NCBI GenBank assembly: GCA_000092065.1
Contig: CP000586.1
Length of the DNA: 64,000 nucleotides
Direction: 5' to 3' (one strand)
DNA from: Ostreococcus lucimarinus
Taxonomy: Eukaryota
Part shown: piece by piece, positions 1 to 64,000 of the stretch
Layout of the letters: each line of letters opens with the position of its first letter
Numbering within the stretch: the first letter of the stretch is position 1
Notes under the pieces: generated by a model
What the model was told of the DNA's origin: nothing
What the model saw: the letters and a program-made list of their open reading frames with translations, nothing else
Database searches by the model: none
Position numbers and translations under genes: made by a program

Positions 1-1652
1 GCGCCGACGACGACGCGCGATCGACGCCCGAGGCGCGCGCGCGGGAGGGTAAGGGTCGACGCGTCGGCGCAACGAACTCGAGCGCAATCGTCGTCGCGCT
101 GGGCGTCGTCGCGGCGCTCGCGTGGAGGAAAGCGCGCGCGCGCGCGGCGAAAACCGACGGCGACGACGCGAGCGATCGATCGGCGCGCGGCGCGGCGGCG
201 ACGAAGGACGGGGCGAGGAAACGGTTGTCGTTCTCGGGGTCCTCGGTCGCGAGCGCGGCGGACGCGGCGGCGACGACGGACGCGACGATCGAGAGAGACG
301 AGGGCGAGCGAGGGGAAAACGCGCGCGTGGAAACGGTTGAGAATGAAAAGGCGCGACCGGCGGCGCGAGCGGTCGAGGAGAAGACGGTGGATTCGGGGGA
401 GGTGCCCAGGCCCGCGACGCCGCCGCGCGCAACGGAGCGATCGACGAGGTCGACGCCCGGGTCGCCGGCGTCTCGACCGGCTTTGAAACTGGAGGTCGAG
501 ACCGGTGCGAGTCGAGGAGCGACGTACGTGGCGTCGCTCGGGATGGATGAGTTCACCATAGGGCGCGGTAGGATGAATGGATTCGTCGTGGAGAGCTCGG
601 AGGTTTCGACCGTGCACGCCAAGGTGAGATGGAACGGCGTGGCGTGGACGATGCGGGATCTAGGTTCGCTGAATGGCACGCGCGTGAACGGAATGACGAT
701 ATCAGAGTCAGTGCGCACGCCCGGAGGGTGGCGAAAAATCACGCACGGTGATGTCATCAAGCTGGGCGAGCGAGACTCGAGTCCGCGAGTATCCGTACAC
801 TTTTTCAGAGACGTCTCGATCGAGGCGAACGCGGCGCTGGCGTTACAAGCAGTCGTTCGCGCCGAAGGATCGAAGCCTATGAAGTCAGAGGATCGAATTC
901 TTGTGGAATGCCCTCTGCGCGGGAACCCATCCGTGGGGTTATTTTGCGTTTTCGACGGGCACGGCGGGCAAGAAGCCGCGGAGCGCGCGAGGCAGCTCTT
1001 TCCGGAGGTGCTCGCGCGACGCTTGGGAGGTAAGGTTCCCGGCGGCGAGGGCGCAAGAGAACTTTTGGAGGCAGCTTTCATAGAAAGCGACGAAACAATG
1101 GCGGTAGAGTACGAAGGGTGCACGGCAAGCGTCGTATTAGTGTGGAAGAATGAGAAAACCGGTGGGTTGATGGTGCAAGCCGCAAACGTGGGTGATTCGA
1201 GTGTTGCCCTCGGTCGAGTGCCCGTACCGAAAGGACAGCACCACGGTGCAAGATATCTCACGCCCGAACACAAAGTGCGCCATGAAGAGGAGAAGAATCG
1301 TCTCAATGAAGCCGGCGCTGATTTACCACCTGAGGCTACTCGACTTTACGGCTTGGCGTTATCTCGCGCTCTCGGCGATAAATTCCTAAAGGATCAAAAG
1401 GTCGGCCTCATCGCGCACCCGTTCGTGAGTGAAGTGCTGCACATCGAAGGTAATTCGAACGACAGCGTGCTGACGATAGCGAGCGACGGGATATGGGATG
1501 TTCTCACTCCGAAAGATGTTTACGACACCATGCACGAGGCTGACGGTTGCTTACACACGTCGTGTCAAAGTTTAATCCTCAATGCGCGCCGCCGAAGAAG
1601 CGTCGACGATATAAGTATCGTCACTGTACGCTTGAGTCTCGAATCTACTTAG
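1..1652 (+). CDS. KAPP-like protein phosphatase: TM segment + FHA domain + PP2C (5'-partial; reading frame is open to the window edge)
   Basis: Frame 0 is open from nt 3. The upstream part encodes a hydrophobic segment (..AIVVALGVVAALAW..). An FHA domain follows (LKLEVETG..FTIGRG..VHAKVRWNG..WTMRDLGSLNGTRVNG). Then a PP2C domain (LFCVFDGHGG, ASVVLVW, ANVGDSSVAL, IASDGIWDV, SIVTV). The ORF-track 'M' at 225 is a TTG. The first ATG (approx. 543) lies inside the FHA domain, so the start is upstream of the window or in an upstream exon. Confidence 0.7.
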   Translation, partial: ADDDARSTPEARAREGKGRRVGATNSSAIVVALGVVAALAWRKARARAAKTDGDDASDRSARGAAATKDGARKRLSFSGSSVASAADAAATTDATIERDEGERGENARVETVENEKARPAARAVEEKTVDSGEVPRPATPPRATERSTRSTPGSPASRPALKLEVETGASRGATYVASLGMDEFTIGRGRMNGFVVESSEVSTVHAKVRWNGVAWTMRDLGSLNGTRVNGMTISESVRTPGGWRKITHGDVIKLGERDSSPRVSVHFFRDVSIEANAALALQAVVRAEGSKPMKSEDRILVECPLRGNPSVGLFCVFDGHGGQEAAERARQLFPEVLARRLGGKVPGGEGARELLEAAFIESDETMAVEYEGCTASVVLVWKNEKTGGLMVQAANVGDSSVALGRVPVPKGQHHGARYLTPEHKVRHEEEKNRLNEAGADLPPEATRLYGLALSRALGDKFLKDQKVGLIAHPFVSEVLHIEGNSNDSVLTIASDGIWDVLTPKDVYDTMHEADGCLHTSCQSLILNARRRRSVDDISIVTVRLSLEST

Positions 1653-1686
1653 GCGTGAGTCTAGGAACTTGTATTGAAATGTTCTT

Positions 1687-2382
1687 TTACAACGAATTGT
1701 ACTTTTGCACCCCCTCTCTGAGCACGTCAATCGCCTTCGTCCAGTCATCGCTTCCGAACACACTGCTACCCGCGACGATCACGTTTGCCCCCGCTTCCGC
1801 CGCGGCATCAATCGTGCTCGCCGATAATCCACCGTCGACTTGAATCTTCAACTTTGGAAACCGCTCTCGCAACCGCTTCACCTTTTCGCAGCACTCCGGA
1901 TTGAATTTCTGTCCCCCAAAGCCCGGTTCAACAGTCATCACGAGTACCATATCGCACAAACCCTTCTCAACGCTCGAATGTACCACATCTACCGCCGTTC
2001 CTGGCTTGATGGCGATCCCAACCTCCATTCCAGCCTTTCGAACTTCCTCGCACGCGCGTTCGACGCCGGCGTCCCCGTCGCACGCCTCGGCGTGAAACGT
2101 AAACATGTTCGTCTTCGCCTTGGCCATGGGCTCGATGTAGTCCAGCGGATTCGTCACCATCAGATGCACGTCGAAGTACGCGTCCGGGACGTGCGGGCGC
2201 AGCGACGTGAGCACGGGCGCGCCGAACGTCAAGTTCGGGACAAAGTGACCATCCATGACGTCCAGGTGCAACCAGTCGGCGCCGCACGCGATAACCTTGC
2301 GCGATTCGTCCGCCATGCGGGCGAAATCGCAGCTCAGTAAACTCGGGGAGATGACGGGCGCGTTGGCGTACGGCGTTGACAT
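1687..2382 (-). CDS. RPE: ribulose-phosphate 3-epimerase
   Basis: Full-length match to RPE (SPSLLSCDFA..LHLDVMDGHFVPNLTFG..HLMV..VMTVEPGFGGQKF..VDGG). The ORF-track start at 2469 is a TTG; the first ATG is at 2382 (MSTPYANAPVISPSLL). With this start there is no obvious transit peptide. Confidence 0.85.
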   Translation of the reverse strand: MSTPYANAPVISPSLLSCDFARMADESRKVIACGADWLHLDVMDGHFVPNLTFGAPVLTSLRPHVPDAYFDVHLMVTNPLDYIEPMAKAKTNMFTFHAEACDGDAGVERACEEVRKAGMEVGIAIKPGTAVDVVHSSVEKGLCDMVLVMTVEPGFGGQKFNPECCEKVKRLRERFPKLKIQVDGGLSASTIDAAAEAGANVIVAGSSVFGSDDWTKAIDVLREGVQKYNSL

Positions 2383-2521
2383 GACGACGGCGTGAGGTTG
2401 TGACGCGCTCACGCGGAGAAGTTGGTTTAAAAGTGTCGACGCCGCGAGCGACGCCAAAAAGAATATCAATGATCGCCAGCTAGGCTAAGGAATGACGACG
2501 CTACGCGCGAATCGCACCGAC

Positions 2522-3212
2522 TCACGCGATGTCTAATCGAGATCTATCTAAAAAGTTCGGATCGCGACGGAACCGGTTTTGGAATTTATCAAACCAACGC
2601 GTGAGGATGTTCACGGGAACGACCATTCGGTCGTTCGAGCTGCCTTCGCATTGAAAGCTCTGCATGAACCGAAACAAATCCTCCGCCACGCGTTTCGCGA
2701 ATGTTTCTTTGTGTTGAACCAGCGCCGCTTCCTTTTCTAACGCCGACGCCAGCGGTTCGACGCTCACGCCGACCGCGGCGGTTGGATGCGCCCGCCCGGT
2801 GGCTTCGTCCACCGGCCAACGCAGCGTGAACACGTCGCTCGGTTTAGCGTTGGCCACGCATCCGCAGTACTCCCAAGGCGCGTCTCCGGCTTTTATGTAC
2901 ATGCACAGCGCGCTATTATCATCGAGCACTGCGTTCATCGAGCGCGAAACGCGCGCGTCGTCAGTCCGTCGTCCTCCCCGCGTCGCGCGTTCGCCTCGTC
3001 GCCCCGCCCGCGCCCGCGCCTCCGGTCGCCTCGCTCGCGAATCGCCACTCACGCCGCTGCGAAGGCATGAAAAAGCACACTTCCCGACACTCGTCGTGCG
3101 CGAATCCCGCGTTCGTGAGATCCAGCGTCCAGGACGCGCCGTTTTCGACGCAGACGAAACTCTCCGAAGCCACCACGCACGACTTCTTCGCGAACACCGC
3201 GCCGAAGAGCAT
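2522..3212 (-). CDS. Hikeshi (DUF775) nuclear import carrier, two exons: exon 1 approx. 3212..3053, intron with GTGAGT donor, exon 2 approx. 2973..2522
   Basis: The N-terminal exon (MLFGAVFAKK..WTLDLTNAGFAHDECREVCFFMP) and the C-terminal part (..ALCMYIKAGDAPWEYCGCVANAKPSDVFTL..MVVPVNILTRWFDKFQNRFRRDPNF) both align to human Hikeshi but lie in different frames. A GTGAGT donor follows codon R of FFMPSQR. An in-phase AG acceptor lies at approx. 2975/2974; an alternative in-phase AG is at approx. 2996/2995. Confidence 0.65.
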
Positions 3213-3372
3213 CGTCCTCGGCGCGCGTCGACCGTCCGCGCGCGTCGAGCGATCGACGCGCGCCGCTCACGCGCGCGCTCGAGCGATGCTCTTCGGCGAT
3301 CGACGCGCGCGCGTCGAGGAGTGACGACGCGGGCGCCGCGAGTCGTCCCGCACATCGCGACGCGTCGTCGTC

Positions 3373-4023
3373 ATGCACCGCGCCGCCGCCGCCCTGCGCG
3401 TCGTCGCGCCTCGAGTCGCGACTCGAGTCGCGCGCGACGCCCGCGCGCCGTCTCGCGCGGCGCACCGCGTCGCGCCCGCGTCGTCGAGCGCGGCGAACGC
3501 GTCGACGCGATCGTGGGAGTTTCGTCTGCTGTACGACGGCGCGTGCCCGCTGTGCGTGCGCGAGGTGGAGATGCTGCGCGCGAAAGACGGCGGGAAAGGG
3601 AACCTGGATCTGGTGGACATCGCGAGCGATGATTACGACGCGAAGGAGAACGCGGGGATCGAGTACGCGGAGGCGATGAAGACGATTCACGGGCTGGACG
3701 CGGCGAATAACGTGTACACGGGGGTGGAGGTGTTCGAAAAGGCGTACAAAGCGGTCGGATTGGGGTACGTGTACGCGTTCACCAAGGTGCCGTTTTTGCT
3801 GAACGCGGCGAACAAGGTGTACGACGTGTGGGCAAAGTATCGATTGAACGTGACGTCGAGGGGGTCGCTCGCGGAACACCTGGCGGCGCGCAAGGCGCGC
3901 ATGGATGGGAAAAATTGTGACGCGTGCGAGATTAACTTCGAGACGGACGGGAGCCAGTGTGACGATGGGACGTTGTACCTCTGCGAGACGGACGAGGAAG
4001 AGGCGAAGACTGCGTCGAAGTGA
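3373..4023 (+). CDS. DCC-family thiol-disulfide oxidoreductase (DUF393) with N-terminal targeting-like extension
   Basis: LLYDGACPLC..motif and overall DUF393 architecture. The N-terminus is R/A/S-rich. The ATG at 3373 follows an upstream stop. Confidence 0.65.
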   Translation: MHRAAAALRVVAPRVATRVARDARAPSRAAHRVAPASSSAANASTRSWEFRLLYDGACPLCVREVEMLRAKDGGKGNLDLVDIASDDYDAKENAGIEYAEAMKTIHGLDAANNVYTGVEVFEKAYKAVGLGYVYAFTKVPFLLNAANKVYDVWAKYRLNVTSRGSLAEHLAARKARMDGKNCDACEINFETDGSQCDDGTLYLCETDEEEAKTASK

Positions 4024-4138
4024 GCGGCCGGCGAGACGTCTCGTACGCTCCGACTGCTTGTCGCGCAACTACGCTGTACGAAAACGCTGTACCATGGAGA
4101 ATGATATTTGTTGTTGAATATGAATATTGATTGCTTCA

Positions 4139-5593
4139 CTATTGCGCCTGACCTGCTGCCTTGGCGGCTTCTTTCGCTCGCTTCTTTTCCGCGATTTGTT
4201 GCTCCTTGAGCAACTTCTTTTGCTGCGACTTGGACATTTGTCCACCATCTTCGCCCGTTTGCGCCTTGTCTTGCTCCTTCTTCACCGAGCCCGTATCCTC
4301 GGGCGCACCGATCGCGATTCCAGGCTTGGTGTTCGCGATTGTCGCTTCGTCCAAGGCGCCGGCGACATCGCCCATGTCGCCGAAAAGGGACGCAAAGACG
4401 CGAGGCTTCGTCGACATGAACTCGTCAATCATCGCATCCGTCACCTTTGCTCTCGCGTCTTGGTGCCCTTGGCAAATCGGCACCAACGTTTCGATAAGCT
4501 TTGCCTTAATTTCTCCACTCAACATCCTGCCGCTACTGTACTCTTCGCCGATCTCAGCCAGCGCTTGGTCGTCGTCGAGGAAGAAGTTTAGCCACTTCCA
4601 GCTAATATCCGTGTCTAAATTGCCACCAAGACGCCTGTGATCCTCCACCGTGAGCTGACCACCGCTGAAAGCGTACTTGTTCACCTTGGTTTTAATTTCC
4701 TTCGGCGTGTCCGTGACGTAAATGGCGCTCGTGGCATCCGAAGCGCTCATCTTTCCGCTCTCGCCCTTCAACGCCGGGAAGAATCGAGACTCAATCAACG
4801 CCGGCTTGTAGCCACCGATGCGCGGCGCGACGTCGCGCGTCATTCGGAAATACGGATCTTGATCGATCGCACACGGAATCAAGCACCGCAAGCTCGTCTT
4901 GCTCTCGCCGAACATGTGTGGAAAGCAATCCGGAAAGCTCGGCGCCGCTTGCGTCGGCGGAAATCCAACCTGCCCAATATTCGACTCACCCGTGAATCCG
5001 AAGATCCCTTTCACTTGATTCAGCGTCACGCATTTCGCGATCTTCATCATATTCTTATAAAACGGCGTCGACATGTACTGCACGTCTGAAAAGATGAACG
5101 TTCGCTTTGGATCGAATCCGCACGCGATGATATCCTTCGCGTTCTCCCTCGCCAACCTCCCGCACTCCTCCAGACTCAAATCCTTCCACAAAAACTTTTC
5201 ATCGTCCGTCAACTGAATCACCAACGGCACCTTGAACGCGTCTTGCAACCACTTCGTGAATTGAAACGGAATCAAGTGTCCCAAGTGCAACGACTCGCTC
5301 GACGGTCCGCGTCCCGTGTACAGATAAAACTTTTCACCCCTCTCGTACGCGTCCAGGATCAAATCCAGCTCGCGATGCGCGAAGAACATCCCTCGTCGCA
5401 GGAACGGATGCGCCTTTCGTCCCGTGACGCGCTCGACGCGCTCGATCATCTCCCGGTCGATCGTCGAGCATCCAAAGTCGCGCACGAGTTTGTCGTAATC
5501 GATGCCGCCGCCGTCTTTTCCCTCGACGTCCCACGGCGTGACGACCTGCTCCGTCGCCGTCGTCTCGCGCGCGTCGTCCTCGACGTCCGTCAT
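4139..5593 (-). CDS. WARS: tryptophan--tRNA ligase, cytoplasmic type, with Lys-rich C-terminal extension
   Basis: Near-colinear match to eukaryotic TrpRS ([32 protein letters not shown]). The start is taken at ATG 5593 (MTDVEDD..); an alternative is ATG 5656. Confidence 0.9.
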
Positions 5594-6080
5594 CGCGTCA
5601 CCGCTCGCGCGCCGTCGACCGCGTCGCGCTCTGTCGACCGCGCGCCGTCGTTCCATCGCGTCGTTCGCGCCGTCGGCGTCGCGCGATCGTCCCGGCACTC
5701 CGCGCCTCGGCGCCGTCGAGGCCGCGATGAAGGAGCTCGTCGGGCGCGTGGCGTCGAATAAGATGATGAAGACGGTCACCGTCGTCGTCGAGCGGTTGTT
5801 CAGGCACCCGCGGTTCAAGCGCTACGTCAGGGCGAGGAAAAAGTACGCGGCGCACGACGAGGAGAATCGATGCAACCCGGGGGATTTGGTGCGGCTGCGA
5901 CACTCGAGACCGCTGAGCAAGACGAAGCGGTGGGTCGTGGACGAGATCGTGCGAAGAGAGCGGCAGTTCGATCGGGAGGCGGTGAACGCGGCGGTGAAGG
6001 AGCGGGTGGTGGCGGAGAAGCGAGCGAGGGCGAACGCGGAGAGAGGGTTCGCGGGCGCGGCGGCGGAGAGCGAGATTTAG
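5502..6080 (+). CDS. organellar (bacterial-type) ribosomal protein S17 with R/S-rich presequence
   Basis: Core [71 protein letters not shown] matches uS17. An upstream in-frame ATG at 5502 adds a presequence-like extension. The alternative start at ATG 5727 would give no presequence. Confidence 0.7.
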
Positions 6081-6184
6081 CGTAAGTCGAGGTAGAGGCG
6101 CGCGCGCGATGTAATGAATGAAAGATCGATGTAGAGTGAATGATGACGCGATGCTTGCGTTACGCGCCGCTAATGGGTTTGGTG

Positions 6185-7921
6185 CTACGTCAAGTACACG
6201 ACGACGTCTTTGCGTCGCGCCATGCCGACGGGGAGGTGGGCGACGACGCGCGTGCCGTTTTCGAGAAACTCTTCGCTCTCGACGAATCCGGTTCGACGAA
6301 TTTCGCCGATTAAAGCGCCGCGTTCGTACGGTATGAGCATTTCGCATCGGCTCAACGTGCGCTTTTTGATGATTTCGACGATTTTGTCCTGGAGGGCGTC
6401 CAATCCTTCCCCCGTGAGCGTGCTGACGACGACGGCGCCGGCGTCTTCGGCGGCGATTTCGATTTCGAGACGTTCCTCTTCGTCGAGGACGTTGTCGATT
6501 TTATTCCACACCAGAAGCTGAGGGATTTCACCAGCGTCGAGTTCATCGAGAACGCTGTCCACCGTGCTCATGTGAGCCTCGGAGAGATCAGAGCTGATGT
6601 CGACGACGTGGAGAATCAACGACGACTCGAGAACTTCCTCGAGCGTCGCTCGAAACGCGGCGACGAGTTGCGTCGGGAGTTTTTGAATGAAACCGACCGT
6701 ATCCGTCATGAGCACCGTCATCCCATTCGCAAGTTCGAGGCGACGAGTCGTCGGATCGAGCGTCGCGAAGAGCTTGTCCTCCGCCAATACCTCCGCATTC
6801 GTCAATTTGTTGAGCAACGAACTTTTTCCGGCGTTTGTGTATCCAGCCAGCGAGACGATGGGCACACGCTCGGCCTTCCGTTTCTGTCTATACTGCTCGC
6901 GGTGCGTCCGCATGCTCTCGATCTTCGCGTTGAGTAACGACTTGCGCTCGCGCAACAAGCGCTTGTCGATCTCAATCTGTTTCTCCCCCATACCCTTCAC
7001 CGCCCCGCTTCCGCTCTGTCGCTCGAGATGACTCCACATCTTTGTCAGGCGCGGCATCTCGTACTCGAGCTGCGCCATCTCCACCTGCAGCTGACCTTCC
7101 GCGGTTTGCGCGCGCTGTGAAAATATATCCAGAATCAACGCCGTCCGATCGCAGATTCGCACTTTTGAACCGAGCTTACGCTCTAAATTTCGCGCTTGCT
7201 TCGGCGACAACTCGTCGTCGAAAATCACAATGTCCACCGCCGCGGCGTCTACGCGGAACCCGTTTCGCCTATCTCGACTTCTCTCCTCGTCCTCGTCTTC
7301 GTCCTCGTCATCCTCCCAAAATATCTCATCGTCTTCGTCGTCCTCGCGCTCGTCGTCGTCCTCTTCATCCGCCTCCATCGCCCGCGGCAATCCGCACATT
7401 TCGCGCAACTCGCCGATTTTCCCCGATCCCAAGTACGTCGCCGGCGCCGGCCCTCTCGCCAACCGCTGCGTCATCCGCCCCACCACCTCGCACCCCGCGG
7501 TGTTCACCAACCTCTCCAACTCATCCAGCGAGTCCTCCAGATCAAACTCTCCCGCGCTTTCGTACGATCGATTCTTCCCCGCGACGCCGACGACGACGAC
7601 GCGCTCGGGTCGCGCGTCCCACCCCCACAAATCTTCCCTCTCCCGTCCCGCGCCCACCGTCGCGTCCGTCGCGCTCGACGCGTCGATCGCCAGCGTCGTC
7701 CCTCGCGCGCCGTGTCGTCGCTCGATGATCTCCTCCCAGGACATTCCCGCGAGCGCGTCGTCGTCGTCGTCGTCGTCGTCGCCGAAAAAGCGCGCGTCGT
7801 CGCCATTCGCGCGCGCCGTCGCGTCGCGTCGCCGTCCGCGCGCGTCCCGTCGCGCCGGACGTCGACGGCGCGCTTCGGACGTCGTCGCCCGCGTCGCGCC
7901 GCGCGCGACGGCGCCGCGCAT
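6185..7921 (-). CDS. hflX: GTPase HflX with long acidic insertion
   Basis: HflX N-domain ([29 protein letters not shown]) and G domain ([21 protein letters not shown]). The ORF-track start at 8110 is a TTG; the first ATG is at 7921. There is an acidic insert [31 protein letters not shown]. Confidence 0.8.
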
Positions 7922-7988
7922 CCCGCGTCGCGCCGCGTCGCCGCGTCGGCGAGTGACGGGCGGCCGACGCGCCGCACGTCGACGCGCG

Positions 7989-9161
7989 ATGGACGCGCGC
8001 GACGGGACGCGCGCGGACGACGACCGAAGCGCGCCGTCGACGTCCGACGCGCCTTCTTCGCGCGCGCGGTGGTCGGGCCTCGCGCTCGCGCAGGTCTGCG
8101 CCTTCGTCAACGCCGTCTCGGCCGCGTCGTCGACCGCGCTCGAGCGCGCGGGGGCGACGATGCCGGCGTGGCAGACGACGTTCGCGTACGCGCTCGTCGG
8201 GACGTGGTACGGGGGGCGGTTTTACGCGCGCGCGCGCGATGGGAAGGCGCGCGGGCGCGACGCGCGGCGACTGGGCGCGTACGCGGCGTGCGCGTTCGCG
8301 GACGTGCAGGCGAATTACTTCGTCACGCTGGCGTTTCGGTACACGTCGATGACGAGCGTGTCGCTGTTGGACAGCGCGACGATACCGTTCGCGATGGCGC
8401 TGTCGACGGCGTTTTTGGGGGCGAGGTACGCGAGGACGCACGCGGGCGGCGCGGCGATCGCGTTCGCGGGGCTGGCGGCGTTGGTGCTCGGCGACGCGTC
8501 GGCGGAGGCGACGGGGGGAGGGACGAACAGGGCGCTCGGGGACTTTTTAGCCATCTGCGCGGCGGCGATGTACGCGACGTCGAACGTGCTGGTGGAGGCG
8601 TTTCTGCGGGACGCGGACAAGGTGGAGATTTTGGCGCACGTCGGCGTGATGGGTTTCGCGATTAGCGGCGCGCAGTGCGCGTTATTAGAGGGGATGAAGA
8701 TCACCCAGCTCAAAGCTCTGGGAGCGATGGGCGTTGGCTTCTTCGCCACCTACGCGCTGTCGCTGTTCGTCCTGTACACCTTCGCCATGGACGTCCTCGA
8801 GCGGTGCGGCGCGTCGGCGTTCAACGTGAGCATGCTCGCGAGCGACGTGTGGAGCGTCATCCTTCGACTCATTTTCTTCGAAGGCTTCGCGTCTTTCTCC
8901 GCCGTCATCGCCTTTGGATTCGCGTTTTTGCTCGTCGCCGGTGGGATATGCGTGTTCGCCTACGCGGGCGACCCTTCGATCGACCCGTCGTCGTCGTCGT
9001 CGTCGCTCGAAATCGCCCCCGACGACGACGACGTCTCGTTCGTCGCGCGCGTTCGTCGATTCTTCATCCCCGACGCCCGGGCGAGGCCGTACGCACCGAT
9101 GCCCACGGACGACGCCCGCGCGTCAAACGTCGACGTCGAGCTGACTCCGATGCGCGAATAG
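7989..9161 (+). CDS. solute carrier family 35 member F (SLC35F1/F2-like) transporter
   Basis: Multi-TM protein with SLC35F-like motifs ([34 protein letters not shown]..). The start is the ATG at 7989. The upstream part of ORF 7230.. is the antisense of the HflX acidic tract (poly-Ser) and is rejected. Confidence 0.7.
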
Positions 9162-9314
9162 CGACGATTGTGATTGTACCGTAGACTGTTTCGACTCGAC
9201 TCGGCGCGACGCCTCGAGCCAACCGACGTCGCGAGTCATCCATCTGATCGAACGATCGTCCCGCACACCGCCGCGTTCGGCGCGCGTTCGCGCCCATCTC
9301 GCGCGTCCGCGAAG

Positions 9315-11306
9315 ATGCCCTCGCGACGCGCGTCCGCGCTCGCGCGCGCGTCGCCGATCGCCGCGCTCGCGACGCTCGCGACGCTCGCGCGCGCCGACCA
9401 AACAATCCAGCGCGCGCACAAACTCGACGACGAGTTCGCGTCGAGCGCGATGCTGAGGTGCGAATCGTGCGCCGCGGTGACGCACGCGTCGATGGTGCAC
9501 ATCGACCGACTCAAGGCGCGCAAGATGGCGATGATGGGGTCGAGCGAGGTGGGCGACGGGGAAGTGGATTGGGCGGAGGCGTGCGAGACGCGCTTCGCGG
9601 CTGGGAGCGCGCGGTACGGATACAAGACGGTCGCGAACGAGACGCACATCGTCGGACCGGGAATCGATGTGTTCGCGAGCGTGGATGGAAAAGTGAGGGA
9701 TCGCGAAGGGGTGACGACGCAGCTGTACGCGAGGTGTAAGGCGTTGATGTACGAGTTGAACGATTTCAGCATCGCGGAGACGTACGCCGAGGCGGAGGCG
9801 GCGGTGGAAAAGTCGGGCGCGAAGGGCGCGGAGAAGCCGACGGCTGTGTTCATGAAGTTGTTAGACAAGAATTGCGTGGAAAACGTGAAAATGTGCGAGA
9901 GTGTCGATTGGTTCAAGGATGCGTTGTCAAAGTCGTTAGAGGAGTCGACGGAAGCGGCGACCGCGGCGGCGTCTGAACTGTCTAACGCGACGGTGGATGA
10001 GAATAACCTCGTAAACATCACCTTGGCCAATGAAAAGTGCAACAACGAGGATGACGAGCGCGCTATTTCTATTTCTTCCGCAGCGTGTGATGTACTCGTG
10101 AGAGAGCTTTTAAAGAAGGGTGACGAGAATACGAGAGCCTTTCACAATTTCACCGGCGAGGCGACAAAGTATGAAAAGCTCCTCGAGCGCGGCGGGGAAA
10201 AAAAGCTCGACGACGACGATGTGGACAAAGATGGTGATGTCCATGAGCTGTACGCGGATGCCATGTTGAATGCATCACAGATTAAAGCAAACATAACTCT
10301 GGCACGCGCAGCGGGCTACTTTTCGAGCGCGTTGGACATCGATTCCGAAAACTACGCCGCACGACACAATCTCGCCTACGCGTACAAGAGCGCCAAGAAC
10401 TGGACCGCGGCGAAGGATCACTTGTACATCATTGTCGCGAGTGAGCGTGCGAATGATATGGCGAGTGAAACGCGCGCCGAAAGTTTGAAGCTTTTATGTG
10501 AAGTCGAGTTCCACGATAAAAACGTGACTGGCGCCCTCAGCGCGTGTCGAAAAGGTGTCGAGTTGGACCAGTACAATTTCCACACCCTTCGGCTTTTGGC
10601 ACAAATTCACGTCGTTCGTTTCTTCGACGAGGTCGAGGCGATTCGTGCGACTGATGAAGACGATGTTCAAGAAGAGAGACAGCACAATATCGCGCACGAG
10701 CTCGTCCAAGCGCTCGATTTGTTCACGCGAGCCTTGGTCCTCAATCCGGTGAAGAATGAAATCGCGCAACTCGGCATGACTATTTATTTCTTGCAAGCGG
10801 CGCAAGACGCCGCTCTCAAGAAGCTCACCCGCGAGCAGCTTCAGGTACTCAAGAACGCTCGTCACTTTTGCTCGCGCAGCGGTACAGACGCGGACAGCGC
10901 GTGCGCAGACATGCTCGAACTCGCGGGTCAACACATGTTCGAAAAAGGCTTCATCGCCATCGGCAACGACGCCCTACAAATGGCGCTCGTCCTCGACAAG
11001 GCGCGCACGCAGCTTTGGTCCAGCCTCGGCTACGGTTTTATGACCATCGGCAAATTCAAACTCGCCAAAGTCGCCTTCGACAAAGCCAAAGAATCCGACG
11101 AAACCTTCACCCTTTCCTCCACCGTCGAAGACCTCTTCCGGCGCGGCGTCGACTTTGAGACCAAGCTCGACGAAGACCGCGCCACGGCGTCCGCGTCCTG
11201 GACCGAGAACCGCCGTCCGAACAAAGACGAGCGCGCCGAGCTCGCCAAGGAAGTCACCGCCAAGCTCGGCGCCGTTCGCGGCGTCGCCAAGCACGACGAA
11301 TTGTAA
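9315..11306 (+). CDS. secreted protein: signal peptide + Canopy/DUF3456-like saposin-type Cys domain + TPR repeats
   Basis: The signal peptide MPSRRASALARASPIAALATLATLARA is followed by cysteines spaced as in CNPY proteins (CESCAAV..EACE..YG..CKALMYE..CVENVKMC). TPR-like repeats follow. The family assignment is tentative. Confidence 0.5.
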   Translation: MPSRRASALARASPIAALATLATLARADQTIQRAHKLDDEFASSAMLRCESCAAVTHASMVHIDRLKARKMAMMGSSEVGDGEVDWAEACETRFAAGSARYGYKTVANETHIVGPGIDVFASVDGKVRDREGVTTQLYARCKALMYELNDFSIAETYAEAEAAVEKSGAKGAEKPTAVFMKLLDKNCVENVKMCESVDWFKDALSKSLEESTEAATAAASELSNATVDENNLVNITLANEKCNNEDDERAISISSAACDVLVRELLKKGDENTRAFHNFTGEATKYEKLLERGGEKKLDDDDVDKDGDVHELYADAMLNASQIKANITLARAAGYFSSALDIDSENYAARHNLAYAYKSAKNWTAAKDHLYIIVASERANDMASETRAESLKLLCEVEFHDKNVTGALSACRKGVELDQYNFHTLRLLAQIHVVRFFDEVEAIRATDEDDVQEERQHNIAHELVQALDLFTRALVLNPVKNEIAQLGMTIYFLQAAQDAALKKLTREQLQVLKNARHFCSRSGTDADSACADMLELAGQHMFEKGFIAIGNDALQMALVLDKARTQLWSSLGYGFMTIGKFKLAKVAFDKAKESDETFTLSSTVEDLFRRGVDFETKLDEDRATASASWTENRRPNKDERAELAKEVTAKLGAVRGVAKHDEL

Positions 11307-11363
11307 TCCAACATCCCCCCTCGCCCGCCCACGAGTCGCGTCACTCTGCGACGCACTCGAGCG

Positions 11364-12638
11364 ATGTCCCGCGCGCGCGGCGTCTGCGCCTTGGTCCTCA
11401 TCGACGACGGCGCCGCGACGACGCGCGACGCGGACGTGCCCGAGGAAATCATCCTCCAGCGCCTGCGCGCGTCGAGCGAGGACGACGACGGCGCGAGCGA
11501 CGACGACGGCGACGACGACGACGGGGTGCCGGGAATCCTCTCCCCCCCGTCCGCGCGCGACGTCGTCGTCATCGGACGCCAAAAGGGCGTCGTCGACCAC
11601 GCGATGGACTGCGCGAGCATTCCTCTGCTGCTCAGTCGCAAACACGCCGCGATGACGTGCGACGGCGCGGCGCATTACGTGCGAGATTTAGCGACGACGA
11701 ACGGGACGTTCGTGAACGGGTCGAGGATCGACGCCAAGGTGGACGTCGCGCTGAAAGACGGGGACGTCGTCGCGTTCGGAGGGCCGCGGTACGTGGCGCG
11801 GGATAGCGGTCGGTTGGCGAACCCGTTTCGGTATCGGTACGTGCGGTTGGAGCGCCCGGGGGTCGACGCGAGGAGCAAACGGCTGCGAGCGAGCCAAGAG
11901 AACGACGCGGCGAGAGAGGCGTTCGGGTCGCAGGGGGCGCAGTTGAGCCAGGTGTATCAGGCGGTGCAGGCGAGTCAGACGAGCGAGAGTTATGAGGAGT
12001 TGGATGATATGCTGAAAGCGCGGTTGAGGTCGATGTTCGATGGAGAGGTGGACTTCGCGCAGGCGTGCGCCAAACGGTACTTTGGAGTGGCGACGCCGAC
12101 GGCGTCGCCGAGTAAGTCTACGGGTAAGCGTAAGAGCGTGGGTCAAGCGACTCGAAGTGCGCCGAGTTCACAAGATCCTGATGCGGACGATGGGCTGCGA
12201 GATAAGCTCTCCGAGCTCGTTCTCGAACGCTTGCGAGACAGACCGGCGTGGGTGGAATCTGAACTCAAGTGCGCGATATGCCGCGAATGGATGACACTTC
12301 CCCACGCCTTGATCACTTGTGGACACCTCTTCTGCCTCGAATGCATCGACAATTCGTTTTGTCACGCCTACACGTGCCCGTGCTGCCGTTCGCGTCCGAA
12401 CGCGCCGCGTGAGCTCCTCTTCACGCCGTCGGCGCTCGCCGACAGACTCCTCGACAAATACGTCATACCAACCCTCACCACCAAGGAACTCCTCGACCGT
12501 AAGGCGAAGGAACAGAACGCCGTTCAAGCTCGCAAGAAACGAGTGAAACGCGCCGCTGAGGTCTCCATGCGCGTCGGCACTCTCTCCACGGTCTCCGTGC
12601 AAGAGACGCAGTCGGCGACGCCGCGAAGCGACGCGTGA
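11364..12638 (+). CDS. FHA + RING-finger E3 ubiquitin ligase (RNF8/CHFR-like)
   Basis: N-terminal FHA (VVVIGRQKG..HAAMTCDG..LATTNGTFVNGSRI). C-terminal C3HC4 RING (CAICREWMTLPHALITCGHLFCLECI..CPCC). Confidence 0.75.
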   Translation: MSRARGVCALVLIDDGAATTRDADVPEEIILQRLRASSEDDDGASDDDGDDDDGVPGILSPPSARDVVVIGRQKGVVDHAMDCASIPLLLSRKHAAMTCDGAAHYVRDLATTNGTFVNGSRIDAKVDVALKDGDVVAFGGPRYVARDSGRLANPFRYRYVRLERPGVDARSKRLRASQENDAAREAFGSQGAQLSQVYQAVQASQTSESYEELDDMLKARLRSMFDGEVDFAQACAKRYFGVATPTASPSKSTGKRKSVGQATRSAPSSQDPDADDGLRDKLSELVLERLRDRPAWVESELKCAICREWMTLPHALITCGHLFCLECIDNSFCHAYTCPCCRSRPNAPRELLFTPSALADRLLDKYVIPTLTTKELLDRKAKEQNAVQARKKRVKRAAEVSMRVGTLSTVSVQETQSATPRSDA

Positions 12639-12850
12639 CGCCGCGTGCCCTCGTCGCCCAGGTCCCGCGCCCGAAAACGTCCGCGGTGGACCGCTTAGCC
12701 TTCTTCAATTCGTGTTCACATTCTTTCATCACCGGCGCGGCGCTCGCGGGTTTGTAATTAATCTTCGCACGTGCGCTCGCCGCAGAGGTCCCAAGAGTCT
12801 TGGCCAAGACCCTACTACCATCGTGACCTCGCGACCTCGCGGTCGGCCAT

Positions 12851-12882
12851 CCCTCTCTCTTTGACGCAAGAACGAAGACAAC
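12851..12882 (+). promoter_or_regulatory. pyrimidine-rich (TOP-like) 5' leader of RPS23
   Basis: ccctctctctttgacgcaagaacgaagacaac lies immediately before the ATG. Pyrimidine tracts like this are typical of ribosomal-protein mRNA leaders. Confidence 0.4.
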
Positions 12883-13896
12883 ATGGGGTGCGTGCGACAT
12901 CGCGATCGAACGACGCGACGAAACAAATCACCGACCATCGCGCGCGCGCGTGCGCACCGACGCGGCGTAGCGCGCGCGTCCGCCGCTCCGCCGCGCGGTC
13001 GATCGACGCAACCCCAGCGGGCGATCGATCGCGCGGTGGAAACGCGCGATGTGCGCGTCGACGACGGCGTTCGAGCGGTCATGGACGCGATGCTCGATGC
13101 GTGAAGATTCCACGCATCGTTGAATCGCGTCGCGATGCGCGTCGAGGGTTCGCGCGCGCGTCCGTGGGCGCGCGAACGCTGGGCGCGCGCGTTTAGGGCT
13201 TCGCGCTCGCGCGTGGGGGCTTCGCGCGCGCGCGCGACGCCCGGCGCGGTGATTGGGACGCAGTGACCGCACGATCGATTAAAACACCACGCGATCGCCT
13301 CGTTTCGTTCGGCGTGCGCGATGACTGACGGTGCGCGTCGACGCTTTCGCACGTTTGCAGTAAGACTCGTGGTTTAGGGGCTGGCCGTAAGTTGCGCATT
13401 CATCGCCGCGAACAGCGATGGGCCGACAAGGATTTCAACAAGGCGAACTTGGGTTCTGAGTGGAAGAAGCCGTTCGCTGGTTGCTCGCACGCCAAGGGTA
13501 TCGTCTTGGAAAAGATTGGCATCGAAGCGAAGCAGCCGAACTCTGCTATTCGTAAGTGCGTGCGAGTGCAGCTCATCAAAAATGGCAAGAAGATTGCGGC
13601 CTTCGTCCCGCGCGATGGTTGCTTGAACTTCACCGATGAAAACGATGAAGTCCTCATCGCTGGTTTCGGTCGTAAGGGTCACGCTGTTGGTGATATTCCG
13701 GGTGTGCGATTCAAGGTTGTCAAGGTTGCCGGTGTGTCGCTCAACGCGCTCTTCAGAGAGAAGAAGGTACGTCGTCGCTTTGGCTCTCGCGCGCTCAACG
13801 GTTGTTCGCCGCTCGTCTTTTTCGAAACGGAGATGTATGACCAAGATACTGACGCAAAGATTTTTTTACGTGTAACAGGAAAAGCCGCGTTCTTAA
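12883..13896 (+). CDS. RPS23: 40S ribosomal protein S23 (uS12); three exons 12883..12887 (ATGGG), 13361..13766, 13879..13896
   Basis: Exon 2 encodes [53 protein letters not shown]. The N-terminal 'MG' is supplied by ATGGG followed by a GTGCGT donor at 12888. The first acceptor is ..cgtttgcAG at 13359-13360. Exon 2 ends at a GTACGT donor at 13767. Exon 3 begins after a poly-T..taacAG acceptor at 13877-13878 and encodes EKPRS*. The spliced product is 142 aa, as expected for S23. Confidence 0.85.
12888..13360 (+). other. RPS23 intron 1 (approx. 473 nt, GTGCGT...CAG)
   Basis: Bounded by the micro-exon ATGGG and in-phase exon 2. Contains a perfect 8-bp hairpin (gatgcgtg/cacgcatc) at approx. 13096..13118. 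Confidence 0.75.
13767..13878 (+). other. RPS23 intron 2 (112 nt, GTACGT...T-rich..AG)
   Basis: Removing it joins ..FREKK to EKPRS-stop, restoring the conserved S23 C-terminus. Confidence 0.75.
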
Positions 13897-14061
13897 ACGT
13901 TTGGACGTCTTTTGACGATGGAATGGATACGAACACGACAATAGTTAGACTCGCGACCGAGGGAAGCTTTGTTAATGCAAGTCAAGTCTTGGTTGGTTAT
14001 GAAAAATTCGCTAATGCTATGAAAGACTCGTCTTGGCGTGGACCAAGCGTCGACGTCATCT

Positions 14062-15138
14062 CTACGCCTCCATCGCGTCGTCAGCACTGTCGAGAGCAGT
14101 GCTGACGTGCACCATGAGCACCTCGCGGTGCTTGTCGACGACGACGACGAGCGATTCTGGAGGAGGGTCCACGTAAAGCCCTGGCAAGTACGCCTCGTAC
14201 GCGGGCATGAAACGATCGACAAAGTCTTTCACCTGTGAATCGTCCAGTCCCCCGTTCGCCTTTCTCTCGGCTTCGAGTCTCCAGTCGTACACCCACGCCG
14301 GGTCGTCCACCTTGAAGATGATCCACCACGCGACGTTATCTGGTCCCCAAAGCGCCGCCTTGTATTCCTTCAATCGCTCGTTAACGACCACTAAATCGGG
14401 ATTAATCGCACGCGCACGATCGGATTCGATAGGTTCGAACCCGAGCATCCATCCTTCCAAGAGCACGACGTCGAGAGGCGCCGATACACTCTCCCACTCG
14501 CTCTGCGGTTTGCGATCGCCCCTCCCGTCTCGAGCGAGCTTATCGTATCTCGGCGCCAGAAACTTTGACGTCTCCCCGTCCGAATCGTTGATTCGCGCTA
14601 AAGATTGAAGAGATCTCGATCCGAGCGCTAAATCATGCGTTCCCGCGTTCCCTCTGTACCGCAACATCGCGTTTCCGGGGTTTGCCTCGCCCAGCGCCGC
14701 CTGGTCCTCGTACGCGAGATAAAAGTCATCGATCGACAGCGTCACCGCCGTCACGTTCCCCGACTCATCCGCCGCCGAATCATCCAAAAACTTCTTCGGC
14801 GTCGCCTTTATCATGTCCACTATCGTCCTCGTCAGCGTCGTCTTCCCGCATCCCTGCGGCGCGCTCACGCCGACCACCATCGGCTTCGGCGTTCGCCCCT
14901 CCCTCGTCGTCCCCGCCTTTCGCCTGTGCATCCTCAGCCGCTGCACCACCTCCTCGTACACCGGCACGTAATATCGATACACCCTGTTCCTCGCCGCCTC
15001 CTCCGCCGTCTCCGCGTCCTCGCTCGCGCTCAGCTCGCGCGCGTCTCTCGCGAGCGCGCGAAACAGTCCCAGTCCCACCTCGCGCACGTGCGCGCGCCAC
15101 GCGTCGTCGCTCGCGTCGCTCGCGTCGTCGCCCGCCAT
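14062..15138 (-). CDS. GLYK: D-glycerate 3-kinase (plant/algal GLYK family)
   Basis: Colinear match to plant GLYK ([83 protein letters not shown]). The ORF-track start at 15237 is a GTG; the first ATG is at 15138. Confidence 0.75.
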
Positions 15139-15508
15139 CGGATCCCGTCCCTCGCGTCGCTCGCGCCTCGCCCCCGTCGCCGCGCGCGCGCGCGTGCCGT
15201 CGTCGTCGTCGTCGTCGCGCGCGCCGCCGACGCCCACTCCCGGGTCTTCGCGGCCGTCGCCGATTTTTTACGTGTAGCATCGCTTTTCGCGCGTTTGGGC
15301 GAATCGACGCGTCGAATGCGTGTCGAGACGCGCGCGCGCGCGAAATCCGATTCGTATAGGCAAACAGTTGACGATCGCGGTCGGTCGGTCGACGCGCGGA
15401 TGCCGCCACCGCTGGCGCCGGATCGACGCGACGCCGGATCGTCGTCGTTCGCGCTCGACACAGCGCGACGGCGACGCGGCCCGCGCGAGCGACGAAACGA
15501 CGCGCGCG

Positions 15509-16642
15509 ATGACGACGCGCGCGATCGGCGCGCGACGCACCGCGACGTCGCCGCGCGCGACGACGACGGGCGCGACGACGACGACGGTTCGAAATCATCG
15601 ACGGGCGCGCGCGCGCGGACGATCGACGACGACGACGACGCGGGCGCGGGAAACGTTCGAGGGAGAGATCATCGACGGTGAGTACTCGGACGCGGTGACG
15701 ACGGAGGAGGAGGCGACGGCGCGGGCGGGAGGAAGCGCGGCGCGCGCGAGCGGGCTGGCGAGCGGGCTGGCGAGGCTGGACGCGCTGAGCGAGGCGATGG
15801 GGGCGGTGTACGCGACGACCGGGGACGTCGTGGACGTCGGGGGGTCGGGAGACGAGGACGCGCGCGATGATGACGCATCGGCGGTGTCGCTGGGCGTGAT
15901 CGACGTCGGAGCGGGCGGGGAGATGGCGCGGCAGCGAGACGTGGAGACGGTGCAGCTCATCAAGTGCAAGTTTCAAATGCGCAGACAGATGGCGTTCGGG
16001 GAGGAACTGCGGTTGGTCGGTTCGCACGCGAGCATGGGGGCTTGGGATATGACGAAGTCGCTGACGCTGACGTGGGGCGAGGGCGACGTGTGGACTTCGG
16101 ACGACGTCGAGTTGCCCGTGGACGGGGTGTTCATTTACAAGTACGCCGTCGTGCCCGCGGGACAGCCGGAAATCGTGACCGAGTGGCAGCAAGGAAACAA
16201 TCAAGTGCTGACGCTCACGCCGGACGATCTCCCGCGATTGTGGGTCACGGATAACTGGAGCGGGAACCCGGACATGGCGAGCGTGTTCCGCGAGGGCGGC
16301 GAGGCGTCGAGCAAGGAGAGCCGTCTCATCAACCGCGTCAAGGCGGCGGACGAGCGCGTCAAGGTTGCCGAAATCGAGAACAAGGCGTTGAAGGGTGATT
16401 TGCAGCAGATGACGATGCAAGTGAACGCGCTCCGCGAAGAAGCGCGCTTGGGTGCGAACGTGCGCATCGCTCTCAAAGAACAACTCAGAGCAGAGCAGCG
16501 TCGTTCAAACGTTTTGGGCAGTCAAGTCGACGCGTGGAAAACAAAGTTCCAGCAACTCACCGACGGCACTCCGAGCAAGAGCGCCGCCGAAGCGCCTCCG
16601 GACGCCGCGCAAAAGAGCGCGAACAAGGGCAAAACGCGCTGA
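15509..16642 (+). CDS. CBM20 starch-binding-domain protein with C-terminal coiled coil and T/R/A-rich N-terminal targeting-like region
   Basis: CBM20 signature (VQLIKCKFQMRRQMAFGEELRLVGSHASMGAWD..LTWGEGDVWTSDDVELPVDGVFIYKYAVV). The C-terminal half is heptad-rich. The ORF-track start at 15320 is a GTG; the first ATG is at 15509. Confidence 0.6.
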   Translation: MTTRAIGARRTATSPRATTTGATTTTVRNHRRARARGRSTTTTTRARETFEGEIIDGEYSDAVTTEEEATARAGGSAARASGLASGLARLDALSEAMGAVYATTGDVVDVGGSGDEDARDDDASAVSLGVIDVGAGGEMARQRDVETVQLIKCKFQMRRQMAFGEELRLVGSHASMGAWDMTKSLTLTWGEGDVWTSDDVELPVDGVFIYKYAVVPAGQPEIVTEWQQGNNQVLTLTPDDLPRLWVTDNWSGNPDMASVFREGGEASSKESRLINRVKAADERVKVAEIENKALKGDLQQMTMQVNALREEARLGANVRIALKEQLRAEQRRSNVLGSQVDAWKTKFQQLTDGTPSKSAAEAPPDAAQKSANKGKTR

Positions 16643-16771
16643 ACGGCGACGCCCGTCGTCCATTGATACTCCCGACGCGACGTCGCGTCGGGCGCCGCTG
16701 TATTATCGCGCGCGCGAAGGAAGATTTTTTGCAATGCGAGATTTTATTTCGTTTCAACGCGCTACGTCGCG

Positions 16772-17728
16772 TCACGCGAGCTCTTTCAGTATGCTCAAGC
16801 ATTCGCGTTGGTACCCGCCCCCGAACATCACGTAGTGGTTCAAATAATGGTAAAGTTTGTACATCTTGGCGCGTTCTTCGAAACCGGGCGCCTTTGGGAT
16901 TTTCGCGTGGTACGCCTCGTAAAACGCGGGCGTAAATCCAGCGCACCAAGACATCCCGAAGTCCGCCTCGTGATGGCCGTAATACACCGCCGGGTCGAAG
17001 ACGCTCGGCTTTCTCCCCACGGTTCCTATGTTGCCGCTCCAGAGGTCGCCGTGCAAGAGCGACGGTTTGATCTCTCCGCACGCGCTAAACATATCAGCCA
17101 GCCTTTTATCGACCACTTTCTCCGCTAACTGGGTCAGCGTGGGATCTCTCGCGAGTCGAATCATGTGCATCAAGCGCTTATCGCGCCAAAACTCCAACCA
17201 CGACTCCGTCCACTGGTTTGGCTGCGGCGTCTCGCCTATGGTGTTATTCCGCTCAAATCCAAACTTCCCATTTCGCGCCTCCTCGTGGCTCGGCGTCGCC
17301 GCGTGCATCGTCGCCAGCGCGTTCCCGAACTCGCCCTGATCTCCTCGACCGCCGAAGTTCAGGTACTCCATCGCGATCGCCGAGCGCCATCCTCGCGCGC
17401 CCTCCGGCGCGCCGACGACGCCGTACACCTCCGGCACGACGAACGCGTTCGTCGCGCGCAGCGCCCGCAGTCCCGCGGCCTCGCCCAGGAACATCTCCGC
17501 GTCCCTCGCCGACGTCTTCGCGAACGCGCGTCGTCCGTCCGCGCACGTCGCCGTCGCGAACGTCGCCCACTGCGAGCTCCCCGCCGGGACGACGTCGACG
17601 ACCTCGCACGCGAGCTCGCGCTCGAGCCAGGACTCGAGCGCGTCGCGCGCGCGCGCGTCGCGCGCGCGTCGCCGTCTCGGCGCGCGCGCGCGCGCGACGC
17701 CCGGCGCGGGCGTCGCCGCGAGCGCCAT
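16772..17728 (-). CDS. fructosamine-3-kinase family protein (protein-ribulosamine 3-kinase-like)
   Basis: FN3K-family motifs (LLHGDLWSGN, FDPAVYYGHHEADFGMSWC, YKLYHYLNHYVMFGG). ATG at 17728. Confidence 0.8.
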   Translation of the reverse strand: MALAATPAPGVARARAPRRRRARDARARDALESWLERELACEVVDVVPAGSSQWATFATATCADGRRAFAKTSARDAEMFLGEAAGLRALRATNAFVVPEVYGVVGAPEGARGWRSAIAMEYLNFGGRGDQGEFGNALATMHAATPSHEEARNGKFGFERNNTIGETPQPNQWTESWLEFWRDKRLMHMIRLARDPTLTQLAEKVVDKRLADMFSACGEIKPSLLHGDLWSGNIGTVGRKPSVFDPAVYYGHHEADFGMSWCAGFTPAFYEAYHAKIPKAPGFEERAKMYKLYHYLNHYVMFGGGYQRECLSILKELA

Positions 17729-17785
17729 TCGAGACCGTCGCCGTCTGCCGTTCGTCGAGCGAACGGCAGACGGCGCCGCGCGACG

Positions 17786-19039
17786 ATGGAGGCGACGCGC
17801 GCGCGCGCGGGCGCGCCGACGCGACGCGCGACGGCGTCGTCGACGGCGCGCGCGCGCGCGCGGGACGCGCGACGACGACGACGCGCGCGCGGGACGACGG
17901 CGGCGTTCGCGAGCGACGCGAACGTCGAGCGCGCGATGCCGACGCCGACGGAGCGCGCGGGAGCGATGGAACGAGACGCGCGGGAAACGCGAGGGCGACC
18001 GCGCGCGGAGACGCTCGTGGACGCGTTCGAGTCGCTGCCGAGGGAGGAGCGCGTGCGCCTGGTCGAGCGGTACGTCCTCGGCGACGCGGACGACGTCGAG
18101 GCGCCGGCGGTGGCGATCGATGGAGCGGCGGCGATCGGAGGCGCGATCGCGCGCGATGTCGAGCGCGAGGACGAGGACGCGGCGCGCGGGATGACGGAGG
18201 AGGAATTGGCGGATTTGAGAGACTTTGGACCGAGCGAACGCGCGCGGGGCGACGCGCTCGGCGAGGACGCGTTGGTGGATAAATGGCGCGAGATTTTCGG
18301 GGAAGATCCACCGGAGAATAATGGAGGCGGTGTTGATGATATATTAGGCGCGGACGACGGCGCGTTCGGCGGTGGGGTGCTGGAAGAAGCGCGGAACGCG
18401 GCGACGAGACGCGCGTATGCGGCGGAGCGCGGATGGAAAAAGTTGGTGAACAAATTCGGTAGGCAAGGCGCCATCGTCGCCAGTGGCTTCGCGAGCGTGA
18501 GCGTGGTGGCGGTGTTGAGCGCGCTGTTCGCGACGTCGAACGCGGACGCGAAGTCAAAGGTCAAGGATGAGGCTGGCGGCGTCGCGCCCGCGCTCGAGAG
18601 CGAAGACGACGCCGTCGCCGGCGACGTCAAAGCTTTCGTCGAGCCAACGCGACGCGAAGCGCCGGCACCCGCTCCTGGGGGCGTGCTATGGGAGCGCAAA
18701 GTCATCGTCGACGATGACGATGCCTCGCCGTCGTCGTCGTCATCTTCGGCGAGTAACGGCGTACTGTGGACGAGGCGGAGCGACGAAGAGCGTCGCAAAC
18801 CTTCGGCGCGCGATCGCATGGGGGTTCCCACGGCGACGTTCGATGACAGAAATAGAGATCGGCGTGGGAGTGAGCCGCCACCACAAGTCATATGGACCCG
18901 CAAGAACGATCCAGAGATCGACGAGCTCGATGAAGATCCGCAAGAGCGCTCGCCGCCGCGCCGCGCAAGCGAGGCGTTGGACGACAACCTGGAAGATCTT
19001 CGTGCGTTCCGCCGTCCCGATCGAGAGTCGCCGCGATGA
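17786..19039 (+). CDS. hypothetical protein; R/A-rich N-terminus, one TM helix, three V[LI]W[ET]R[KR] motifs
   Basis: Long ORF in a frame distinct from the antisense FN3K gene. It has a real-looking mixed composition downstream (GWKKLVNKFGRQGAIVASGFASVSVVAVLSALFATS; GGVLWERK..NGVLWTRR..QVIWTRK). No family recognised. Confidence 0.35.
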   Translation: MEATRARAGAPTRRATASSTARARARDARRRRRARGTTAAFASDANVERAMPTPTERAGAMERDARETRGRPRAETLVDAFESLPREERVRLVERYVLGDADDVEAPAVAIDGAAAIGGAIARDVEREDEDAARGMTEEELADLRDFGPSERARGDALGEDALVDKWREIFGEDPPENNGGGVDDILGADDGAFGGGVLEEARNAATRRAYAAERGWKKLVNKFGRQGAIVASGFASVSVVAVLSALFATSNADAKSKVKDEAGGVAPALESEDDAVAGDVKAFVEPTRREAPAPAPGGVLWERKVIVDDDDASPSSSSSSASNGVLWTRRSDEERRKPSARDRMGVPTATFDDRNRDRRGSEPPPQVIWTRKNDPEIDELDEDPQERSPPRRASEALDDNLEDLRAFRRPDRESPR

Positions 19040-19139
19040 GTCGATCGAAGAATTAGTGTACCGAGTTAGTCATCTGTAAACCGTTGTGATTCAATACAAA
19101 GCAATTCAATTCTATTTATTGGCTGAAACAGTCACTACG

Positions 19140-19763
19140 CTACATCCCGAGTCTCGCCGCCGCTTTATTCTCCTCAGGAACCTCGTGATCTTGCGGCTGT
19201 GCGCTCGACTCGTACACCGCGGTGACGACCATATCTCTATCGTGCCCCGTCCCTTCACCTCGCAAACCGATGTACCAAATCTCCGTCTCGCCGTCGTCGT
19301 TGAAATTCGCCGGAAAATAAAGCGTCACGCTCGCCGTCGCCTGCCAACTCGCCGCCTCCGTCGTGTACTCCAGCACCCCGTCCTCATCGACGGTCAAATC
19401 CCATTTCTGCGTCGGCGTCTTCCTGCTCGCGTTCATCGCGTCGATGTCCCGTCGATTCGCGAACGCCCGCATCTCTCGCGGCGCTCGCCCGTCCGCGCCG
19501 CCGAGCACCATCACCCCTCGCAGCTTCACGTCCGTCGTGAACGGAATCCTGATCACCAGCTCCCCGTCGTCTTCGCTCACGAGCGCGCGCCCCGTGCGAT
19601 CGTGTCGTCGCTCCCACGCGCGAATCACGCCCGGCGCCGCGTCGTCTTCGCGCGCGTTGAACGCCGTGACCGCCGGGACGTCGACGAACGCGTGCAGCGA
19701 CGCGTTCCCGCACGTCGACGCGTCGCAATCGTGATCGTGCGCGCAGCACGCGTCGGGCGACAT
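19140..19763 (-). CDS. PITH domain protein (PITHD1-like)
   Basis: N-terminal Cys/His cluster (CCAHDHDC) and PITH-domain similarity (IPFTTDVKLRGVMVLGG..EMRAFAN..IWYIGLRGE). ATG at 19763..19761. Confidence 0.75.
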   Translation of the reverse strand: MSPDACCAHDHDCDASTCGNASLHAFVDVPAVTAFNAREDDAAPGVIRAWERRHDRTGRALVSEDDGELVIRIPFTTDVKLRGVMVLGGADGRAPREMRAFANRRDIDAMNASRKTPTQKWDLTVDEDGVLEYTTEAASWQATASVTLYFPANFNDDGETEIWYIGLRGEGTGHDRDMVVTAVYESSAQPQDHEVPEENKAAARLGM

Positions 19764-20199
19764 GTCTCTCGCGCGCCGTCGCGCGCTCGTCGTCGCCGTC
19801 GCGCACTGCGGTCGCTCGGGACATCGCTCGCGACGCCGCGCGCGTCAAAACTCGCCTCGCATGGCGTCGCGCGACGGCCGCGCGCCCGGCGCGCTCCGCG
19901 CCGTGTTCGGCGGTTTCGCCGGCTCCGTCGCCTTCGTCGTCGGCGGGTTCGCGACGATCGCGGCGACGACCACGGCGGCGTCGCGCGCGCTCGTTCGGCG
20001 ACGGCGAAGGGCGCGAAACGCGCGCTGCGCGGCGTGCGCGGGAGGGAAGTTTGTGAGGTGTCGCACGTGTCGAGGGAAGCGCGCGATCGAGTGGCAACCG
20101 CTGGAGGCGCCGACGGTGGATCGGCTGTGCCTGTGCCCGACGTGTCAGGGGACGGGGATGGCGAAGTGCTTGAACTGTCTGGGCGACGGGTTGATTTAG
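19762..20199 (+). CDS. small DnaJ-type zinc-finger protein (BSD2-like CxxCxGxG repeats) with transit-peptide-like N-terminus
   Basis: CAACAGGKFVRCRTCRGK and CPTCQGTGMAKCLNCLGDG motifs. The start is either ATG 19762, whose first two bases overlap the PITH start codon on the other strand, or ATG 19861. Confidence 0.5.
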   Translation: MSLARRRALVVAVAHCGRSGHRSRRRARQNSPRMASRDGRAPGALRAVFGGFAGSVAFVVGGFATIAATTTAASRALVRRRRRARNARCAACAGGKFVRCRTCRGKRAIEWQPLEAPTVDRLCLCPTCQGTGMAKCLNCLGDGLI

Positions 20200-20228
20200 A
20201 TCGATGTAGAGGCGCGCGGGCGCGCGCG

Positions 20229-20251
20229 TGTAATAGTGTAATAGTGTGTAA
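20229..20251 (+). promoter_or_regulatory. three tandem TGTAA motifs (green-algal-type polyadenylation signal) between convergent genes
   Basis: tgtaatagtgtaatagtgtgtaa lies 30 nt after the stop of the 19762..20199 gene. Similar TGTAA motifs lie shortly downstream of the stops at 6080 (6110), 12638 (12753), 19039 (19075), 53840 (53848, 53881) and 62480 (62525). Confidence 0.4.
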
Positions 20252-20258
20252 CATTACG

Positions 20259-22052
20259 TCATTGCTTGACCGCGGCTAAGGTAACGGCGTGCTTGGTGCG
20301 GTCGTACATGCGCCTGAGCTCGACCTCGGCTTCGTCGGTCCACGCGCCCCAGCGCCCGATGCTCTGGTGGCGCTTCCACTTTTGTTCTTGGGCGAGACGA
20401 AGGGTGTGCGCGTCGCCCACGCCCGAGGTGAAGAGCAGGAGAGTGTTCGAGGGTAACTCGTCCCAGATCTCGCCCACGATGGTGTCGAGACGTTCGAGCG
20501 CTTCTCGGCGAGTCTTGTCGGCGACGACGCGCTCGTCGTCGCTCGGCTGCGTTTCGCGAGCGTGCGCCCGCTGCGCCTCGGCGGAGAGTACTTTGCTGTA
20601 CTCATGCAGGTGACCAAAGACGGCCACCTTGTTGAGTGGCATCGGCGTCTTCACGTGCGCTATGATTGCGTCTTTCACTTCGTTGTCGTCGTTCGCCTCG
20701 ACAACGCGAGCGCTTCCCGCGGGTAGTCGTCGACACAACGCGGGAGAGTCCACCATCACGCACTCCACTTTGTGTGTCGATAACACGTCGAACACGCCAC
20801 CACCATCGGTCGCGACTTCACCAAACGATGGACCGTTTATGAACTTCAACAAAGCTAGTTCCATCGTCGCTCGCGCATCCGCGACAGAATCGTGCGAACC
20901 TTCTTGAATTTTCCTCCCGAGGTAGCGTTCGGTGAGAAACCGCAACGCGTTGCGATAAGGCGCGCCCTTTTTGTGTGGATACAGAGCGCACGTATCGATG
21001 ACGTTCGCGTGTATAATTTTCAATCGCTGCAGATCGTTTTCCAGTGAGTGACCGATCAAAATCGTTTCGCAAGGAATCATCTCCAGAAGTTCGCGCTGGA
21101 CGTCTTGCAGCGTCGTCTGCACGCCTTCCATCTGCTCCGCCGTGATACCGCTGTGCTCGGTGTTGTAATTCGTGATCTCCGTCGGTGGTTTAACCAATTT
21201 ATCGTACACTATCTCTCCGTCTTCTTTGACGACCGAAATCCGCGTGAGCTGCAAACCTTCCGCGGTGTAGCAAAACTCGCAATCGAGCGCCAAAAAGGCG
21301 TAATAACCAGATCCTCTCGCGATTCCGCCGCCTGCAGGCTGCGTCGCCACAAATCCATCATCTAATTCTAAACTACCATCCTCTTTGAGCGTCGGGAGCG
21401 GGTAAACCATGTCGCTCATGTCCCCCGGACTCAAAACGAAGCGCGACGGCGCGTGCGCGAAGACGCGCTTGCACAAATCCTTCGCCTTCGTGCTCGCCTT
21501 GAACTTTTTACTTTTGTTGCCATTCCCATCCTGACCGTTCTTCCCGTGCACCGAATACATCAACGCCTTACAAAGCGTCATCCCAACCGCCGTCGGGCTC
21601 TCGCAAATCGTCCTCAACCCCTCCCCGAGCTCGCGCTTCATCCGCGGGCACGTCGTTGCGCCTTCGTCGCACCATCTCGCGTGATCCAACCCCGGCGCCA
21701 GAATCATCACCACTCGATCGATCAGCGGTTTATTCCTCACAAACGCCCATCGCGGATTCACGCACTCCTTCGCGCTTTCCGGCAGCAGCGTCCACAGCGC
21801 CAGCTCGTGCGCGTGCGCCAGCTTAAAGTTGTTCGCGCACTCCCGCTTCACGCGCGCCTCCGCTCGACCGTCGACGCCGTAAATCTCCGCCCGCTCGCGC
21901 ACCGACAGCTCGTACGCCTCGCGTCGGTCGACCGCGTCCTCGCGCATCGCCGCTTCTTCGCTCGACGACGTCGTCGCGTCGTCGTCGTCGTCGTCGTCGT
22001 CGTCATCAATTCGCGCGCGCTTTTTCGACTCCATCTCGTCCTCGACCGTCAT
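20259..22052 (-). CDS. RNA exonuclease (REXO1/Rex-type DEDDh 3'-5' exonuclease)
   Basis: DEDDh exonuclease domain ([46 protein letters not shown]). The start is taken at ATG 22052 ([11 protein letters not shown]). The upstream part of the long ORF lacks an ATG and overlaps the DDX6 5' region. Confidence 0.75.
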
Positions 22053-22482
22053 CGATTCGCGCGCGCGCGCGCCCGCGACGCCCGCGCGCGACGCTCGTCC
22101 CTCCGCGCGCGTCCCACCGCGCGCGCGACGTCGCGACGTGCGGCGTCGCCGCCGCGCGCCGCGCGCGTCCCGAACATCACACTCGCGCGCGGTGCCAGTG
22201 GCTGAAACGCGCCTGCGACGCCGACGCGCGTCACAATTCAACGCGCGACGACGCTCGCGATGCAGGGCTACGGGTACGGGTGCGTCAGCGCGCGATGCGG
22301 CGATATATTGGACGCGCGATCGCGCGGTGCGCGAGGGCGATGACGCGTCGCGCGCGACGCGACGCGCGGCGATCGAGGACGATCGAGGCGATCTCGGGAT
22401 TTGGCAGAATTTTGGGGTTCTCGAACGCGCGGGAACGCGGGAAACGCGGGACGCGCGTCGAACGGATCGAACGCGCGGTCGG

Positions 22483-23811
22483 ATGGCGGTGAGAGACGGT
22501 GATGACGCGTCGTGGGACGTCGCGAGATCGAGCGCGAAGACTGACGAGACGATGGGATGGAACGAACGAACGCGCAGGGCGCCCCCGCCGCAGCCGCAAC
22601 AAAACGGAAACTGGAAGGACACGCTCGCGTTGCCGCCTCGAGATGAGCGGTATCGCACGGAGGATGTCACGGCGACGAAAGGAAATGAGTTTGAGGATTA
22701 TTTTCTCAAGAGAGAGCTCCTGATGGGGATCTTTGAAAAGGGTTTTGAGAGACCTTCGCCGATTCAGGAGGAGTCGATTCCCATCGCGCTCACGGGACGA
22801 GACATTTTGGCTCGGGCAAAGAATGGGACGGGGAAGACGGCGGCGTTTACTATTCCCATCCTCGAGAAGGTTGATACCAGTAAGAATATCATTCAAGCGG
22901 TCATCTTGGTGCCGACGCGCGAGTTGGCGCTGCAAACGAGTCAAGTCGCAAAGGAACTCGGAAAGCATTTGGGGGTCGCCGTCATGGTTACCACAGGAGG
23001 TACTTCTTTGAAGGATGATATCATGCGTTTGCACCAGCCGGTGCACATCGTCGTCGCGACCCCTGGTCGTCTCGTCGATTTGGCGAGTAAGAGCGTGGCT
23101 AAATTGGGCCAAGCTACGATGCTCGCCATGGATGAGGCCGATAAGCTCCTTTCACCCGAATTCCAACCCGTCATCGCCCAAGTGATCAACTTCATGGCGA
23201 AGAACCGACAAATATTGTTGTACTCCGCCACTTTCCCGGTCACGGTGAAGGACTTCAAGGACAAGTATTTGCGTAAGCCTTACGTTATCAATCTCATGGA
23301 AGAGCTCACGCTGAAGGGTATCACCCAATACTACGCCTTCGTCGAAGAAAAGCAAAAGGTGCACTGCTTGAACACCCTCTTCAGCAAACTTCAAATCAAC
23401 CAATCCATCATTTTCTGTAACAGCGTCACTCGCGTAGAGTTGCTCGCTAGGAAAATCACCGAACTTGGATATTCTTGCTTCTACATTCACGCCAAGATGA
23501 TTCAGGCGCACCGCAACCGCGTCTTCCACGACTTCCGCAACGGCGCTTGCCGCAACTTGGTGTCGTCGGATCTCTTCACTCGCGGTATCGATATTCAATC
23601 CGTCAACGTCGTCATCAACTTCGACTTCCCGAAGAATTCTGAGACGTACTTGCACAGAGTCGGTCGATCCGGCCGTTTCGGTCACCTGGGCATCGCCGTG
23701 AATCTTATTACTTACGACGATCGCATGAATTTGTTCCGCATCGAACAAGAACTCGGAACGGAGATTCAACAAATCCCTTCCCAGATCGATCCATCAAAAT
23801 ACTGCCGATAA
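22483..23811 (+). CDS. DDX6: DEAD-box ATP-dependent RNA helicase DDX6/Dhh1
   Basis: Near-identical blocks to human DDX6 ([93 protein letters not shown]). Confidence 0.9.
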
Positions 23812-23940
23812 TTTCATAACACGACGAATCATTCGTGCAAATGATTAGGCAGATAACAACTGCTTCGATAGGTTAGCTTAATAATGGTGAGTGGCGAATG
23901 ATGAACGCTCGCGCGAGGGCGCGGCGTCTTATCGTACGTG

Positions 23941-23998
23941 GGTTTCCTTCTGGGACGACACAGTTTTTTATGGTGCGTTCCATCTCACGAAGGAAACC
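23941..23998. other. 10-bp perfect inverted repeat (ggtttccttc ... gaaggaaacc) hairpin in AT-richer convergent intergenic region
   Basis: Stem arms flank a 38-nt loop. It lies 130 nt downstream of the DDX6 stop. Its role is unknown (3'UTR structure or small RNA). Confidence 0.3.
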
Positions 23999-24460
23999 GA
24001 CGTTGTAGCATAAACGCAAAGTGGCGATGGAGAACCAGACGGGTTTGTTCTCGGAAATACACAAAATACCTCGCGTCGCGTCTCGCGCGTGGGGGCACAA
24101 AACGAAAAAGACGGCGCTGTCTCGCTCTGAGACTGCGCCGGCACGAATGGATTGAACCATCTCTGTGTCTCATCGAGACGTCGCGGAGTCAATCCAAACA
24201 AGCGAAGATATTTTCTCGCTCCATGATACGCCAAGGATAATTACTTGGCGACGTTCGTCGACGAGCGCCTCGCGTTCGTCGCGCACTCAAGATGCGCCGC
24301 CCCCGTGGCGTCGTACCCACTTTCACGCCTCTTCGTCTGTACGGACATCTTTCTGAGGTTACATGGCAGCCTTTGGCTTAGCCTTTACATACATACACAG
24401 CTAGTGCGCACTCGAATAGACGCGAATAACATCGCGGAATGATTTGTAAGCGACGTTATA

Positions 24461-24498
24461 TACTACAATGACTCTACCATACTACAATGACTCTACTT
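24461..24498. repeat. tandem duplication (approx. 19-nt unit tactacaatgactctac) spanning the stop codon of the Myb-like gene
   Basis: tactacaatgactctac-cat-actacaatgactctac. The TAG stop of the minus-strand ORF lies inside the second copy. Confidence 0.7.
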
Positions 24499-25296
24499 GT
24501 TCCGCCCGGCGAAAATCGCTTCGCCCGACGGAGTCAGACGCCACGAATCATCTCGCAGCAAACCTCTCGGAATGATGATATGTCGGTACGCGGCCGAACA
24601 TTGATAACCGACGCGCCCGGGAATGTAAGACGCGAACAATCCCCACTTGTCGCCGCAGCCGTACTGTTTCGCCACCTCGACGAACCGCTCGATTTCGCCT
24701 TCATCCCAGTCTCCGTTGCGCTGCTCTTCTCCGCCAGTGTGCCGGTAAAAGTACGCGTTGGGATTCTTATACAGCATTCGCCTCGCGTGATCTCGAGCTT
24801 GTTCGCCCTTTCCGGGCCTGCGGTCTCCCGAGCCACCACCGTTTAGCTCCCAAGCCTTGTTCGCATTCTCCGCGATGCCGAGTCGGATTCGTTCTGTTTC
24901 CTCCACCCAACCGTGGAACCCTCCGACCATTTTCGGGCCAGGTTCGAGTCCATGCATCGCGCAGTACTCGTCGCACGTCAAGTGGCACTCCAAAGCCTCG
25001 TCGATTTCTCCCTTGGGCTTATCATCTTCGCCAATTTCCACCCATCGCCCCTTCGAAGACTCGCCTCGCATTCTTGCGCTTCGTCGCGTCGGCTCCGCCG
25101 GCGTCTCCTCCTTCTTCTCTCGTCTCTTTCGCTTCGAGTCCTTCGCCTCGCCCGCGGATTTCTCTAGCGCATCTTTCGATTCGCGCACTTTCAGCGACGC
25201 CAACAATTCGTTGTTTCGTCGCACGCGCGCCTGTTTCGTTCGTCGACGCGCTTCGTCAGTCTGTCCGCGCGACGACTTTGAATTCAAATCATTCAA
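24493..25296 (-). CDS. SANT/Myb-like domain protein with K/R/E-rich N-terminal region; start codon unresolved
   Basis: Myb-like domain (RRMLYKNPNAYFYRH..WDEGEIERFVEVAKQYGCGDKWGLFASYIPGRVGYQCSAAYRHII). The ORF-track 'M' is a TTG preceded seven codons upstream by an in-frame TGA. The first ATG is at 25071. Confidence 0.4.
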   Translation of the reverse strand: MNDLNSKSSRGQTDEARRRTKQARVRRNNELLASLKVRESKDALEKSAGEAKDSKRKRREKKEETPAEPTRRSARMRGESSKGRWVEIGEDDKPKGEIDEALECHLTCDEYCAMHGLEPGPKMVGGFHGWVEETERIRLGIAENANKAWELNGGGSGDRRPGKGEQARDHARRMLYKNPNAYFYRHTGGEEQRNGDWDEGEIERFVEVAKQYGCGDKWGLFASYIPGRVGYQCSAAYRHIIIPRGLLRDDSWRLTPSGEAIFAGRNK

Positions 25297-25654
25297 TCGC
25301 GACGTCCACGCACCTCACGCTCGCGTTCGTAATCCGTCAACTGCGACGATCGAACCGGCGATTTCACTAAGTTTTCCCGAGACGTCGCGCGCGCGTCGAC
25401 GCGCGCCAGTTCCACCGTTTCCACCGACGTCGCGTTCGAATTCGGTTTCGAGCTGTCGCCCTCGAGTCGTCGCGTCGCCGTCGGTTTCGACGCCGATTCC
25501 GGGGGCACCGCGCCGTTGATCTCGAAGAACGCCTTTCGCCGCCCCGGCGACGCGGTCGCGTTCGCGCGCGAAGGCATCTCGCGCGCGCGAGACGCGTCGA
25601 GGTGTGCGGTTGTCTGCTGCGTTCCTACGGTTGTTACAATGCGCCTCGGCGATG

Positions 25655-26614
25655 CTATTCATTACTAATTTCCGCCTCCGCGGCGTCGCCGACGGCGCTG
25701 TCGTTGAGCGCGCAACACGTGACGGCTTTGTGATGACCGCTGTACACGCGAATGGCTTCGCCCGTGGAGCAATCCCACAGGCGCGCGGTGGTGTCCGAAC
25801 TCGCGGTGACGAGATAGGCTGCGTCGACGCTAAAGACACAATCCCACACCCAGCGCTGATGACCCTCGAGCACGCGCTCGAGCTTGAACCCATCTAAATT
25901 CCATAGTTTGACCGTCTTATCGCTCGACGTCGTGGCGAGTAAGCGACAATCCGGGGAAATTAAACACTTTAACACGTACCCGTTGTGCGAGTTGAGCTTG
26001 TGCAACGGCTCAAAATGCGCCGTCGTCTTCGACCCGGGCTGTAATTTCCACACGTAACACGTCCCTTTACTATTTCCCGCCACCACCATGGACCCATCGC
26101 CCGCGACCGTGAGCGATTGCACCGCCGTTCCTACCTCTGGCACGAGTTCGCACGAGCACGCGTTCGCCGTCAAATCCCACACTCGAATGTTCCCATTCTG
26201 ATCCGCGCTCATCAGCTCCGTCCCGTTCGGATGCAACACCACGCTCGTCACCGCGCCTCGACTCTCGTACTCTCGCTGATACCCTCCCGCGCGCAAATCC
26301 CAAATCTTCACCGTCCCGTCCTCGCTCCCCGTGTACATCCAGCTCCCGTGCGGCTCGAATCCCACCGCCGTCACGTTCCCCGTGTGTCCATCGTACGACG
26401 TCACCGCCTGCGGGTTCGACGCGTTCACCTCGAACAACCGCACGTGCGGATTCCCCGCCGCCGCGAGGTATCGCTTGTCCGGCGTGATCTCCAGCTTGTT
26501 CACCTGCGAGTCCGCGTACTGCAGCGTTCGATAGCACACCCCGCGCGTCGCCTCCCAGAACCGCACGGTGTGGTCGTATCCCGCCGTCGCGAGCACGACG
26601 CTCGGCGTCGGCAT
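25655..26614 (-). CDS. LST8: TOR complex subunit LST8 (WD40)
   Basis: Strong identity to mLST8 from the N-terminus ([56 protein letters not shown]..). ATG at 26614. Confidence 0.9.
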
Positions 26615-26964
26615 CGCGTCGAGCGCTCGGCGTCGCGCTCGGCGTCGTCCGTCGCGTCGCGCTCGCGACGCGACGCGCGACGTCGACGCGACGCGCGGCG
26701 TCGCGGATTCGCGGCGACGCGCGACGCGACGCGCGTCGTAAAAAAACGCCGGTCGCAAAAAAACGCGCGTTTAAGCGTGTAGATTACCTTTCAACGCAGA
26801 GACGATCGCATTCGCGATGGCGCACTGTTTATGCACACGGCGCGCGAATGACTCGAGCCGGCGGCGCGCCGGCGACGGATGACGGCGGATGGCGACGGCG
26901 CGCGCTTTATCCGACGCGCGACGGGACGGCGACGACGCGAACGACGCGCGCGAACGACGACGCG

Positions 26965-28587
26965 ATGGCGGACGAAGACATGGAGGCGCTCGAGCGCATG
27001 ATGGCGGCCATGGAGGCGAAGGAACGCGAGGCGGTGGACGACCACGTGACGAGTCGGTTTCCGAAGATGCGCATCGCGTGGGAGGCGAACGCGATCGAGG
27101 GCGGCGCGGACGCCGTCGTCGTCGCGGGATGCGCGCCGATCGACGTCGGCGGTGGACGCATGAAAGAGTTCGCCGGACACGCGTTTCACGAGCTGGCGCG
27201 GATGAAGAGTGGGTTGAGCGCGGTGTGCGAAGTCAAGCTGGCGAAGAAGGCGTCGATGGCGGCGCTGGACGAGGAGGCGATGGATGACTTTGTGGATTTT
27301 GATTCTCCGGAGTTTAAGATGAAAAAGACGAAGCGACGAGGGAATAAGGAGTTTGGTGATCACTACGGCGCGTTGGGGTTGGCGACGAAGCGATACTTGG
27401 CGACGAAGGAGGAAATTCTTGAAAAGCATCGCTGGTTGACGATCGCGTTGCATCCGGATAAGCGCGGGGTGGCGCAAGTCGACGCCGTCGAAGCCGAGCG
27501 CATTGAACAGCGCTATAAGGCTGTCGTGACGGCGATGGAAGTCTTGACGGATAAGGCGAGAAGACGGGAGTTTGATTCCGTCGATGCGCCGGATTACAAG
27601 TTCCCATCCTCGTGCGAAGAGGGTGAGTTTTTCGAGACCTTTATGCCGCACTTTCACTTGTTGTCTCGCTTTAGCGAAACCAAGCCGGTGCCGATCTGTG
27701 ACGACCCGGATGCGCCGTATGAAGACGTGCGTAAACATTACATTTTCTGGGCGGCGAAGTTCAATTCGTGGAGAGAATTCCCGCACGAAAAAGAAAACGA
27801 CACGGAGACGGCGCACGACCGCGACCATCGTCGTCAAATGGAAAAGGAAAACAGATCCCTTCGCGCCGAATCGAAGAAGAAGGAACAAGCTCAGATTCGT
27901 GCTTTCGTCGAGGCCGCGCAAAAGTACGATCCTCGATGCATCAAGCAACGCGCCATTGAAAAGGCTGCGCGCGATGCGAAGAAGATGAGCCGCAACAATA
28001 GCGCCCGCCAGCTCGCCGAAGAGGACGAGAAGGCCAAGGCTGAGGCTGAGGCCGCCGCGAAGGCTGCAGCCGAAGCCAGCAAGGCCGACAAGGCGAACGC
28101 GAAGAAGGAGCTCGAAAAACTGAAAAAGGCGCTCCGTAAAGAAAAACAGCGACTTCGAGCGATCGGCGCTGTCGCGGAAGGCTGGGTAGATTACCCTGGC
28201 GACGGCGAGCTCGAGAGCCTGTGCGACGCATTGACTATCGATCACGCCAAGGAATTGAAGACGCTGTTGGACGCCGCGATGAACGGCGACGACGTCAAGG
28301 GTCCATGGGACGCCACCGCGTGCGTCCTCGCGTGCTTGGTCTTGGCCAAGGGTGGCGACTGGCAAGCAAAGGCGGATGAAGCCGCCAGCCGCCGCGCTGA
28401 GAGAGAGGCTTCCGACAAGGTTGGCGGAGCGTGGGGCGCCGACGAAATCACCGAGCTCGAAACGGCTACGAAGCAACTGTTCCCGTTGGGTACCATCAAC
28501 CGTTGGGACTCCATCGCGGCTCACATGGCGAGCGCGGGCAAGCCCCGCACCGCGATGTGCTGCATGACGAAGTCTCGCTCGATGTAA
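26965..28587 (+). CDS. DNAJC2: DnaJ homolog subfamily C member 2 (zuotin/MPP11; Volvox GlsA-like): J domain + zuotin homology + C-terminal SANT
   Basis: J domain (DHYGALGL..HPDK). Lys/Glu-rich zuotin region. C-terminal SANT-like GAWGADEITELETATKQLFP..RWDSIAAHM. Confidence 0.85.
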   Translation: MADEDMEALERMMAAMEAKEREAVDDHVTSRFPKMRIAWEANAIEGGADAVVVAGCAPIDVGGGRMKEFAGHAFHELARMKSGLSAVCEVKLAKKASMAALDEEAMDDFVDFDSPEFKMKKTKRRGNKEFGDHYGALGLATKRYLATKEEILEKHRWLTIALHPDKRGVAQVDAVEAERIEQRYKAVVTAMEVLTDKARRREFDSVDAPDYKFPSSCEEGEFFETFMPHFHLLSRFSETKPVPICDDPDAPYEDVRKHYIFWAAKFNSWREFPHEKENDTETAHDRDHRRQMEKENRSLRAESKKKEQAQIRAFVEAAQKYDPRCIKQRAIEKAARDAKKMSRNNSARQLAEEDEKAKAEAEAAAKAAAEASKADKANAKKELEKLKKALRKEKQRLRAIGAVAEGWVDYPGDGELESLCDALTIDHAKELKTLLDAAMNGDDVKGPWDATACVLACLVLAKGGDWQAKADEAASRRAEREASDKVGGAWGADEITELETATKQLFPLGTINRWDSIAAHMASAGKPRTAMCCMTKSRSM

Positions 28588-28718
28588 GCAGGCCGCGCTC
28601 GCTCGCGCACACAATTCTTTCCCAGACATTTCTGGCACCTAAACACACACAACGCAAATAACACTAGCTACTTACTTACATGCAATCCACTGTTGATATT
28701 TCGCTATCGTATTACACT

Positions 28719-31700
28719 CTATGCGTCGCTCACCTTGACCGGCAAAAGTCGCCCGACGACGAGCGAGCCGTCGCCGCATCGTTCAGACACAAACATGGAA
28801 TTTTCTGCGTCGCTCCCTTCGGGGGTTTCAAACTTCAAGAGATGATGCGTGCCCGCGAAGTCGGCCCAAAGCGCATTTGGTATCACGTTTCCATCGCTTG
28901 CCGTCACTAACGCCCATTTACCCTCGCCCCAAGGAGTCGCCAATTTCCCAGCCTCGAGGAACTTCATCCCCGGCGTGCCGGCCCAGGACCACTCGCGCTC
29001 TCGCTCGTTCGAAATTTTGGACGCGAGCTCGTGTGATTCAATCGCACTTTTCGTCGGCGCTGACGTCGGTACAGCACAGAGCGCGATCGACTCTTCGCCC
29101 GAGGTTTCAACTCCGGTACCCGCCGCCCACTTCATGAAAGGAACTCGTGACTTCTGTACCTCGCTCGACTCGCCGCTCTTCAGCGCTTCGTAATACGCGT
29201 ACGTATCTCGCATTCGTTCCACATCGCGAACGTGGTAGCTGAAATCAACCGTGATTGGCACATGTTTTGCCATAGCTTGGTCTTTGCGCATGAACAAGAA
29301 GACTGTCTTTGAATTGGCAAAACACAGATAATTGAGCGTTCGCCGGAGGATGCCGACGGCGACGACGTCGCCGTACGATGGGAAGAAGACCGCCGCGTTG
29401 AACACATCTTGCTCTTGCGCCACCGAAACGTCGCCCTTCATGGCGGTCAAACGAGTGGCCATTCGTTCTGCGAAAGCGATAGATTCTTGGGTCGGGGATA
29501 GTCTGAAAAATCCAGCATCTGAGCTCACCACTCGACCGCCGTGCAAGAATCGACTCCAATCCATGGTAGGATCGTCGACGACGTGGTCGTATCCGTACGC
29601 AGAAGCATCGTCCCAACCATCGCTCGCGGACTCCAAATCAGAATCTCTGTAAAAGAATTTCGAAGGGTCATCAAGCAAGACGACTCGCGGATCGACGAAG
29701 ACGACTCCGTGACCGTCTCGAAGAACGGCGTGAATGGCGTACCATTTGAGAGCAGCTTTCGAGAGCGGAGTCTTTTGCGACTTGCGGATCACAGTGGCGA
29801 GTCCGGCATCCCTCGCCGCTTTCGCGATGCTCTCATCATCTGTGACGACCATAGCTCGCTTTATCAATCTATTCTTCTCGATGCCGTGCTCTAGGAACAA
29901 TCCAAACACTTCGGAGTCTTTGGCGTCCGCGACGACGATCATGGCATCGCCGTGCTCATCGAAAGTCAACTTGCTAGAAAGCACATCGCAGATTTCCTTC
30001 ACAGTTTTCCTCAACTTTGAATCACTCCGGCACACACGCTCACTATCGCTGATGACGTGCAATTTTCGATCGAGTTTGTCCACTTTTCCATCCCACGCCG
30101 TCATAGGTTCGCACGTCTTTGCGCCCGCGCGCCCTTTCGTCCACGTCTTGCTTCCGATGAATCCATCATTAATGCTATGCAAGTGACCAGACTCCAGTTG
30201 AATAATAGACTTCAAGCCCTTATCGCAGCCAGTGATGCAGTCGAGCGACGACAACGGTGCGTCCTTGGTGTAATACGCGTGAACGAGCTTGATTTTGTTG
30301 TCCTTGTCCGTGTGATAGTTCGCGTGCATCGCCACCGGGCGATGATTCTCTCGCTGTAAAGGCTTCGAGTGACGAATGATTCGAAACATGACCTTGCTGT
30401 TCATGAAGCAAAACGGATCCATGACTCGCACTGTCGCCCCTGACGTCATGTGCGCGTCGCGACTCGCGAACCAGAGCTCAAGATTGTACCCGCTCTGGTC
30501 CCACAACTCTTCCGTTGCCAAGCGATGCGCCATGATTTTCATCAACCGCAAACTTGCTTCAGTGGCGCTCACGTACCACATGCCGCTATTGAGCGCGGCA
30601 ACGCGAAATGATCCAGCGCGCCGCCGAGCCTCACCGAACGAAACATCGTCGATAGGCTGTAAGAATCCATTGGCTGAATCATTATCGAAGCCATCACTCA
30701 TGCTTTCGATGTCGCTGTCGCGGTACAAGTAATCGAATGGGTTCTGCTGATACGTGACGTCTGTGTCGGTAAGCAGCACAGAACATCCTACGGCGACGAA
30801 CTCTTGAATCAAAGCAAACTTCTTCGCGCTCACTTTGTGATTACCCATCACGGGATCTTCGTGAAAGTAATAGGGCACGCCCAGCTCATCCAAACGCTTT
30901 GTCAGCGGCTCGTCGAGCGCGATGACGAGAAAGTTTGGAACTTTCAACGCGATGAGCATTTCCAAGAATGGCGTCAAACCAGGCGCTTGCGAGTTCGCCA
31001 CCGCGGCTAGTACTTCTCTGTTTTTCGCCACTCGTCGCAAAACTTCGCAAAGCGCCTCGCGTCCGTCGCAGTTCTGAGGCCACTCTTCAGAGTCGCGCGG
31101 AACGATGAAATCTAACGAGCGCGCGGAACCCCATATCCGTCTATTAATTCGCTTCGGTTCACACCTGTTCGGTCTTGAGTCATCCACGACGAACGCATCC
31201 GTTCTGCGCCCATTGATCGCTCGAAGCGCGAACGGTTCCATGAACGATGGCGCCGCCGCGACGTAGGAATCTTCGCTCGATGCGGCGGACGCGTTTGACG
31301 TTCGCTCTTCATTTCGTCGCTCGACGTGCGACGTGACCGTATCTGAAATGACCCGTGATGATGGCGATGGCGGTGGTGGCGACGGTAAAGGCGACGGCGG
31401 TGGCGGCGGTGGCGAGTTTTCCACCGGCGGTGGCGGCGGTGGCGGCGGTGGCGAGGTTTCCACCGGCGGGTCATCGTCCACGTGGACTTCGCGAAGTCGC
31501 GGCGATTCCTCCACCGCCGCGTTCGCCTCCTCCGCCGCTCGATCGCGTCTCTCGATAATCTCCTTCACCTCCGCGTCCACTCGAACATCCAACTCGCGTT
31601 TCACCATTTCGTCCCTCGTTCGTGCGTCGCTCGCCGCGCCCGCCATCGGTTCCCCCCTCAAAAGCGCCCCCCTCGTCGGATTCAATCGATACAAATCCAC

Positions 31701-31787
31701 CCGCAACAGCGCGACGAGCGCGCCCAACGCGATCCCTTGCGTCAACACCCGAACCGCGCGACCCCGTCGCGTCGTCCAAAACGCCAT
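28719..31787 (-). CDS. type II membrane glycosyltransferase with two nucleotide-diphospho-sugar transferase (GT77-like) domains and a Pro-rich (SPPPP/extensin-like) stem
   Basis: Signal anchor (MAFWTTRRGRAVRVLTQGIALGALVALL). Stem PPPPPPPPPVENSPPPPPPSPLPSPPPPSPSS. Two repeats resemble the PF03407/GT77 fold (..VLLTDTDVTYQQNPFDYLYRDSDIESMSDGFD.. and ..VVFVDPRVVLLDDPSKFFYRDSDLESASDGWD..). The ORF-track start is a GTG; the first ATG is at 31787. Confidence 0.65.
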   Translation of the reverse strand: MAFWTTRRGRAVRVLTQGIALGALVALLRVDLYRLNPTRGALLRGEPMAGAASDARTRDEMVKRELDVRVDAEVKEIIERRDRAAEEANAAVEESPRLREVHVDDDPPVETSPPPPPPPPPVENSPPPPPPSPLPSPPPPSPSSRVISDTVTSHVERRNEERTSNASAASSEDSYVAAAPSFMEPFALRAINGRRTDAFVVDDSRPNRCEPKRINRRIWGSARSLDFIVPRDSEEWPQNCDGREALCEVLRRVAKNREVLAAVANSQAPGLTPFLEMLIALKVPNFLVIALDEPLTKRLDELGVPYYFHEDPVMGNHKVSAKKFALIQEFVAVGCSVLLTDTDVTYQQNPFDYLYRDSDIESMSDGFDNDSANGFLQPIDDVSFGEARRRAGSFRVAALNSGMWYVSATEASLRLMKIMAHRLATEELWDQSGYNLELWFASRDAHMTSGATVRVMDPFCFMNSKVMFRIIRHSKPLQRENHRPVAMHANYHTDKDNKIKLVHAYYTKDAPLSSLDCITGCDKGLKSIIQLESGHLHSINDGFIGSKTWTKGRAGAKTCEPMTAWDGKVDKLDRKLHVISDSERVCRSDSKLRKTVKEICDVLSSKLTFDEHGDAMIVVADAKDSEVFGLFLEHGIEKNRLIKRAMVVTDDESIAKAARDAGLATVIRKSQKTPLSKAALKWYAIHAVLRDGHGVVFVDPRVVLLDDPSKFFYRDSDLESASDGWDDASAYGYDHVVDDPTMDWSRFLHGGRVVSSDAGFFRLSPTQESIAFAERMATRLTAMKGDVSVAQEQDVFNAAVFFPSYGDVVAVGILRRTLNYLCFANSKTVFLFMRKDQAMAKHVPITVDFSYHVRDVERMRDTYAYYEALKSGESSEVQKSRVPFMKWAAGTGVETSGEESIALCAVPTSAPTKSAIESHELASKISNEREREWSWAGTPGMKFLEAGKLATPWGEGKWALVTASDGNVIPNALWADFAGTHHLLKFETPEGSDAENSMFVSERCGDGSLVVGRLLPVKVSDA

Positions 31788-32070
31788 CTTCGAATCCCTC
31801 GCGCTCACTTTTTCGATCCCAGCTCTCGCGCGATCCTCGTCCCGAGTTCAAACGCCAAGTCCACCGCCGCGTCGCTCGCGCGCAGCGTCCCCGCGCACAG
31901 CGTTCGCGCCGTCTCGTCCCGTATCCTCTCCGTCCTCACCTCGATCACCCCGTGCTTCGCACCGATCGACACGCACACCGCCGTCGCACCCAGCGTGTAC
32001 AGCGTCGAGCTCAGCGCGCCGCGCATCAACCGCGATCGTTTCCTCGTTCGTTATCGTCGCGTCGACGCTG

Positions 32071-32090
32071 AATCGAATCGAATCGAATCG
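32071..32090. repeat. (AATCG)4 microsatellite
   Basis: aatcgaatcgaatcgaatcg in the divergent intergenic region. Confidence 0.9.
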
Positions 32091-32228
32091 AGCTTTTCGC
32101 GCGCGCTCGCGTCGCGCGCGCTCGCGTCGCGCCGTCGTCGCGCGCGTTCGCGACTCGAGTCGCGGTCGCGCGCGTCGGTCTCGCTCTTCGCGCGCGCGCG
32201 TCGCGGTGTCGCGCCACTGCTCGACGCG

Positions 32229-32981
32229 ATGCCGACGACGACGACGACGACGCGCGCGCGCGCGACGACGGCGCCGCGCGCGCGCGCGAAGACGATCGGC
32301 CGCGCGACGACGCGCGATGGGACGACGCGGTGCGGCGCGACGCGCGCGCGCGACGCGCGCGACGACGCGGTGTCGCGAAGACGCGCGCTGGCGCTCGCGT
32401 GCGGCGCGGTCGTCGCGCGGCCGATCGTCGCGCGCGACGACGCGGCGCGCGCGATGTTCAACGCGGACCTGGATAAACCCATCGAGGACGGGCCGCGCGC
32501 GATCGCGACGACGCTCGCGGCGAAGGCGGCGCTCGCGGACGTGCTGGCGCAGAACGACTTGTTTAGGGACACGTGCGAGGCGCCGGTGTTCGCGTGCGAT
32601 TTGAGCCAGTTGAACGTGAAGACGTCGAGCCGGGTGAGCGGACCGCTGCGACGGTCGTTGCCGACGCTGAGCGAGATGTACGGGGCGGACCCGTACGCGG
32701 TGGATTCGGTGCTGCAAAACGTTTCGACGCTCGAGGCAATTTTTAAAGCCAACAACGCGAGAGTGAAGGTGGATTTCAAGGGAGGGCCGGAGATGATTGG
32801 GTTGATTAATCAAGGGTTGGAGGAGTTGTATAACGATTTGCCCGCGGATGCGCTCGCGGCGGGACGGGCGGTTTTCGAGGCGTGCGATTTGGCGGTCGAC
32901 GCCACGGCGGAGGGAGATTTGGAGTGCCGCATCGCTCGCGCGGTGTCGCAGAACAAGCGTCCGAGCGGTGGGCAGTCTTAG
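32229..32981 (+). CDS. hypothetical chloroplast/thylakoid-lumen-type protein with twin-arginine-like signal
   Basis: MPTTTTTTRARATTAPRA.. transit-like region. Then RRRALALACGAVVARPIVA (RR motif + hydrophobic + AxA). Then a soluble domain of unknown family. Confidence 0.4.
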   Translation: MPTTTTTTRARATTAPRARAKTIGRATTRDGTTRCGATRARDARDDAVSRRRALALACGAVVARPIVARDDAARAMFNADLDKPIEDGPRAIATTLAAKAALADVLAQNDLFRDTCEAPVFACDLSQLNVKTSSRVSGPLRRSLPTLSEMYGADPYAVDSVLQNVSTLEAIFKANNARVKVDFKGGPEMIGLINQGLEELYNDLPADALAAGRAVFEACDLAVDATAEGDLECRIARAVSQNKRPSGGQS

Positions 32982-33087
32982 ATTTTTGGGGTAAGCAGCA
33001 TTCGTAGGCGTAGTGATGATGTTATTTTTGTTTAATATTTTGTTTTATTCGAATGCCTCAATCGACGAGCGCTCTTCAATCGACCCG

Positions 33088-34587
33088 CTACGCGACGGTA
33101 TAACTCGGCTTTGACAAATTGATGACCGTCGACTTGACCTTTGTCATGACGTTGATGCTATTGGTGATGCCTTGACTGCCGATGCCGGAGTCCTTAACGC
33201 CCTGAAACGGAAAATGGTCGGGCCCGCGCGCCGGCGGACCGTTGATTTGCACCGTGCCCGTTTCCATGGCGTCAGCCATCTGAATGGCGCGGTCGATGTC
33301 CTTTGTGAAGACGCATCCTTGCAAACCGAATCTCGACTTGTTTACGAGTTCGAGTGCTTCGGCGTCAGATTTGACGCGCACAACGGGGAGCACGGGACCG
33401 AACGGTTCTTCCCAGCAAATTTTCATATCGTGCGTGACGTTGTCGATCAAAAGAGGCCAGATCAAGTTGTCCTCTCGCCGCCACTCTTGGCAAAGCCTCG
33501 CGCCTTTGCTCTCTGCGTCGACGACCAAGGATTGAATGAAATCGGCTGAGCTCTTTGACACGACCGCAGTGATCGTGGCGTCGTCTTCTGGTTGACCAAC
33601 AGTCATCTTTGCGATTTGTGCGTTCACCTTGCTAAGCAATTCATCGGCTACTTCTTCGAACACGGCGACGAGTTTCACCGCCGTACATCGTTGGCCGCTG
33701 TACGAGAAACCACCCTTCACGATGCTCTTCGCCGCTAAGTCCAAGTCGGCGTCGGGTAAGACGATGCAAGCGTCTTTACCGCCTAGTTCCGTTTGCAAAG
33801 CCACCATGCCCGCCTTTTGGGCGACGCGGATCCCAGTCTCGCCGCCCGTGAACGAAATCGCGTTGACTTCGGGATGCGTCGTGAGGTAGTCGCCGATTTC
33901 CCCGCCTCTTCCAGTCACCGCCTGGACGGTCCCGGCGGGAAATCCAGCCTTGAGGAAGCACTGAATCATGTGCAAAGTCGCCGTGCACCCTTGCGTCGGT
34001 GGCTTCACCACCACCGTGTTCCCCGCGATGAGCGCCGGCGCGATCTTTGAAACGCACAGGTTCACGGGGTAGTTGAAGGGCGGTATGCACAGGATGATCC
34101 CCACCGGAACCTTGCTCGCCATGCACAGCTTAGTGCGGTCGTTCCCCGGAAAACTATCGCTCATCAAAAGTTTCCCCTCCCCGAGCAATCTCACCCCCTC
34201 CTCGGCCGTGTAGTCGATTAAGTCAGCCGAGCGTTCTACCTCCACGCGCGCGTCCTTCGCCCCCTTCGCGACTTCCAAAACCAACGCCTCCGCCATCTCT
34301 CCCGCGTTCTCTCGCATCAGCGTCGCCGCTCGATGCAACAGCGCCGCTCTCGCGTGCAACGGCGTCCTCTGCCACGTCCTCTGCGCCTCTCGCGCCTTCG
34401 CGAACACCTCGTCCACCTCGCTCGTCGTGCACGCCTGAAACCGATTCGCCGGCGCGTTCGCCTTGCTCGGATTCAGCGCCTCGCACGTCGATCCCGACGC
34501 CGACGTCCGCCACGTCCCATCGACGCTGTATCGCATCGCCCGCGTCGTCGCGTCCCGCACGTCGTCGTAGAAGCGCGCCGTCGACAT
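33088..34587 (-). CDS. GAPN: NADP-dependent non-phosphorylating glyceraldehyde-3-phosphate dehydrogenase (ALDH11)
   Basis: Colinear, highly similar to plant GAPN (IPPFNYPVNL..VSKIAPALIAGN..KPPTQG..ELGGKDACIV..GGFSYSGQRCTAVK..EEPFGPVLPV..GTVQIN..PARGPDHFPFQG). The start is ATG 34587 (MSTARFYDD). An in-frame upstream ATG at approx. 34874 would add an approx. 95-aa R/T/S/A-rich extension. Confidence 0.9.
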   Translation of the reverse strand: MSTARFYDDVRDATTRAMRYSVDGTWRTSASGSTCEALNPSKANAPANRFQACTTSEVDEVFAKAREAQRTWQRTPLHARAALLHRAATLMRENAGEMAEALVLEVAKGAKDARVEVERSADLIDYTAEEGVRLLGEGKLLMSDSFPGNDRTKLCMASKVPVGIILCIPPFNYPVNLCVSKIAPALIAGNTVVVKPPTQGCTATLHMIQCFLKAGFPAGTVQAVTGRGGEIGDYLTTHPEVNAISFTGGETGIRVAQKAGMVALQTELGGKDACIVLPDADLDLAAKSIVKGGFSYSGQRCTAVKLVAVFEEVADELLSKVNAQIAKMTVGQPEDDATITAVVSKSSADFIQSLVVDAESKGARLCQEWRREDNLIWPLLIDNVTHDMKICWEEPFGPVLPVVRVKSDAEALELVNKSRFGLQGCVFTKDIDRAIQMADAMETGTVQINGPPARGPDHFPFQGVKDSGIGSQGITNSINVMTKVKSTVINLSKPSYTVA

Positions 34588-35059
34588 CCTCCTCGCGCGT
34601 CCCTCGTCCGGCGGCGCGCTCGCGACGACGCCCCGCGCGTCGCGCGTCGCGAGCGTCGCCGAGCGCGCGCGCGCGAGCGTTCGTGCGATGCGCGCGCGCG
34701 TCGACGCCGTCGTCGCCGTCGTCGTTCGCGCGTCGGCGCGCCGTTCGCGTCGACGTTTGACGATCGAGAGGGGCCTCGCGACGAAAAAGCGCGCGGGACG
34801 AAAACCGTAACTCTGACCGAGACGCGTCTCGTGCGGCAAGGTCAAGGAATCTTTCGAATGTCGTACGTACGTCATGCAGTCTTTGGCTTGCGAGCCTTTT
34901 TTGGTCTTATTTACTCGCGATCGACGCGATGGACGCGACGGCGCGACGCGACGGTAACAACGAGCGCGCGATGAAAAAACGGCTGGAGAAACGCACGATT
35001 CGTGGAAACGCGAAACGACGCGCGGGAGAGCGCGGCGGCGCGGGAGAGCGAGATCGACG

Positions 35060-36445
35060 ATGAAGACGGTGGCGAGAAAAACGTCGGTGTGGTCGAACGC
35101 GCTCGCGGCGAGCGCGACGGTCGCGGACGCGACGACGGCGAGGGACGACGCGCGCGCGAAGGGTGCGAGTTTTGAGGCCCGAGGGGAGGACGAGGAGGCG
35201 CGCGTGCGACGGGCGGCGAGCGAATTGCGGGTGAAGTTGCTCGATGAGATCGTCAGAGGGGCGGCGAAGCGCGAGCCGAGCGATGAAGACGGGGTGAGGG
35301 GGTCGGAGGATGCGGACGCGCGACGAGCGAGACGCGCGGGGCGAGACGCGTTTCTCGCGGCGACGGCGAAGGATGGAGACGAAGACGAGGACGCGATCGC
35401 GCGGATGCGCGCGGCGGTGAATTTCGTCATGGGATTTTGCGCGGAGATTTTGCAACCGAGCGATGACGGCGGTTCGCCGGCGGTGATGCCGCCGCTCGGG
35501 ACGCACGTCATTCTACGCGCCGACGTCGAGGCTGAAGGCGAGCGAAGCGTGTACTTTCAAGAGCAATGTTCTTACGATTTCGACGAAATACGCACCGCGG
35601 ATCACTTCATCGACTATGAACGACAGTTTGTTCACGCGAGCGCCAAGGTTCAAACCGCGCCGCGGGTGTCAACATCCGGGTCTGTGATCGACGTCCACTT
35701 CGATTTGCCGAAGCCGAGCGACAGTTCGACCACGAACAATATTCGAGAAGGGAACTTTGTCGAAGTGCGCGGATGCTCTGGCCACCCGGATTACTTGGGA
35801 CGGCGAGGCGAATGCAACAACAGTGGGGAAGTGTTTGAGTTCAATTTACCGTCGCTTCGCATCTCTGGTCTCGGTCGAGCGTACCCCGTCGCCGAAATCG
35901 TAGGCGAAGTGACTGTTCGAGGTTGTACGTCGGGATTGAAAACGTCGCTAAAGTTTCGACCGTTCGACGTGGAAACGTCGCCGTCGTTTCGAAACATCGT
36001 CAGCGGAACCATGGTTCGAAATAACACCGAGGTCAAACGATTGATTCTCGGCACTTGGGACACGCGGGTGTTGCTCGGCTGCATTTGCGAGGATCGTGAC
36101 TCGCTCGACGACGTCTTGCACGCCGCGAGAGATTTCAAAGTCCCTCCGTTGACGACGGCGACGGGAGTCCGAAGTTTACTCCAAGCTCTCGAATCACCCG
36201 GAAGTATGTCCAACAAAAGACTATGGCAAACCATCGTGGAGGCGCTGCGCGTGGCGAATTTACACGAGCCTGAACGCTCCGTCGTGCAAGAAGTGCTCGG
36301 CGAACCGGCGACGGCGACGCGCGAGAAAATTGAAGAGGGCTCGACGATGGCTTATGAGCTCGCGGTCATAGTGGCGAACTCGCCTCCGCCGGATGCACCG
36401 CCGCCTTTACCCAGATACTGGTCTCCGCGAACGAAAAAGAATTAA
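35060..36445 (+). CDS. hypothetical protein
   Basis: Long ORF with non-biased internal composition (EGNFVEVRGCSGHPDYLGRRGECNNSGEVFEFNLPSL..). No confident family. Confidence 0.35.
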   Translation: MKTVARKTSVWSNALAASATVADATTARDDARAKGASFEARGEDEEARVRRAASELRVKLLDEIVRGAAKREPSDEDGVRGSEDADARRARRAGRDAFLAATAKDGDEDEDAIARMRAAVNFVMGFCAEILQPSDDGGSPAVMPPLGTHVILRADVEAEGERSVYFQEQCSYDFDEIRTADHFIDYERQFVHASAKVQTAPRVSTSGSVIDVHFDLPKPSDSSTTNNIREGNFVEVRGCSGHPDYLGRRGECNNSGEVFEFNLPSLRISGLGRAYPVAEIVGEVTVRGCTSGLKTSLKFRPFDVETSPSFRNIVSGTMVRNNTEVKRLILGTWDTRVLLGCICEDRDSLDDVLHAARDFKVPPLTTATGVRSLLQALESPGSMSNKRLWQTIVEALRVANLHEPERSVVQEVLGEPATATREKIEEGSTMAYELAVIVANSPPPDAPPPLPRYWSPRTKKN

Positions 36446-36447
36446 AA

Positions 36448-37359
36448 TTACACGTAGCGCCGAAGATTGCAAGCAAACCTTCCCTCTTTTCTCGCGGGTT
36501 GGATATCCACCACCTCCAAGCGACCTTTCCCGCGACACGAAACGACGTCTCCAGCGCTCAGATCGTACCGTCCCTTCTTCACCTCCTTCCAATTCACCTT
36601 GACGTCTCCAGATTCTACGTGCGCGACGAATTTCGATCTCGACATCCTAAATCCCGCGCTCCCGAGAGCGTCCAATCTCGTGCTAGACTCGGAGGAGAAA
36701 ATGTCCTCCACCTTTGGTTCGGGAACTTTTAACTCCGACGCGTCCACCTCGCGGGCTTCTACCTTCACCGTTCGCACCGAAGTCAACGCCGTGCTTAAAA
36801 ACTCAGCCATCTCGGGCGACACCATCACGTCGGCGCCCCGCTCTCCGGTGACGACGATGTCTCCGACTTTTTCTCGTTTAATGCCAGTTCCCAGAATTGC
36901 GCCTAAAAAATCTCTATGCGTCGCGGCGTCGAACATAAAATTCCCCTGCACCCTCAACACGCGCACGGTGTCGCGAATCTCCTCCTCATCGACGCTGTCC
37001 GCGCGCGCGATCGTCGCGCGTCGTCGCTCCGCGGACGCAAAGCCGCCCCACGCTCGAACTTCCACTTCGTCCCCACACACCGCGCGCACCGCGTTCTCCA
37101 CCGAATGCAGCGCGCCTGGGTCGAGAAACTCGATCGTCTCCACCGTCCATCGATCTCGCACGCGCTCGGCGCGCTCGACGGCGCGTTTGACGACGTCTCG
37201 GTGCTCGGGCTCGGCGTGACGCAAGATGACTTCGACGTCGAGCGGCGCCGCGCTCGGCGTCGAGATGCGCCGCGCGCGCGCGCGCGAAGTCGGCTGCGAC
37301 GTTCCCGCGCGAACGAGCGCGCGCGCGAGCGGGGCGTGGCGCGCGACGACGCCGCGCAT
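36448..37359 (-). CDS. S4 RNA-binding-domain protein (YlmH-like, probably organellar)
   Basis: C-terminal S4-like domain (FRMSRSKFVAHVESGDVKVNWKEVKKGRYDLSAGDVVSCRGKGRLEV). The ORF-track start is a GTG; the first ATG is at 37359, 67 nt downstream of the upstream gene's stop. Confidence 0.55.
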   Translation of the reverse strand: MRGVVARHAPLARALVRAGTSQPTSRARARRISTPSAAPLDVEVILRHAEPEHRDVVKRAVERAERVRDRWTVETIEFLDPGALHSVENAVRAVCGDEVEVRAWGGFASAERRRATIARADSVDEEEIRDTVRVLRVQGNFMFDAATHRDFLGAILGTGIKREKVGDIVVTGERGADVMVSPEMAEFLSTALTSVRTVKVEAREVDASELKVPEPKVEDIFSSESSTRLDALGSAGFRMSRSKFVAHVESGDVKVNWKEVKKGRYDLSAGDVVSCRGKGRLEVVDIQPARKEGRFACNLRRYV

Positions 37360-37426
37360 CTCGAAGTGAGGACGGACCGCGACGACGCCGGGACAACGCG
37401 CGATGATTACATTAAATAGTGATCGC

Positions 37427-38788
37427 TCACGACACGTTCGGGGCGGTGTTGAGACGAACGACGCAATCGTATACCTCAGCACCGAGACGCCGAGCGTTGA
37501 TCTCGCTCTTGACCATGGCTAAAGAGAGGACGTCCACGCCCGGTGACATGTACGAGGCGGCGTTCCAGTTGGATTCGAGCGAACGACCCATGCCGTCGAG
37601 GACGACGAGCCAATCGTTTTCGCGCACGCTGGCGCCGTTGACGTACGAAGCGAGATCTTGGGAGACCCTGGAAAAGTCGAGCAGGGTGGAAGTGGCGCCG
37701 GAGGGTAAGCATTGGACTCGGCCCTCGTCGACGAGCGCGCGCAGGGTGTCGTCGGATTTGACGCACGAGGACACGAACCGGCGCAATTCGTCAAACGTGA
37801 TGTCGTTCAACGCCGCGGTGGTGTTCGCCACGAGCGCGACGTGGGTGTCGGCGTTCAAGGATGCGAGGTAACGCGCCAAGAGAACCATGCCCATGGTGTC
37901 GGCGCCCGCGTTATCGCAGAAAATCAACACGCGCTTCCACGGCGCGCCGCTTCGCAAGCGCGCGTCGATTTCTTCAAAACTATCAAATTTCCACCCACTC
38001 TCCGGTCGTAACACCTTCTCCTGTGCCTTGGCAAACGTCGCAAACAGTTGGCTGGCGTCCAAGTTGAATCGTTTCTGCTCGTCCTCGGGGTAGTCGCACA
38101 CCGCCTGCTCGGTGTCGCAAAACGCCACGTTTTGCACCGCCGCCGCCGCGCCGGCGTCGAATAGATTACCCGCCAGCGCCGCTTCGATCACCAAACGCAA
38201 CCGCCCTCGCGCATCGCTCACACCATCCACCGCTCGACACATCTCCGGATACAACGCCAAACAAATCTCGTTCTCGTTCGCCTTCAACCCCATAAACATA
38301 TCCTCGAGCCCGCACGATCGAAGCAGGCGCTCCTTCTCCTCCACCATATCCATCAGCGTGTCCCCGACCCCTCGCGCGCTCGCCACGCCCTCGTCCCGCT
38401 CGATCGCGGATAATAAATATTTTTCGTACGCCCTCTCGAACGCCTCGTACTTTTCGATGTAGGACGCGTCTTCGTTCAGGTGCGCGCGCGTTCGCTCCGC
38501 GTTCGCCACGTGACTCGGAAACTGTCCGAGCAGCAGCGCCACCCACGCCTCGCGCGCGTCTCGCGAGCGCTCGCACGCGTCGCACACGCCCGGCGAGACG
38601 TGTGAGTACGCTTTATCGGCGCTCAGCAGCGGCAGCGGGGTCGTGCGCGCGTCGGTCGCGAGCGCTCGGGACTTTATCCAGCGAGCTCGGGACGGCGAAC
38701 TCGACGTCGACGACGCGCGGTGCGTCGCGCGTTCGCGTCCGTCGCGCGCGAGAGCGAGCGCGGAGGATTGGTTCGCGAGCGCGCGCAT
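37427..38788 (-). CDS. DUF89 family protein (ARMT1-like damage-control phosphatase fold)
   Basis: DUF89-like core (KRVLIFCDNAGADTMGMVLLARYL..HVALVAN..). ATG at 38788. Confidence 0.55.
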   Translation of the reverse strand: MRALANQSSALALARDGRERATHRASSTSSSPSRARWIKSRALATDARTTPLPLLSADKAYSHVSPGVCDACERSRDAREAWVALLLGQFPSHVANAERTRAHLNEDASYIEKYEAFERAYEKYLLSAIERDEGVASARGVGDTLMDMVEEKERLLRSCGLEDMFMGLKANENEICLALYPEMCRAVDGVSDARGRLRLVIEAALAGNLFDAGAAAAVQNVAFCDTEQAVCDYPEDEQKRFNLDASQLFATFAKAQEKVLRPESGWKFDSFEEIDARLRSGAPWKRVLIFCDNAGADTMGMVLLARYLASLNADTHVALVANTTAALNDITFDELRRFVSSCVKSDDTLRALVDEGRVQCLPSGATSTLLDFSRVSQDLASYVNGASVRENDWLVVLDGMGRSLESNWNAASYMSPGVDVLSLAMVKSEINARRLGAEVYDCVVRLNTAPNVS

Positions 38789-38851
38789 GGTGACTCGCGA
38801 GGACGCGCGCGCGTGTGAGGCGAAGTCGGCGAGCGGGACGGCTTGGTGCTG

Positions 38852-39901
38852 CTATTGCAAAGCGCCGATGACTTGCTGGACCACGAGGCGCTTGATCGTG
38901 ATGGCGACTATGGCGAAAACCAGCGCCCAAGCGGTGGTATCGAGTTGTTGCTTCGTTTTCGCGAGCTCTTGCGCGCGGCGCGCGAGGCGATCTTCGCGTT
39001 CGGTTTCGTTCGGCGGCGTCACGGGTCGCGGCGGATCCTCGTCGTTCTCGTCCTCGCGCTCGTCCTCGCGCTCGTCCTCGCGCGCGACGTCTTCGGCGCG
39101 CATCGCGCGCGACGGTTCGACACCCACATCGTTCCCATCGTCCCCTTCGACCGTCGAGACGTCGTCCTCGGACGCGCGCGAGCGTAAACCACCCTCCGAA
39201 GTCGCTTCGTCTTCGACGTCGTCTTCGTTCGCGTCGTCGTCTTCGATCGCGTTCTCCGACCGCGCCCCACCCTCGCTCGCGCTCGCCCCATCGTCTCCCG
39301 CATCCTTCACCGATTCCATCGCCATCACCGCCTCCATCCTCGCCAGCATCCGTTCGTGCACGCTCGCGCTCAGCGCCCGTCGCTTTTCGTTTCCGTGCGC
39401 AAACGTCGGCTCGCTCGCTCGCCAGCTCGCCTCCGCCAGCTCTCGCCTGACGTCGTCGCTCCAATCCAGCGATCCCACCGCGCCCTCCGGCGGCGTCGGG
39501 AAAAACGCCCGCATCGCCGTCAGCGCCGCCCGTATCGACCAGCTCGGCTGCCACTGCTTCGGGTGATGCTGCGAGATGCTCAGGCAAATCTTCGTCCCCG
39601 TCTCGAATCGTCCGTTCGCCGTCAGCAGCACGAACGACGGCGGCTTGAACGGGTACTCCGGCGGCAGCAGTATCCGTCCGTGGTATATCCCGCGCTCGAA
39701 CGCCGTTCGCGGCGGTCCGAAGACGGCGAAGTGAAACTCGAAGATGTCATCCTCGCACGGCTCGGCGATGAACGCCTCGAGCGCCGTCGCCTCGGCGCGC
39801 AGTTCGCGGATCTCGCGCAGGATGCGCTTGACGCTCGGCGTGTTGGCGTTGAAGCGCGCCGCCGTCGAAGACGCGGACGACGTCGAGGCGTCGACGGACA
39901 T
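38852..39901 (-). CDS. UBC6: ubiquitin-conjugating enzyme E2 J (UBC6-type, tail-anchored)
   Basis: UBC fold matching UBE2J (SVKRILREI..HGRILLPPEYPFKPPSFVLLTANGRFETGTKICLSISQHHPKQWQPSWSIRAALTAM). C-terminal TM (WALVFAIVAITIKRLVV). ATG at 39901; an in-frame upstream ATG is at 39952. Confidence 0.8.
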   Translation of the reverse strand: MSVDASTSSASSTAARFNANTPSVKRILREIRELRAEATALEAFIAEPCEDDIFEFHFAVFGPPRTAFERGIYHGRILLPPEYPFKPPSFVLLTANGRFETGTKICLSISQHHPKQWQPSWSIRAALTAMRAFFPTPPEGAVGSLDWSDDVRRELAEASWRASEPTFAHGNEKRRALSASVHERMLARMEAVMAMESVKDAGDDGASASEGGARSENAIEDDDANEDDVEDEATSEGGLRSRASEDDVSTVEGDDGNDVGVEPSRAMRAEDVAREDEREDEREDENDEDPPRPVTPPNETEREDRLARRAQELAKTKQQLDTTAWALVFAIVAITIKRLVVQQVIGALQ

Positions 39902-39950
39902 CGACGCGCGGCACCGTGACGCGCGGGACGGTGCGACGCGAGCCGACGTC

Positions 39951-41204
39951 ATGGCGACCGCCGACGCGACCGCCGCGGCGCCGCGCGCGGTCGGGGAGAT
40001 CGTCCGCGGCGTCGTGCGCGCGGTGCGCGCGTTCGGGGTGTTCGTGCGCGTCGACGGCGACGACTCGGGGAAAGACGCGCTGATGCACCGGGACGACTGC
40101 GGGAACGACGCGACGTTCTCGCGCGACGACGACGACGAGGCGATAAAACACGCGCTGGAGTACTTTTATCCGGTCGGACATCGCGTGTGGGGGAAGGTGA
40201 CGAGCGTGAGGGAGGACGAGAGGAAGCCGGGGACGTGGAGGGTGGCGCTGGACGCGAGCGTCGTGGACCAGGCGACGGGGGAGGATTTAGATCCCACGGG
40301 AGCGAAGACGCGGGAAAAACGAGGCACGAGGGACGGTGATCGACGCGCGGGAGGCGCGGGGGCGGATGGTGGGGCGCCGAGGTTCGGGGGGGGCGGGGGG
40401 GGCGGCGGCGGACCGGCGTTTCATCCCGAGTTGCACAAGGTGTACAGAGGTAAGGCTCGAACGGTGAAACCGGTGGGGGTGTTCGTCGATATTCGAGGGT
40501 TTCGTCGCGGTGGATTAGTGCACCGGACGCAGATCTCGCAGTATTTGGACGTGCCCAGGGACGTGGATGACGAGGAAAAGATTCGCGTCATTTCCGGCGT
40601 CGTGGCGGAGGGCGACGACGTTTGGGTCAAGGTCGTGGACGTCGAGACCACGGACGGGGCGCCTCCTCGCGTGAGTTTATCGATGAAGAACGTGGATCAG
40701 GGCAACGGCGAGGATTTGGATCCGAACAACTTGAATTACGAACCGCCGTTTCGCGGCGGCGGCGGCGGCGGCGGCGGCGGGTATCGCCCCGTCGGCGCGG
40801 ATGCAGGGCAAACGGTGCAAGCGGGCGCGATCCGTTGGGGACATCACGCTGGCGATGTGAAACAATACGGCAGCGGCGGGAAGCAGTATGAACTTCTCCT
40901 CGAAGGCGAGGGAGACGTCATCGGCGGGAACGAGGACGCACCGCCCAGCGGTTTGAGATTCGGCACTGGTGACTTTGTCAGTCGACTTCGCGCCGCGGGT
41001 GGCTCGCCCACGCGCGTTCGCGATGGTAGCGATCGGGATTTAAAGAAACCGAAGAAGGAGAGGAAGGAAAAGAAGGAAAAGAAGGAGAAAAAGAGTAAAA
41101 AACACAAAAAGTCTTCGAGAAAGCGCAGTCGACGCGATTACTCGAGCGACGATTCGTCTTCGAGCGACTCGTATTCCCGCTCTCGTTCTCCACGACGACG
41201 ATAG
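39951..41204 (+). CDS. ZCCHC17/pNO40-like nucleolar S1-domain protein (two S1 domains, Lys/Ser/Arg-rich tail, no zinc knuckle seen)
   Basis: The second S1 closely matches pNO40 and the DHX8 S1 (GLVHRTQIS..VWVKVVDVE..VSLSMKNVDQGNGEDLDPNN). The first S1 is a more divergent copy ending VDQATGEDLDP. The tail is KKPKKERKEKKEKKEKKSKKHKKSSRKRSRRDYSSDDSSSSDS. Confidence 0.65.
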   Translation: MATADATAAAPRAVGEIVRGVVRAVRAFGVFVRVDGDDSGKDALMHRDDCGNDATFSRDDDDEAIKHALEYFYPVGHRVWGKVTSVREDERKPGTWRVALDASVVDQATGEDLDPTGAKTREKRGTRDGDRRAGGAGADGGAPRFGGGGGGGGGPAFHPELHKVYRGKARTVKPVGVFVDIRGFRRGGLVHRTQISQYLDVPRDVDDEEKIRVISGVVAEGDDVWVKVVDVETTDGAPPRVSLSMKNVDQGNGEDLDPNNLNYEPPFRGGGGGGGGGYRPVGADAGQTVQAGAIRWGHHAGDVKQYGSGGKQYELLLEGEGDVIGGNEDAPPSGLRFGTGDFVSRLRAAGGSPTRVRDGSDRDLKKPKKERKEKKEKKEKKSKKHKKSSRKRSRRDYSSDDSSSSDSYSRSRSPRRR

Positions 41205-41296
41205 AATAGATGTTCGTAATAAATCAGATTCACGTTGAACTTTGCGTTGGTGCAGCTATTGCTACTTCGCACCATGCGTCCTAAACGCGCGTCCCA

Positions 41297-41992
41297 TCAA
41301 AGCTCTTGCTTGGCCGCTTTCTTCGCTTTCGACCTTCGCTCCTTCTTCTTGGGCGGTTCAACTCGTTTCGACTCCTTCTCTTCGTCGTCGTAGAAATCGT
41401 GATCTTTAGGCTCTTCCTCGGAGAAGTCAACGGATTCATCGCACGCCTTGGAGACGTTGCGACACAAAAACTCCTCGACGTTCGACTCCGCGTCCAATCT
41501 CTCCTCGAGCACGGCGGCCTGCAACGCCTCCTCCGACTCCTCGATCACGCGGTGGCAGTACCCTAGAATTTCCGTTTTCATCTGCTTCCCTCGCGCGTGA
41601 CGAATCTTCTTCACCGGATTCGGCGGGATTCGCCACCGATTCGTTTCCTCGTGGAGCTGATACTTTCCCACCCTGCTCGGCTCGTCGCAGACGCCGTCGA
41701 GCAGCTCGACGAACCGCAGCTCGCTCACTTTATACGAGATCCTCTTGCCGTATCGGCGCCCGCGCGAGTCCAATCGACCGCGCATGTCCACGACTTTCCC
41801 GTCCGCGCTCTCGGCGTCTTCGCGCAGGGCCTTGGCGAGGGATTTACCGACGGCGCGGCACGCGCTGCACTTCGCTTCGATGGCTTCGGCGGTCGACGAC
41901 GCGCGCGCGACGACGAGGGCGAGCGCGAGCGCGAGCGCGAACGCGCGCGCGCGGAGCGATCGCGATCTCGCGCGGGGCGCCGACGCGCGCAT
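41297..41992 (-). CDS. Canopy (CNPY)/DUF3456 saposin-like ER protein with signal peptide
   Basis: Signal peptide (MRASAPRARSRSLRARAFALALALALVVARA). Conserved CNPY cysteine pattern (CSACRAV..ELLDGVCDE..YCHRVIEESEE..FLCRNVSKACDE). C-terminus ..KQEL. Confidence 0.55.
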   Translation of the reverse strand: MRASAPRARSRSLRARAFALALALALVVARASSTAEAIEAKCSACRAVGKSLAKALREDAESADGKVVDMRGRLDSRGRRYGKRISYKVSELRFVELLDGVCDEPSRVGKYQLHEETNRWRIPPNPVKKIRHARGKQMKTEILGYCHRVIEESEEALQAAVLEERLDAESNVEEFLCRNVSKACDESVDFSEEEPKDHDFYDDEEKESKRVEPPKKKERRSKAKKAAKQEL

Positions 41993-42153
41993 GGTGTAAA
42001 CGCCGCAGCGCGCGGACGCGCGCGGACCAGAGAATGAGGGCTCGATCGAAGCATCTTGCGCGCGGAGACTAGGGGTACGTCGGAGATTGTACAACCGCGA
42101 ATGTATATTAAGAGCGTGCGGATACTTGCGTGCTACTGCTGATGCTAGAAAGG

Positions 42154-45100
42154 TTAAATATTTGCGTCGGGCGCAGACGCAGCCGCGCGGGCTCGCCGCG
42201 CGCGGAATCGACGCTGAAGTTTTAAGACGACGAGCATGACGCTCATGGAAATTGGCTTGCCGTCGAGATCAAACAATTCGTTCTCGTCGCCTTCTTCTGC
42301 GATTTCCATCTCGCGAATGGACGCAAAAGAGTCCCCGCGAAGTTCATCGGCGGCTTGTTCTTTGCGAGAAAGTTCTCTGACGAGAGTCGCTCTTCGACGG
42401 ACTTTGTTTCGAAGTCTCAAGAGAGAAGCCCGTTTGGCGTTTCTCCGATCCTCCTCGAGTTCGCGGCGAATTTCGAGCGGGAGGTAGTTGAGATCCACAC
42501 CCATAGCCTTGGCCGTAAAAGCCTGCAAGAGCTCGGTGTAATGAAGAAACCTCGACCCTCCTTGTAGATTGAGCGATCGAACGTGGTTGAGCATGCCCAA
42601 GTCAGTGACGCGCTTGCCCTTCAAACCCAATGGTTTTGGCGTGGCGAGAATGATGGCCTTTACGTCGATCGCGCTGACGAAACCGGTGAGATCTGGGTCG
42701 AACTTTTTCCAAACTCTGCGGAAAGCCTTGACGTCTTCAGGAGTCACGTTCTCATTCTCAGCTTCCTTTCTACTCATCGAATAGTTATCGAGCACGACAG
42801 CGATGAGTAAGTTGAGAATAATGAACGAAGAGAAAGCGACAAAGCTGACAAAGTAAACTGGAGCGACGGCGGTGCCGCAACACGTCCCGATGGCGCAATC
42901 GAAAGAAGCGTCGCAGTTTTTCTTGTTCATGCAATCATTCATGATCTCTTGCCACCCCTCGCCGGTCAACATCCGCAAAAGCGTGGAGAGGGAATTTCCA
43001 AAAGTTTTGAAGTTTGCGTGCCTATTGAGCGCTTCGCCATACGCGAGACGCCCGAAGACTTGTGTGCCTAATATGGCGTATATAAAAAACAGCAGCGCCA
43101 ACAACAGAGATATGTTGCCGAGCGCAGGAATTGTCATCACCAGCGTCTGGAACAACGTGTTCAATGATTTCCACTTTTTCACCATACGGAAAACTCTGCA
43201 GATGCGCAGAGCGCGGAACGCGCTAGATCCCGTTCCCGACTGCAAAATTGCACCCAAGATGGACGTTACGACGATGATAAAGTCGAACACATTCCAACCG
43301 GATGAAAAGTAACGTCGCGGGTACAGCGCGCCAATTTTCATCATCGCTTCAACTGCAAACGCAGCCGTGAAGATGTAGTTCAACACATCCAATGCAAACT
43401 TCTTTGAGGAGCTGTCGTGATCCGTCTCCGTCATGAGCACCACGGTGTTAATGAAGATGATAACCATGATGCTCGCATCAAATCTTGTGTCGTTGATCAA
43501 TTGGAAGAGCTTTGCGCGCCACTTTTGATGAGGCGGTCTTCTGAAAAATGATTGTCGAGCGGTGAAGTTCCTGTTGCGCTGCTGAGCAACCCACCTTGCC
43601 TGTGACTCGCTCATAATGGTGCGCGTCAGCGACGTCGTCGATATCTTCAAAAAGTTGTCGATGACGATACCGATGCACATATTGAACAAGAAGAAGTTCG
43701 ACAGAACGATAAAAATGAGGAAATACCACGTCGCGACTGGAGTACGATCTCGCACGGGCGCCACATCCGTGCCCACGGCGTCAGCTGCGTTGAACATAGT
43801 CACTGTCCACCCTTCGCCAGACGTCGTCTCAAACAACGTGAGCATTGCTCGTGGGAAAGAGTCAAAGTTGCTGTCAGCACTCTCCCAATCTCGAGTGACA
43901 TAAACCGCAGATGTGTAGCTGCCAGTGCATGCAGATTCGGTCGTTTTGGTGTAGTCGTTGCACGAAGACGTTATGACATCCCAAGTCCGCACACTCGTGC
44001 CGTTTGACCAAGAATCGACGCACGCCGATTTAGTGAGAATCGTGGGATCGGAGCAACTTTTAAACTTACCCATGAACAACGACATTCCTGCGATAGCAAA
44101 TATGATCCACACAATCAACGATACCAGAAGCACGTACACGAGACTCGGAAGCGATGCAATGAGCGCGTTGATTACCACTTTTAACCCTTGTACTCGCCCG
44201 AGAAGTCGAAGCGGTCGCAAAACGCGCAAAGTACGTAACGCACGAACCCATTTAAGATCCGCGCTGGATCCGAGACCCATACCGAGCAATCCGAAAAACA
44301 CGATAGTGCCATCGAGAACGTTCCACGGGTTCTTCAAGTACGAGTACTTATCGGCGTTGAACATGCCTAACGCGATCCACTTCATCAACAACTCCACCAC
44401 AAATGCAGAAGTGAAACAGTAATCAAGAATTTCTGCTCTCTCCTCAAAGTTTGGATTGTCCATATTCTCTGGCGTCTCCCAACACATGGTTATACTCGAG
44501 GCAATGATCAACATAAGAATGAACCAGTCAAATCGCCTGTCGTCCGCGATCGCGAAGCACGCTTTACGGACTGGGTGCGATGGCTTGAACAATCCAAAAA
44601 AGCTGCTTTGTTCAAACTTAGTGAGCGGAACTTTACTAAGCGCCCCTGGCTGCTTCTTCTGCATGTCCTTCGGACTCATAATGACGCTGGTTGTCTCAGC
44701 GCTACTTTCTTCCTCAATCATCTTTCTGGCTCGCTGCAATCTCAAATTTTCAACTTTAGCCGCTGCTTTTCTCTTCTCTCTCTTCAGCAATTCGTGGGCA
44801 AAATGTGCAAATCTCGTCGCAGTTTGGGATGGCTCATTATTTGCGCTATCATTCGACTCACGACTACGGACACTGTCCGATTTAGTCATTCGCATCCCAG
44901 CAAACACGCCAAAGATACTTTGTTTCTTCGCAGCCCTACTCTCTTGCAGTTGCTCTTGCAGGACTTCTTTGCGATTGTCAAAGTTGCTCAGCAAGATGGC
45001 GATGAGCGAGTTGAGAATGATAAAGTCGCCCAGAATGAGGACGACCACGAAATACAGAAGAGCGACTTTCGCGGTGGTGAACATGGTGTCATACATCACT

Positions 45101-47601
45101 AATGGCCAATCCTCGTGCGTGATGACTTGCACGACAGTAATAATAGCGTTGTTGAAGGTGTCAAAGTTCGACCGCGGCTTTGGGTCAATCTTACAGTAAT
45201 TGCCGCCAAAAAGTTGCATCCCGACGAGCGCAAAAATCAAAACAAATAGACACAAAATCGCTAGAAAACTCGATAAATCGACCAGAGTCTTCCAAATTGT
45301 TTTAAGCGTGCTCTGTAGAGACTGCCACGTTCGCATCAACTTGAGGATTCGGAAAACTCGGAGCGCGCGAAGGACGGTGAATTTTGACTTGCCTTCACCT
45401 CCATTCAAGCCGAGTTCAATACAAGACACGAGCACAATCCCCGCATCCAACCAATTCATGCGATCACGCACGTACTCAGGTATACCAAGCGCTACGACTT
45501 TAATCAATAATTCAAACATGAAAATCGCAGTAAACGCCAGATTCGCGTTTTCCAGCGCCTCTGAGTAACTGTTAGACATGCCGTCGTATTCCATCGCGAG
45601 CACGAGTGTGTTCAACAAAATACTGAAGTTGATGACCATGAAGAAAAAATCACCATCCACGAACTTCCGCGCACGTGGTTGTACGAAGTTCTTTATTCTG
45701 ACGAGTTGCGTTTTGATCCACTCGAGAGTTTGACTGCGTTTGTGGCGCACGACGGACGCGCTCATTGCTTCTCCTAACCCGTCATTCGTGGCACTTTCTG
45801 AGCGTGATAGCGCCTGGATAGCTCTTTCGAAGGTGGAGAAGCTCCCACTCGAGACTCTTTGCAACTCATCCATAATATTCGCGTCGTAAACCATGGTGAT
45901 GATGGCGAGTGCCAAGTTCAATATCACGAACGATCCAAAAAATATCACGGGCAGGAACCACATCACGACCGCAGGCGATACTGAATCTATGAGGTCTAAC
46001 ATCACGGGCGACCAATACTCGAGGGTTATCGTCTGGAAGATCACGAGCCAAGACCACCAGACGCTATCGAAACTCGCGTATCCATAGTTTGGATTTTCGT
46101 GATCTAAACACTCTTGGCCGCTGGGGCACTGCCACGCGGCTTGGGCGGTGGTTCCACATGCTTGATCTTCGTTCTTTTTCAGCAAAACTGCGTCACCAGA
46201 AGCGCGTTTGATGCATCGTACGTATTCTTGCGCCGTGTAACTCTCGCACGGCACGCTTGGCGGAAGTACATCGAAGCACCGTGTTCTCATCTTTCCGGCA
46301 AAGAACTGCACGCCAATGATACCGAAAATGCAGAAGAATAGCAAAAAGAATACAATCACGTTCGCAAGAAGTGGTAGAGACTTCAACATTGTCTCGATCA
46401 GCAATCGAAGCGATGGGAACATGCTAATCGTTCGCAGCGGACGCAGAATTCGCACTGTTCTTAAGGTGGACACGTTTGACCCCATATCGCCTGGCAGGAG
46501 GGCGACGACGGACACGATGACAATGCCAAAGTCCATCACGTTCCACGAGTCGCGTAAATACGCCCCCGAGTTTTTTGTATTCAATTTACCCACCACACCG
46601 AACGCTATCATCTTCAGCAACGCCTCGAGGGTGAATAAAATAGTGAACGTGAGTTCGCTCCGCTCCGCCGCGTCGTTCCTCGCCCCTCGCGTGGCAAACT
46701 GCCCGCACCCTCTACCCTCCAAGCGCTCGGGTTCGCTGAGGCACAGCAAAATCGTATTCGCAGCGATAATCAGCAGTACGATCCAATCAAACTCGTGTCT
46801 CTCGACGAGCTGAATGCAAAACTTGCGAATCGGGTTCTCCGCCCCGAACACCCCGAACGACTTTTCAGCGTAAATCTTCCCACTCACTCCCACGACTAAG
46901 CTATCCTCGCCCTCGATCGACGCATTTCCCGACGCTGACTCTTGCCTCGCCGCACTCACGTTCGCACTTCGTTCTTTCCCACTCTTCGTGTGTTCGCCCA
47001 AGCGATGATAAATGTCCACCAATTGTTCGCCTCGTTCGTCTCGCTCGCCGTCGTCGTCGCTTGAGTGGGAATCTCTCGCCCCGTCCCGATCGATGCCGTA
47101 ATACGATCCATCATCACCATCACCCTCATCGTCGGAATCGTCGCTCGAGCACGGCGCCGGTCCCGCGCGCGTCGCCGCTCCCGCGCGCCGCGTTTCGTCC
47201 TCCGTCTCGCGCTCGCCGCTCGAATTCCCATCGCTCGAATCCGCGCTCCCGTGTCGCATCACCAGCTCCGCGAACGCGACGGACGACAGCGACGCCCCCC
47301 CGCTCGCGCGTCTTCGTCCCTCGCGCGCGTTTTGCGACGCATCGCGCGCGACGAACGCACCGATCGTCCCCGCGCGTCGTGCCTCCGAATTCGCGTTCGC
47401 GTCGTCGTCGTCTTCATCGCGCGCCCTCGCGCCGCCGCGCGCGTCGCGCCGCCGCGTCGGCGCGTCGCCGGAGTCCGACTCCACGCCCCACCGGCTCGGC
47501 GCCATCGGCATCGCGCGCGGCGCGCGCGCGCGTCGTCGTCTGTCGGCCGGGGCGGCCGGTCTCGTGTCGCAGCGGTAAAAAACACGGACCACGTCGCGCA
47601 T
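42154..47601 (-). CDS. four-domain voltage-gated Ca2+ channel alpha subunit (Cav-like, EEEE selectivity filter)
   Basis: Four homologous 6-TM domains with arginine-ladder S4 segments (RTVRILRPLRTI; LRALRVFRILKLMR; VRALRTLRVLRPLRLL; RALRICRVFRMVKK). Pore loops TLEYW / THEDW / TSGEGW / TGEGW give Glu in all four domains. There is a C-terminal IQ-like basic motif. The ORF-track start is a GTG; the first ATG is at 47601 and the true start is uncertain. Confidence 0.85.
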   Translation of the reverse strand: MRDVVRVFYRCDTRPAAPADRRRRARAPRAMPMAPSRWGVESDSGDAPTRRRDARGGARARDEDDDDANANSEARRAGTIGAFVARDASQNAREGRRRASGGASLSSVAFAELVMRHGSADSSDGNSSGERETEDETRRAGAATRAGPAPCSSDDSDDEGDGDDGSYYGIDRDGARDSHSSDDDGERDERGEQLVDIYHRLGEHTKSGKERSANVSAARQESASGNASIEGEDSLVVGVSGKIYAEKSFGVFGAENPIRKFCIQLVERHEFDWIVLLIIAANTILLCLSEPERLEGRGCGQFATRGARNDAAERSELTFTILFTLEALLKMIAFGVVGKLNTKNSGAYLRDSWNVMDFGIVIVSVVALLPGDMGSNVSTLRTVRILRPLRTISMFPSLRLLIETMLKSLPLLANVIVFFLLFFCIFGIIGVQFFAGKMRTRCFDVLPPSVPCESYTAQEYVRCIKRASGDAVLLKKNEDQACGTTAQAAWQCPSGQECLDHENPNYGYASFDSVWWSWLVIFQTITLEYWSPVMLDLIDSVSPAVVMWFLPVIFFGSFVILNLALAIITMVYDANIMDELQRVSSGSFSTFERAIQALSRSESATNDGLGEAMSASVVRHKRSQTLEWIKTQLVRIKNFVQPRARKFVDGDFFFMVINFSILLNTLVLAMEYDGMSNSYSEALENANLAFTAIFMFELLIKVVALGIPEYVRDRMNWLDAGIVLVSCIELGLNGGEGKSKFTVLRALRVFRILKLMRTWQSLQSTLKTIWKTLVDLSSFLAILCLFVLIFALVGMQLFGGNYCKIDPKPRSNFDTFNNAIITVVQVITHEDWPLVMYDTMFTTAKVALLYFVVVLILGDFIILNSLIAILLSNFDNRKEVLQEQLQESRAAKKQSIFGVFAGMRMTKSDSVRSRESNDSANNEPSQTATRFAHFAHELLKREKRKAAAKVENLRLQRARKMIEEESSAETTSVIMSPKDMQKKQPGALSKVPLTKFEQSSFFGLFKPSHPVRKACFAIADDRRFDWFILMLIIASSITMCWETPENMDNPNFEERAEILDYCFTSAFVVELLMKWIALGMFNADKYSYLKNPWNVLDGTIVFFGLLGMGLGSSADLKWVRALRTLRVLRPLRLLGRVQGLKVVINALIASLPSLVYVLLVSLIVWIIFAIAGMSLFMGKFKSCSDPTILTKSACVDSWSNGTSVRTWDVITSSCNDYTKTTESACTGSYTSAVYVTRDWESADSNFDSFPRAMLTLFETTSGEGWTVTMFNAADAVGTDVAPVRDRTPVATWYFLIFIVLSNFFLFNMCIGIVIDNFLKISTTSLTRTIMSESQARWVAQQRNRNFTARQSFFRRPPHQKWRAKLFQLINDTRFDASIMVIIFINTVVLMTETDHDSSSKKFALDVLNYIFTAAFAVEAMMKIGALYPRRYFSSGWNVFDFIIVVTSILGAILQSGTGSSAFRALRICRVFRMVKKWKSLNTLFQTLVMTIPALGNISLLLALLFFIYAILGTQVFGRLAYGEALNRHANFKTFGNSLSTLLRMLTGEGWQEIMNDCMNKKNCDASFDCAIGTCCGTAVAPVYFVSFVAFSSFIILNLLIAVVLDNYSMSRKEAENENVTPEDVKAFRRVWKKFDPDLTGFVSAIDVKAIILATPKPLGLKGKRVTDLGMLNHVRSLNLQGGSRFLHYTELLQAFTAKAMGVDLNYLPLEIRRELEEDRRNAKRASLLRLRNKVRRRATLVRELSRKEQAADELRGDSFASIREMEIAEEGDENELFDLDGKPISMSVMLVVLKLQRRFRARRARAAASAPDANI

Positions 47602-47809
47602 CGGATCGCGTCGCGACGCGCGTCGCGGCGTCGCGCGCTCGCGCACTCGCGCGCGCGCGAACGCGCGGAACGACGCGGGAGAGGCGTTTACACCGCGCGA
47701 AGACGCGCGAGACGCGCGAAAGCGGCGCGCGAAACGGTGAAGACGAACGAGTCGAACGAATCTCCGCGCGGGTGGTTGAAAACGCCGCGACGAGGACGAG
47801 GCGCGCGCG

Positions 47810-48658
47810 ATGACGACGCCGCGCGCGCGAACGGAGCGACGGGAGGGATCGCCGCGACCGTCGACGGCGCAGAGTGAGGCGAATCAGCGAACGCCGCACG
47901 GAGGAAGGGCGCTGTCGGAGGCGTACTTCGCCACGGGGGCGACGGCGTTTTTGGAGCGAGCGCTGACGCGACGCACGGGGGCGCACGCGGCGACGACGGT
48001 CGGGACGTTTCATCGAGGAAAACGAGGGAAGGGGGGGGTGAGAAGACGACTGGGAGGTGCGACGACGTCGACGGTGGGCGATGCGCGCGGTCACGGGGGC
48101 GGGGCGCGGGAGGTGGTGCGCGTGCGATGGGACCCGGAGAATCCGTACGCGGCGACGTTCGGCGAGCTGTTGGACGTGTTTTGGGATAGTCACGATCCCA
48201 CGCACGCGCCGATCGATGATTTGCACGCGAGCGTGGTTTTTGTGACGAGCGAAAGCCAGCGTGAGGAGACGCTGCGGAGCATCGAACAGAAGACCGACGC
48301 GTATCGCGACGCGGACGTGCTCACGCGCATGGAGTCGGCCGTCGACTACAGATTTACGGAGGCGCCGGAGCGATTTCAAAGAAGGTTGCAGCGCGCGAGC
48401 GAAGACGAGGGCAGTAGAGAGGGATCGATGCGAAACGGCGGCAGCGCGCGATCGTCGATGGATGAGCGCGGGAGCCCGAATGGAAGTACGAGCGAAGCAT
48501 CGCAAAGCACGGATGCACCGCAAAGAACGAGAACTCTTTTGGGTTCGGTGAACGCGACGCTTCATTGGGCGGTGGATTGGACGAAAGTGATCGCAGTGCA
48601 CGGGGCAGCGTATTTAGTTCGAGGCGGCGCCGAAAACGAGCGCAAGACTCCGAGATGA
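47810..48658 (+). CDS. MsrA-fold protein lacking the catalytic cysteine (peptide methionine sulfoxide reductase A-like)
   Basis: Aligns to MsrA (AYFATGATAFLERAL..VVRVRWDPENPYAATFGELLDVFWDSHDPT). The GCFWG active-site motif reads GATAF, so the nucleophilic Cys is absent. Confidence 0.55.
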   Translation: MTTPRARTERREGSPRPSTAQSEANQRTPHGGRALSEAYFATGATAFLERALTRRTGAHAATTVGTFHRGKRGKGGVRRRLGGATTSTVGDARGHGGGAREVVRVRWDPENPYAATFGELLDVFWDSHDPTHAPIDDLHASVVFVTSESQREETLRSIEQKTDAYRDADVLTRMESAVDYRFTEAPERFQRRLQRASEDEGSREGSMRNGGSARSSMDERGSPNGSTSEASQSTDAPQRTRTLLGSVNATLHWAVDWTKVIAVHGAAYLVRGGAENERKTPR

Positions 48659-48737
48659 TTTCTAGAACTTTTGGAATGACATCACAACGACTTTGACGCG
48701 CTACGCACTCTCACTACGACGCACTCGCACTCTCATT

Positions 48738-51700
48738 TTATATCGCGACGGATCGAACTTGTTCGAGCTTCTTTAGAATTTCGCCCGGCGTACGATCCAT
48801 TTCTTCCGCGATTCTCCGTTGAACGTCAGCCGGTAAAGCGCCGAACTGCTCGCACAAGTCACCGTCGATGACATTTTTGACCGGCGCGTAGTACGACCGG
48901 AATGCCATGTGGTCGCGCCCGACTATGGATGGCGCTTCCTGGCGCATGTGCATTTCTAAATGAGTGAAGAACTCGATCTCCGATCGAGAGCTGAACGGTA
49001 ACAAACATCCGATACCGCCCATGAAAGTGCCGTACATGATGATCTCGATCCCTCCCGGTTGTAGTGCGCCCTTCGTGAGCGCGCACACCGTCTCCCCGAT
49101 GTATGTTTGCGCAGAGGTTTCAGACTTGTTCGGCGCACCGTTCAATACACCTTGCGAATAAATGTTCTTACCGCCTGTGGGGTCATCGTCCATGTCCTCA
49201 CTGACATCCTTCGGTAGGCGATTGACGAAAATATTCCCAAACTTATCCGCACCGGCGAGTGTATCGTAATCTAAAGGCAGCGTCGCCGTGATGTATCGCG
49301 GCTTCGTGTCGTCGGCAAAGATGTATATACTACCCTCATCCGCCTTGTACTTGACGTAGTGAATAGACTCCTGCACGTCACCGACGTATATTCTATCTCC
49401 CGCCGCGTGCAGAGTGGTGATGAAGTTTGGAAAGTTCCTGTTCTCAACCTTGCGCAAGAGTTTCTTCTTACCGTAGTCGTAAATGCGCAACGAATTGTTC
49501 ACGCCCGCCAGCAGGTGACCTTTGTATCCACACAACGCCCCGACCGGACCATCCGTCGGGGTGGAGTGCACCAAATTGAGCGTCCTACCATCGTTACCGT
49601 ATCTGTACAAATGGATGAAACCACCATCGCAGTTGCGCGGCGCAAACGTGAGGTTCACCGCCGTACCGACGGCAAGGAGTAACTCATTCGGGCCTGTCAG
49701 GAAGACGTGGCACAAACTGAGCGCGGCTTCACTCTTGTGTAGCTCCAGCACGAACGTCGATTTCGCCTCCTTAGGATCGACGATTCGTACGCACGCCGCC
49801 CACGTTCCAGGCGAGCTCTTCGGCGCGCCAAACTGTTCGACGGGTAGCATCTTTGCTTCCTCCTCGTCTTCGTCGTTCGTTTCGGGCGCTTCGTCTGCGG
49901 GCGTTGCTTCGGGACCTTCGCGTTCGCCGACTGGAACCGTGCACTGGTCACTTTCGATCAGCGCAACCATCTTCGTATCAGGATTGGCGCTCATCGCGCG
50001 CGGAGTGTAACGGAGCTTGACCGTGGTCTGGTTGAAGTTTTCGCCCAAACGCTCGATGCTCGCGATGCGTAACGTCTGGTTTGAAATCGCCACGACGCCT
50101 TCGGGGCATTGCTCGCTGTTGAACGAACACACCTCTTCCAGCGGGACGTACGAAATTGGTGCGAGCACGAACGTTCCCTTTTCAGAGTATCCCAACCAAG
50201 GTCGAGATGACAACGCGACGAGAGCCGGAGCGCCACGAACGCTTGTACGAACAAGCTTCGGCGCACGAGCGCCTAAAAAGCGCATGCGCATATCACTCAG
50301 TTGTCCAGAAACTTGATCAATCGTCGCACGTATCAAAACGCCATTCGCCATGCCCACATTGAGCAACAAACCACCTTGAGTGGACTCCGTACCCGCGGTT
50401 TGGAGGACCAACAAGCTGGACGGCGCCGAGCCCTTGAGCGCTTGCACGGCTAACGTTTGCAAGCAGTCATCCGGGTTGAGGCTCATGACGCGCACGGTGC
50501 CGTCGTACGAACCCATGGCGAGGAATCTATTTCTCAGCGCACCCTCAGGAACCGGACCGATATCCAAACACGCAATGTCGCCGCTAGTCTCCAGCTTTTC
50601 AACTTCAATGAGTTGACCGGCCGAATCTAACTCAAAGTAAATCACTTCGCCGCCGGTGAGCGCGATGACAACTTGCTTGCTGTTGCACGTGCACTTTGAG
50701 ATTTGCTTGCGTCCAGGAGTGCGCCACTCATTGATGCGCTTATCCGCCTTGATGTGGCGCAAACCGCCCGGATGAATCTGAAGTAAAGATTCATCGCTCA
50801 TGAGACACGCCTGAAGCGTCGTCGTAGTTCCTAAAATCCCGCTGTCGTTCACTTCACTGACGGTGTCTCCGATGGACAATACCAGCGTTGCGTTCAAGAA
50901 CGAGACGATGATATACGAATCATACTCTTCCGACGAGCTCTTCTTCACCGTGAAGATGGCGTTCGGCTGGCCCGGAAGTGGGCTCATCGCCAATTCGTTC
51001 ATGGCGATGCCTTGCCGCAAAATGCGAAGCGATGAACGAGCGCCAGTTCCGCAAAGCGTGTACAATTGTGGCATTTCCTCTTCCGTCAAGTTGTGTGCCT
51101 GCATGTCTAGCACAGGACACAAACTATCTATAGTATCGATCGTGTATAAGTTGGTCAAAGGTCGCGGGTCGAAGAATACGGGCTCGTAGCCTTCCTCCGT
51201 TTCCATGAGCGATGCCGAGCTGCTTTCAACCGCGTCATCGTCGCCAATGCCGGCAAACTGATACAGCGCGTGATTTCCGAATTCACTCGCCGCGAACAAG
51301 AAACCAGTCTTCAACACGCACAAGCTTACACACGGGGGAATAGTGTCAAAATACTTCACTTTGACTTCACTCACTGTTTCCCCGGAGTAGTCGATGGTGA
51401 GTTTGTAAATGTCCCCGTACTCTGACTGCGCCAAAAAGAAGAAAGAATTCTTCGATCTGTGGCTCGCGGAGGACACAATCAACACCCCTCGATCAGCCGC
51501 CAAAGAATTTCGACGCGGGATCACCGCCCGAACTTCGTCGTGGTTCTGATGTCTGTAAATGACAAAGTTTTCGCAGCACACCAAGACACCACCCGGACCG
51601 TCGCTTCCGCCTGGCACGGGAATCAAATGGTTTGCGCCGTTATCGATCGGCTCGCTCCACTTGCGTACGACGTGGTTCAAACCTAAATCGAGTTCGTAGT

Positions 51701-52328
51701 ACGTCAAATGCTTCTGCGCCTCCGCCACGGCTTCGCCACTCGGGTCTGCGTCCGCATCGCCGTAGTCCAACTCGATCGCCGCGAAAATCGGATTGTCCAA
51801 TCCGCAATCTAACGCGCACATGTGAAACACGATCGTGTGCGACTTATTCGCCTCAAGCGGTGATGAAATAGTCAAGTTTGCCTCATTATCTCTGTTCATC
51901 ACGTACACCAGCTTATTCTTCTCCACCGCGCCCAGACAAATGGCTCGCCCCTTTGGGTCCGCGCACAAAAACTGCCCCGGCACGATCCTTCGGCATCCCG
52001 TCTTCCCATACGTCTCCTGATGCACCTTCACGAACGCATTCTTTTCCTTATCAAACTGCAGCACCACCACCCGACCGCTGTCGCTTCCGAGGACGAGATA
52101 ATCTCGATTCGCTCCCGCCAGGCGCAGCGTCGCGATCGACCGCGCGATCCCGAACGCCTCCACGCTCGTCACGCTCTGCACCCGTCCGCTCTCATCCGGT
52201 CGCAGCAGCTCGACGACCTTATTTCGCAGCACCACGATCTCCTGCGCCTTGCTCGCGCTGAAGTTTCCGTACACCGCGGCGTTGATTCCGCTCGACTTCT
52301 GCAGCGTGAGATTGTACAAGTGCACCAT
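48738..52328 (-). CDS. SF3B3: splicing factor 3B subunit 3 (SF3B3/SAP130)
   Basis: Colinear similarity to SF3B3 from residue 1 (MVHLYNLTLQKSSGINAAVYGNFS..EIVVLRNKVVELLRPD..GCRRIVPGQFLCADPKGRA). The length (1196 aa) fits. Confidence 0.9.
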   Translation of the reverse strand: MVHLYNLTLQKSSGINAAVYGNFSASKAQEIVVLRNKVVELLRPDESGRVQSVTSVEAFGIARSIATLRLAGANRDYLVLGSDSGRVVVLQFDKEKNAFVKVHQETYGKTGCRRIVPGQFLCADPKGRAICLGAVEKNKLVYVMNRDNEANLTISSPLEANKSHTIVFHMCALDCGLDNPIFAAIELDYGDADADPSGEAVAEAQKHLTYYELDLGLNHVVRKWSEPIDNGANHLIPVPGGSDGPGGVLVCCENFVIYRHQNHDEVRAVIPRRNSLAADRGVLIVSSASHRSKNSFFFLAQSEYGDIYKLTIDYSGETVSEVKVKYFDTIPPCVSLCVLKTGFLFAASEFGNHALYQFAGIGDDDAVESSSASLMETEEGYEPVFFDPRPLTNLYTIDTIDSLCPVLDMQAHNLTEEEMPQLYTLCGTGARSSLRILRQGIAMNELAMSPLPGQPNAIFTVKKSSSEEYDSYIIVSFLNATLVLSIGDTVSEVNDSGILGTTTTLQACLMSDESLLQIHPGGLRHIKADKRINEWRTPGRKQISKCTCNSKQVVIALTGGEVIYFELDSAGQLIEVEKLETSGDIACLDIGPVPEGALRNRFLAMGSYDGTVRVMSLNPDDCLQTLAVQALKGSAPSSLLVLQTAGTESTQGGLLLNVGMANGVLIRATIDQVSGQLSDMRMRFLGARAPKLVRTSVRGAPALVALSSRPWLGYSEKGTFVLAPISYVPLEEVCSFNSEQCPEGVVAISNQTLRIASIERLGENFNQTTVKLRYTPRAMSANPDTKMVALIESDQCTVPVGEREGPEATPADEAPETNDEDEEEAKMLPVEQFGAPKSSPGTWAACVRIVDPKEAKSTFVLELHKSEAALSLCHVFLTGPNELLLAVGTAVNLTFAPRNCDGGFIHLYRYGNDGRTLNLVHSTPTDGPVGALCGYKGHLLAGVNNSLRIYDYGKKKLLRKVENRNFPNFITTLHAAGDRIYVGDVQESIHYVKYKADEGSIYIFADDTKPRYITATLPLDYDTLAGADKFGNIFVNRLPKDVSEDMDDDPTGGKNIYSQGVLNGAPNKSETSAQTYIGETVCALTKGALQPGGIEIIMYGTFMGGIGCLLPFSSRSEIEFFTHLEMHMRQEAPSIVGRDHMAFRSYYAPVKNVIDGDLCEQFGALPADVQRRIAEEMDRTPGEILKKLEQVRSVAI

Positions 52329-52565
52329 CGTTCAGCGCCCCGTTCGGTGCGTCCCCGCGCGCGTCGTTCGGTGCGTCCCCGCGCGGACGTTCACCCGTCG
52401 CGCGTTCGCGTCCGCGCGCCGAGGCTTGCGGCGATCGAGCGTCGCGCGCGTCGCAATGCGGTCGGGCGCATCCGATTTGTGACCTAGGCAAAGGCGGCTC
52501 GCCGCTCGACACAGCGCGACGCGCGTCTCCGACGCGCGCGCGCGAGCGAACGCGTCGAGACGGCG

Positions 52566-53840
52566 ATGTCGCGCGTCGTCGCGCGCGCGCTGGCGAGCGG
52601 CGGGCGATGCGCGCGCGCGACGACGATGGATGCGCGCGCATGGCTTTACGCGTCGACGACGGGACGCGTTCAAACGCGCGCGCCGGGGGCGATCTCGGCA
52701 ATCGCAGCGGTGCGAGAGGTGATGTGGACATCGAACGCGACGTACGCGACGCTGGCGAGGGATAAGCCCGGGAAAGGGAAGCGACAAGGGACGAATTATG
52801 GGATGGGGGACTCCATCTTGAAGCGCGGCGGCGGCGACGCGCGAGGGGAGCCGGGACGCGAACGAAGCGCGGTGAAGGGAGTGATGGATGTCGTGGGGGA
52901 TGAAAATGATGTTGTCGTGGACGCGGATGATTCGGGAGGCGTGCCGGCGGAGGGGACGAGCGCGTATGATTACATGTTGCCCGTGCGCGCGTACTACGTA
53001 GGGAGTACAATCGACGTGCGTGCGTTGGCGAAGCAAATGCCGGCGTATCCGAAAGAGTTTAATCGCGAAGGAGTGATCATACGAATGTCGCCGAAGAAAG
53101 TGGCAGAGTTACCGAGCATCGATGGCGACGCCCCGATACCGCCGGAGATGTTGAGTCGGTATTTGGTGGTGTTTAAGTTCGGGAGCGTGGTGTTTTACAA
53201 CATGGGGCACAAGGAGCGGGAGGAGTGTTTAAAGCTCGCGAGATCGTTCACGTCGACGCCTCTGGCGGTGCCAATGACGGATGATTATCGAGTCGTTGTC
53301 AGACCGACGCTCACGGACTGGGCGAGCCTAGAAAGCGATCATATTGTTCTGAAGAGGATGGATATAAACAACATTAGTGTCATCTCGAGCGTGCTGGCAC
53401 AAACTGTCGCGCTGGAACACTACGAGCAAAAAGTGGACGGGATGGTTGAGATTTTTAGTAAATTGAACAAGAGCACGGAGTTGACAGGGGACCTGAACAT
53501 TAGCAAGAAGCGCTTGTTCTCGTTAGTCGCCGAGAACAACAACACGCTGACGGAGTTAATTACGAAACTCGGTTTGTTGGGACGCTCCGACACCGCTTGG
53601 CAATACGCGCAGTATAATATTGTCTGGGAAGGCTTGCGTCAGGATTTCGAGCTCGAAGATAGGTTTCAAGATTTGGATTACAAGCTCAATCTCATTCAAA
53701 CCCAAGTGAAATTCTATTTGGAGATTCTACAGAATCGAAAGAGCGACGCGCTTGAGTGGATCATCATCGTACTCATTTCACTCGAGATTTGCGTCTCGCT
53801 GTACGACATGGCGGACAAAATTCCCCCAATTCCATGGTAG
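52566..53840 (+). CDS. RMD1/DUF155 family protein (probably mitochondrial)
   Basis: DUF155 core in the C-terminal half (..VLKRMDINNISVISSVLAQTVALEHYEQKVD..LIQTQVKFYLEILQNRKSDALEWIIIVLISLEI). Confidence 0.7.
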   Translation: MSRVVARALASGGRCARATTMDARAWLYASTTGRVQTRAPGAISAIAAVREVMWTSNATYATLARDKPGKGKRQGTNYGMGDSILKRGGGDARGEPGRERSAVKGVMDVVGDENDVVVDADDSGGVPAEGTSAYDYMLPVRAYYVGSTIDVRALAKQMPAYPKEFNREGVIIRMSPKKVAELPSIDGDAPIPPEMLSRYLVVFKFGSVVFYNMGHKEREECLKLARSFTSTPLAVPMTDDYRVVVRPTLTDWASLESDHIVLKRMDINNISVISSVLAQTVALEHYEQKVDGMVEIFSKLNKSTELTGDLNISKKRLFSLVAENNNTLTELITKLGLLGRSDTAWQYAQYNIVWEGLRQDFELEDRFQDLDYKLNLIQTQVKFYLEILQNRKSDALEWIIIVLISLEICVSLYDMADKIPPIPW

Positions 53841-53886
53841 CTGTTGTTGTAAATTATTTGAGCCACCGGCACGGTATATGTGTAAC

Positions 53887-55134
53887 TTAGTACTGCCGCG
53901 CCAAAAAGTCTTCGAGCTCCCTGTCCGCGGCAGCGTCGGCAATTTCGTCTGCGTTTGACCCTTTCCTTTTGACCTGCTTCGCCGGCAAATTTGATCGAAA
54001 CATGATAGGTTTTCCTGTCTTTTTATGAGCCGGCGCGCGCGCTCGTTCGAGCGAGCGCTGAAACCTCAACTCTTGCTCACGCTTTTGTTGACGTGCGCGT
54101 TCCTCTCGAGCCAAACGCCTACGCTCCTTTTCCTTTCGCTTTTCCAAATCAGCGACGATGTCTGGCGGTAACGTATCGATCGTCGCGAAATACTCTTCCA
54201 TTTTTGCTTCGATATTTGTCAACATTTGCAAAACGCTGATGCTCGGGTCGTAGTCAAACCCACAATCGACGTAGACTTCTGTGACACGCTTGGTCAATTC
54301 CTTCAGCTCGTTCTCGATCTCGTCTTCGTCGCCCGTATCGCCGCTCGTGAGCTGCTTTGACAATCGCTCGCCCTTACGTTCCTCCGCGTCGATTGCTTCT
54401 TGTAGTTGCTGGATTTGTTCGCGCAATGCGGTCATCTCCGTCTCCATTCGCGTCTTCGTGCTGGTGTGTTTAGATTGGACGGTTTGAAGCATCTCCTCCG
54501 CCTCTCGAACGCTCTGAATGAGAAACAAATTTTGTTCCTCCAACGCCGCAAAGGCGCGCAAAAGCTGCTCAGGCTGCGTGAAATACATCGGCGCATTGTC
54601 TTTCGCGTGCTGTTCGAACCACTCGCTCGGCGTCAACGCGTCCAAAAACTCCTTATACTTGTAACATTCCTTCAACTTTTCCTCCTTTCGATTCAGCTCT
54701 TGCGTCGCGCTCGCGATGTCGTTTTGCAAGCGTTTCATCTCCTTCATCTTTTCATGTTTCGCCCGCGCCTCGCGCTCCGCCGCGCTCACCGCTTCGCGCA
54801 CTTTCGCATCGTTATCCTTCAAAAATTCATCGAACCGCGCGTGATCCTCCTCGAGCATGCTCTCAGATTTCTTCAACGCCTCCTCCCGTCTCGCCGCCTG
54901 CGCCTCGAGCTTTCCAATCTCCTTCAACTTGTTATCGATGTCCATCTGCACCAAGAATATCTCCCGTTTCCGCGCCACGAACGCGCGCACCGATTCTCTT
55001 CCGTCCACTCGCGTCGTCTTCACCGCGCGCGCCGTCGCGCTCTCGCCGGGCACGATCGCGCGCGCGTCTCCGTCCACGCGCGCGATCGACGTTTCGTGTC
55101 CCCGTCCCGCGACCGTCCCGCTCGCGCGCGCCAT
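53887..55134 (-). CDS. coiled-coil protein, DUF4200-like (CCDC42/CFAP73-family, putatively flagellar)
   Basis: REIFLVQMDIDNKLKEIGKLEAQAARREEALKKSESMLEEDHARFDEFLKDNDAKVREAV matches the conserved DUF4200 N-terminal block. The remainder is heptad coiled coil. Confidence 0.45.
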   Translation of the reverse strand: MARASGTVAGRGHETSIARVDGDARAIVPGESATARAVKTTRVDGRESVRAFVARKREIFLVQMDIDNKLKEIGKLEAQAARREEALKKSESMLEEDHARFDEFLKDNDAKVREAVSAAEREARAKHEKMKEMKRLQNDIASATQELNRKEEKLKECYKYKEFLDALTPSEWFEQHAKDNAPMYFTQPEQLLRAFAALEEQNLFLIQSVREAEEMLQTVQSKHTSTKTRMETEMTALREQIQQLQEAIDAEERKGERLSKQLTSGDTGDEDEIENELKELTKRVTEVYVDCGFDYDPSISVLQMLTNIEAKMEEYFATIDTLPPDIVADLEKRKEKERRRLAREERARQQKREQELRFQRSLERARAPAHKKTGKPIMFRSNLPAKQVKRKGSNADEIADAAADRELEDFLARQY

Positions 55135-55324
55135 CGCGCGTCGTCCGCCGCGCGCGCGCGCGAACGCGCGTCGTCGTCGCGCGCGTCGTCCGAGTCGTGC
55201 GCGCGTCGTCGTCGCGCGTCGTCGCGGTCGTCGCGCGTCGCGCGGCTATTTTTGACGACTCGACGAATGTCACCATCGCGATTCGCGATGTCACCGACGC
55301 CCGCACACGACGACGCCGCGCGCC

Positions 55325-58300
55325 ATGTCGCGCGTCGACGGTGGCGCGCGCGCATCGCGCGTCGACGGCGGCGCCCGCGCGGCGCGCGCGCGGCCCGGCG
55401 CGCGCGCGCGCGCGAGAACGCCGGCGGCGACGGCGACGTCGCGCGCGCGTCCCGACGCCCGCGCGCGCCGCGCGCGCGCGCGCGACGTCTCGCGATGCGC
55501 CGCGCGAGACGTCAAGTTTTGCATCGATCGCGGCGGCACCTTCACGGACGTCTACGCGGAGATCCCGCGCGAGGGCGACGCGGGAGAGGTGGCGTTCGTG
55601 ACCCTGAAGCTGCTGAGCGAGGACCCGGCGAACTACGCGAGCGCGCCGAGGGAAGGCATACGACGCGTGCTGGAGACGGTGCACGGACGAGAGATAAAAA
55701 GAGATGAAAAAGTACCGACGGAAAGGATCGAATGGATACGCATGGGGACGACGGTGGGGACGAATGCGTTGCTGGAGAGAAAAGGCGCGGCGACGGCGTT
55801 GGTGACGACGCGCGGATTCGGAGACTTGTTGGCGATCGGAAATCAGGCGAGACCGGATATATTCGATCTCGCGATCGAGCGACCGGGGGCGTTGTACGAG
55901 CGCGTCGTGGAGGTGGACGAACGCGTGCGAGTTTTAGGGGAGGGGGAGCGCGCGCGAGGCGCGAGCGTCGTCGGCTCGACGGGGGAGACGGTGGAGATAT
56001 TGAAACCTTTGGATGTGGAGTCGCTTCGCCCGCGGTTGCGGGCGCTTTTAGACGACGGTATCACGTCTATATCAGTCGTGCTCTTGCATTCGTACACGTT
56101 CGATGAGCACGAACGCGCAATCGGCGCGTTGGCGCGCGAGATGGGATTCCAGCACGTCGCGTTGAGCAGCGCGCTCGTGCCGATGGTGCGCGCTGTGCCG
56201 CGAGGGCACACTGGGTCGGTCGATGCGTACTTGACGCCGTGCATTAGAACGTATATCGACTCCTTTCTGGACGGTTTCGACGAAGGCTTGCGCGACGTCA
56301 AGGTTAGTTTCATGCAATCGGACGGCGGGCTCACGCCGGCGGACAATTTTAGCGGCTATCAAGCCATTTTGAGTGGTCCCGCCGGTGGAGTCGTTGGGTT
56401 CGCTCTCACGACGAGCGCGGCGTTACGCGACGATGGCGACGACGGACGAACACCCATCATAGGCTTCGACATGGGTGGTACGAGCACGGATGTCAGTCGT
56501 TACGATCCGCGGGGCGGGTACGAACAAGTCACAGAGACGACGACGGCGGGCGTCACAGTGCAAGCGCCGCAATTAGATATCACGACCGTCGCCGCCGGTG
56601 GTGGTTCAGCCCTAACATTTCGTTCGAGGACGTTTTACGTTGGCCCAGAAAGCGTGGGATCTCAACCAGGTCCGGTGTGTTATCGCAAAGGAGGCGCGCT
56701 CGCCGTCACAGATGCGAACTTGGTCCTCGGGCGCATCCTCCCAGAATATTTCCCAAAGATATTCGGCCCGAACGAAGACGAAGCGCTGGACTATGAATCC
56801 TCTTACAAGGCATTTGAAGAAGTCACGGCGCGTATCAATGCCGAGACCGGAGAGAGTTTATCGGCTGAAGAGGTTGCGATGGGATTCTTGCGCGTCGCCA
56901 ATGAGGCAATGTGTAGGCCGATTCGCGAAATCACGGAGAGCAAAGGGTACGAAATTTCATCCCACGTTCTGGCCGCTTTCGGCGGTGCTGGACCGCAGCA
57001 CGCATGTGCAATCGCGCGCGATCTGGGAATGTCTACCGTCTTTGTACACAGATTTTGTGGTATTCTCTCGGCATACGGCATGGGCCTTGCCGACGTCGTC
57101 GCCGAGTCACAAGCTGCGTGCGCTGCGAAGTATGAAGACGCACAAGGATTGAAGCGAGCGATGGACGATATGATAGCACTGAAAGAAAAAGTGATATCGC
57201 AGCTCATTTCAGACGGACAGTTCGAAGCGAGTGCGGTGCGATGCGAATGCTTTCTCAATTTGAGATACGATGGCTCCGACACGGCTATGATGGTGCCCGA
57301 ACCAGACGATGGCGACTATGCGAAGGCATTCCGTGAACGCTTCGTGCGCGAGTACGGATTCGATTTAAAAGGGCGAGCATTACTGATAGATGACGTACGC
57401 GTGCGCGGAGTCGCGAATAACTCGCTGCTTACGCGCTTGCCCATCGCGTGCTGCAAACCGGGTGAAAAGCCGATTGCGAACACGAAAACGCGCGTCTACT
57501 TTGAGAACCTTGGTTGGTGCGAGACGCCGGTGTTTCAATTTGAAAGTTTGCTCGGTGGAATGTCCATTGAAGGACCTGCGATCATCATGAATGGGACATC
57601 GACGTGCGTGATTGAGCCGATTTGCGTCGGTCACGTGACAACGTACGGCGACTTGAAAATCACGGTGCCAAACGTCAAAGAGCAAAATGAAACCGTCGAA
57701 GCCGATTACTCTCGTGCCGATGCTATTTTGATTTCGATCTTTAGCAACAGATTTATGGGCATAGCCGAGCGCATGGGCCGAACGTTGCAACGCACAAGCG
57801 TGTCGACGAACATCAAGGAGAGGCTCGATTTTTCGTGCGCCATTTTCGGGCCAGACGGCGGACTTGTCGCGAACGCCCCGCACGTTCCGGTGCACTTAGG
57901 CGCAATGTCCTCGACCGTTTCTTGGCAACTCGAACACTGGGGATTTGACGGTTTGCACGAAGGCGACGTTCTTGTGACCAATCATCCACGTGCAGGTGGT
58001 AGTCACTTGCCTGACATCACCGTGGTCACGCCTGTATTCCGAGACGGGAGAATCGTGTTCTTCGTCGCCTCGCGAGGACATCACGCCGATGTCGGCGGTG
58101 CGACTCCAGGATCGATGCCACCATTTTCAAAAACAATCGCAGACGAAGGTGCCGCCATAAAAACGTTCAAACTCGTCGATCGTGGCGTGTATCAAGAGGA
58201 AGGCATAATCAAACTGCTGACAAAGCCAGATACTGGCAGTCGCGGTACGCGCAAGCTTGCCGATAACTTGAGCGATTTGAGCGCACAAGTTGCAGCGAAT

Positions 58301-59314
58301 CAGCGAGGCATTTCACTTTTGAACGAACTAATTGACGAGTGTGGGCTGGGTCAGGTACAGGCGTACATGAATCACGTACAAGACAACGCTGAGCTTGCTG
58401 TTCGCGACATGTTGAAAACTGCGGCGCAAAACGTCATTGACAATGCCACTCGTCTGGGCGCACAAGTGAACGGCGATAAAGTTACTCTCAGAGCACTCGA
58501 TAAAATGGACGACGGAAGCGAGGTGTGCTTGACGTTGACTCTTGACGCTGCCCATGGTACTGCTGATTTCGATTTCTCCGGCACGTCTCCCGAAGTGTCA
58601 GGAAATTGGAACGCGCCGCCGGCGGTGACAAACGCGGCGGTTATTTACAGCATTCGTTGTCTCGTCAAACAAGAAATTCCACTAAATCAAGGTTGTTTGA
58701 AACCAGTGACGATATCCGTGCCCAACGGATGCTTTCTTTCGCCCTCTGAGGATGCGGCCGTCGTCGGCGGAAACGTCCTCACGTCTCAGCGTGTGACAGA
58801 TGTCTGCCTCGCCGCATTCGGGGCTTGCGCGAACGCCCAAGGATGCATGAATAATTTGACGTTTGGCGATGATAACTTTGGGTATTATGAAACCATCGGT
58901 GGTGGCGCGGGTGCGGGGCCAGACTTTAACGGTGCTTCCGCGGTTCAGTGTCATATGACGAACACAAGAATTACAGATCCAGAAATTTTGGAGCGGCGAT
59001 ATCCAGTCATATTGCGCGAGTTCTCTATTCGTCAAGGCTCTGGCGGTGATGGAAATACGAAAGGTGGCGATGGAATCGTTCGTGAACTTGAGTTCCTGAA
59101 AGATGTCACCGTGAGTGTGTTGTCTGAACGGCGTATTTTTGCCCCAAAAGGTTTGGCGGGAGGCAACGACGGCGCACGCGGAGTAAACTCGCTGCGTCGC
59201 GTGAACGGCGAAGTTGTTGATTTAGGAGGTAAAAATTCCGTGCAAGTCTCCGCAGGCGACGTGTTAAGGATAGAAACGCCAGGCGGGGGTGGATATGGCA
59301 CGAAAATGAGTTGA
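55325..59314 (+). CDS. OPLAH: 5-oxoprolinase (ATP-hydrolysing), hydantoinase A/B fusion
   Basis: FCIDRGGTFTDVYAEIP.. begins as OPLAH does. The protein is 1329 aa with hydantoinase A and B regions throughout. The N-terminal approx. 60 aa are R/A-rich and contain a direct 9-aa repeat. Confidence 0.9.
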   Translation: MSRVDGGARASRVDGGARAARARPGARARARTPAATATSRARPDARARRARARDVSRCAARDVKFCIDRGGTFTDVYAEIPREGDAGEVAFVTLKLLSEDPANYASAPREGIRRVLETVHGREIKRDEKVPTERIEWIRMGTTVGTNALLERKGAATALVTTRGFGDLLAIGNQARPDIFDLAIERPGALYERVVEVDERVRVLGEGERARGASVVGSTGETVEILKPLDVESLRPRLRALLDDGITSISVVLLHSYTFDEHERAIGALAREMGFQHVALSSALVPMVRAVPRGHTGSVDAYLTPCIRTYIDSFLDGFDEGLRDVKVSFMQSDGGLTPADNFSGYQAILSGPAGGVVGFALTTSAALRDDGDDGRTPIIGFDMGGTSTDVSRYDPRGGYEQVTETTTAGVTVQAPQLDITTVAAGGGSALTFRSRTFYVGPESVGSQPGPVCYRKGGALAVTDANLVLGRILPEYFPKIFGPNEDEALDYESSYKAFEEVTARINAETGESLSAEEVAMGFLRVANEAMCRPIREITESKGYEISSHVLAAFGGAGPQHACAIARDLGMSTVFVHRFCGILSAYGMGLADVVAESQAACAAKYEDAQGLKRAMDDMIALKEKVISQLISDGQFEASAVRCECFLNLRYDGSDTAMMVPEPDDGDYAKAFRERFVREYGFDLKGRALLIDDVRVRGVANNSLLTRLPIACCKPGEKPIANTKTRVYFENLGWCETPVFQFESLLGGMSIEGPAIIMNGTSTCVIEPICVGHVTTYGDLKITVPNVKEQNETVEADYSRADAILISIFSNRFMGIAERMGRTLQRTSVSTNIKERLDFSCAIFGPDGGLVANAPHVPVHLGAMSSTVSWQLEHWGFDGLHEGDVLVTNHPRAGGSHLPDITVVTPVFRDGRIVFFVASRGHHADVGGATPGSMPPFSKTIADEGAAIKTFKLVDRGVYQEEGIIKLLTKPDTGSRGTRKLADNLSDLSAQVAANQRGISLLNELIDECGLGQVQAYMNHVQDNAELAVRDMLKTAAQNVIDNATRLGAQVNGDKVTLRALDKMDDGSEVCLTLTLDAAHGTADFDFSGTSPEVSGNWNAPPAVTNAAVIYSIRCLVKQEIPLNQGCLKPVTISVPNGCFLSPSEDAAVVGGNVLTSQRVTDVCLAAFGACANAQGCMNNLTFGDDNFGYYETIGGGAGAGPDFNGASAVQCHMTNTRITDPEILERRYPVILREFSIRQGSGGDGNTKGGDGIVRELEFLKDVTVSVLSERRIFAPKGLAGGNDGARGVNSLRRVNGEVVDLGGKNSVQVSAGDVLRIETPGGGGYGTKMS
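55328..55381 (+). repeat. 27-nt direct tandem duplication in OPLAH 5' coding region (SRVDGGARA x2)
   Basis: tcgcgcgtcgacggtggcgcgcgcgca / tcgcgcgtcgacggcggcgcccgcgcg. Confidence 0.7.
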
Positions 59315-59353
59315 TTGTGATGAAGAATTGTTTTATAAAAATACATGTCGGGG

Positions 59354-60748
59354 TTACTCCGGAAGCGCCGTGCCTCGTTCCAGATTCGCCTTGATTTCCT
59401 TCGAGTATTTGTCGTAACTCTTCGCGAGCATTTTGTTGAACCGGTCGTTTCTGACGTTGATACCGTCGACGTCCTTTGCGGCGTGAGTCTTTTTTTCATG
59501 CGCCTCGGTTCTCTTGCGTTGCGCTGCGGAGATGCCTTGGGCTAAACGATCAATCGCATCTTGTGACGGCTTGTTCGTGTTGTGGTAAATGCTATCCGCA
59601 CCGCGATAAAAGTCCGGCACGCGCGCTTTTTGCGCTTCGTAATCACTCATATCGATTACCGCGTTGGCTCGCTCTCGTTCGTAGTTGGCGTATTGGCGCT
59701 CGGCGCTAAACTGTCCGGCGTCGCTGGGATCATACGTCTGCTTCTTTTTCCCTTTCTTACGACTCGCCTGTTCCATCGTCGCAGTGAGATGAATGGCGTT
59801 CGGATCGATACCTTGCTTCACTAGTGAGTCCGTGCGAGACTTATTCGAAGCTTCTCGAATCTTCCGCTTCTGTGCGTTGGCGTATTCGTCCGGCGCGTCG
59901 ACGCGCTTCTTCTCCTCCACCACCGCCGCCTGATTTTTCTTTCGTCCTTCGTTCAGCTTGAGCCGCAACTCGAAAAGCTTGCGCTGCTTCGCAGACATTC
60001 CAGCCGTAGGATCGACTGCGTCCGCACCTAAATGTTCCTCCACTACACCACCCGTCGCCGCGGCGCGCGCGGCCAAGGCTTCGGCCTCTGCCGCCGACTC
60101 CTTCAGGCGCCGCGCGGAAGCCGCGTCGGGGTTCTCTGCGCCCACCATTCGCGCTTCTTTATCCGCCAACCGCCTCTCAGCCGCTGCTTTAGCTAAGATT
60201 TCTTTACCAGCCTCCGTGAGTTCCTCTTCCTCGATCAGTTCCGCCGCGATCTCCCCGCACTCGACGATTTTCACCGTCTCCCTCGTCTTGCCCGACTTGG
60301 ACCCGCACGCCTCCACTCGTCGCACGACGTCCATCCCATCCACCACCGATCCGAACACGACGTGTTTCCCATCTAACCAAGGCGTGTCTCCGGTGCATAT
60401 AAAGAACTGCGATCCATTCGTGTGCGGTCCGGCGTTCGCCATGGACAACGTCCCCGCCCCCGCGTGCTTGAGCGTGAAATTCTCATCCCGAAATTTCGGC
60501 CCGTACACCGATTCCCCTCCCGTGCCGTCGTGATTCGTGAAGTCCCCGCCCTGAATCATAAAGTTCGGTATCACTCTGTGGAACGTGCTGTCGGCGTACG
60601 ACAGCCTGTGTCCGCGCTCGTTCGCGCAGAGCTGTCGGAAATTCTCACAGGTTTTCGGCACGACGTCGCTTCGGAGCTCAATCGTGATCCTCCCGACGCG
60701 TTCGCGACCGATCGCGACGTCGAAAAAGACGCGCGGCAGCGGCGACAT
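59354..60748 (-). CDS. cyclophilin-type peptidyl-prolyl isomerase fused in frame to full-length splicing factor SYF2
   Basis: N-terminal CypA-like PPIase ([71 protein letters not shown]). A linker follows. The C-terminal part is colinear with SYF2 ([92 protein letters not shown]). There is no stop codon between the two parts. The ORF-track start is a GTG; the first ATG is at 60748. Confidence 0.75.
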
Positions 60749-60885
60749 CGCGTTCGCTTCGGCGCTCGGCGCGACTGAACCTCGCGCGCGCGTCGCTTTG
60801 ACGCGCGTTCGGTGCGCGGCGACCGCCGCCACGAGTGACACGCCATAACGCGCCGCACCGCGCGCGCCGCGCGTCGTTCGTCGCC

Positions 60886-61488
60886 ATGGGTAAAAATCGC
60901 TTGAAAACCAAGCAATTCGCCGCGGTGAAGCGGATGATTAACCCGAAAGACATCGCCAAGCAGCGCAAAGGCGCGGACAAGTCGGGCGAATCGAACAAGC
61001 GGAAAAACAGAGACGAAATCAAACTCAAACGCGTCGAAACGCAGTCGAGCGCGCTGTTCGGGAAGTACAACGCGCTGCTGAAGCCGCCGTATAACGTCAT
61101 CGTCGATACGAACTTCATAAACTTCAGCATCAAGAATAAGATCGATCTGATGAAAGGGATGATGGATTGCCTGTACGCGGAGTGCGTGCCGCACATCACG
61201 GATTGCGTCATGGCGGAGCTGGAAAAGCTTGGACAAAAGTATCGCGTCGCGCTGCGAATCGCGAAAGATCCAAGATTCGAACGGTTGCCGTGCTCGCACA
61301 AGGGAACGTACGCGGATGATTGCATATGCGAGAGGGTGCGACAACATCGATGTTACATCGTGGCGACGTGCGACACGGATTTAAAGCGACGCATTCGGAA
61401 AATTCCAGGGGTGCCGATCATGTTCATGGGGAATCATAAGTACACCATCGAGCGATTGCCGGACGCGGGTGGGATCGGGAACTCGTGA
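60886..61488 (+). CDS. FCF1: rRNA-processing protein FCF1 (PIN domain)
   Basis: Highly similar to human FCF1 ([89 protein letters not shown]). Confidence 0.9.
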
Positions 61489-61583
61489 GCGAGTTGGACG
61501 TCGTTTCGAGTAGCTTAGCTTTTGTACATCATCGTGTGATAACATCGTCGAGCGGGCGGTTGGCGCGCGCCACTGCGAGCCGC

Positions 61584-62480
61584 ATGTTCCGAGACGACGA
61601 CGACGACGGCGAACGCGCGCGCGAGGCCGCCGTCATGCGCCAGCGCGCGTATCTCGCCGAGCTCGACGCGCAGTTGGCACATAAGCGCGAGTTGGCGCGA
61701 CGAGACGCCGTCTTCGGCGACGCCGCGCCACACATCCATCGCTCGCACGAATTTCAATATCGCGCGGCGTCGGCGTCGTTATATTCGGACGACGGCGAGA
61801 ACAGACGATGGGAGAAGACGAGGGAATTGGCGTCGTCGCGAAGCGTGGCGCCGCGCGGGATGGTTCGCGAGAACGACGACGACGGTGGCGCTGAGGCGGC
61901 GGAGCGAGAGTGCCGACGAGAGAAGGCGCAGCTGCGAGAGGCGTTGGAGCGGCAAATCGAAGCGAAGCGACTTGAGCGCGAGCGCGAGCGCGCAGCGCGG
62001 GCTCGAGCGGAGGAAGAGGAAGAACGCCGTTTGCGCGAAGAGCAAGCCGAGTTGACTCGACGGTTTGAACGACGTCGGCGGTTCGGTTTGGCGGATGGTT
62101 TAGCGGATGATTTGCACGACGCGTCGTTGAGCGCGAGCGAGGGTGGTTCTGGCGCATCCGGCGCGACAAACGTCATGAATGCGGCTTCGAATGGTGATGC
62201 GTTCGAGTTTATCAAAGTAGAGTCGACGTTCGTGGAGTTGTCGCGAGACGACGAAGAATCCGACGCCGACGAAAAATCAAAGCCGCCGGAGGTCATTCAC
62301 TCGCCGCCGCCGCGGCAGCTCACGGTGGTGGAAACAGTGATGACGGAACCGGCGAAACCGTCTCCGGCGAACAAGACAGAAGACGAAAGTGATGACGACG
62401 AACCATTACTGCGCCAAGGATCTGTGAAAGCCATGGCGAAAATGTGGGATACGCCGGTGAAGTCAAAACGAGCTCCGTAG
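61584..62480 (+). CDS. hypothetical acidic coiled-coil protein
   Basis: ORF with E/R-rich coiled-coil (EKAQLREALERQIEAKRLERERERAARARAEEEEERRLREEQAELTRRFERRRR) and an acidic tail. The first ATG is at 61584; the ORF-track start is a GTG. Confidence 0.35.
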   Translation: MFRDDDDDGERAREAAVMRQRAYLAELDAQLAHKRELARRDAVFGDAAPHIHRSHEFQYRAASASLYSDDGENRRWEKTRELASSRSVAPRGMVRENDDDGGAEAAERECRREKAQLREALERQIEAKRLERERERAARARAEEEEERRLREEQAELTRRFERRRRFGLADGLADDLHDASLSASEGGSGASGATNVMNAASNGDAFEFIKVESTFVELSRDDEESDADEKSKPPEVIHSPPPRQLTVVETVMTEPAKPSPANKTEDESDDDEPLLRQGSVKAMAKMWDTPVKSKRAP

Positions 62481-62602
62481 CATAGAATTAGCGATCAAAC
62501 GAACGACTCACTACTGACTAGCATGTGTAAATTACAACGACCGAACTGGAAACGAAGCTATCGCGAGCGTGACATCGAGTCCGGCGCGACTTCATGACGC
62601 TC

Positions 62603-63826
62603 TCAATTCTCTCGCTCGCAAGTGCAATGCGGGCAGTTGTGCAGCTTTTCGTGAATGTAGCAATCGCAAGCGAAGCAAAACACGTTAGAACACTGCTCAC
62701 ACTTGGATGCTGGATCTGTTTGCTTGATAAGCGCGAGGCATGCTTTACACTCCAACACCTCCTTCGCTGAAGCCTCGTCGCGCGTGTACTCCTTGAACGG
62801 GGCGACGGGAAACAGGTGATGGTACGATCGCGCGAGATGTGGTGACGACACGAGCGTCAAACGACACACCGCACACTGCGAAGGAAGTTCATCGATTCTC
62901 CCAGAGCACCTAGGACACACGTATTCACCCCCCGTTCCGACCACGAGCGCGTCCTTACTCAAGTGCTTCTTTTGCGGAAATCCCATTTGTACCAAGCTCG
63001 ACTTCGTCGCGTCTTCGGGGAGCGGCGGCGGCGGTGCGTGCGCCATGATTAAATCATCCAAATGGTCGGCGTTTAAGCTCACCCCGTACGTTCCTCCAGT
63101 CTCCTCTGTCAGCCGTCGACTGACGTGAAGCTCCGCCGCCACGGCGACGACGCTCACGCGCACCTTGGCCGCCTTCGTCGCCGCGATCTCTGTCCACACA
63201 TTTCCAGGATCACACGTCGACAACGAACTCACGATATAGAGCACCTCACGACTTCCGTACGACGGAATCGATTTCAACGACGTCCTCGCGACGTTTAGCG
63301 TATTTTGCAAACTAAAATCCCCGCTCGCGTCCAGCGCGTTTCTCAGCGCCGCCGCGTGCGCCTCCGGACTCCCGCTCAGCTCCGTCAACCGTTCGGCCAC
63401 CCCATTCCTCGCGACGATGATCCCCAACTGCGATAGCGGATTCTGATTGAAATATTCCCGTATGAACGACGTCGCGCACTGTCCGACCACGCTCAACCGG
63501 TTCGGTCGAAAGTCTTCCTCGTTCGCCGCCCGCGACAGATCGACCACCACGTACGTGAACCGAATCATTCCCTTCGCCGCTCCCGCGCTCGTCGCGAGCG
63601 CCGCCATCTTCGCGCGCCGTTCGCGCGCCTTGGCCGTCTGCGCCTCGCTCGTGACGCGCAGGCGTCCCGTCACCGGGTCTTCCTCCAAGTCTTCCCACGC
63701 CCGTTCGCTCTGGTACTTCTTCTCCCACGCGCGCAGCGCGCGCTGGGCGTCCTCCGCGTCGACGTCGTCGTCGTCATCGTCTCCGTTCGCGCCCTCGGCG
63801 CCGTACGCGGCTTCAACCGACGTCAT
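62603..63826 (-). CDS. GTF2H2: general transcription factor IIH subunit p44 (SSL1/GTF2H2)
   Basis: vWA-like domain (FTYVVVDLSRAANEEDFRPNRLSVVGQ..FIREYFNQNPLSQLGIIV..LSGSP). C-terminal C4 and RING-like zinc fingers (YVCPRCSGRIDELPSQCAVCRLTLVSSPHLARSYHHLFPV..CFACDCYIHEKLHNCPHC). Colinear with human p44. Confidence 0.85.
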   Translation of the reverse strand: MTSVEAAYGAEGANGDDDDDDVDAEDAQRALRAWEKKYQSERAWEDLEEDPVTGRLRVTSEAQTAKARERRAKMAALATSAGAAKGMIRFTYVVVDLSRAANEEDFRPNRLSVVGQCATSFIREYFNQNPLSQLGIIVARNGVAERLTELSGSPEAHAAALRNALDASGDFSLQNTLNVARTSLKSIPSYGSREVLYIVSSLSTCDPGNVWTEIAATKAAKVRVSVVAVAAELHVSRRLTEETGGTYGVSLNADHLDDLIMAHAPPPPLPEDATKSSLVQMGFPQKKHLSKDALVVGTGGEYVCPRCSGRIDELPSQCAVCRLTLVSSPHLARSYHHLFPVAPFKEYTRDEASAKEVLECKACLALIKQTDPASKCEQCSNVFCFACDCYIHEKLHNCPHCTCEREN

Positions 63827-64000
63827 CGCGCGCGTCTATGCGGCAGACGGCGACGGCGAGAGCGAAACAATCGGCGAATGACGGGCGCGCAGTCCGCGTC
63901 GAACGCGTTCAAGGTGCGCGCGATCGCGCGATGCGTCGCGACGCGCGGGCGTCGCGCGCGCGCGCGCGCTCGACGCGCGCGCTCGACGCGCGACGCGGCT

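What the first reader, a model, noticed from the sequence alone, without database searches (positions are those of the whole stretch)
12851..13896. RPS23 with a 5-nt coding first exon (ATGGG), a 473-nt first intron and an 18-nt last exon
The conserved MGK and EKPRS ends of S23 are only recovered by splicing ATGGG|GTGCGT...CAG|T and ..AAG|GTACGT...AACAG|GAAAAG. The ORF track alone gives an N- and C-terminally wrong protein. The structure shows the genome uses canonical GT-AG introns with GTGCGT/GTACGT/GTGAGT donors. The intron also contains a perfect 8-bp hairpin (approx. 13096..13118). This may be incidental, or it may be a small-RNA or regulatory element, as often seen in r-protein introns.
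Basis: seen in the sequence. Interest (0 to 1): 0.55.

Follow-up and report, generated by a model that had tools for sequence, protein, structure and literature searches.

The report
Known RPS23 gene; conserved intron motif
This is the ordinary, already annotated gene for ribosomal protein S23 of the tiny green alga Ostreococcus lucimarinus. The proposed splicing is correct and the hairpin is incidental, but the first intron carries a conserved telomere-like motif that may be a regulatory element.

Summary
The gene model is correct. Exon 1 is 12883-12887 (ATGGG), intron 1 is 12888-13360 (473 nt), exon 2 is 13361-13766, intron 2 is 13767-13878 (112 nt), and exon 3 is 13879-13896. The spliced 142-aa protein matches eukaryotic uS12/eS23 end to end. 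It is identical to GenBank ABO96502.1 (O. lucimarinus CCE9901) and to the O. tauri protein. Six poly(A)+ transcript contigs, 100% identical to the window, join exactly these exons, so the model is already known.

The hairpin is real but has 9 bp (13095-13103/13111-13119). A hairpin at least that long appears in 29% of shuffled introns, and related lineages do not keep it. No snoRNA, tRNA or Rfam family was found.

New points:
- The intron right after ATGG(G) is present in all 18 related lineages examined, at 369-567 nt (465-488 nt in Ostreococcus). Its sequence is otherwise unalignable.
- Its only strongly conserved element is TAGGGYT, which resembles the telomere repeat (13192-13201). It lies in sense orientation about 300-345 nt into the intron in 11 of 12 Ostreococcus and Micromonas-like lineages, with a near-variant in the twelfth.
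- A second TTTAGGG in exon 2 (13373-13379) is held by rare codons in Ostreococcus and Bathycoccus.
- Intron 2 is a gain within Ostreococcus.

A regulatory role for the motif is inferred, not shown.

The parts
12853..12882 (+). Transcription start and 5'UTR. The mRNA begins CUCUCUCUUUGACGC..., a pyrimidine-rich start resembling a 5'TOP.
   Evidence: The 5' ends of transcript contigs L003-L005 and L007 are three or four G's (one or two other bases first in L007 and L006) followed by genome sequence from C12853; L006 starts at C12855. I read the leading G's as template-switch or cap remnants, which is an inference. The CC(G)CCTCTC...GACGC block is conserved in orthologous promoters.
12883..12887 (+). 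Coding part of exon 1: ATGGG (Met plus the first two bases of Gly2).
   Evidence: ATGGG|GT is conserved in all Ostreococcus and Micromonas-like lineages; Bathycoccus has ATGG|GT.
12888..13360 (+). Intron 1: 473 nt, GTGCGT...TTTGCAG, 70% G+C.
   Evidence: The junction is proven by transcript contigs. Orthologous introns are 465-488 nt in Ostreococcus, 420-440 in Micromonas-like lineages and 425-525 in Bathycoccus-like lineages. Sequence identity between lineages is only 45-55%.
12987..13040 (+). Strongest local hairpin in intron 1: 19-nt arms, 89% complementary. Not conserved.
   Evidence: -43.6 kcal/mol. No counterpart was seen in the other lineages.
13095..13119 (+).
   Evidence: 29% of shuffles reach a stem of at least 9 bp. 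It is not retained in orthologues.
13148..13177 (+). A 10-bp perfect hairpin (GTTCGCGCGC...GCGCGCGAAC) made of CG-rich low-complexity sequence.
13192..13201 (+). Conserved element resembling the telomere repeat: TTTAGGGCTT (consensus TTYTAGGGYTY), G-rich strand on the sense strand, about 340 nt downstream of the transcription start.
   Evidence: These are the top k-mers in an unbiased conservation test (TTTAGGG in 8 of 18 introns against 0.09 expected; TAGGGCTT in 6 against 0.01). TAGGGYT lies forward at 297-345 nt from the 5' splice site in 11 of 12 Ostreococcus and Micromonas-like lineages. In the twelfth, L049, TAGGGCT lies at 98 and only the near-variant AAGGGTTT sits at about 313. Density is 2.6 per kb in intron 1 against 0.05 per kb in 41.6 kb of flanks. 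Only 3 TAGGGYT sites occur in the 64-kb window, and the other two lie inside long ORFs.
13324..13329 (+). Putative branch site ACTGAC of intron 1, 36 nt from the 3' splice site.
   Evidence: CTGAC/CTGAT lies 32-49 nt from the 3' splice site in the 12 Ostreococcus and Micromonas-like orthologues. Branch use itself is inferred.
13361..13766 (+). Exon 2: last base of codon 2 through Lys137.
13371..13379 (+). Exonic copy resembling the telomere repeat: codons 6-8, GGT TTA GGG (TTTAGGG at 13373-13379), held by rare codons.
   Evidence: These codons are invariant in 7 Ostreococcus and 4 Bathycoccus-like lineages. TTA is 12 of 100 Leu codons, 11 of them at this site. GGG is 19 of 165 Gly codons, 11 of them at this site. 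The other codon-invariant positions are, from my reading of the list, nearly all common codons such as AAG, AAC, CAC, TTC and GGT. Micromonas-like lineages use CTC/CTT and GGA instead.
13767..13878 (+). Intron 2: 112 nt, GTACGT...GTAACAG, 49% G+C, phase 0 between Lys137 and Glu138. Restricted to some lineages.
   Evidence: The junction is proven by transcripts. The intron is present only in the window lineage (L023, L104-L111) and in the L008/L026 lineage. It is absent in O. tauri, L012, L016, L027 and all Micromonas-like and Bathycoccus-like loci.
13848..13853 (+). Putative branch site ACTGAC of intron 2.
13879..13896 (+). Coding part of exon 3: GAA AAG CCG CGT TCT TAA (EKPRS, stop).
13897..14006 (+). 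3'UTR. Poly(A) is added after ...GGTTGGTTA (about 13999) or ...ATGAAA (about 14004).
   Evidence: Poly(A) tails are seen on L002, L003 and L004.

Best explanation
The locus is the single-copy nuclear gene for cytosolic small-subunit ribosomal protein uS12/eS23 (RPS23) of Ostreococcus lucimarinus CCE9901.

**Shown:**
- The mRNA 5' end maps to a pyrimidine tract at about C12853.
- The mRNA is polyadenylated near 14000.
- The product is a canonical 142-aa uS12.

**Intron 1.** It is an old intron just after the start codon, shared by the Ostreococcus, Bathycoccus-like and Micromonas-like lineages sampled (all Mamiellales). Its sequence drifts at about the rate of the flanks: between two closely related lineages it differs by 11.7%, against 12.5% in intron 2 and 10.5% in the downstream flank. 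Even so, it stays about 2.5 times the species' mean intron length. It also keeps one short element, TTYTAGGGYTY, in sense orientation about 300-345 nt from the 5' splice site. This element resembles one unit of the organism's own telomere repeat, TTTAGGG. A second TTTAGGG, 181 nt downstream in exon 2, is kept by rare codons in Ostreococcus and Bathycoccus.

**Inferred mechanism.** These repeats are cis-regulatory sites downstream of the transcription start. They would be comparable to the 'telo boxes' in the 5'UTRs and first introns of plant ribosomal-protein genes, and would help set the high, growth-coupled expression of the gene. This is likely part of why the intron is retained in such a compact genome.

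**Hairpin.** The 9-bp hairpin and the other stems are by-products of CG-rich, self-complementary intron sequence. They are not a small-RNA gene.
For: **Identity.**
- The protein matches uS12 chains over its full length (E = 5e-81).
- Pfam PF00164 is recorded for the product.
- The sequence is exactly ABO96502.1/XP_001418209.1, and the upstream neighbour is ABO96501.1.

**Splicing, start and poly(A).** Contigs L002-L007 are 100% identical to the exons, and where their ends are preserved they carry G-rich 5' ends and A tails.

**Intron 1 conservation.**
- Its position and length are conserved in 18 lineages.
- The mean O. lucimarinus intron is 187-188 bp (PMC2367439).
- Intron 1 is mostly neutral: L008 against L026 differs by 11.7% in intron 1, 12.5% in intron 2 and 10.5% downstream.

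**The motif.**
- It was the top result of an unbiased k-mer test.
- Its position and orientation are conserved.
- It is about 55-fold denser in the intron than in the flanks.
- It is rare in the window.
- The exonic copy is held by rare codons.

**Background from papers.**
- The Ostreococcus telomere repeat is TTTAGGG (PMC3318450; PMC2794166).
- Plant telo boxes are enriched in the 5'UTRs and first introns of ribosomal-protein genes (PMC3022908; PMC3212954).

**Hairpin.** The shuffle test and the lack of conservation are. No Rfam family, C/D snoRNA or tRNA was found.
Against: **Regulatory role.** It rests on conservation in one gene only. No other ribosomal-protein gene lies in the window, so enrichment across ribosomal-protein genes, the defining property of plant telo boxes, could not be tested.

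**Departures from the plant telo box.**
- The window copy (AAGCCCTAAA on the antisense strand) has one mismatch to the canonical AAACCCTA.
- The sites lie at about +340 and +520 from the transcription start, further downstream than the plant range of -60 to +180 (PMC2576244).
- The G-rich strand is the sense strand. From my own knowledge, plant descriptions usually give AAACCCTA on the sense strand.
- The strict sense orientation fits an RNA-level role equally well.
- TRB proteins, the best-known telo-box binders, are reported to have arisen in streptophytes (PMC12616469).

**Gaps in conservation.** Bathycoccus introns lack TAGGGYT.

**Intron structure.** Intron 1 folds more stably than shuffles (z about -4 here, mean about -2.1 in orthologues, against -0.55 in 20 control windows). 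Some selection on structure therefore cannot be excluded.
Confidence: 0.9

Rival explanations
1. The TTTAGGG/UAGGG elements act on the RNA rather than the DNA. For example, they could be binding sites for an hnRNP-like or other single-strand-specific protein that controls splicing efficiency, intron retention or translation of the RPS23 pre-mRNA or mRNA. Alternatively they could be decoy or alternative 3' splice sites (UUUAG|G) used for unproductive splicing.
For: Every copy is in sense orientation: 14 of 14 intronic TAGGGYT sites, plus the exonic copy in 11 lineages. The exonic copy stays in the mature mRNA. The motif contains YAG|G, which looks like an acceptor site. From my own knowledge, UAGGG is the classic hnRNP A1 site, and ribosomal-protein genes in several eukaryotes autoregulate through conserved intronic elements.
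Against: Conservation extends beyond YAG into GGG(Y)T, and in five lineages (L012, L016, L029, L039, L041) the match to the telomere repeat reaches 9-10 nt (TTTAGGGTT/TTTAGGGTTT). That is not needed for a splice site. By eye, no CTRAY branch motif lies in the roughly 50 nt upstream of the intronic copy. None of the six transcript contigs uses these sites. The copies largely descend from a common ancestor, so the orientation statistic rests on few independent events.
Confidence: 0.3
2. The hairpin at 13095-13119, or another part of intron 1, encodes a small RNA (snoRNA, miRNA-like) processed from the excised intron, as in many ribosomal-protein gene introns.
For: Intron 1 is unusually long and folds better than shuffles (z = -3.8 to -4.25). 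Local stems are stable. Ribosomal-protein introns often host snoRNAs in plants and animals (PMC3022908).
Against: - No Rfam family reaches threshold. The only weak hits are generic hairpin matches.
- There is no C box, D box and terminal stem combination in the window intron or conserved among orthologues.
- No conserved 7-8-mer other than the telomere-like motif and CG runs was found, so there is no conserved rRNA guide.
- The hairpin is absent from 17 orthologous introns and is not significant against shuffles.
- A 9-bp stem is far too short for a miRNA precursor.
Confidence: 0.03
3. Intron 1 is kept long and structured because its internal base pairing brings the 5' splice site and the branch point together. 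This would resemble the 'zipper' stems of long yeast ribosomal-protein introns. On this reading the conserved length reflects a splicing constraint rather than a regulatory one.
For: All 18 orthologous introns have negative folding z-scores, with a mean of about -2.1, against -0.55 for 20 control windows. Length is conserved while sequence is not. There is only one indel column against 57 substitutions between L008 and L026.
Against: Z-scores range down to about -0.2 (O. tauri, L054). The controls were mostly coding sequence. CG-rich low-complexity runs are self-complementary by composition. No helix could be followed between lineages because the introns do not align. This reading is not exclusive of the best explanation.
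Confidence: 0.15
4. The shared TAGGGYT is a chance or mutational-bias coincidence and has no function.
For: It is a short motif in a single gene family, and the lineages are related by descent.
Against: Expected occurrence is 0.01-0.1 lineages against 6-8 observed for the 7-8-mers. The motif is retained while the surrounding intron is saturated at 45-55% identity. It is 55-fold denser than in the flanks. Rare-codon retention of the exonic copy is independent evidence.
Confidence: 0.05

Closest known systems
Annotated RPS23 (uS12/eS23) genes of Ostreococcus lucimarinus CCE9901 (ABO96502.1 / XP_001418209.1) and O. tauri (CAL53462.1 / XP_003079816.1)
   Same: The protein sequence is identical. 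In O. tauri the gene span runs from the same ATGGG start to the stop (L001 3001-3897), so the same tiny first coding exon is already in the public annotation.
   Different: There is nothing different for O. lucimarinus. O. tauri lacks intron 2.
Start-codon-proximal first introns of highly expressed and ribosomal-protein genes, including the excess of introns in highly expressed O. lucimarinus genes (Lanier et al. 2008, PMC2367439)
   Same: The intron lies directly after the start codon of a ribosomal-protein gene in a very compact genome. It is longer than the genome average of 187-188 bp.
   Different: Here the position and the approximate length are traced across the Ostreococcus, Bathycoccus-like and Micromonas-like lineages sampled, and a specific conserved element inside the intron is identified.
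Plant telo box (AAACCCTA[A], an interstitial telomere motif) of ribosomal-protein and translation-factor genes (Gaspin et al. 2010, PMC3022908; Wang et al. 2011, PMC3212954), bound in Arabidopsis by TRB1 (PMC4924339)
   Same: It is one unit of the species' own telomere repeat. It lies downstream of the transcription start, in a first intron, in a ribosomal-protein gene. In L012 and L016 the motif is the exact reverse complement of AAACCCTAA.
   Different: - The window copy has one mismatch (AAGCCCTA).
- It lies further downstream, at +340 and +520.
- The G-rich strand is the sense strand.
- Enrichment across ribosomal-protein genes was not tested.
- Partner site II motifs are not clearly present.
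- TRB proteins are reported to have arisen in streptophytes.
- The literature retrieved treats the link between telo boxes and ribosomal-protein genes as a land-plant feature.
Intronic snoRNAs of ribosomal-protein genes
   Same: The host gene type and the location in an intron are the same.
   Different: No boxes, no conserved guide and no Rfam match were found.
5'TOP mRNAs of animals
   Same: The inferred mRNA 5' end is a C followed by 9 pyrimidines (CUCUCUCUUU) in a ribosomal-protein mRNA.
   Different: The start site is inferred from assembled contigs only. No evidence for translational control was obtained.

Membership tests
Ribosomal protein uS12 / eS23 (Pfam PF00164 Ribosom_S12_S23) | Full-length sequence similarity to eukaryotic uS12 seen in solved 80S ribosomes | tested here: met
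   Residues 1-142 align to 1-142 of 4v3p_SL, with E = 4.6e-81. In all, 141 PDB sequences match.
Ribosomal protein uS12 / eS23 (Pfam PF00164 Ribosom_S12_S23) | Pfam family hit on the product | tested here: met
   PF00164 is recorded for P0001 and for all orthologous gene calls.
Ribosomal protein uS12 / eS23 (Pfam PF00164 Ribosom_S12_S23) | Conserved decoding-centre loop KQPNSA (from my own knowledge, the hydroxylated Pro of eukaryotic RPS23 lies in this loop) | tested here: met
   PNSA begins at residue 61, within ...[11 protein letters not shown]....
Spliceosomal GT-AG introns | GT...AG boundaries with exon junctions present in mRNA | tested here: met
   The boundaries are GTGCGT...CAG and GTACGT...CAG. 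Both junctions are present in six transcript contigs at 100% identity.
Spliceosomal GT-AG introns | Branch-site motif (CTRAY) 20-50 nt upstream of the acceptor | tested here: met
   ACTGAC occurs at 13324-13329 and 13848-13853. The motif is conserved in 12 orthologues. Actual use as a branch site was not shown.
Box C/D snoRNA (intronic) | C box (RUGAUGA) and D box (CUGA) 50-160 nt apart, flanked by a terminal stem | tested here: not met
   There is no RTGATGA in the window intron and no candidate conserved among the 18 introns.
Box C/D or H/ACA snoRNA (intronic) | Conserved guide sequence, or a match to a described family | tested here: not met
   There are no Rfam hits at gathering threshold and only chance-level hairpin hits at E up to 10. 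No conserved k-mer was found apart from the telomere-like motif and CG runs. The H/ACA hairpin-hinge-hairpin-ACA layout was not searched explicitly.
miRNA-like precursor | Extended stem (at least about 20 bp) that is conserved | tested here: not met
   The stem is 9 bp, is reached in 29% of shuffles and is absent in orthologues.
Plant-type telo box of ribosomal-protein genes | Sequence AAACCCTA (at least 8 nt of the species' telomere repeat) | tested here: inconclusive
   The window has the exact 7-nt unit TTTAGGG twice (13192 and 13373). As an 8-mer, however, the intronic copy reads TAGGGCTT, which is one mismatch. The exact TAGGGTTT occurs in L012, L016 and L027. The Ostreococcus telomere repeat is TTTAGGG.
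Plant-type telo box of ribosomal-protein genes | Location close to the transcription start (about -60 to +180 in Arabidopsis and rice) | tested here: not met
   The sites lie at about +340 (intron) and +520 (exon 2) from C12853. The plant range is taken from PMC2576244.
Plant-type telo box of ribosomal-protein genes | Enrichment across the ribosomal-protein gene set, and association with site II (TGGGCY) or TEF boxes | not testable with these tools
   There is no other ribosomal-protein gene in the window, and no tool gave access to the rest of the genome. GCCCAAA-like elements are seen upstream in some lineages only.
Plant-type telo box of ribosomal-protein genes | Binding by a telomere-repeat-binding factor, with an effect on transcription | not testable with these tools
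   This needs an experiment.
Introner-type (transposon-derived) recent intron, considered for intron 2 | Many near-identical copies elsewhere in the genome | tested here: inconclusive
   There is no significant match of intron 2 elsewhere in the 64-kb window.
5'TOP mRNA | Cap-adjacent C followed by 4-15 pyrimidines | tested here: met
   The contig 5' ends read GGGG followed by CTCTCTCTTTGACGC. The start site is inferred from assembled contigs, not from cap mapping.

The most novel reading that the evidence does not exclude
The two sense-oriented TTTAGGG-type elements form a conserved regulatory module downstream of the promoter in Mamiellales ribosomal-protein genes. One lies in intron 1 at 13192-13201. 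The other lies in exon 2 at 13373-13379 and is held by rare codons. This would mean that coupling of interstitial telomere repeats to ribosomal-protein gene expression is not a land-plant innovation. It would date back to the common ancestor of green algae and plants, and would use a factor other than TRB proteins. Alternatively, the elements could be a strand-specific RNA element of a new kind.
Probability: 0.35. Interest if true: 0.5.

Novelty: already known. Interest (0 to 1): 0.22.

Why it matters
**As submitted.** The finding is a correct re-derivation of a gene model that public databases already hold. Its practical value is as a clean, transcript-verified example of Ostreococcus splice signals:
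- donors GTGCGT and GTACGT
- branch site ACTGAC about 30-36 nt from a YAG acceptor
- a 5-nt coding first exon that ORF-based callers always miss (metagenome annotations of this gene are truncated or read through the intron).

**What follow-up adds.**
- A candidate cis-element can be tested directly in O. tauri (transformable, to my knowledge). If general, it would move the origin of telo-box control of ribosomal-protein genes to before the split of chlorophytes and streptophytes.
- Intron 2 is a datable intron gain within the genus Ostreococcus.

Tried and rejected
- **Rfam.** A scan at gathering thresholds over the whole window gave nothing. A permissive scan of 12700-14050 gave only chance hairpin matches to unrelated miRNA and sRNA models.
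- **tRNA or tmRNA.** None found.
- **C/D snoRNA pattern scan of 18 orthologous introns.** No candidate in the window and none conserved.
- **Is intron 1 or intron 2 a repeated 'introner'?** blastn against the window gave only (CG)n low-complexity matches. This is inconclusive because only 64 kb is available.
- **Alignment of intron 1 across lineages to look for covariation in the hairpin.** The introns are 45-55% identical and effectively unalignable. By-eye hints of hairpins at similar offsets in O. tauri and L008 were dropped, because the systematic scan found no perfect stem of at least 7 bp at that offset in any orthologue.
- **Searching the window for other ribosomal-protein genes, to test whether the motif is general.** The four large gaps hold an HflX-like GTPase, a fructosamine-kinase-like gene, a Myb/SANT-like gene and an oxysterol-binding-like gene. 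These labels are from reading the translations by eye. None is a ribosomal-protein gene.
- **A second recurrent motif (TCGATGGACG) in Ostreococcus introns.** Its position is not conserved, GATGGACG is not enriched in the window, and the window intron has only a variant. It was left as a note.
- The same sequence under id P0001 worked.
- **Large protein-homology search.** It was not spent on fetching other ribosomal-protein genes, because Ostreococcus orthologues would not rank among the top hits of any query I could supply.
Full report
**1. The observation**

The sequence at 12851-13896 is as described.

| Feature | Coordinates | Notes |
|---|---|---|
| Exon 1, coding part | 12883-12887 | ATGGG |
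| Intron 1 | 12888-13360 | GTGCGT...TTTGCAG, 473 nt, 70% G+C |
| Exon 2 | 13361-13766 | |
| Intron 2 | 13767-13878 | GTACGT...GTAACAG, 112 nt, 49% G+C |
| Exon 3, coding part | 13879-13896 | GAAAAGCCGCGTTCTTAA |

- Joining the exons gives a 429-nt CDS and a 142-aa protein, [10 protein letters not shown]...REKKEKPRS.
- The mechanical ORF list shows only a 237-aa read-through ORF (13392-14105) with wrong ends.
- The hairpin exists but has 9 perfect pairs: 13095-13103 with 13111-13119, loop aagattc.

**2. Identity and source**

- The spliced protein aligns over its whole length (1-142 to 1-142) with wheat and other eukaryotic uS12/eS23 chains from solved ribosomes (E = 4.6e-81).
- An exact-sequence look-up finds it as ABO96502.1/XP_001418209.1 (O. 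lucimarinus CCE9901) and CAL53462.1/XP_003079816.1 (O. tauri), and as a complete ORF of an MMETSP transcript.
- The upstream ORF 11364-12638 is exactly ABO96501.1 of O. lucimarinus.
- The window is therefore O. lucimarinus CCE9901, and the gene model is already public.

**3. Transcript evidence**

Looking up the protein returned the O. tauri genomic locus (L001) and six short contigs in which the 429-nt CDS is uninterrupted (L002-L007).

- blastn shows these contigs are 100% identical to the window exons. They join 12887 to 13361 and 13766 to 13879.
- Five of them begin with three or four G's followed by CTCTCTCTTTGACGC, starting at C12853 (C12855 in L006). Three end in poly(A) after about 13999 or about 14004.
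- They are therefore mRNA-derived. They fix the transcription start, both junctions and the poly(A) site.
- I interpret the leading G's as template-switch remnants. That is an inference.
- The mRNA start is a C followed by nine pyrimidines, resembling a 5'TOP.

**4. The hairpin and small-RNA idea**

- 29% of 2000 dinucleotide-preserving shuffles of intron 1 contain a perfect hairpin of at least 9 bp.
- The intron holds stronger stems at 13148-13177 and 12987-13040.
- None of the 17 orthologous introns keeps a stem at the same offset.
- Rfam gives nothing at gathering thresholds, and only chance-level generic hairpin hits at E up to 10.
- There is no tRNA.
- There is no arrangement of C box, D box and terminal stem in the window or conserved among orthologues.
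- There is no conserved guide-like k-mer.
- The whole intron does fold better than shuffles (z = -3.8 and -4.25). All 18 orthologues have negative z-scores (mean about -2.1), against -0.55 ± 1.15 for 20 control windows.
- That excess may reflect CG-rich self-complementary runs, or weak selection for a compact intron fold. It does not single out the reported hairpin.

**5. Comparative anatomy**

Genomic loci were obtained for these groups. The genus labels rest on protein identity, G+C content and an exon-2 distance tree.

- O. tauri (L001)
- four further Ostreococcus lineages from metagenomes (L008/L026, L012, L016, L027)
- Micromonas-like lineages (L029, L039/L041, L049, L050, L028, L047)
- Bathycoccus-like lineages (L030, L032, L043, L046)
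- three more distant taxa (L053-L055)

The Ostreococcus loci fetched with wide flanks are syntenic: TPR gene, FHA/RING gene, RPS23, a convergent kinase-like gene and a CBM20 gene.

An intron directly after ATGGG is present in every lineage where the 5' region was recovered; in Bathycoccus and L055 it follows ATGG. Lengths are as follows.

| Group | Intron 1 length (nt) |
|---|---|
| Ostreococcus | 465-488 |
| L027 and Micromonas-like | 420-440 |
| Bathycoccus-like | 425-525 |
| More distant taxa (L054, L053) | 369 and 567 |

- The mean O. lucimarinus intron is 187-188 bp (PMC2367439).
- The introns are nonetheless only 45-55% identical between lineages.
- Between the close pair L008 and L026, intron 1 diverges like neutral sequence: 11.7%, against 12.5% for intron 2 and 10.5% for the downstream flank. 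There is only one indel column.

**6. What is conserved in intron 1**

I counted, for every 7- and 8-mer, the number of lineages whose intron contains it. Splice-signal regions were trimmed, and counts were compared with dinucleotide shuffles. Everything else near the top of the list is CG-rich low complexity. The top results are:

| k-mer | Lineages observed | Expected |
|---|---|---|
| TTTAGGG | 8 | 0.09 |
| TAGGGTT | 7 | 0.04 |
| TTTTAGGG | 7 | 0.03 |
| TAGGGCTT | 6 | 0.01 |

- TAGGGYT occurs in forward orientation 297-345 nt from the 5' splice site in 11 of the 12 Ostreococcus and Micromonas-like lineages. L049 has AAGGGTTT there and TAGGGCT at position 98. It never occurs in reverse.
- The consensus is TTYTAGGGYTY. 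In L012 and L016 it is the exact reverse complement of the plant telo box AAACCCTAA.
- Motif density is 2.63 per kb in intron 1, against 0.05 per kb (both strands) in 41.6 kb of flanking sequence from the same loci.
- The 64-kb window has only three TAGGGYT sites. The other two lie inside ORFs of 1830 and 1329 aa.
- The Ostreococcus telomere repeat is TTTAGGG (PMC3318450). O. lucimarinus POT1 binds GGGTTTAGGGT (PMC2794166).

**7. A second copy in exon 2**

- TTTAGGG occurs four times in the window (expected 1.4). Two of these lie 181 nt apart in RPS23, at 13192 and 13373.
- The exonic copy is codons 6-8, GGT TTA GGG.
- These codons are invariant in all 7 Ostreococcus and 4 Bathycoccus-like lineages. 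TTA is only 12 of 100 Leu codons in these exons, 11 of them at this site. GGG is 19 of 165 Gly codons, 11 of them at this site.
- The other 30 codon-invariant positions are, by my reading of the list, nearly all common codons such as AAG, AAC, CAC, TTC and GGT.
- Micromonas-like lineages use GGT CTC/CTT GGA here. Several of them carry two intronic copies instead.
- This is constraint at synonymous sites on the nucleotide motif.

**8. Interpretation of the motif**

Shown: a short element resembling the telomere repeat is under purifying selection inside an otherwise drifting intron, and again at synonymous sites of exon 2. It is always on the sense strand.

Inferred: it is a cis-regulatory site.

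The closest known analogue is the plant telo box. That element is enriched in the 5'UTRs and first two introns of ribosomal-protein and translation genes (PMC3022908; PMC3212954). In Arabidopsis it is bound by TRB1 (PMC4924339).

The differences are real:
- one mismatch in the window copy
- positions of about +340 and +520 rather than -60 to +180
- the G-rich strand on the sense strand
- no clear site II partner
- TRB proteins reported only from streptophytes

I could not test the defining property, enrichment across ribosomal-protein genes, because the window has no other such gene. The strict orientation leaves an RNA-level role as a serious rival, whether as a protein-binding site or as a UUUAG|G decoy acceptor. 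However, none of the six transcript contigs uses those AGs, and conservation extends beyond YAG.

**9. Intron 2**

- It is present in the window lineage (112 nt; 108 nt in L023) and in L008/L026 (128 nt). In both it sits at the same phase-0 site, AAG|G, and starts with the same GTACG(T/C)CGT.
- It is absent from O. tauri, L012, L016, L027 and every Micromonas-like, Bathycoccus-like and more distant locus.
- Neighbour-gene identities place the window lineage, O. tauri and L008 in one unresolved group, with L016 and L012 outside it.
- The intron is therefore a gain within Ostreococcus. Either it arose in the ancestor of the two carrier lineages, or it arose one node deeper and was then lost in O. 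tauri.

**10. Verdict**

The finding is correct and well observed, but it describes an ordinary gene that is already annotated and supported by transcripts. The hairpin is incidental. The only lead of wider interest is the telomere-repeat-like element conserved in intron 1 and exon 2. At present this is a single-gene observation with an inferred function.

Noticed in passing
window 13371-13379 (and the same codons in L001, L008, L012, L016, L026, L027, L030, L032, L043, L046): Codons 6-8 of RPS23, GGT TTA GGG, spell the telomere repeat TTTAGGG. They are invariant in Ostreococcus and Bathycoccus even though TTA and GGG are otherwise almost unused in this gene. Micromonas-like lineages recode them.
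   Followed up: yes
window 13784-13940, compared with L023 (JGI 3300048437 Ga0494426_0033953) and L104: L023 matches the window almost perfectly over intron 1 (1 difference in 410), over exon 2 (0 in 406) and from about 13941 onward. It differs at about 29% of positions across intron 2 and carries further changes in exon 3 and the first 45 nt or so of the 3'UTR. L104 has 6 substitutions in intron 2 and almost none elsewhere. This looks like a recombinant or gene-converted haplotype, or a local divergence hotspot. An assembly chimera is not excluded.
   Followed up: partly
window 13767-13878; L008/L026 intron 2: Intron 2 of RPS23 is present only in two Ostreococcus lineages. It is absent from O. 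tauri, three other Ostreococcus lineages and the Micromonas-like and Bathycoccus-like loci. This makes it a gain within the genus, at an AAG|G site.
   Followed up: yes
window 12425-12887 (contig L002, Logan SRR28368968): One poly(A)+ contig runs from the coding region of the upstream FHA/RING (CHFR-like) gene through the 244-nt intergenic spacer into RPS23, and is spliced normally. This is either read-through transcription or an assembly joining overlapping transcripts.
   Followed up: partly
window 13999-14064: The RPS23 poly(A) site lies only about 56-63 nt from the stop codon (14062-14064) of the convergent downstream kinase-like gene, so the two 3'UTRs probably overlap.
   Followed up: no
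window 12806-12825; L001 2930-2945: About 35-65 nt upstream of the transcription start, the window has CCAAGACCCTAC and O. tauri has CCAAGCCCTAC, a telo-box-like core in the opposite orientation. Several other lineages have GCCCAAA (resembling a site II motif) in this region.
   Followed up: partly
introns of L001 (74-88, 174-190), L008 (248-271), L016 (116-132); window 12992-13008 and 13078-13088 (variants): A second recurrent motif, (G/T)TCGATGGACG(CG), is shared by several Ostreococcus intron-1 sequences at non-conserved positions. GATGGACG is not enriched in the window as a whole.
   Followed up: partly
protein cluster (P0002-P0015): Prokaryote-style gene calls on metagenome contigs systematically mis-annotate this gene. 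The products start inside intron 1 or at Leu13, or read through intron 2. Dozens to hundreds of such contigs carry these wrong 'S23e' proteins.
   Followed up: no
window 23900-24500: From my reading of the six-frame translation only, the stretch between the ORFs ending at 23811 and starting at 24875 looks AT-richer than the rest of the window. It has no long ORF apart from a Myb/SANT-like reading frame on the minus strand. No composition profile was run.
   Followed up: no

What the first reader, a model, noticed from the sequence alone, without database searches (positions are those of the whole stretch)
28719..31787. Double-domain GT77-like glycosyltransferase carrying an extensin-like poly-proline stem
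The type II signal anchor is followed by PPPPPPPPPVENSPPPPPPSPLPSPPPPSPSS, then two tandem nucleotide-diphospho-sugar transferase repeats. These repeats resemble the plant GT77 family (RRA/XEG113/RGXT), which includes extensin arabinosyltransferases. A stem that itself looks like a hydroxyproline-glycosylation substrate is intriguing: the enzyme could be its own substrate, or the stem could act as a Golgi spacer.
Basis: partly seen in the sequence, partly recalled or inferred. Interest (0 to 1): 0.5.

Follow-up and report, generated by a model that had tools for sequence, protein, structure and literature searches.

The report
Tandem RRA-type glycosyltransferase with proline stem
This is a real gene of the tiny marine green alga Ostreococcus lucimarinus. 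It encodes a Golgi-type membrane enzyme related to the plant enzymes that add arabinose to hydroxyproline-rich proteins. It has a second, degenerate copy of the catalytic domain and an undescribed small barrel domain that other enzymes of the same pathway also carry, while the striking poly-proline stem is a recent, species-specific spacer.

Summary
Window 28719-31787 (-) is one uninterrupted 1022-aa ORF. It encodes an N-terminal signal-anchor helix, a disordered stem holding a 38-aa tract with 24 prolines, and two PF03407 (GT77) domains. Taken separately, the domains score 3.6e-48 and 1.4e-16.

- **Domain 1.** It is about 40% identical over its whole length to plant RRA2/RRA3, the extensin Hyp-Araf beta-1,2-arabinofuranosyltransferases of GT77 clade A. 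Its DxD (DTD) and HxNYH motifs are invariant across 38 orthologues.
- **Domain 2.** It is an old RRA-like duplicate, 34% identical to maize RRA3. It is conserved, but its DxD has decayed to D-P-x. I therefore read it as an accessory or acceptor-binding pseudo-GT rather than a second catalyst.
The last ~90 aa form an eight-stranded beta-barrel with no Pfam model. A profile of it finds 305 cluster representatives. Among 58 long carriers, 17 are HPAT (GT95), 16 are GT77 and 2 match GH127 beta-L-arabinofuranosidase models. This links the barrel to hydroxyproline arabinosylation.
- **Poly-proline stem.** It is translated sequence; an in-frame 30-nt indel segregates in wild populations. It is absent from all other orthologues except one distant PPPP, so it is a lineage-specific spacer. 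It may be glycosylated incidentally, but it is not a conserved self-substrate.

The gene family is already counted in GT77 surveys. The architecture is not described in the papers I searched.

The parts
28719..31787 (-). Complete CDS, 1022 aa plus stop, with no interruption
   Evidence: An identical 1022-aa protein is found on 6 marine metagenome contigs.
31692..31748 (-). Signal-anchor / transmembrane helix (aa 14-32), preceded by RRGRAVR
   Evidence: Hydropathy 1.70 over 19 aa. AF2 helix 8-34. The position is conserved in orthologues (consensus).
31509..31625 (-). Long stem helix (aa 55-93), charged
   Evidence: AF2 secondary structure, helix 55-93 with pLDDT 67-80.
31227..31508 (-). Disordered luminal stem (aa 94-187)
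   Evidence: pLDDT below 50 for residues 94-187. Mean identity to orthologues is 9%.
31356..31469 (-). Poly-proline / Ser-Pro(n) tract (aa 107-144), built from a 39-nt tandem duplication
   Evidence: An in-frame 10-aa deletion allele, P0053, exists. The tract is absent from 36 of 37 orthologues.
30258..31067 (-). GT77 domain 1 (aa 241-510; Pfam match aa 282-501), RRA-type and catalytically intact
   Evidence: PF03407 E 3.6e-48. 40% identity to maize RRA3, E 3e-60. Mean 67% identity among orthologues.
30759..30767 (-). DxD motif of domain 1 (D341-T342-D343)
   Evidence: Invariant in 38 sequences. It aligns with D-I/V-D of plant RRAs.
29178..29957 (-). GT77 domain 2 (aa 611-870; Pfam match aa 678-855), a divergent RRA-like duplicate
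   Evidence: PF03407 E 1.4e-16, covering profile positions 52-201 only. 34% identity to maize RRA3 over 189 aa, E 5e-38. GT-A-like alternating strands and helices in the AF2 model. Mean 48% identity among orthologues.
29685..29693 (-). Degenerate DxD position of domain 2 (D699-P700-R701)
   Evidence: The third position is R, S, G, A, E, N, K, Q, P or D across orthologues.
28740..28997 (-). C-terminal eight-stranded beta-barrel module (aa 931-1016), motif WxWxG...TPWGxGxW...RCxDG

Best explanation
The gene encodes the Mamiellophyceae form of the RRA-type (GT77 clade A) glycosyltransferase. It is a type II Golgi membrane protein whose luminal part is held away from the membrane by a helix and a disordered stem.

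The first GT-A domain is the catalyst. By homology it most likely extends Hyp-linked beta-L-arabinofuranose (Hyp-Araf1 to Hyp-Araf2) on proline/hydroxyproline-rich secretory proteins.

The second GT-A domain is an ancient duplicate of the same domain. It keeps the RRA-like acceptor-side loops but has lost the canonical DxD metal/donor site. It most likely acts as a non-catalytic accessory or acceptor-binding domain, packed against domain 1.

The C-terminal beta-barrel is a separate module shared with HPAT (GT95) and GH127 proteins. It most likely recognises the common substrate, a Hyp-arabinoside or a polyproline-II peptide.

The poly-proline tract is a recent repeat expansion in the O. lucimarinus lineage. 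It serves as a rigid spacer and may be hydroxylated and arabinosylated incidentally.

Shown here: the ORF, the domains, the motifs, the conservation pattern and the domain co-occurrence. Inferred: Golgi location, donor and acceptor identity, the non-catalytic status of domain 2, and the binding role of the barrel.
For: - **Gene and domains.** Open 1022-aa frame. Both repeats pass PF03407.
- **Domain 1.** About 40% identity over 97% coverage to proteins named RRA2/RRA3 across many plants. DTD, RDSD-ESMSDG and HANYH(T)DK are invariant in 38 orthologues.
- **Domain 2.** 34% identical to maize RRA3. It keeps the plant-like loop AYGYDHVVDDPxMxWSRFxHGGR. Its DxD is D-P-x, and the first His of HxNYH is replaced.
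- **Fold.** The full-length AF2 model has pLDDT 79.5 and pTM 0.79, with two GT-A-like domains and a barrel. Foldseek matches retaining GT-A enzymes and two-GT-A proteins: LH3, LARGE1, K4CP and PmHS2.
- **Stem.** It is not conserved, and it shows in-frame length polymorphism.
- **Literature.** GT77 clades A and C occur in all sampled green algae (PMC3797821). O. lucimarinus CCE9901 has 8 GT77, 3 GT95 and 2 GT96 genes (PMC13213038). Hyp-Araf3 was detected in O. tauri, as an unpublished observation cited in PMC8012813.
Against: - No enzymatic, localisation or transcript data exist for this protein. All contigs carrying it are metagenomic.
- GT75 UDP-arabinose mutase was reported missing from prasinophytes (PMC3797821). 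This leaves the supply of UDP-Araf, and hence the donor, in doubt.
- GT77 also contains xylosyl- and galactosyltransferases, so donor specificity cannot be read from family membership.
- I built no phylogeny with clade B, C or D references. Clade A assignment rests on best named hits.
- Domain 2 is under clear purifying selection, with many invariant acidic residues (D715, D717, D723, D726, D734, D738, D739). A non-canonical active site is therefore not excluded. Distant orthologues still have D-P-D.
- Structural matches of the barrel are to a very common fold. The Foldseek E-value is only 0.14.
Confidence: 0.55

Rival explanations
1. Bifunctional enzyme. Both GT77 domains are active and add two successive (or two different) sugars to the same Hyp-linked glycan, in the manner of LARGE1 or the K4CP and PmHS2 polymerases.
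For: - Foldseek's top matches include two-GT-A bifunctional enzymes.
- Domain 2 is conserved, at 48% mean identity, with invariant acidic clusters and a YDHVVDD loop.
- Distant orthologues P0033-P0036, P0039 and P0040 retain D-P-D.
Against: - The third DxD position is unconstrained in the Ostreococcus, Micromonas-like and Bathycoccus-like sequences: R, S, G, A, E, N, K and Q all occur.
- The first His of HxNYH is lost.
- The N-terminal nucleotide-binding third no longer matches PF03407 or plant RRA.
- Separate XEG113-type genes for the next step are reported in Ostreococcus (PMC3797821, PMC7773692).
Confidence: 0.22
2. Same architecture, different chemistry. The enzyme uses another donor (for example UDP-Xyl or UDP-Gal, as in other GT77 members) or another acceptor, such as a scale, mucilage or glycolipid glycan, and is not a Hyp-arabinoside arabinosyltransferase.
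For: - GT75 mutase is reported absent from prasinophytes, and Ulvskov et al. themselves doubt RRA/XEG113 function there (PMC3797821).
- Ostreococcus is described as wall-less (PMC3797821).
- Identity to plant RRA is only about 40%.
Against: - The best named homologues are consistently RRA2/RRA3.
- The barrel module is shared specifically with HPAT and GH127 beta-L-arabinofuranosidase proteins.
- Hyp-Araf3 is reported in O. tauri (PMC8012813).
- GT95 and GT96 genes are present in the species (PMC13213038).
Confidence: 0.2
3. The poly-proline stem is a selected, functional self-substrate. The enzyme, with its pathway partners, glycosylates its own stem, and this regulates stability, rigidity or Golgi retention.
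For: - There are three Ser-Pro(n) motifs of the extensin type in a luminal, disordered segment.
- The complete hydroxyproline arabinosylation gene set is reported in the species (PMC13213038).
- The tract is kept in frame in wild populations.
Against: - It is absent from 36 of 37 orthologues, including those 60-66% identical overall.
- It arose by a 39-nt duplication and is length-polymorphic.
- It has no Tyr cross-link motifs.
- Stems of type II Golgi enzymes are generally compositionally free spacers (general knowledge).
Confidence: 0.12
4. The proline tract is not protein: it is an unrecognised intron or an assembly artefact.
For: GT...AG pairs in frame can be drawn around it. No transcript sequence was available.
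Against: - The frame stays open.
- The candidate splice sites are not consensus-like.
- Identical sequence occurs on 6 independent metagenome contigs.
- Natural variants differ by a 30-nt in-frame deletion and by missense changes inside the tract.
- Orthologue stems have similar length without it.
Confidence: 0.03

Closest known systems
Plant RRA1-3 (Reduced Residual Arabinose; GT77 clade A; Hyp-Araf1 to Hyp-Araf2 beta-1,2-arabinofuranosyltransferases)
   Same: - Type II anchor followed by a stem.
- A PF03407 catalytic domain about 40% identical over its full length.
- The same DxD, RDSD-ES-SDG and HxNYHxDK motifs.
   Different: Plant RRAs are about 430 aa with a single domain. The named plant RRAs retrieved here show no match to the barrel. 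This protein is 1022 aa, with a second degenerate GT77 domain and a C-terminal barrel.
XEG113 (GT77 clade C) and RGXT1-4 (GT77 clade B)
   Same: The same Pfam/CAZy family and the same GT-A fold.
   Different: They did not appear among the named hits of either repeat, apart from one RRA-length plant protein labelled MGP4 by its depositor. No direct comparison or tree was possible because no reference sequences were available here.
Two-GT-A enzymes: LARGE1, K4CP chondroitin polymerase, PmHS2; and lysyl hydroxylase LH3 (catalytic plus accessory GT-A)
   Same: Tandem GT-A domains in one chain. These are the top Foldseek matches to the full-length model. LH3 is a precedent for one active and one accessory GT-A domain.
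   Different: - They belong to unrelated families, with 8-11% identity.
- The bifunctional polymerases have two intact DxD sites, whereas here the second is degenerate.
- Only LARGE1 and LH3 are eukaryotic secretory-pathway enzymes. K4CP and PmHS2 are bacterial (general knowledge).
HPAT (GT95, PF23452) and GH127 beta-L-arabinofuranosidase proteins of protists that carry the same C-terminal barrel
   Same: A homologous C-terminal module with the WxWxG...TPWGxGxWG...RCxDG motif. By family annotation they act on the same Hyp-beta-L-Araf glycan.
   Different: Their catalytic domains are unrelated to GT77. Carriers include haptophyte (Chrysochromulina) and diplonemid (Namystynia) sequences.
C-terminal beta-barrel domain of GH43 endo-arabinanases (AbnA 5ho0/5ho9, Abn2 2x8t, YxiA 3lv4)
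   Different: Identity is 12-16% and the Foldseek E-value is 0.14. Avidins, lipocalins and designed barrels score almost as well, so this is a fold resemblance and not demonstrated homology.
Extensins / hydroxyproline-rich glycoproteins
   Same: Ser-Pro(4-9) motifs in a luminal disordered segment.
   Different: There are only three motifs in 38 aa, no Tyr cross-linking motifs, and the tract sits inside an enzyme stem. It is not conserved in orthologues.

Membership tests
GT77 / PF03407 Nucleotid_trans | Significant match to the family model above the curated cut-off (22 bits) | tested here: met
   Repeat 1 scores 164.8 bits and repeat 2 scores 61.6 bits, each scanned alone.
GT77 / PF03407 Nucleotid_trans | GT-A fold | tested here: met
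   The AF2 model has pTM 0.79. Foldseek matches GT-A enzymes (glycogenin, Gat1, GT6, LH3, LARGE1) with probability 1.00.
GT77 / PF03407 Nucleotid_trans | DxD metal/nucleotide-sugar motif, repeat 1 | tested here: met
   D341-T-D343 is invariant in 38 sequences and aligned to plant D-I/V-D.
GT77 / PF03407 Nucleotid_trans | DxD metal/nucleotide-sugar motif, repeat 2 | tested here: not met
   The motif is D699-P-R701 here, and the third position varies freely among orthologues.
GT77 / PF03407 Nucleotid_trans | Type II membrane topology with a luminal catalytic domain | tested here: met
   N-terminal hydrophobic helix with a positive N-flank. There are 13 Cys in the predicted luminal part, several of them invariant. 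Localisation itself was not tested.
RRA clade (GT77-A) Hyp-Araf beta-1,2-arabinofuranosyltransferase | Closest characterised or named relatives are RRA1-3 | tested here: met
   The named plant hits are almost all RRA2 or RRA3, at 38-42% identity and 97% coverage. BLASTP to maize RRA3 gives E 3e-60. No formal tree with clades B, C and D was built.
RRA clade (GT77-A) Hyp-Araf beta-1,2-arabinofuranosyltransferase | Transfers Araf from UDP-beta-L-Araf to Hyp-Araf1 | not testable with these tools
   This needs an enzyme assay or a mutant glycan analysis.
RRA clade (GT77-A) Hyp-Araf beta-1,2-arabinofuranosyltransferase | Organism supplies UDP-Araf (GT75 mutase) and makes Hyp-arabinosides | not tested
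   Literature only, and it conflicts. GT75 is reported absent from prasinophytes (PMC3797821), but Hyp-Araf3 is reported in O. tauri (PMC8012813), and GT95 and GT96 genes are present (PMC13213038).
Bifunctional tandem GT-A glycosyltransferases (LARGE/K4CP type) | Two GT-A domains, each with an intact donor-binding motif | tested here: not met
   The second domain lacks DxD, and its N-terminal third has diverged from the family profile.
Extensin / HRGP (for the stem) | Repeated Ser-Pro(3-5) motifs | tested here: met
   The stem contains SPPPPPPPPP, SPPPPPP and SPPPPS.
Extensin / HRGP (for the stem) | Tyr-based cross-linking motifs and an extended repetitive array | tested here: not met
   There is no YxY motif and only one Tyr in the stem, and the tract is only 38 aa long.
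Extensin / HRGP (for the stem) | Pro hydroxylation and Hyp O-arabinosylation of the tract | not testable with these tools
   This needs glycoproteomics.

The most novel reading that the evidence does not exclude
The C-terminal barrel is a previously undescribed substrate-recognition module for Hyp-beta-L-arabinofuranosides or polyproline-II peptides. It is shared by 'writers' (HPAT/GT95, RRA-type GT77) and an 'eraser' (GH127) of hydroxyproline arabinosylation across green algae, haptophytes and euglenozoans. In the Mamiellophyceae enzyme it works with a pseudo-glycosyltransferase domain to hold contiguous-Hyp substrates, so that a single catalytic domain acts processively. This would imply that a substrate-targeting system for Hyp-arabinosylation is far older and more widespread than land-plant extensins.
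Probability: 0.3. Interest if true: 0.6.

Novelty: new variant of a known kind. Interest (0 to 1): 0.42.

Why it matters
Hydroxyproline O-arabinosylation is central to plant cell-wall extensins and peptide hormones. How its glycosyltransferases recognise their substrates is unknown, and no GT77 relative with a solved structure turned up in the PDB sequence search.

This 'wall-less' picoalga carries an RRA-type enzyme in an expanded form: catalyst, degenerate twin and a barrel. The barrel recurs on HPAT and GH127 proteins of distant protists. That gives a concrete, testable candidate for the substrate-binding element of the pathway. It also gives a compact, apparently intron-free gene for expression and structural work.

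The poly-proline stem that drew attention is the least important part. It is a young, strain-variable spacer.

Tried and rejected
- **PDB sequence search.** The search with the whole protein returned only low-complexity proline matches.
- **GT77 gene lists.** The supplementary GT77 sheet of Ulvskov et al. 2013 was truncated in the held copy. I could not confirm which published gene name (for example OlRRA) corresponds to this locus.
- **Splice-site test.** GT-AG enumeration around the tract was uninformative. It gave 25 in-frame pairs, none resembling a consensus site.
- **Transcript evidence.** All six contigs carrying the exact protein are metagenomes.
- **Stand-alone genes.** I first considered that shorter hits (P0089-P0093, P0207, P0212-P0214, P0244) were stand-alone single-domain RRA genes or 'domain 2 + barrel' genes. 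That would have implied a gene fusion. Inspection showed that the ones I examined are truncated models of the same two-domain family. For example, P0207 starts at MHANYHTDK and P0093 runs into the interdomain linker. I therefore rejected this.
- **Domain 2 as XEG113-like.** I considered that domain 2 might be XEG113-like, making the protein an RRA+XEG113 fusion. It is in fact 34% identical to RRA3 and shares RRA-specific loops. Without an XEG113 reference this remains untested directly.
- **Other copies in the window.** An HMM search of all window ORFs found no other barrel or GT77 copy.
Full report

Yes. Window 28719-31808 (-) is one open frame. The first ATG at 31787 gives a 1022-aa product.

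- *Anchor.* Residues 14-32 are hydrophobic, with mean Kyte-Doolittle 1.70 over 19 aa. They follow an Arg-rich N-terminus and are modelled as part of a helix spanning residues 8-34.
- *Proline tract.* Residues 107-144 read PPVETSPPPPPPPPPVENSPPPPPPSPLPSPPPPSPSS, with 24 Pro in 38 residues. Proline is 3.8% elsewhere in the protein, and the corrected binomial tail is about 4e-22. At DNA level the tract is a 39-nt unit present 1.9 times at 97% match.
- *GT77 repeats.* PF03407 matches twice. Scanned separately, aa 241-587 score E 3.6e-48 over the whole profile. Residues 588-909 score E 1.4e-16 over profile positions 52-201. The two repeats are 28% identical to each other (E 2e-25).

**2. Where does it come from?**

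Three neighbouring ORFs are identical to Ostreococcus lucimarinus CCE9901 proteins XP_001418451.1, XP_001418454.1 and XP_001418208.1. The window is therefore a chromosome segment of that picoalga.

The surrounding genes are ordinary eukaryotic housekeeping genes: zuotin/DnaJC2, aldehyde dehydrogenase, a DDB1/SF3B3-type protein, oxoprolinase and a four-repeat cation channel.

The exact 1022-aa protein occurs on six marine metagenome contigs, and its 90% cluster has 245 members. Automatic names attached to it ('TonB', 'FCF1') are artefacts of the proline-rich segment.

**3. Is the tract translated?**

No transcript was available. However:

- the frame is open and codon use is normal;
- environmental alleles differ inside the tract by a clean 10-aa (30-nt) deletion (P0053) and by N-to-T and S-to-P substitutions;
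- orthologue stems are of comparable length without it.

The intron reading is very unlikely.

**4. What are the catalytic domains?**

*Repeat 1.* The best named relatives are plant RRA2/RRA3 proteins, at 38-42% identity and 97% coverage with E about 1e-52. Against maize RRA3 the figures are 40% identity and E 3e-60. These are the GT77 clade A enzymes that add the second beta-Araf to Hyp-Araf1 (PMC5371791, PMC8012813). Across 38 orthologues, D341-T-D343, RDSD-ESMSDG and H488-x-NYH-x-DK are invariant. They align with the same motifs in plant RRAs.

*Repeat 2.* It is also RRA-like: 34% identity to maize RRA3 over 189 aa, E 5e-38. It keeps the plant-type loop AYGYDHVVDDPxMxWSRFxHGGR better than repeat 1 does. 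But it has changed in three ways:

- its DxD is D-P-R here, and the third position is effectively free among orthologues;
- the first His of HxNYH is replaced;
- its N-terminal third no longer matches the profile or plant RRA.

It is nevertheless conserved. Mean identity is 48%, against 67% for repeat 1 and 9% for the stem.

The full-length AF2 model (pLDDT 79.5, pTM 0.79) shows two GT-A-like domains packed with a C-terminal beta domain. Foldseek finds retaining GT-A enzymes and, at the top, two-GT-A proteins: LH3, PmHS2, LARGE1 and K4CP.

I read repeat 2 as an accessory or pseudo-GT domain. LH3 is a precedent for this. An unorthodox second active site is kept as a rival.

Shorter homologues that looked like stand-alone versions are truncated gene models. 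The tandem form therefore appears to be the RRA-type gene of this algal group.

**5. The overlooked C-terminal module**

Residues 931-1016 have no Pfam match. They are conserved, with the motif WxWxG...TPWGxGxW...RCxDG. They fold confidently (pLDDT 91.6) into an eight-stranded barrel.

A profile search of 1.84 billion representatives gives 305 hits. Of 58 long carriers:

- 17 are HPAT (PF23452, GT95, the enzyme that adds the first Araf to Hyp);
- 16 are GT77;
- 2 match GH127 beta-L-arabinofuranosidase models, one of them also matching the catalytic domain;
- one is GT8 and one is a methyltransferase.

The motif aligns across all of these. Carriers include haptophyte (Chrysochromulina) and diplonemid (Namystynia) proteins. 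The named plant RRAs retrieved here lack it.

The co-occurrence is the strongest independent support that this protein works in hydroxyproline arabinosylation. It also suggests that the barrel is a substrate-recognition module. I found no description of it in the papers searched.

**6. The stem**

Among 38 orthologues only this species has proline runs; one distant sequence has a single PPPP. The others have acidic, Ser- or Ala-rich stems of 85-150 aa.

The tract has Ser-Pro(n) motifs but no Tyr cross-link motifs. The species is reported to encode GT95, GT96, GT77 and GT47 enzymes (PMC13213038), and Hyp-Araf3 was seen in O. tauri (PMC8012813). The luminal tract may well be hydroxylated and arabinosylated.

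As a young, length-polymorphic, non-conserved expansion, it is best explained as a rigid spacer. It is not a conserved self-substrate.

**7. Caveats**

- Donor and acceptor are inferred by homology only.
- GT75 mutase is reported missing from prasinophytes, which the cataloguing authors themselves flag as a problem for RRA/XEG113 function there (PMC3797821).
- No clade-resolved phylogeny was built.
- Localisation is inferred.

**8. Novelty and verdict**

GT77 genes of O. lucimarinus, including clade A members, are already tallied in surveys (PMC3797821, PMC13213038). The family assignment is therefore not new. In the literature I could search, three things appear undescribed:

- the tandem architecture with a degenerate second domain;
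- the barrel module shared with HPAT and GH127;
- the species-specific poly-proline stem.

I rate it a new variant of a known kind, of moderate interest. The barrel module is a more promising lead than the stem that prompted the finding.

Noticed in passing
window 28740-28997 (-), aa 931-1016: The C-terminal eight-stranded beta-barrel has no Pfam model. Its motif WxWxG...TPWGxGxWG...RCxDG recurs at the C-terminus of HPAT (GT95), GT77 and GH127 proteins of green algae, haptophytes and a diplonemid. A profile finds 305 cluster representatives.
   Followed up: yes
window 31356-31469 (-); environmental variants P0053, P0055, P0051: The proline tract is polymorphic in wild populations. Variants include a 30-nt in-frame deletion (removing VENSPPPPPP), VENS to VETS, and SPSS to SPSP.
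   Followed up: partly
window 31605-31787 (-): Several automatic gene calls for this locus start at Met48 or Met61, giving products of 975, 965 or 962 aa. One such call lies on an 817-kb contig. These calls drop the signal anchor. The anchor-containing start is supported by conservation in orthologues. Automatic names 'TonB' and 'FCF1' are spurious.
   Followed up: partly
whole window; e.g. 48741-52328 (-), 62606-63826 (-), 11364-12635 (+): These ORFs exactly match Ostreococcus lucimarinus CCE9901 proteins XP_001418451.1, XP_001418454.1 and XP_001418208.1. This identifies the source genome.
   Followed up: yes
window 42154-47646 (-): A 1830-aa ORF with four Ion_trans repeats, i.e. a four-domain voltage-gated cation channel type. 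It coincides with the only low-GC stretch of the window (GC 0.47-0.52 against about 0.60).
   Followed up: partly
P0244 (604 aa, fragment) and relatives, not in the window: This is a more divergent branch of the same tandem family. In it the second domain has lost even the first Asp (A-A-P in place of DxD), yet it keeps the AYGYNHVLDDP loop and the barrel.
   Followed up: no
window 31482-32981 (+) and 31848-32813 (-), upstream of the gene: These are long Arg/Ala-rich ORFs on both strands with no Pfam match. Metagenome gene callers place 73-aa and 230-250-aa genes here. The coding status is unclear.
   Followed up: no

What the first reader, a model, noticed from the sequence alone, without database searches (positions are those of the whole stretch)
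42154..47601. 1830-aa four-domain voltage-gated cation channel with EEEE pore
It has four 6-TM repeats, each with an arginine-ladder S4 and a pore loop carrying Glu at the selectivity position (TLEYW, THEDW, TSGEGW, TGEGW). It also has a C-terminal IQ-like motif. An EEEE filter predicts Ca2+ selectivity (Cav-like). The long disordered N-terminus (approx. 300 aa, acidic/Ser-rich) is unusual and the true start is unresolved.
Basis: partly seen in the sequence, partly recalled or inferred. Interest (0 to 1): 0.5.

Follow-up and report, generated by a model that had tools for sequence, protein, structure and literature searches.

The report
This is a real, intact gene for a four-domain voltage-gated, probably calcium-selective ion channel of the tiny marine green alga Ostreococcus (lucimarinus type), but the same gene has already been catalogued and dissected in a published survey, so it is ordinary rather than new.

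Summary
An uninterrupted minus-strand ORF (42154..47646) encodes four Ion_trans repeats (Pfam E=4.6e-234). Each repeat has an Arg/Lys-ladder S4 and an intact charge-transfer centre. Alignment to solved Cav and Nav structures puts a Glu at the selectivity position in all four pore loops (E543/E845/E1278/E1563), with Asp846 at the DII n+1 site, as in Cav channels.

Three points need qualifying.
- **Family:** it belongs to no animal subfamily. Profile scores to Cav3, Cav1, Cav2 and Nav1 are nearly equal (760-793 bits), against 326 for NALCN. Its III-IV linker has Nav length, and 'TIMS' aligns with the Nav IFMT inactivation particle.
- **Start codon:** comparison with a 90%-identical orthologue locus points to ATG 47511 (M46), giving 1785 aa rather than 1830. 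No 5' exons are needed.
- **IQ-like motif:** the C-terminal motif is strongly conserved in 10 orthologues but matches IQ only at consensus level.

The S4 segments, TIMS motif and pre-IQ peptide match 'Ostrel1' (Ostreococcus lucimarinus XP_001418450.1) in Pozdnyakov et al. 2018. The presence of Nav/Cav in flagella-less Ostreococcus was already noted by Brunet & Arendt 2016.

Verdict: already known, low interest. No electrophysiology on this protein turned up.

The parts
42154..47511 (-). Preferred coding sequence of the four-domain channel (1785 aa plus stop), starting at ATG M46 'MPMAPSRWGVESD'
   Evidence: ORF. The start comes from the protein alignment with the 90%-identical orthologue P0138, which begins 'MAMTPTRWGVESD'. 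The DNA alignment with L003 shows conservation beginning at this ATG; the sequence upstream is full of indels. Coordinates were checked.
47512..47646 (-). Upstream extension of the mechanical ORF (GTG..M16..M45), probably 5' UTR or promoter and not coding
   Evidence: No conservation and many indels against L003, several not a multiple of three. GC1/2/3 is 0.74/0.67/0.83 over the first 150 codons of the ORF, which include this extension, so a stop-free stretch here is no evidence of coding (inference). The divergent PMSR gene starts at 47810.
46837..47511 (-). N-terminal cytoplasmic tail (residues 46-270), low-complexity and rich in A/S/G/D/R/E, with two small conserved islands (F-x-A-R around residue 101, and HRLGEHTKSGKE at 213-226)
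   Evidence: Composition. Conservation pattern in A1 (R101, G217, S222 and G223 are invariant). No Pfam hit.
45871..46836 (-). Domain I (S0-S6). S4 is STLRTVRILRPLR. The pore loop is TLEYW, with filter Glu543 at 46018..46020
44977..45684 (-). Domain II. S4 is TVLRALRVFRILKLMR. The pore loop is THEDW, with filter Glu845 and n+1 Asp846 at 45109..45114
43648..44589 (-). Domain III. S4 is KWVRALRTLRVLRPLRLLGR. It has a long Cys-rich S5-P turret. The pore loop is TSGEGW, with filter Glu1278 at 43813..43815
43492..43647 (-). III-IV linker (52 aa) of Nav length. 'TIMS' (43609..43620) aligns with the Nav1 'IFMT' inactivation particle
   Evidence: The alignment to the Nav1.1 and Nav1.5 linkers needs only two single-residue gaps. 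Met1345 is invariant and the position after it is Ser or Thr in all 10 orthologues. The published table lists IG = TIMS and docking site A/Q/N for Ostrel1.
42772..43491 (-). Domain IV. S4 is FRALRICRVFRMVKKWK. The pore loop is TGEGW, with filter Glu1563 at 42958..42960
42496..42723 (-). Proximal C-terminal domain: an EF-hand-like/GPHH-like region (residues 1642-1694) and the pre-IQ segment LLQAFTAKAMGV (1706-1717)
   Evidence: The GPHH hit is weak, 18 bits against a cutoff of 26.8. The region aligns with the post-S6 C-terminal domains of Cav2.3, Cav1.3 and Cav2.1 up to the pre-IQ segment. The pre-IQ string is identical to Ostrel1 in PMC5824947 Table S3.
42187..42219 (-). Distal IQ-like motif LQRRFRARRAR (residues 1810-1820), 10 residues before the stop codon
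   Evidence: Q1811, R1812, F1814, R1815 and R1817 are invariant, and L1808, K1809 and L1810 nearly so, in an otherwise variable tail. It fits the [ILV]Qxxx[RK] consensus. There is no PDB or Pfam hit.

Best explanation
[quoted passage not shown] It belongs to a Mamiellophyceae-specific lineage. It is the Ostreococcus lucimarinus-type orthologue, catalogued as 'Ostrel1' (XP_001418450.1).

Proposed mechanism (inferred from sequence, not measured):
- Depolarisation moves the four Arg/Lys-rich S4 helices through intact charge-transfer centres and opens the S6 gate.
- A ring of four glutamates, with Asp at the DII n+1 position, selects for Ca2+ as in Cav channels.
- A Nav-length III-IV linker carries a hydrophobic Ile-Met followed by Ser (TIMS). 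It plausibly plugs a receptor site (A/Q/N) and gives fast inactivation.
- An EF-hand-like/pre-IQ region and a conserved distal IQ-like helix plausibly confer Ca2+/calmodulin feedback.

The channel would give this roughly 1 um, non-flagellate cell brief depolarisation-triggered Ca2+ entry for stress or environmental signalling, rather than flagellar control. The gene is intron-free in the window and most likely starts at ATG 47511.
For: **Shown here**
- Four Ion_trans domains, E=4.6e-234.
- Full-length similarity to solved Nav and Cav channels: 646 bits to Nav1.7 with the single sequence, and 760-793 bits to Cav3.2, Cav1.2, Nav1.7 and Cav2.3 with the orthologue profile.
- The filter Glu residues align to the Cav filter Glu in all four loops and are invariant in 10 orthologues, together with D846.
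- The S2 F-x-x-E-x-x-x-K motif and the S3 Asp are invariant in all four sensors (F338/E341/K345/D372, F709/E712/K716/D734, F1082/E1085/K1089/D1112, F1430/E1433/K1437/D1455). The S6 Asn residues N577, N879, N1322 and N1612 are also invariant.
- The S4 segments carry 5, 5, 7 and 7 basic residues.
- The III-IV linker aligns to Nav1.1 and Nav1.5 with only two single-residue gaps, TIM over IFM.
- Neighbouring genes are eukaryotic, and their order is conserved in the orthologue loci.

**Identity**
- The S4 strings match Ostrel1 and differ from the O. tauri entry and from the 90% orthologue; the IG 'TIMS' and pre-IQ strings also match Ostrel1 but are shared with those two.

**Literature**
- E/E/E/E is the dominant FVCC filter, and the combination with Nav-like inactivation gates is inferred to be ancestral (PMC5824947).
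- An Asp at the filter +1 position (in a Cav3 channel; its domain is not stated in the abstract read) governs Ca2+ versus Na+ selectivity (PMC10120453 abstract; PMC5824947).
Against: - The searched library returned no electrophysiology for this protein or any Mamiellophyceae orthologue. Selectivity, voltage dependence and inactivation are all inferred.
- An EEEE ring alone does not guarantee Ca2+ selectivity. Bacterial NaChBac-type channels with TLESW filters are Na+-selective (own knowledge; see PMC2229573 and PMC7041947 listed). The DI loop here, TLEYW, resembles them.
- The first residue of the TIMS motif is polar. PMC5824947 warns that having the motif does not guarantee fast inactivation; NALCN has it and does not inactivate this way.
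- The IQ-like motif lies about 90 aa beyond the pre-IQ segment. The published table scores the canonical IQ as 'Deletion', and the motif gives no database hit.
- The organism was named by matching peptide strings in a supplementary table, not by a whole-sequence comparison.
Confidence: 0.8

Rival explanations
1. It is a voltage-gated channel, but Na+-permeable or non-selective for cations rather than Ca2+-selective.
For: The single-sequence PDB search ranks Nav1.7 first, at 646 bits against about 584 for the best Cav. The DI turret and loop (CPSGQEC..NPNYGY.SFD..TLEYW) resemble Nav1 TQDYW and bacterial TLESW. The III-IV linker is Nav-like. Bacterial EEEE channels can be Na+-selective (own knowledge; PMC2229573 title and abstract).
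Against: No Lys or Ala at the DIII or DIV filter positions; all four are Glu and invariant. Asp846 is at DII n+1, as in Cav1/2/3 and unlike Nav (PMC5824947). With the orthologue profile, Cav3.2 and Cav1.2 score slightly above Nav.
Confidence: 0.17
2. It is a voltage-insensitive leak or store-linked channel of the NALCN/Cch1 type.
For: It has four-domain architecture and comes from a non-animal organism. NALCN also retains an inactivation-gate-like motif without inactivating this way (PMC5824947).
Against: NALCN scores far lower: 276 and 326 bits against more than 760 for Cav and Nav. All four S4 segments are charge-rich with intact charge-transfer centres, whereas PMC5824947 names NALCN, Cch and Nax as the three known voltage-insensitive groups in its discussion of S4 Arg/Lys content. 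The filter is EEEE, not EEKE.
Confidence: 0.02
3. It is an annotation artefact: a fusion of two two-domain genes, a pseudogene, or a chance ORF in GC-rich DNA.
For: The window's GC-rich DNA produces many long spurious overlapping ORFs. The 5' 135 nt of this ORF are probably such an extension.
Against: The single frame has no stops over 5.4 kb. Orthologues of 1686-1870 aa were found in at least 10 lineages, and the gene neighbourhood is the same in the orthologue locus examined. Alignment to Nav1.5 and Cav1.2 is continuous across domains. Functional residues are invariant. The GC dip inside the gene comes mainly from GC1 and GC2, that is, from hydrophobic amino-acid content.
Confidence: 0.01

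Closest known systems
'Ostrel1' = Ostreococcus lucimarinus XP_001418450.1, and its O. tauri orthologue 'Ostret1' CEF98340.1 (Pozdnyakov et al. 2018, Sci Rep 8:3539, PMC5824947)
   Same: The four S4 strings, the IG 'TIMS' and the pre-IQ 'LLQAFTAKAMGV' match Ostrel1, apart from one residue dropped from the DIII string in the extracted table text. The S4 strings differ from Ostret1 and from the 90% orthologue, whereas TIMS and pre-IQ are shared with both. I take it to be the same gene.
   Different: The published table scores the IQ motif as 'Deletion'. Here a conserved IQ-like motif appears about 90 aa further downstream in all 10 orthologues. The length and start of the RefSeq model could not be compared.
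Animal high-voltage-activated Cav1/Cav2 channels
   Same: EEEE filter with Asp at DII n+1. The DII, DIII and DIV loops match almost residue for residue (T-x-E-D-W, x-E-G-W, T-G-E-x-W). The post-S6 EF-hand-like/pre-IQ region aligns.
   Different: No AID-type beta-subunit site was recognised in the I-II linker (sequence inspection; PMC5824947 infers the ancestor lacked it). The III-IV linker is Nav-like. The IQ is not at the canonical position. There is no specific phylogenetic affinity (PMC5824947).
Animal Nav1 channels
   Same: The III-IV linker has the same length, with TIMSESQ aligned to IFMTEEQ. The DI turret and T-x-[DE]-Y-W loop are similar. Nav1.7 is the top single-sequence PDB hit.
   Different: The filter is EEEE, not DEKA. 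The docking-site middle residue is Q, not F.
Animal Cav3 (T-type) channels
   Same: Cav3.2 is the best profile hit (793 bits). The DI loop TLEYW compares with TLEGW, and DII T-x-E-D-W matches.
   Different: Cav3 channels have Asp in the DIII and DIV filter positions: Cav3.3 DIV reads 'stgdnw', and EEDD overall is own knowledge. Here those positions are Glu. The III-IV linker alignment to Cav3.2 needs gaps.
Chlamydomonas reinhardtii CAV2, the flagellar voltage-dependent Ca2+ channel
   Same: A green-algal four-domain channel; this is the only algal FVCC for which a physiological role is cited in the papers read here (PMC11085791).
   Different: CAV2 acts in flagella, and Ostreococcus has none (PMC7935092; PMC4685582). 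The Chlamydomonas entries in Table S3 have different IG and IQ strings. Orthology was not tested.

Membership tests
[quoted passage not shown] | Four homologous 6-TM Ion_trans repeats in one polypeptide, in the order DI-DIV | tested here: met
   Four Ion_trans stretches, E=4.6e-234. Multi-domain collinear alignments to Nav1.5, Cav1.2 and Nav1.7.
[quoted passage not shown] | Arg/Lys-rich S4 in each domain, with a charge-transfer centre (S2 aromatic and acidic residues, S3 Asp) | tested here: met
   5, 5, 7 and 7 basic residues. F/E/K/D positions are invariant in all four domains.
[quoted passage not shown] | Voltage-dependent cation current | not testable with these tools
   Requires electrophysiology.
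Calcium-selective (Cav-type) pore | An acidic residue at the filter position of all four P-loops (EEEE or EEDD) | tested here: met
   E543, E845, E1278 and E1563 align to the Cav filter Glu and are invariant.
Calcium-selective (Cav-type) pore | Asp at the n+1 position of DII | tested here: met
   THEDW aligns with TGEDW and TQEDW. D846 is invariant. The criterion comes from PMC5824947.
Calcium-selective (Cav-type) pore | Measured PCa much greater than PNa | not testable with these tools
   No recordings were found in the searched literature.
Animal HVA Cav1/Cav2 subfamily | An AID (Cav-beta binding helix, QQxExxLxGYxxWIxxxE) early in the I-II linker | tested here: not met
   The I-II linker (residues about 590-655) has no GY..WI motif after IS6. 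Only 'TLEWIKTQ' occurs, about 60 aa downstream and next to DII, and it lacks the Tyr. This rests on sequence inspection; the AID consensus is from own knowledge.
Animal HVA Cav1/Cav2 subfamily | Specific sequence or phylogenetic affinity over the other subfamilies | tested here: not met
   Cav3.2 793, Cav1.2 790, Nav1.7 772 and Cav2.3 762 bits, which is effectively a tie. The published phylogeny finds no close relation between protist and metazoan Cav.
Animal Nav1 subfamily | DEKA (or DEEA/DKEA) selectivity filter | tested here: not met
   The filter is EEEE.
Animal Nav1 subfamily | A hydrophobic-triplet-plus-Thr/Ser inactivation particle in a short III-IV linker | tested here: inconclusive
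   The linker has the same length, and TIMS aligns with IFMT. The first residue is polar. Orthologues read SIMS, SIMT, TMMS and ALMS. Function is untested.
NALCN / fungal Cch1 clade | Charge-poor S4 segment(s), a Lys-containing filter (EEKE/EKEE), and closest similarity to NALCN | tested here: not met
   S4 segments are charge-rich. The filter is EEEE. NALCN scores 276-326 bits against more than 760 for Cav and Nav.
Calmodulin-regulated channel C-terminus (pre-IQ plus IQ) | An IQ motif [ILV]QxxxRxxxx[RK] shortly after the pre-IQ segment | tested here: inconclusive
   The pre-IQ segment is present. The canonical IQ position was scored 'Deletion' by PMC5824947. A conserved LQRxFRxR motif lies about 90 aa downstream, but it gives no Pfam or PDB hit. 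Calmodulin binding is untested.

The most novel reading that the evidence does not exclude
The most novel reading not excluded: this channel gives a roughly 1 um, wall-less, flagella-less picoeukaryote true Ca2+-based action-potential-like excitability. The channel would combine a Cav filter, a Nav-type fast-inactivation gate and a displaced calmodulin-binding IQ helix that the published survey scored as deleted. That combination approximates the inferred ancestral eukaryotic four-domain channel, in a genetically tractable minimal cell.
Probability: 0.3. Interest if true: 0.5.

Novelty: already known. Interest (0 to 1): 0.15.

Why it matters
As a gene it adds nothing new. It sits in a genome the cited papers obtained from JGI and NCBI RefSeq. 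Its S4, inactivation-gate, docking-site and pre-IQ features are tabulated in PMC5824947. The oddity of a Nav/Cav homologue in flagella-less Ostreococcus is noted in PMC4685582.

[quoted passage not shown] Functional expression could test whether that combination really gives fast-inactivating Ca2+ currents, and what such a channel does in one of the smallest eukaryotic cells.

Two small annotation points come out of this work: the probable start codon (ATG 47511) and a conserved distal IQ-like motif that the survey did not record.

Tried and rejected
- **Exact look-up of the 1830-aa product:** not on record, because the mechanical ORF starts at a GTG. The 1815-aa M16 version is on record.
- **Rfam and tRNA scans of the window:** nothing found, so they gave no help with taxonomy.
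- **GC dip (47-52% against about 60%) as a sign of foreign origin or an outlier chromosome:** rejected. The drop is mainly in GC1 and GC2, reflecting hydrophobic residues. GC3 is 0.63, within the 0.62-0.77 range of the neighbours, and synteny with an orthologue locus is conserved.
- **M16, M130 or the GTG as start:** rejected in favour of M46. A conserved F-x-A-R island lies upstream of M130. DNA upstream of 47511 is not conserved and is full of indels.
- **Searches with the distal C-terminus (91 aa, 148 aa) and the N-terminal tail against PDB and Pfam:** no hits.
- **Cluster-member names for taxonomy:** only 'hypothetical protein', plus one 'voltage-dependent calcium channel L type alpha-1D'. 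The organism was identified instead from peptide strings in the supplement of PMC5824947.
- **Structure prediction:** not run. The protein exceeds the 1200-aa limit, and the tool returns no coordinates with which to inspect docking of the TIMS motif.
- **De novo phylogeny with Cav, Nav, NALCN and CatSper references:** not run, because reference sequences could not be imported. Profile bit scores and the published tree were used instead.
- **CatSper and TPC:** dismissed. CatSper subunits are single-domain (own knowledge); two-pore channel TPC1 scores only 87 bits.
Full report
**Observation**

The window carries an uninterrupted minus-strand ORF at 42154..47646, 1830 codons from a GTG. Pfam finds four Ion_trans stretches (E=4.6e-234, 773 bits), overlapping PKD_channel hits, and a sub-threshold GPHH hit after domain IV.

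A hydropathy and regex scan shows four 6-TM repeats. The S4 ladders are at residues 396, 760, 1132 and 1478, and the quoted pore strings are at 541, 843, 1275 and 1561. The S4 segments carry 5, 5, 7 and 7 basic residues. The feature is real and far beyond chance.

**Pore and gating residues**

Alignments to solved structures place a Glu at the selectivity position in every domain:
- DI: TLEYW aligns with Cav3.3 TLEGW and Nav1.7 TQDYW.
- DII: THEDW aligns with Cav1.2 TGEDW and Cav3.3 TQEDW (using reference strings printed).
- DIII: SGEGW aligns with Cav1.2 TFEGW.
- DIV: TGEGW aligns with Cav2.3 and Cav1.3 TGEAW.

In an alignment of the window protein with nine orthologues at 55-90% identity (A1), the following are all invariant:
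- the filter residues E543, E845, E1278 and E1563;
- the DII n+1 residue D846;
- the S2 F/E/K and S3 D of each voltage sensor;
- the S6 Asn of each domain.

The filter is therefore EEEE with the Cav-type Asp next to the DII Glu. PMC5824947 and the abstract of PMC10120453 link an Asp at the +1 position to Ca2+ selectivity.

**What is not Cav-like**

The single sequence scores best against Nav1.7 (646 bits), ahead of Cav3.2, Cav2.3 and Cav1.x (about 575-584), with NALCN far lower at 276. With the orthologue profile the order becomes Cav3.2 793, Cav1.2 790, Nav1.7 772, Cav2.3 762 and NALCN 326. That is a tie among Cav1, Cav2, Cav3 and Nav1.

The 52-aa III-IV linker aligns to Nav1.1 and Nav1.5 with only two single-residue gaps. 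TIMSESQ lies over IFMTEEQ. M1345 is invariant and the residue after it is Ser or Thr in all ten sequences. No AID-like beta-subunit site follows IS6 (sequence inspection).

The protein thus combines a Cav-type filter with a Nav-type inactivation-gate region. It cannot be filed in any animal subfamily.

**Identity and prior knowledge**

Neighbouring genes are eukaryotic: an RSE1/DDB1/CPSF_A family protein, PMSR, DUF3456, 5-oxoprolinase, aldehyde dehydrogenase and others. The order CPSF_A-family gene / PMSR / channel / DUF3456 is kept in a 90%-identical orthologue locus.

The supplement of Pozdnyakov et al. 2018 (PMC5824947) lists the following for 'Ostrel1' = Ostreococcus lucimarinus XP_001418450.1:
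- S4 strings STLRTVRILRPLRTISM / TVLRALRVFRILKLMR / RALRTL..RPLRLLGR / AFRALRICRVFRMVKK;
- IG 'TIMS';
- docking site A/Q/N;
- pre-IQ 'LLQAFTAKAMGV'.

These match the window protein, apart from one residue dropped from the DIII string in the extracted table text. The S4 strings differ from the O. tauri entry and from the 90% orthologue P0138; TIMS and the pre-IQ string are shared with both. The O. tauri strings match P0005, which is 60% identical.

That paper already reports three things. E/E/E/E is the dominant FVCC filter, chlorophytes included. Nav-like inactivation gates co-occur with Cav-like filters in protists. This combination is inferred to be ancestral.

Brunet & Arendt 2016 (PMC4685582) name Ostreococcus as an exception to the correlation between Nav/Cav channels and flagella. 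Ostreococcus is non-motile (PMC7935092).

**Start codon and 5' exons**

Eukaryotic translation needs an ATG. In-frame candidates are M16, M46, M48 and M130.

- A conserved F-x-A-R island around residue 101 lies upstream of M130, which excludes M130.
- P0138 begins 'MAMTPTRWGVESD', aligned to the window's M46 'MPMAPSRWGVESD'.
- At the DNA level, conservation with locus L003 begins at ATG 47511. Upstream sequence is poorly alignable, with many indels.

The divergently transcribed PMSR gene starts at 47810. That leaves 298 bp and no room or need for 5' exons. The preferred CDS is 42154..47511, giving 1785 aa.

The roughly 225-aa tail is rich in Ala, Ser, Gly, Asp, Arg and Glu. It is poorly conserved except for the island above and a 'HRLGEHTKSGKE' motif.

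**C-terminus**

The post-S6 region aligns with the C-terminal domains of Cav2.3, Cav1.3 and Cav2.1 as far as the pre-IQ segment. The published table scores the IQ motif as 'Deletion'.

All ten orthologues nevertheless share LKLQRxFRxR close to the C-terminus (10 residues before the stop in the window protein). Q1811, R1812, F1814, R1815 and R1817 are invariant in an otherwise variable tail. The motif fits the first half of the IQ consensus, but PDB and Pfam searches find nothing. It is a conserved, plausibly calmodulin-binding element, and that function is unproven.

**Other checks**

The GC dip inside the gene is mainly a GC1/GC2 effect of hydrophobic residues. GC3 is 0.63, against 0.62-0.77 in the neighbours. 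There is no sign of foreign origin.

The fusion and artefact readings are excluded by the full-length orthologues, the conserved gene neighbourhood in the orthologue locus examined, and the collinear multi-domain alignments.

**Verdict**

'Cav-like' applies to the filter only. Selectivity, voltage gating, inactivation and calmodulin regulation are inferred from sequence. The protein is about 1785 aa.

The gene is already known and already analysed in the literature. Interest is low.

Noticed in passing
window 53887..55134 (-): A 415-aa ORF hits Pfam DUF4200 (PF13863, E=5.8e-30). As far as I recall, this family includes cilia/flagella-associated coiled-coil proteins of the CCDC42/CFAP73 type. 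That would be unexpected in a flagella-less Ostreococcus, and the ORF lies only about 6 kb from the channel gene.
   Followed up: no
window 42187..42219 (-), and alignment A1: A conserved distal IQ-like motif (LKLQRxFRxR) is present in all 10 orthologues, although the published Table S3 of PMC5824947 records 'Deletion' for the IQ motif of Ostrel1 and Ostret1.
   Followed up: partly
window 46969..47010 (-), residues 213-226: A short motif, HRLGEHTKSGKE, about 50 aa before S1 of domain I, is conserved across orthologues inside an otherwise unconserved low-complexity N-terminal tail. Its function is unknown.
   Followed up: no
proteins P0014-P0120: A very abundant family of 1710-aa four-domain channels in marine metagenomes and MMETSP is only 30-35% identical to this protein. 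It is presumably a separate paralogue or another picoplankton lineage. PMC5824947 also lists other Ostreococcus and Micromonas paralogues with unusual Arg- or His-containing filters.
   Followed up: no
window 42000..46000: Local GC falls to 47-52%, against about 60% in the rest of the window. Amino-acid composition explains most of it, plus a slightly lower GC3.
   Followed up: yes
window 47810..48658 (+): The divergent neighbour's PMSR hit is weak and partial: 33.9 bits, covering profile positions 45-147 of 153. The orthologue loci call products of either 196 or 284 aa, so the gene model here is uncertain.
   Followed up: no
whole window: Many long overlapping ORFs occur on both strands, for example 47061..47813, 47065..47877 and 47414..48601. 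They are best read as by-products of 60% GC DNA, so mechanical ORF lists over-call genes here.
   Followed up: partly
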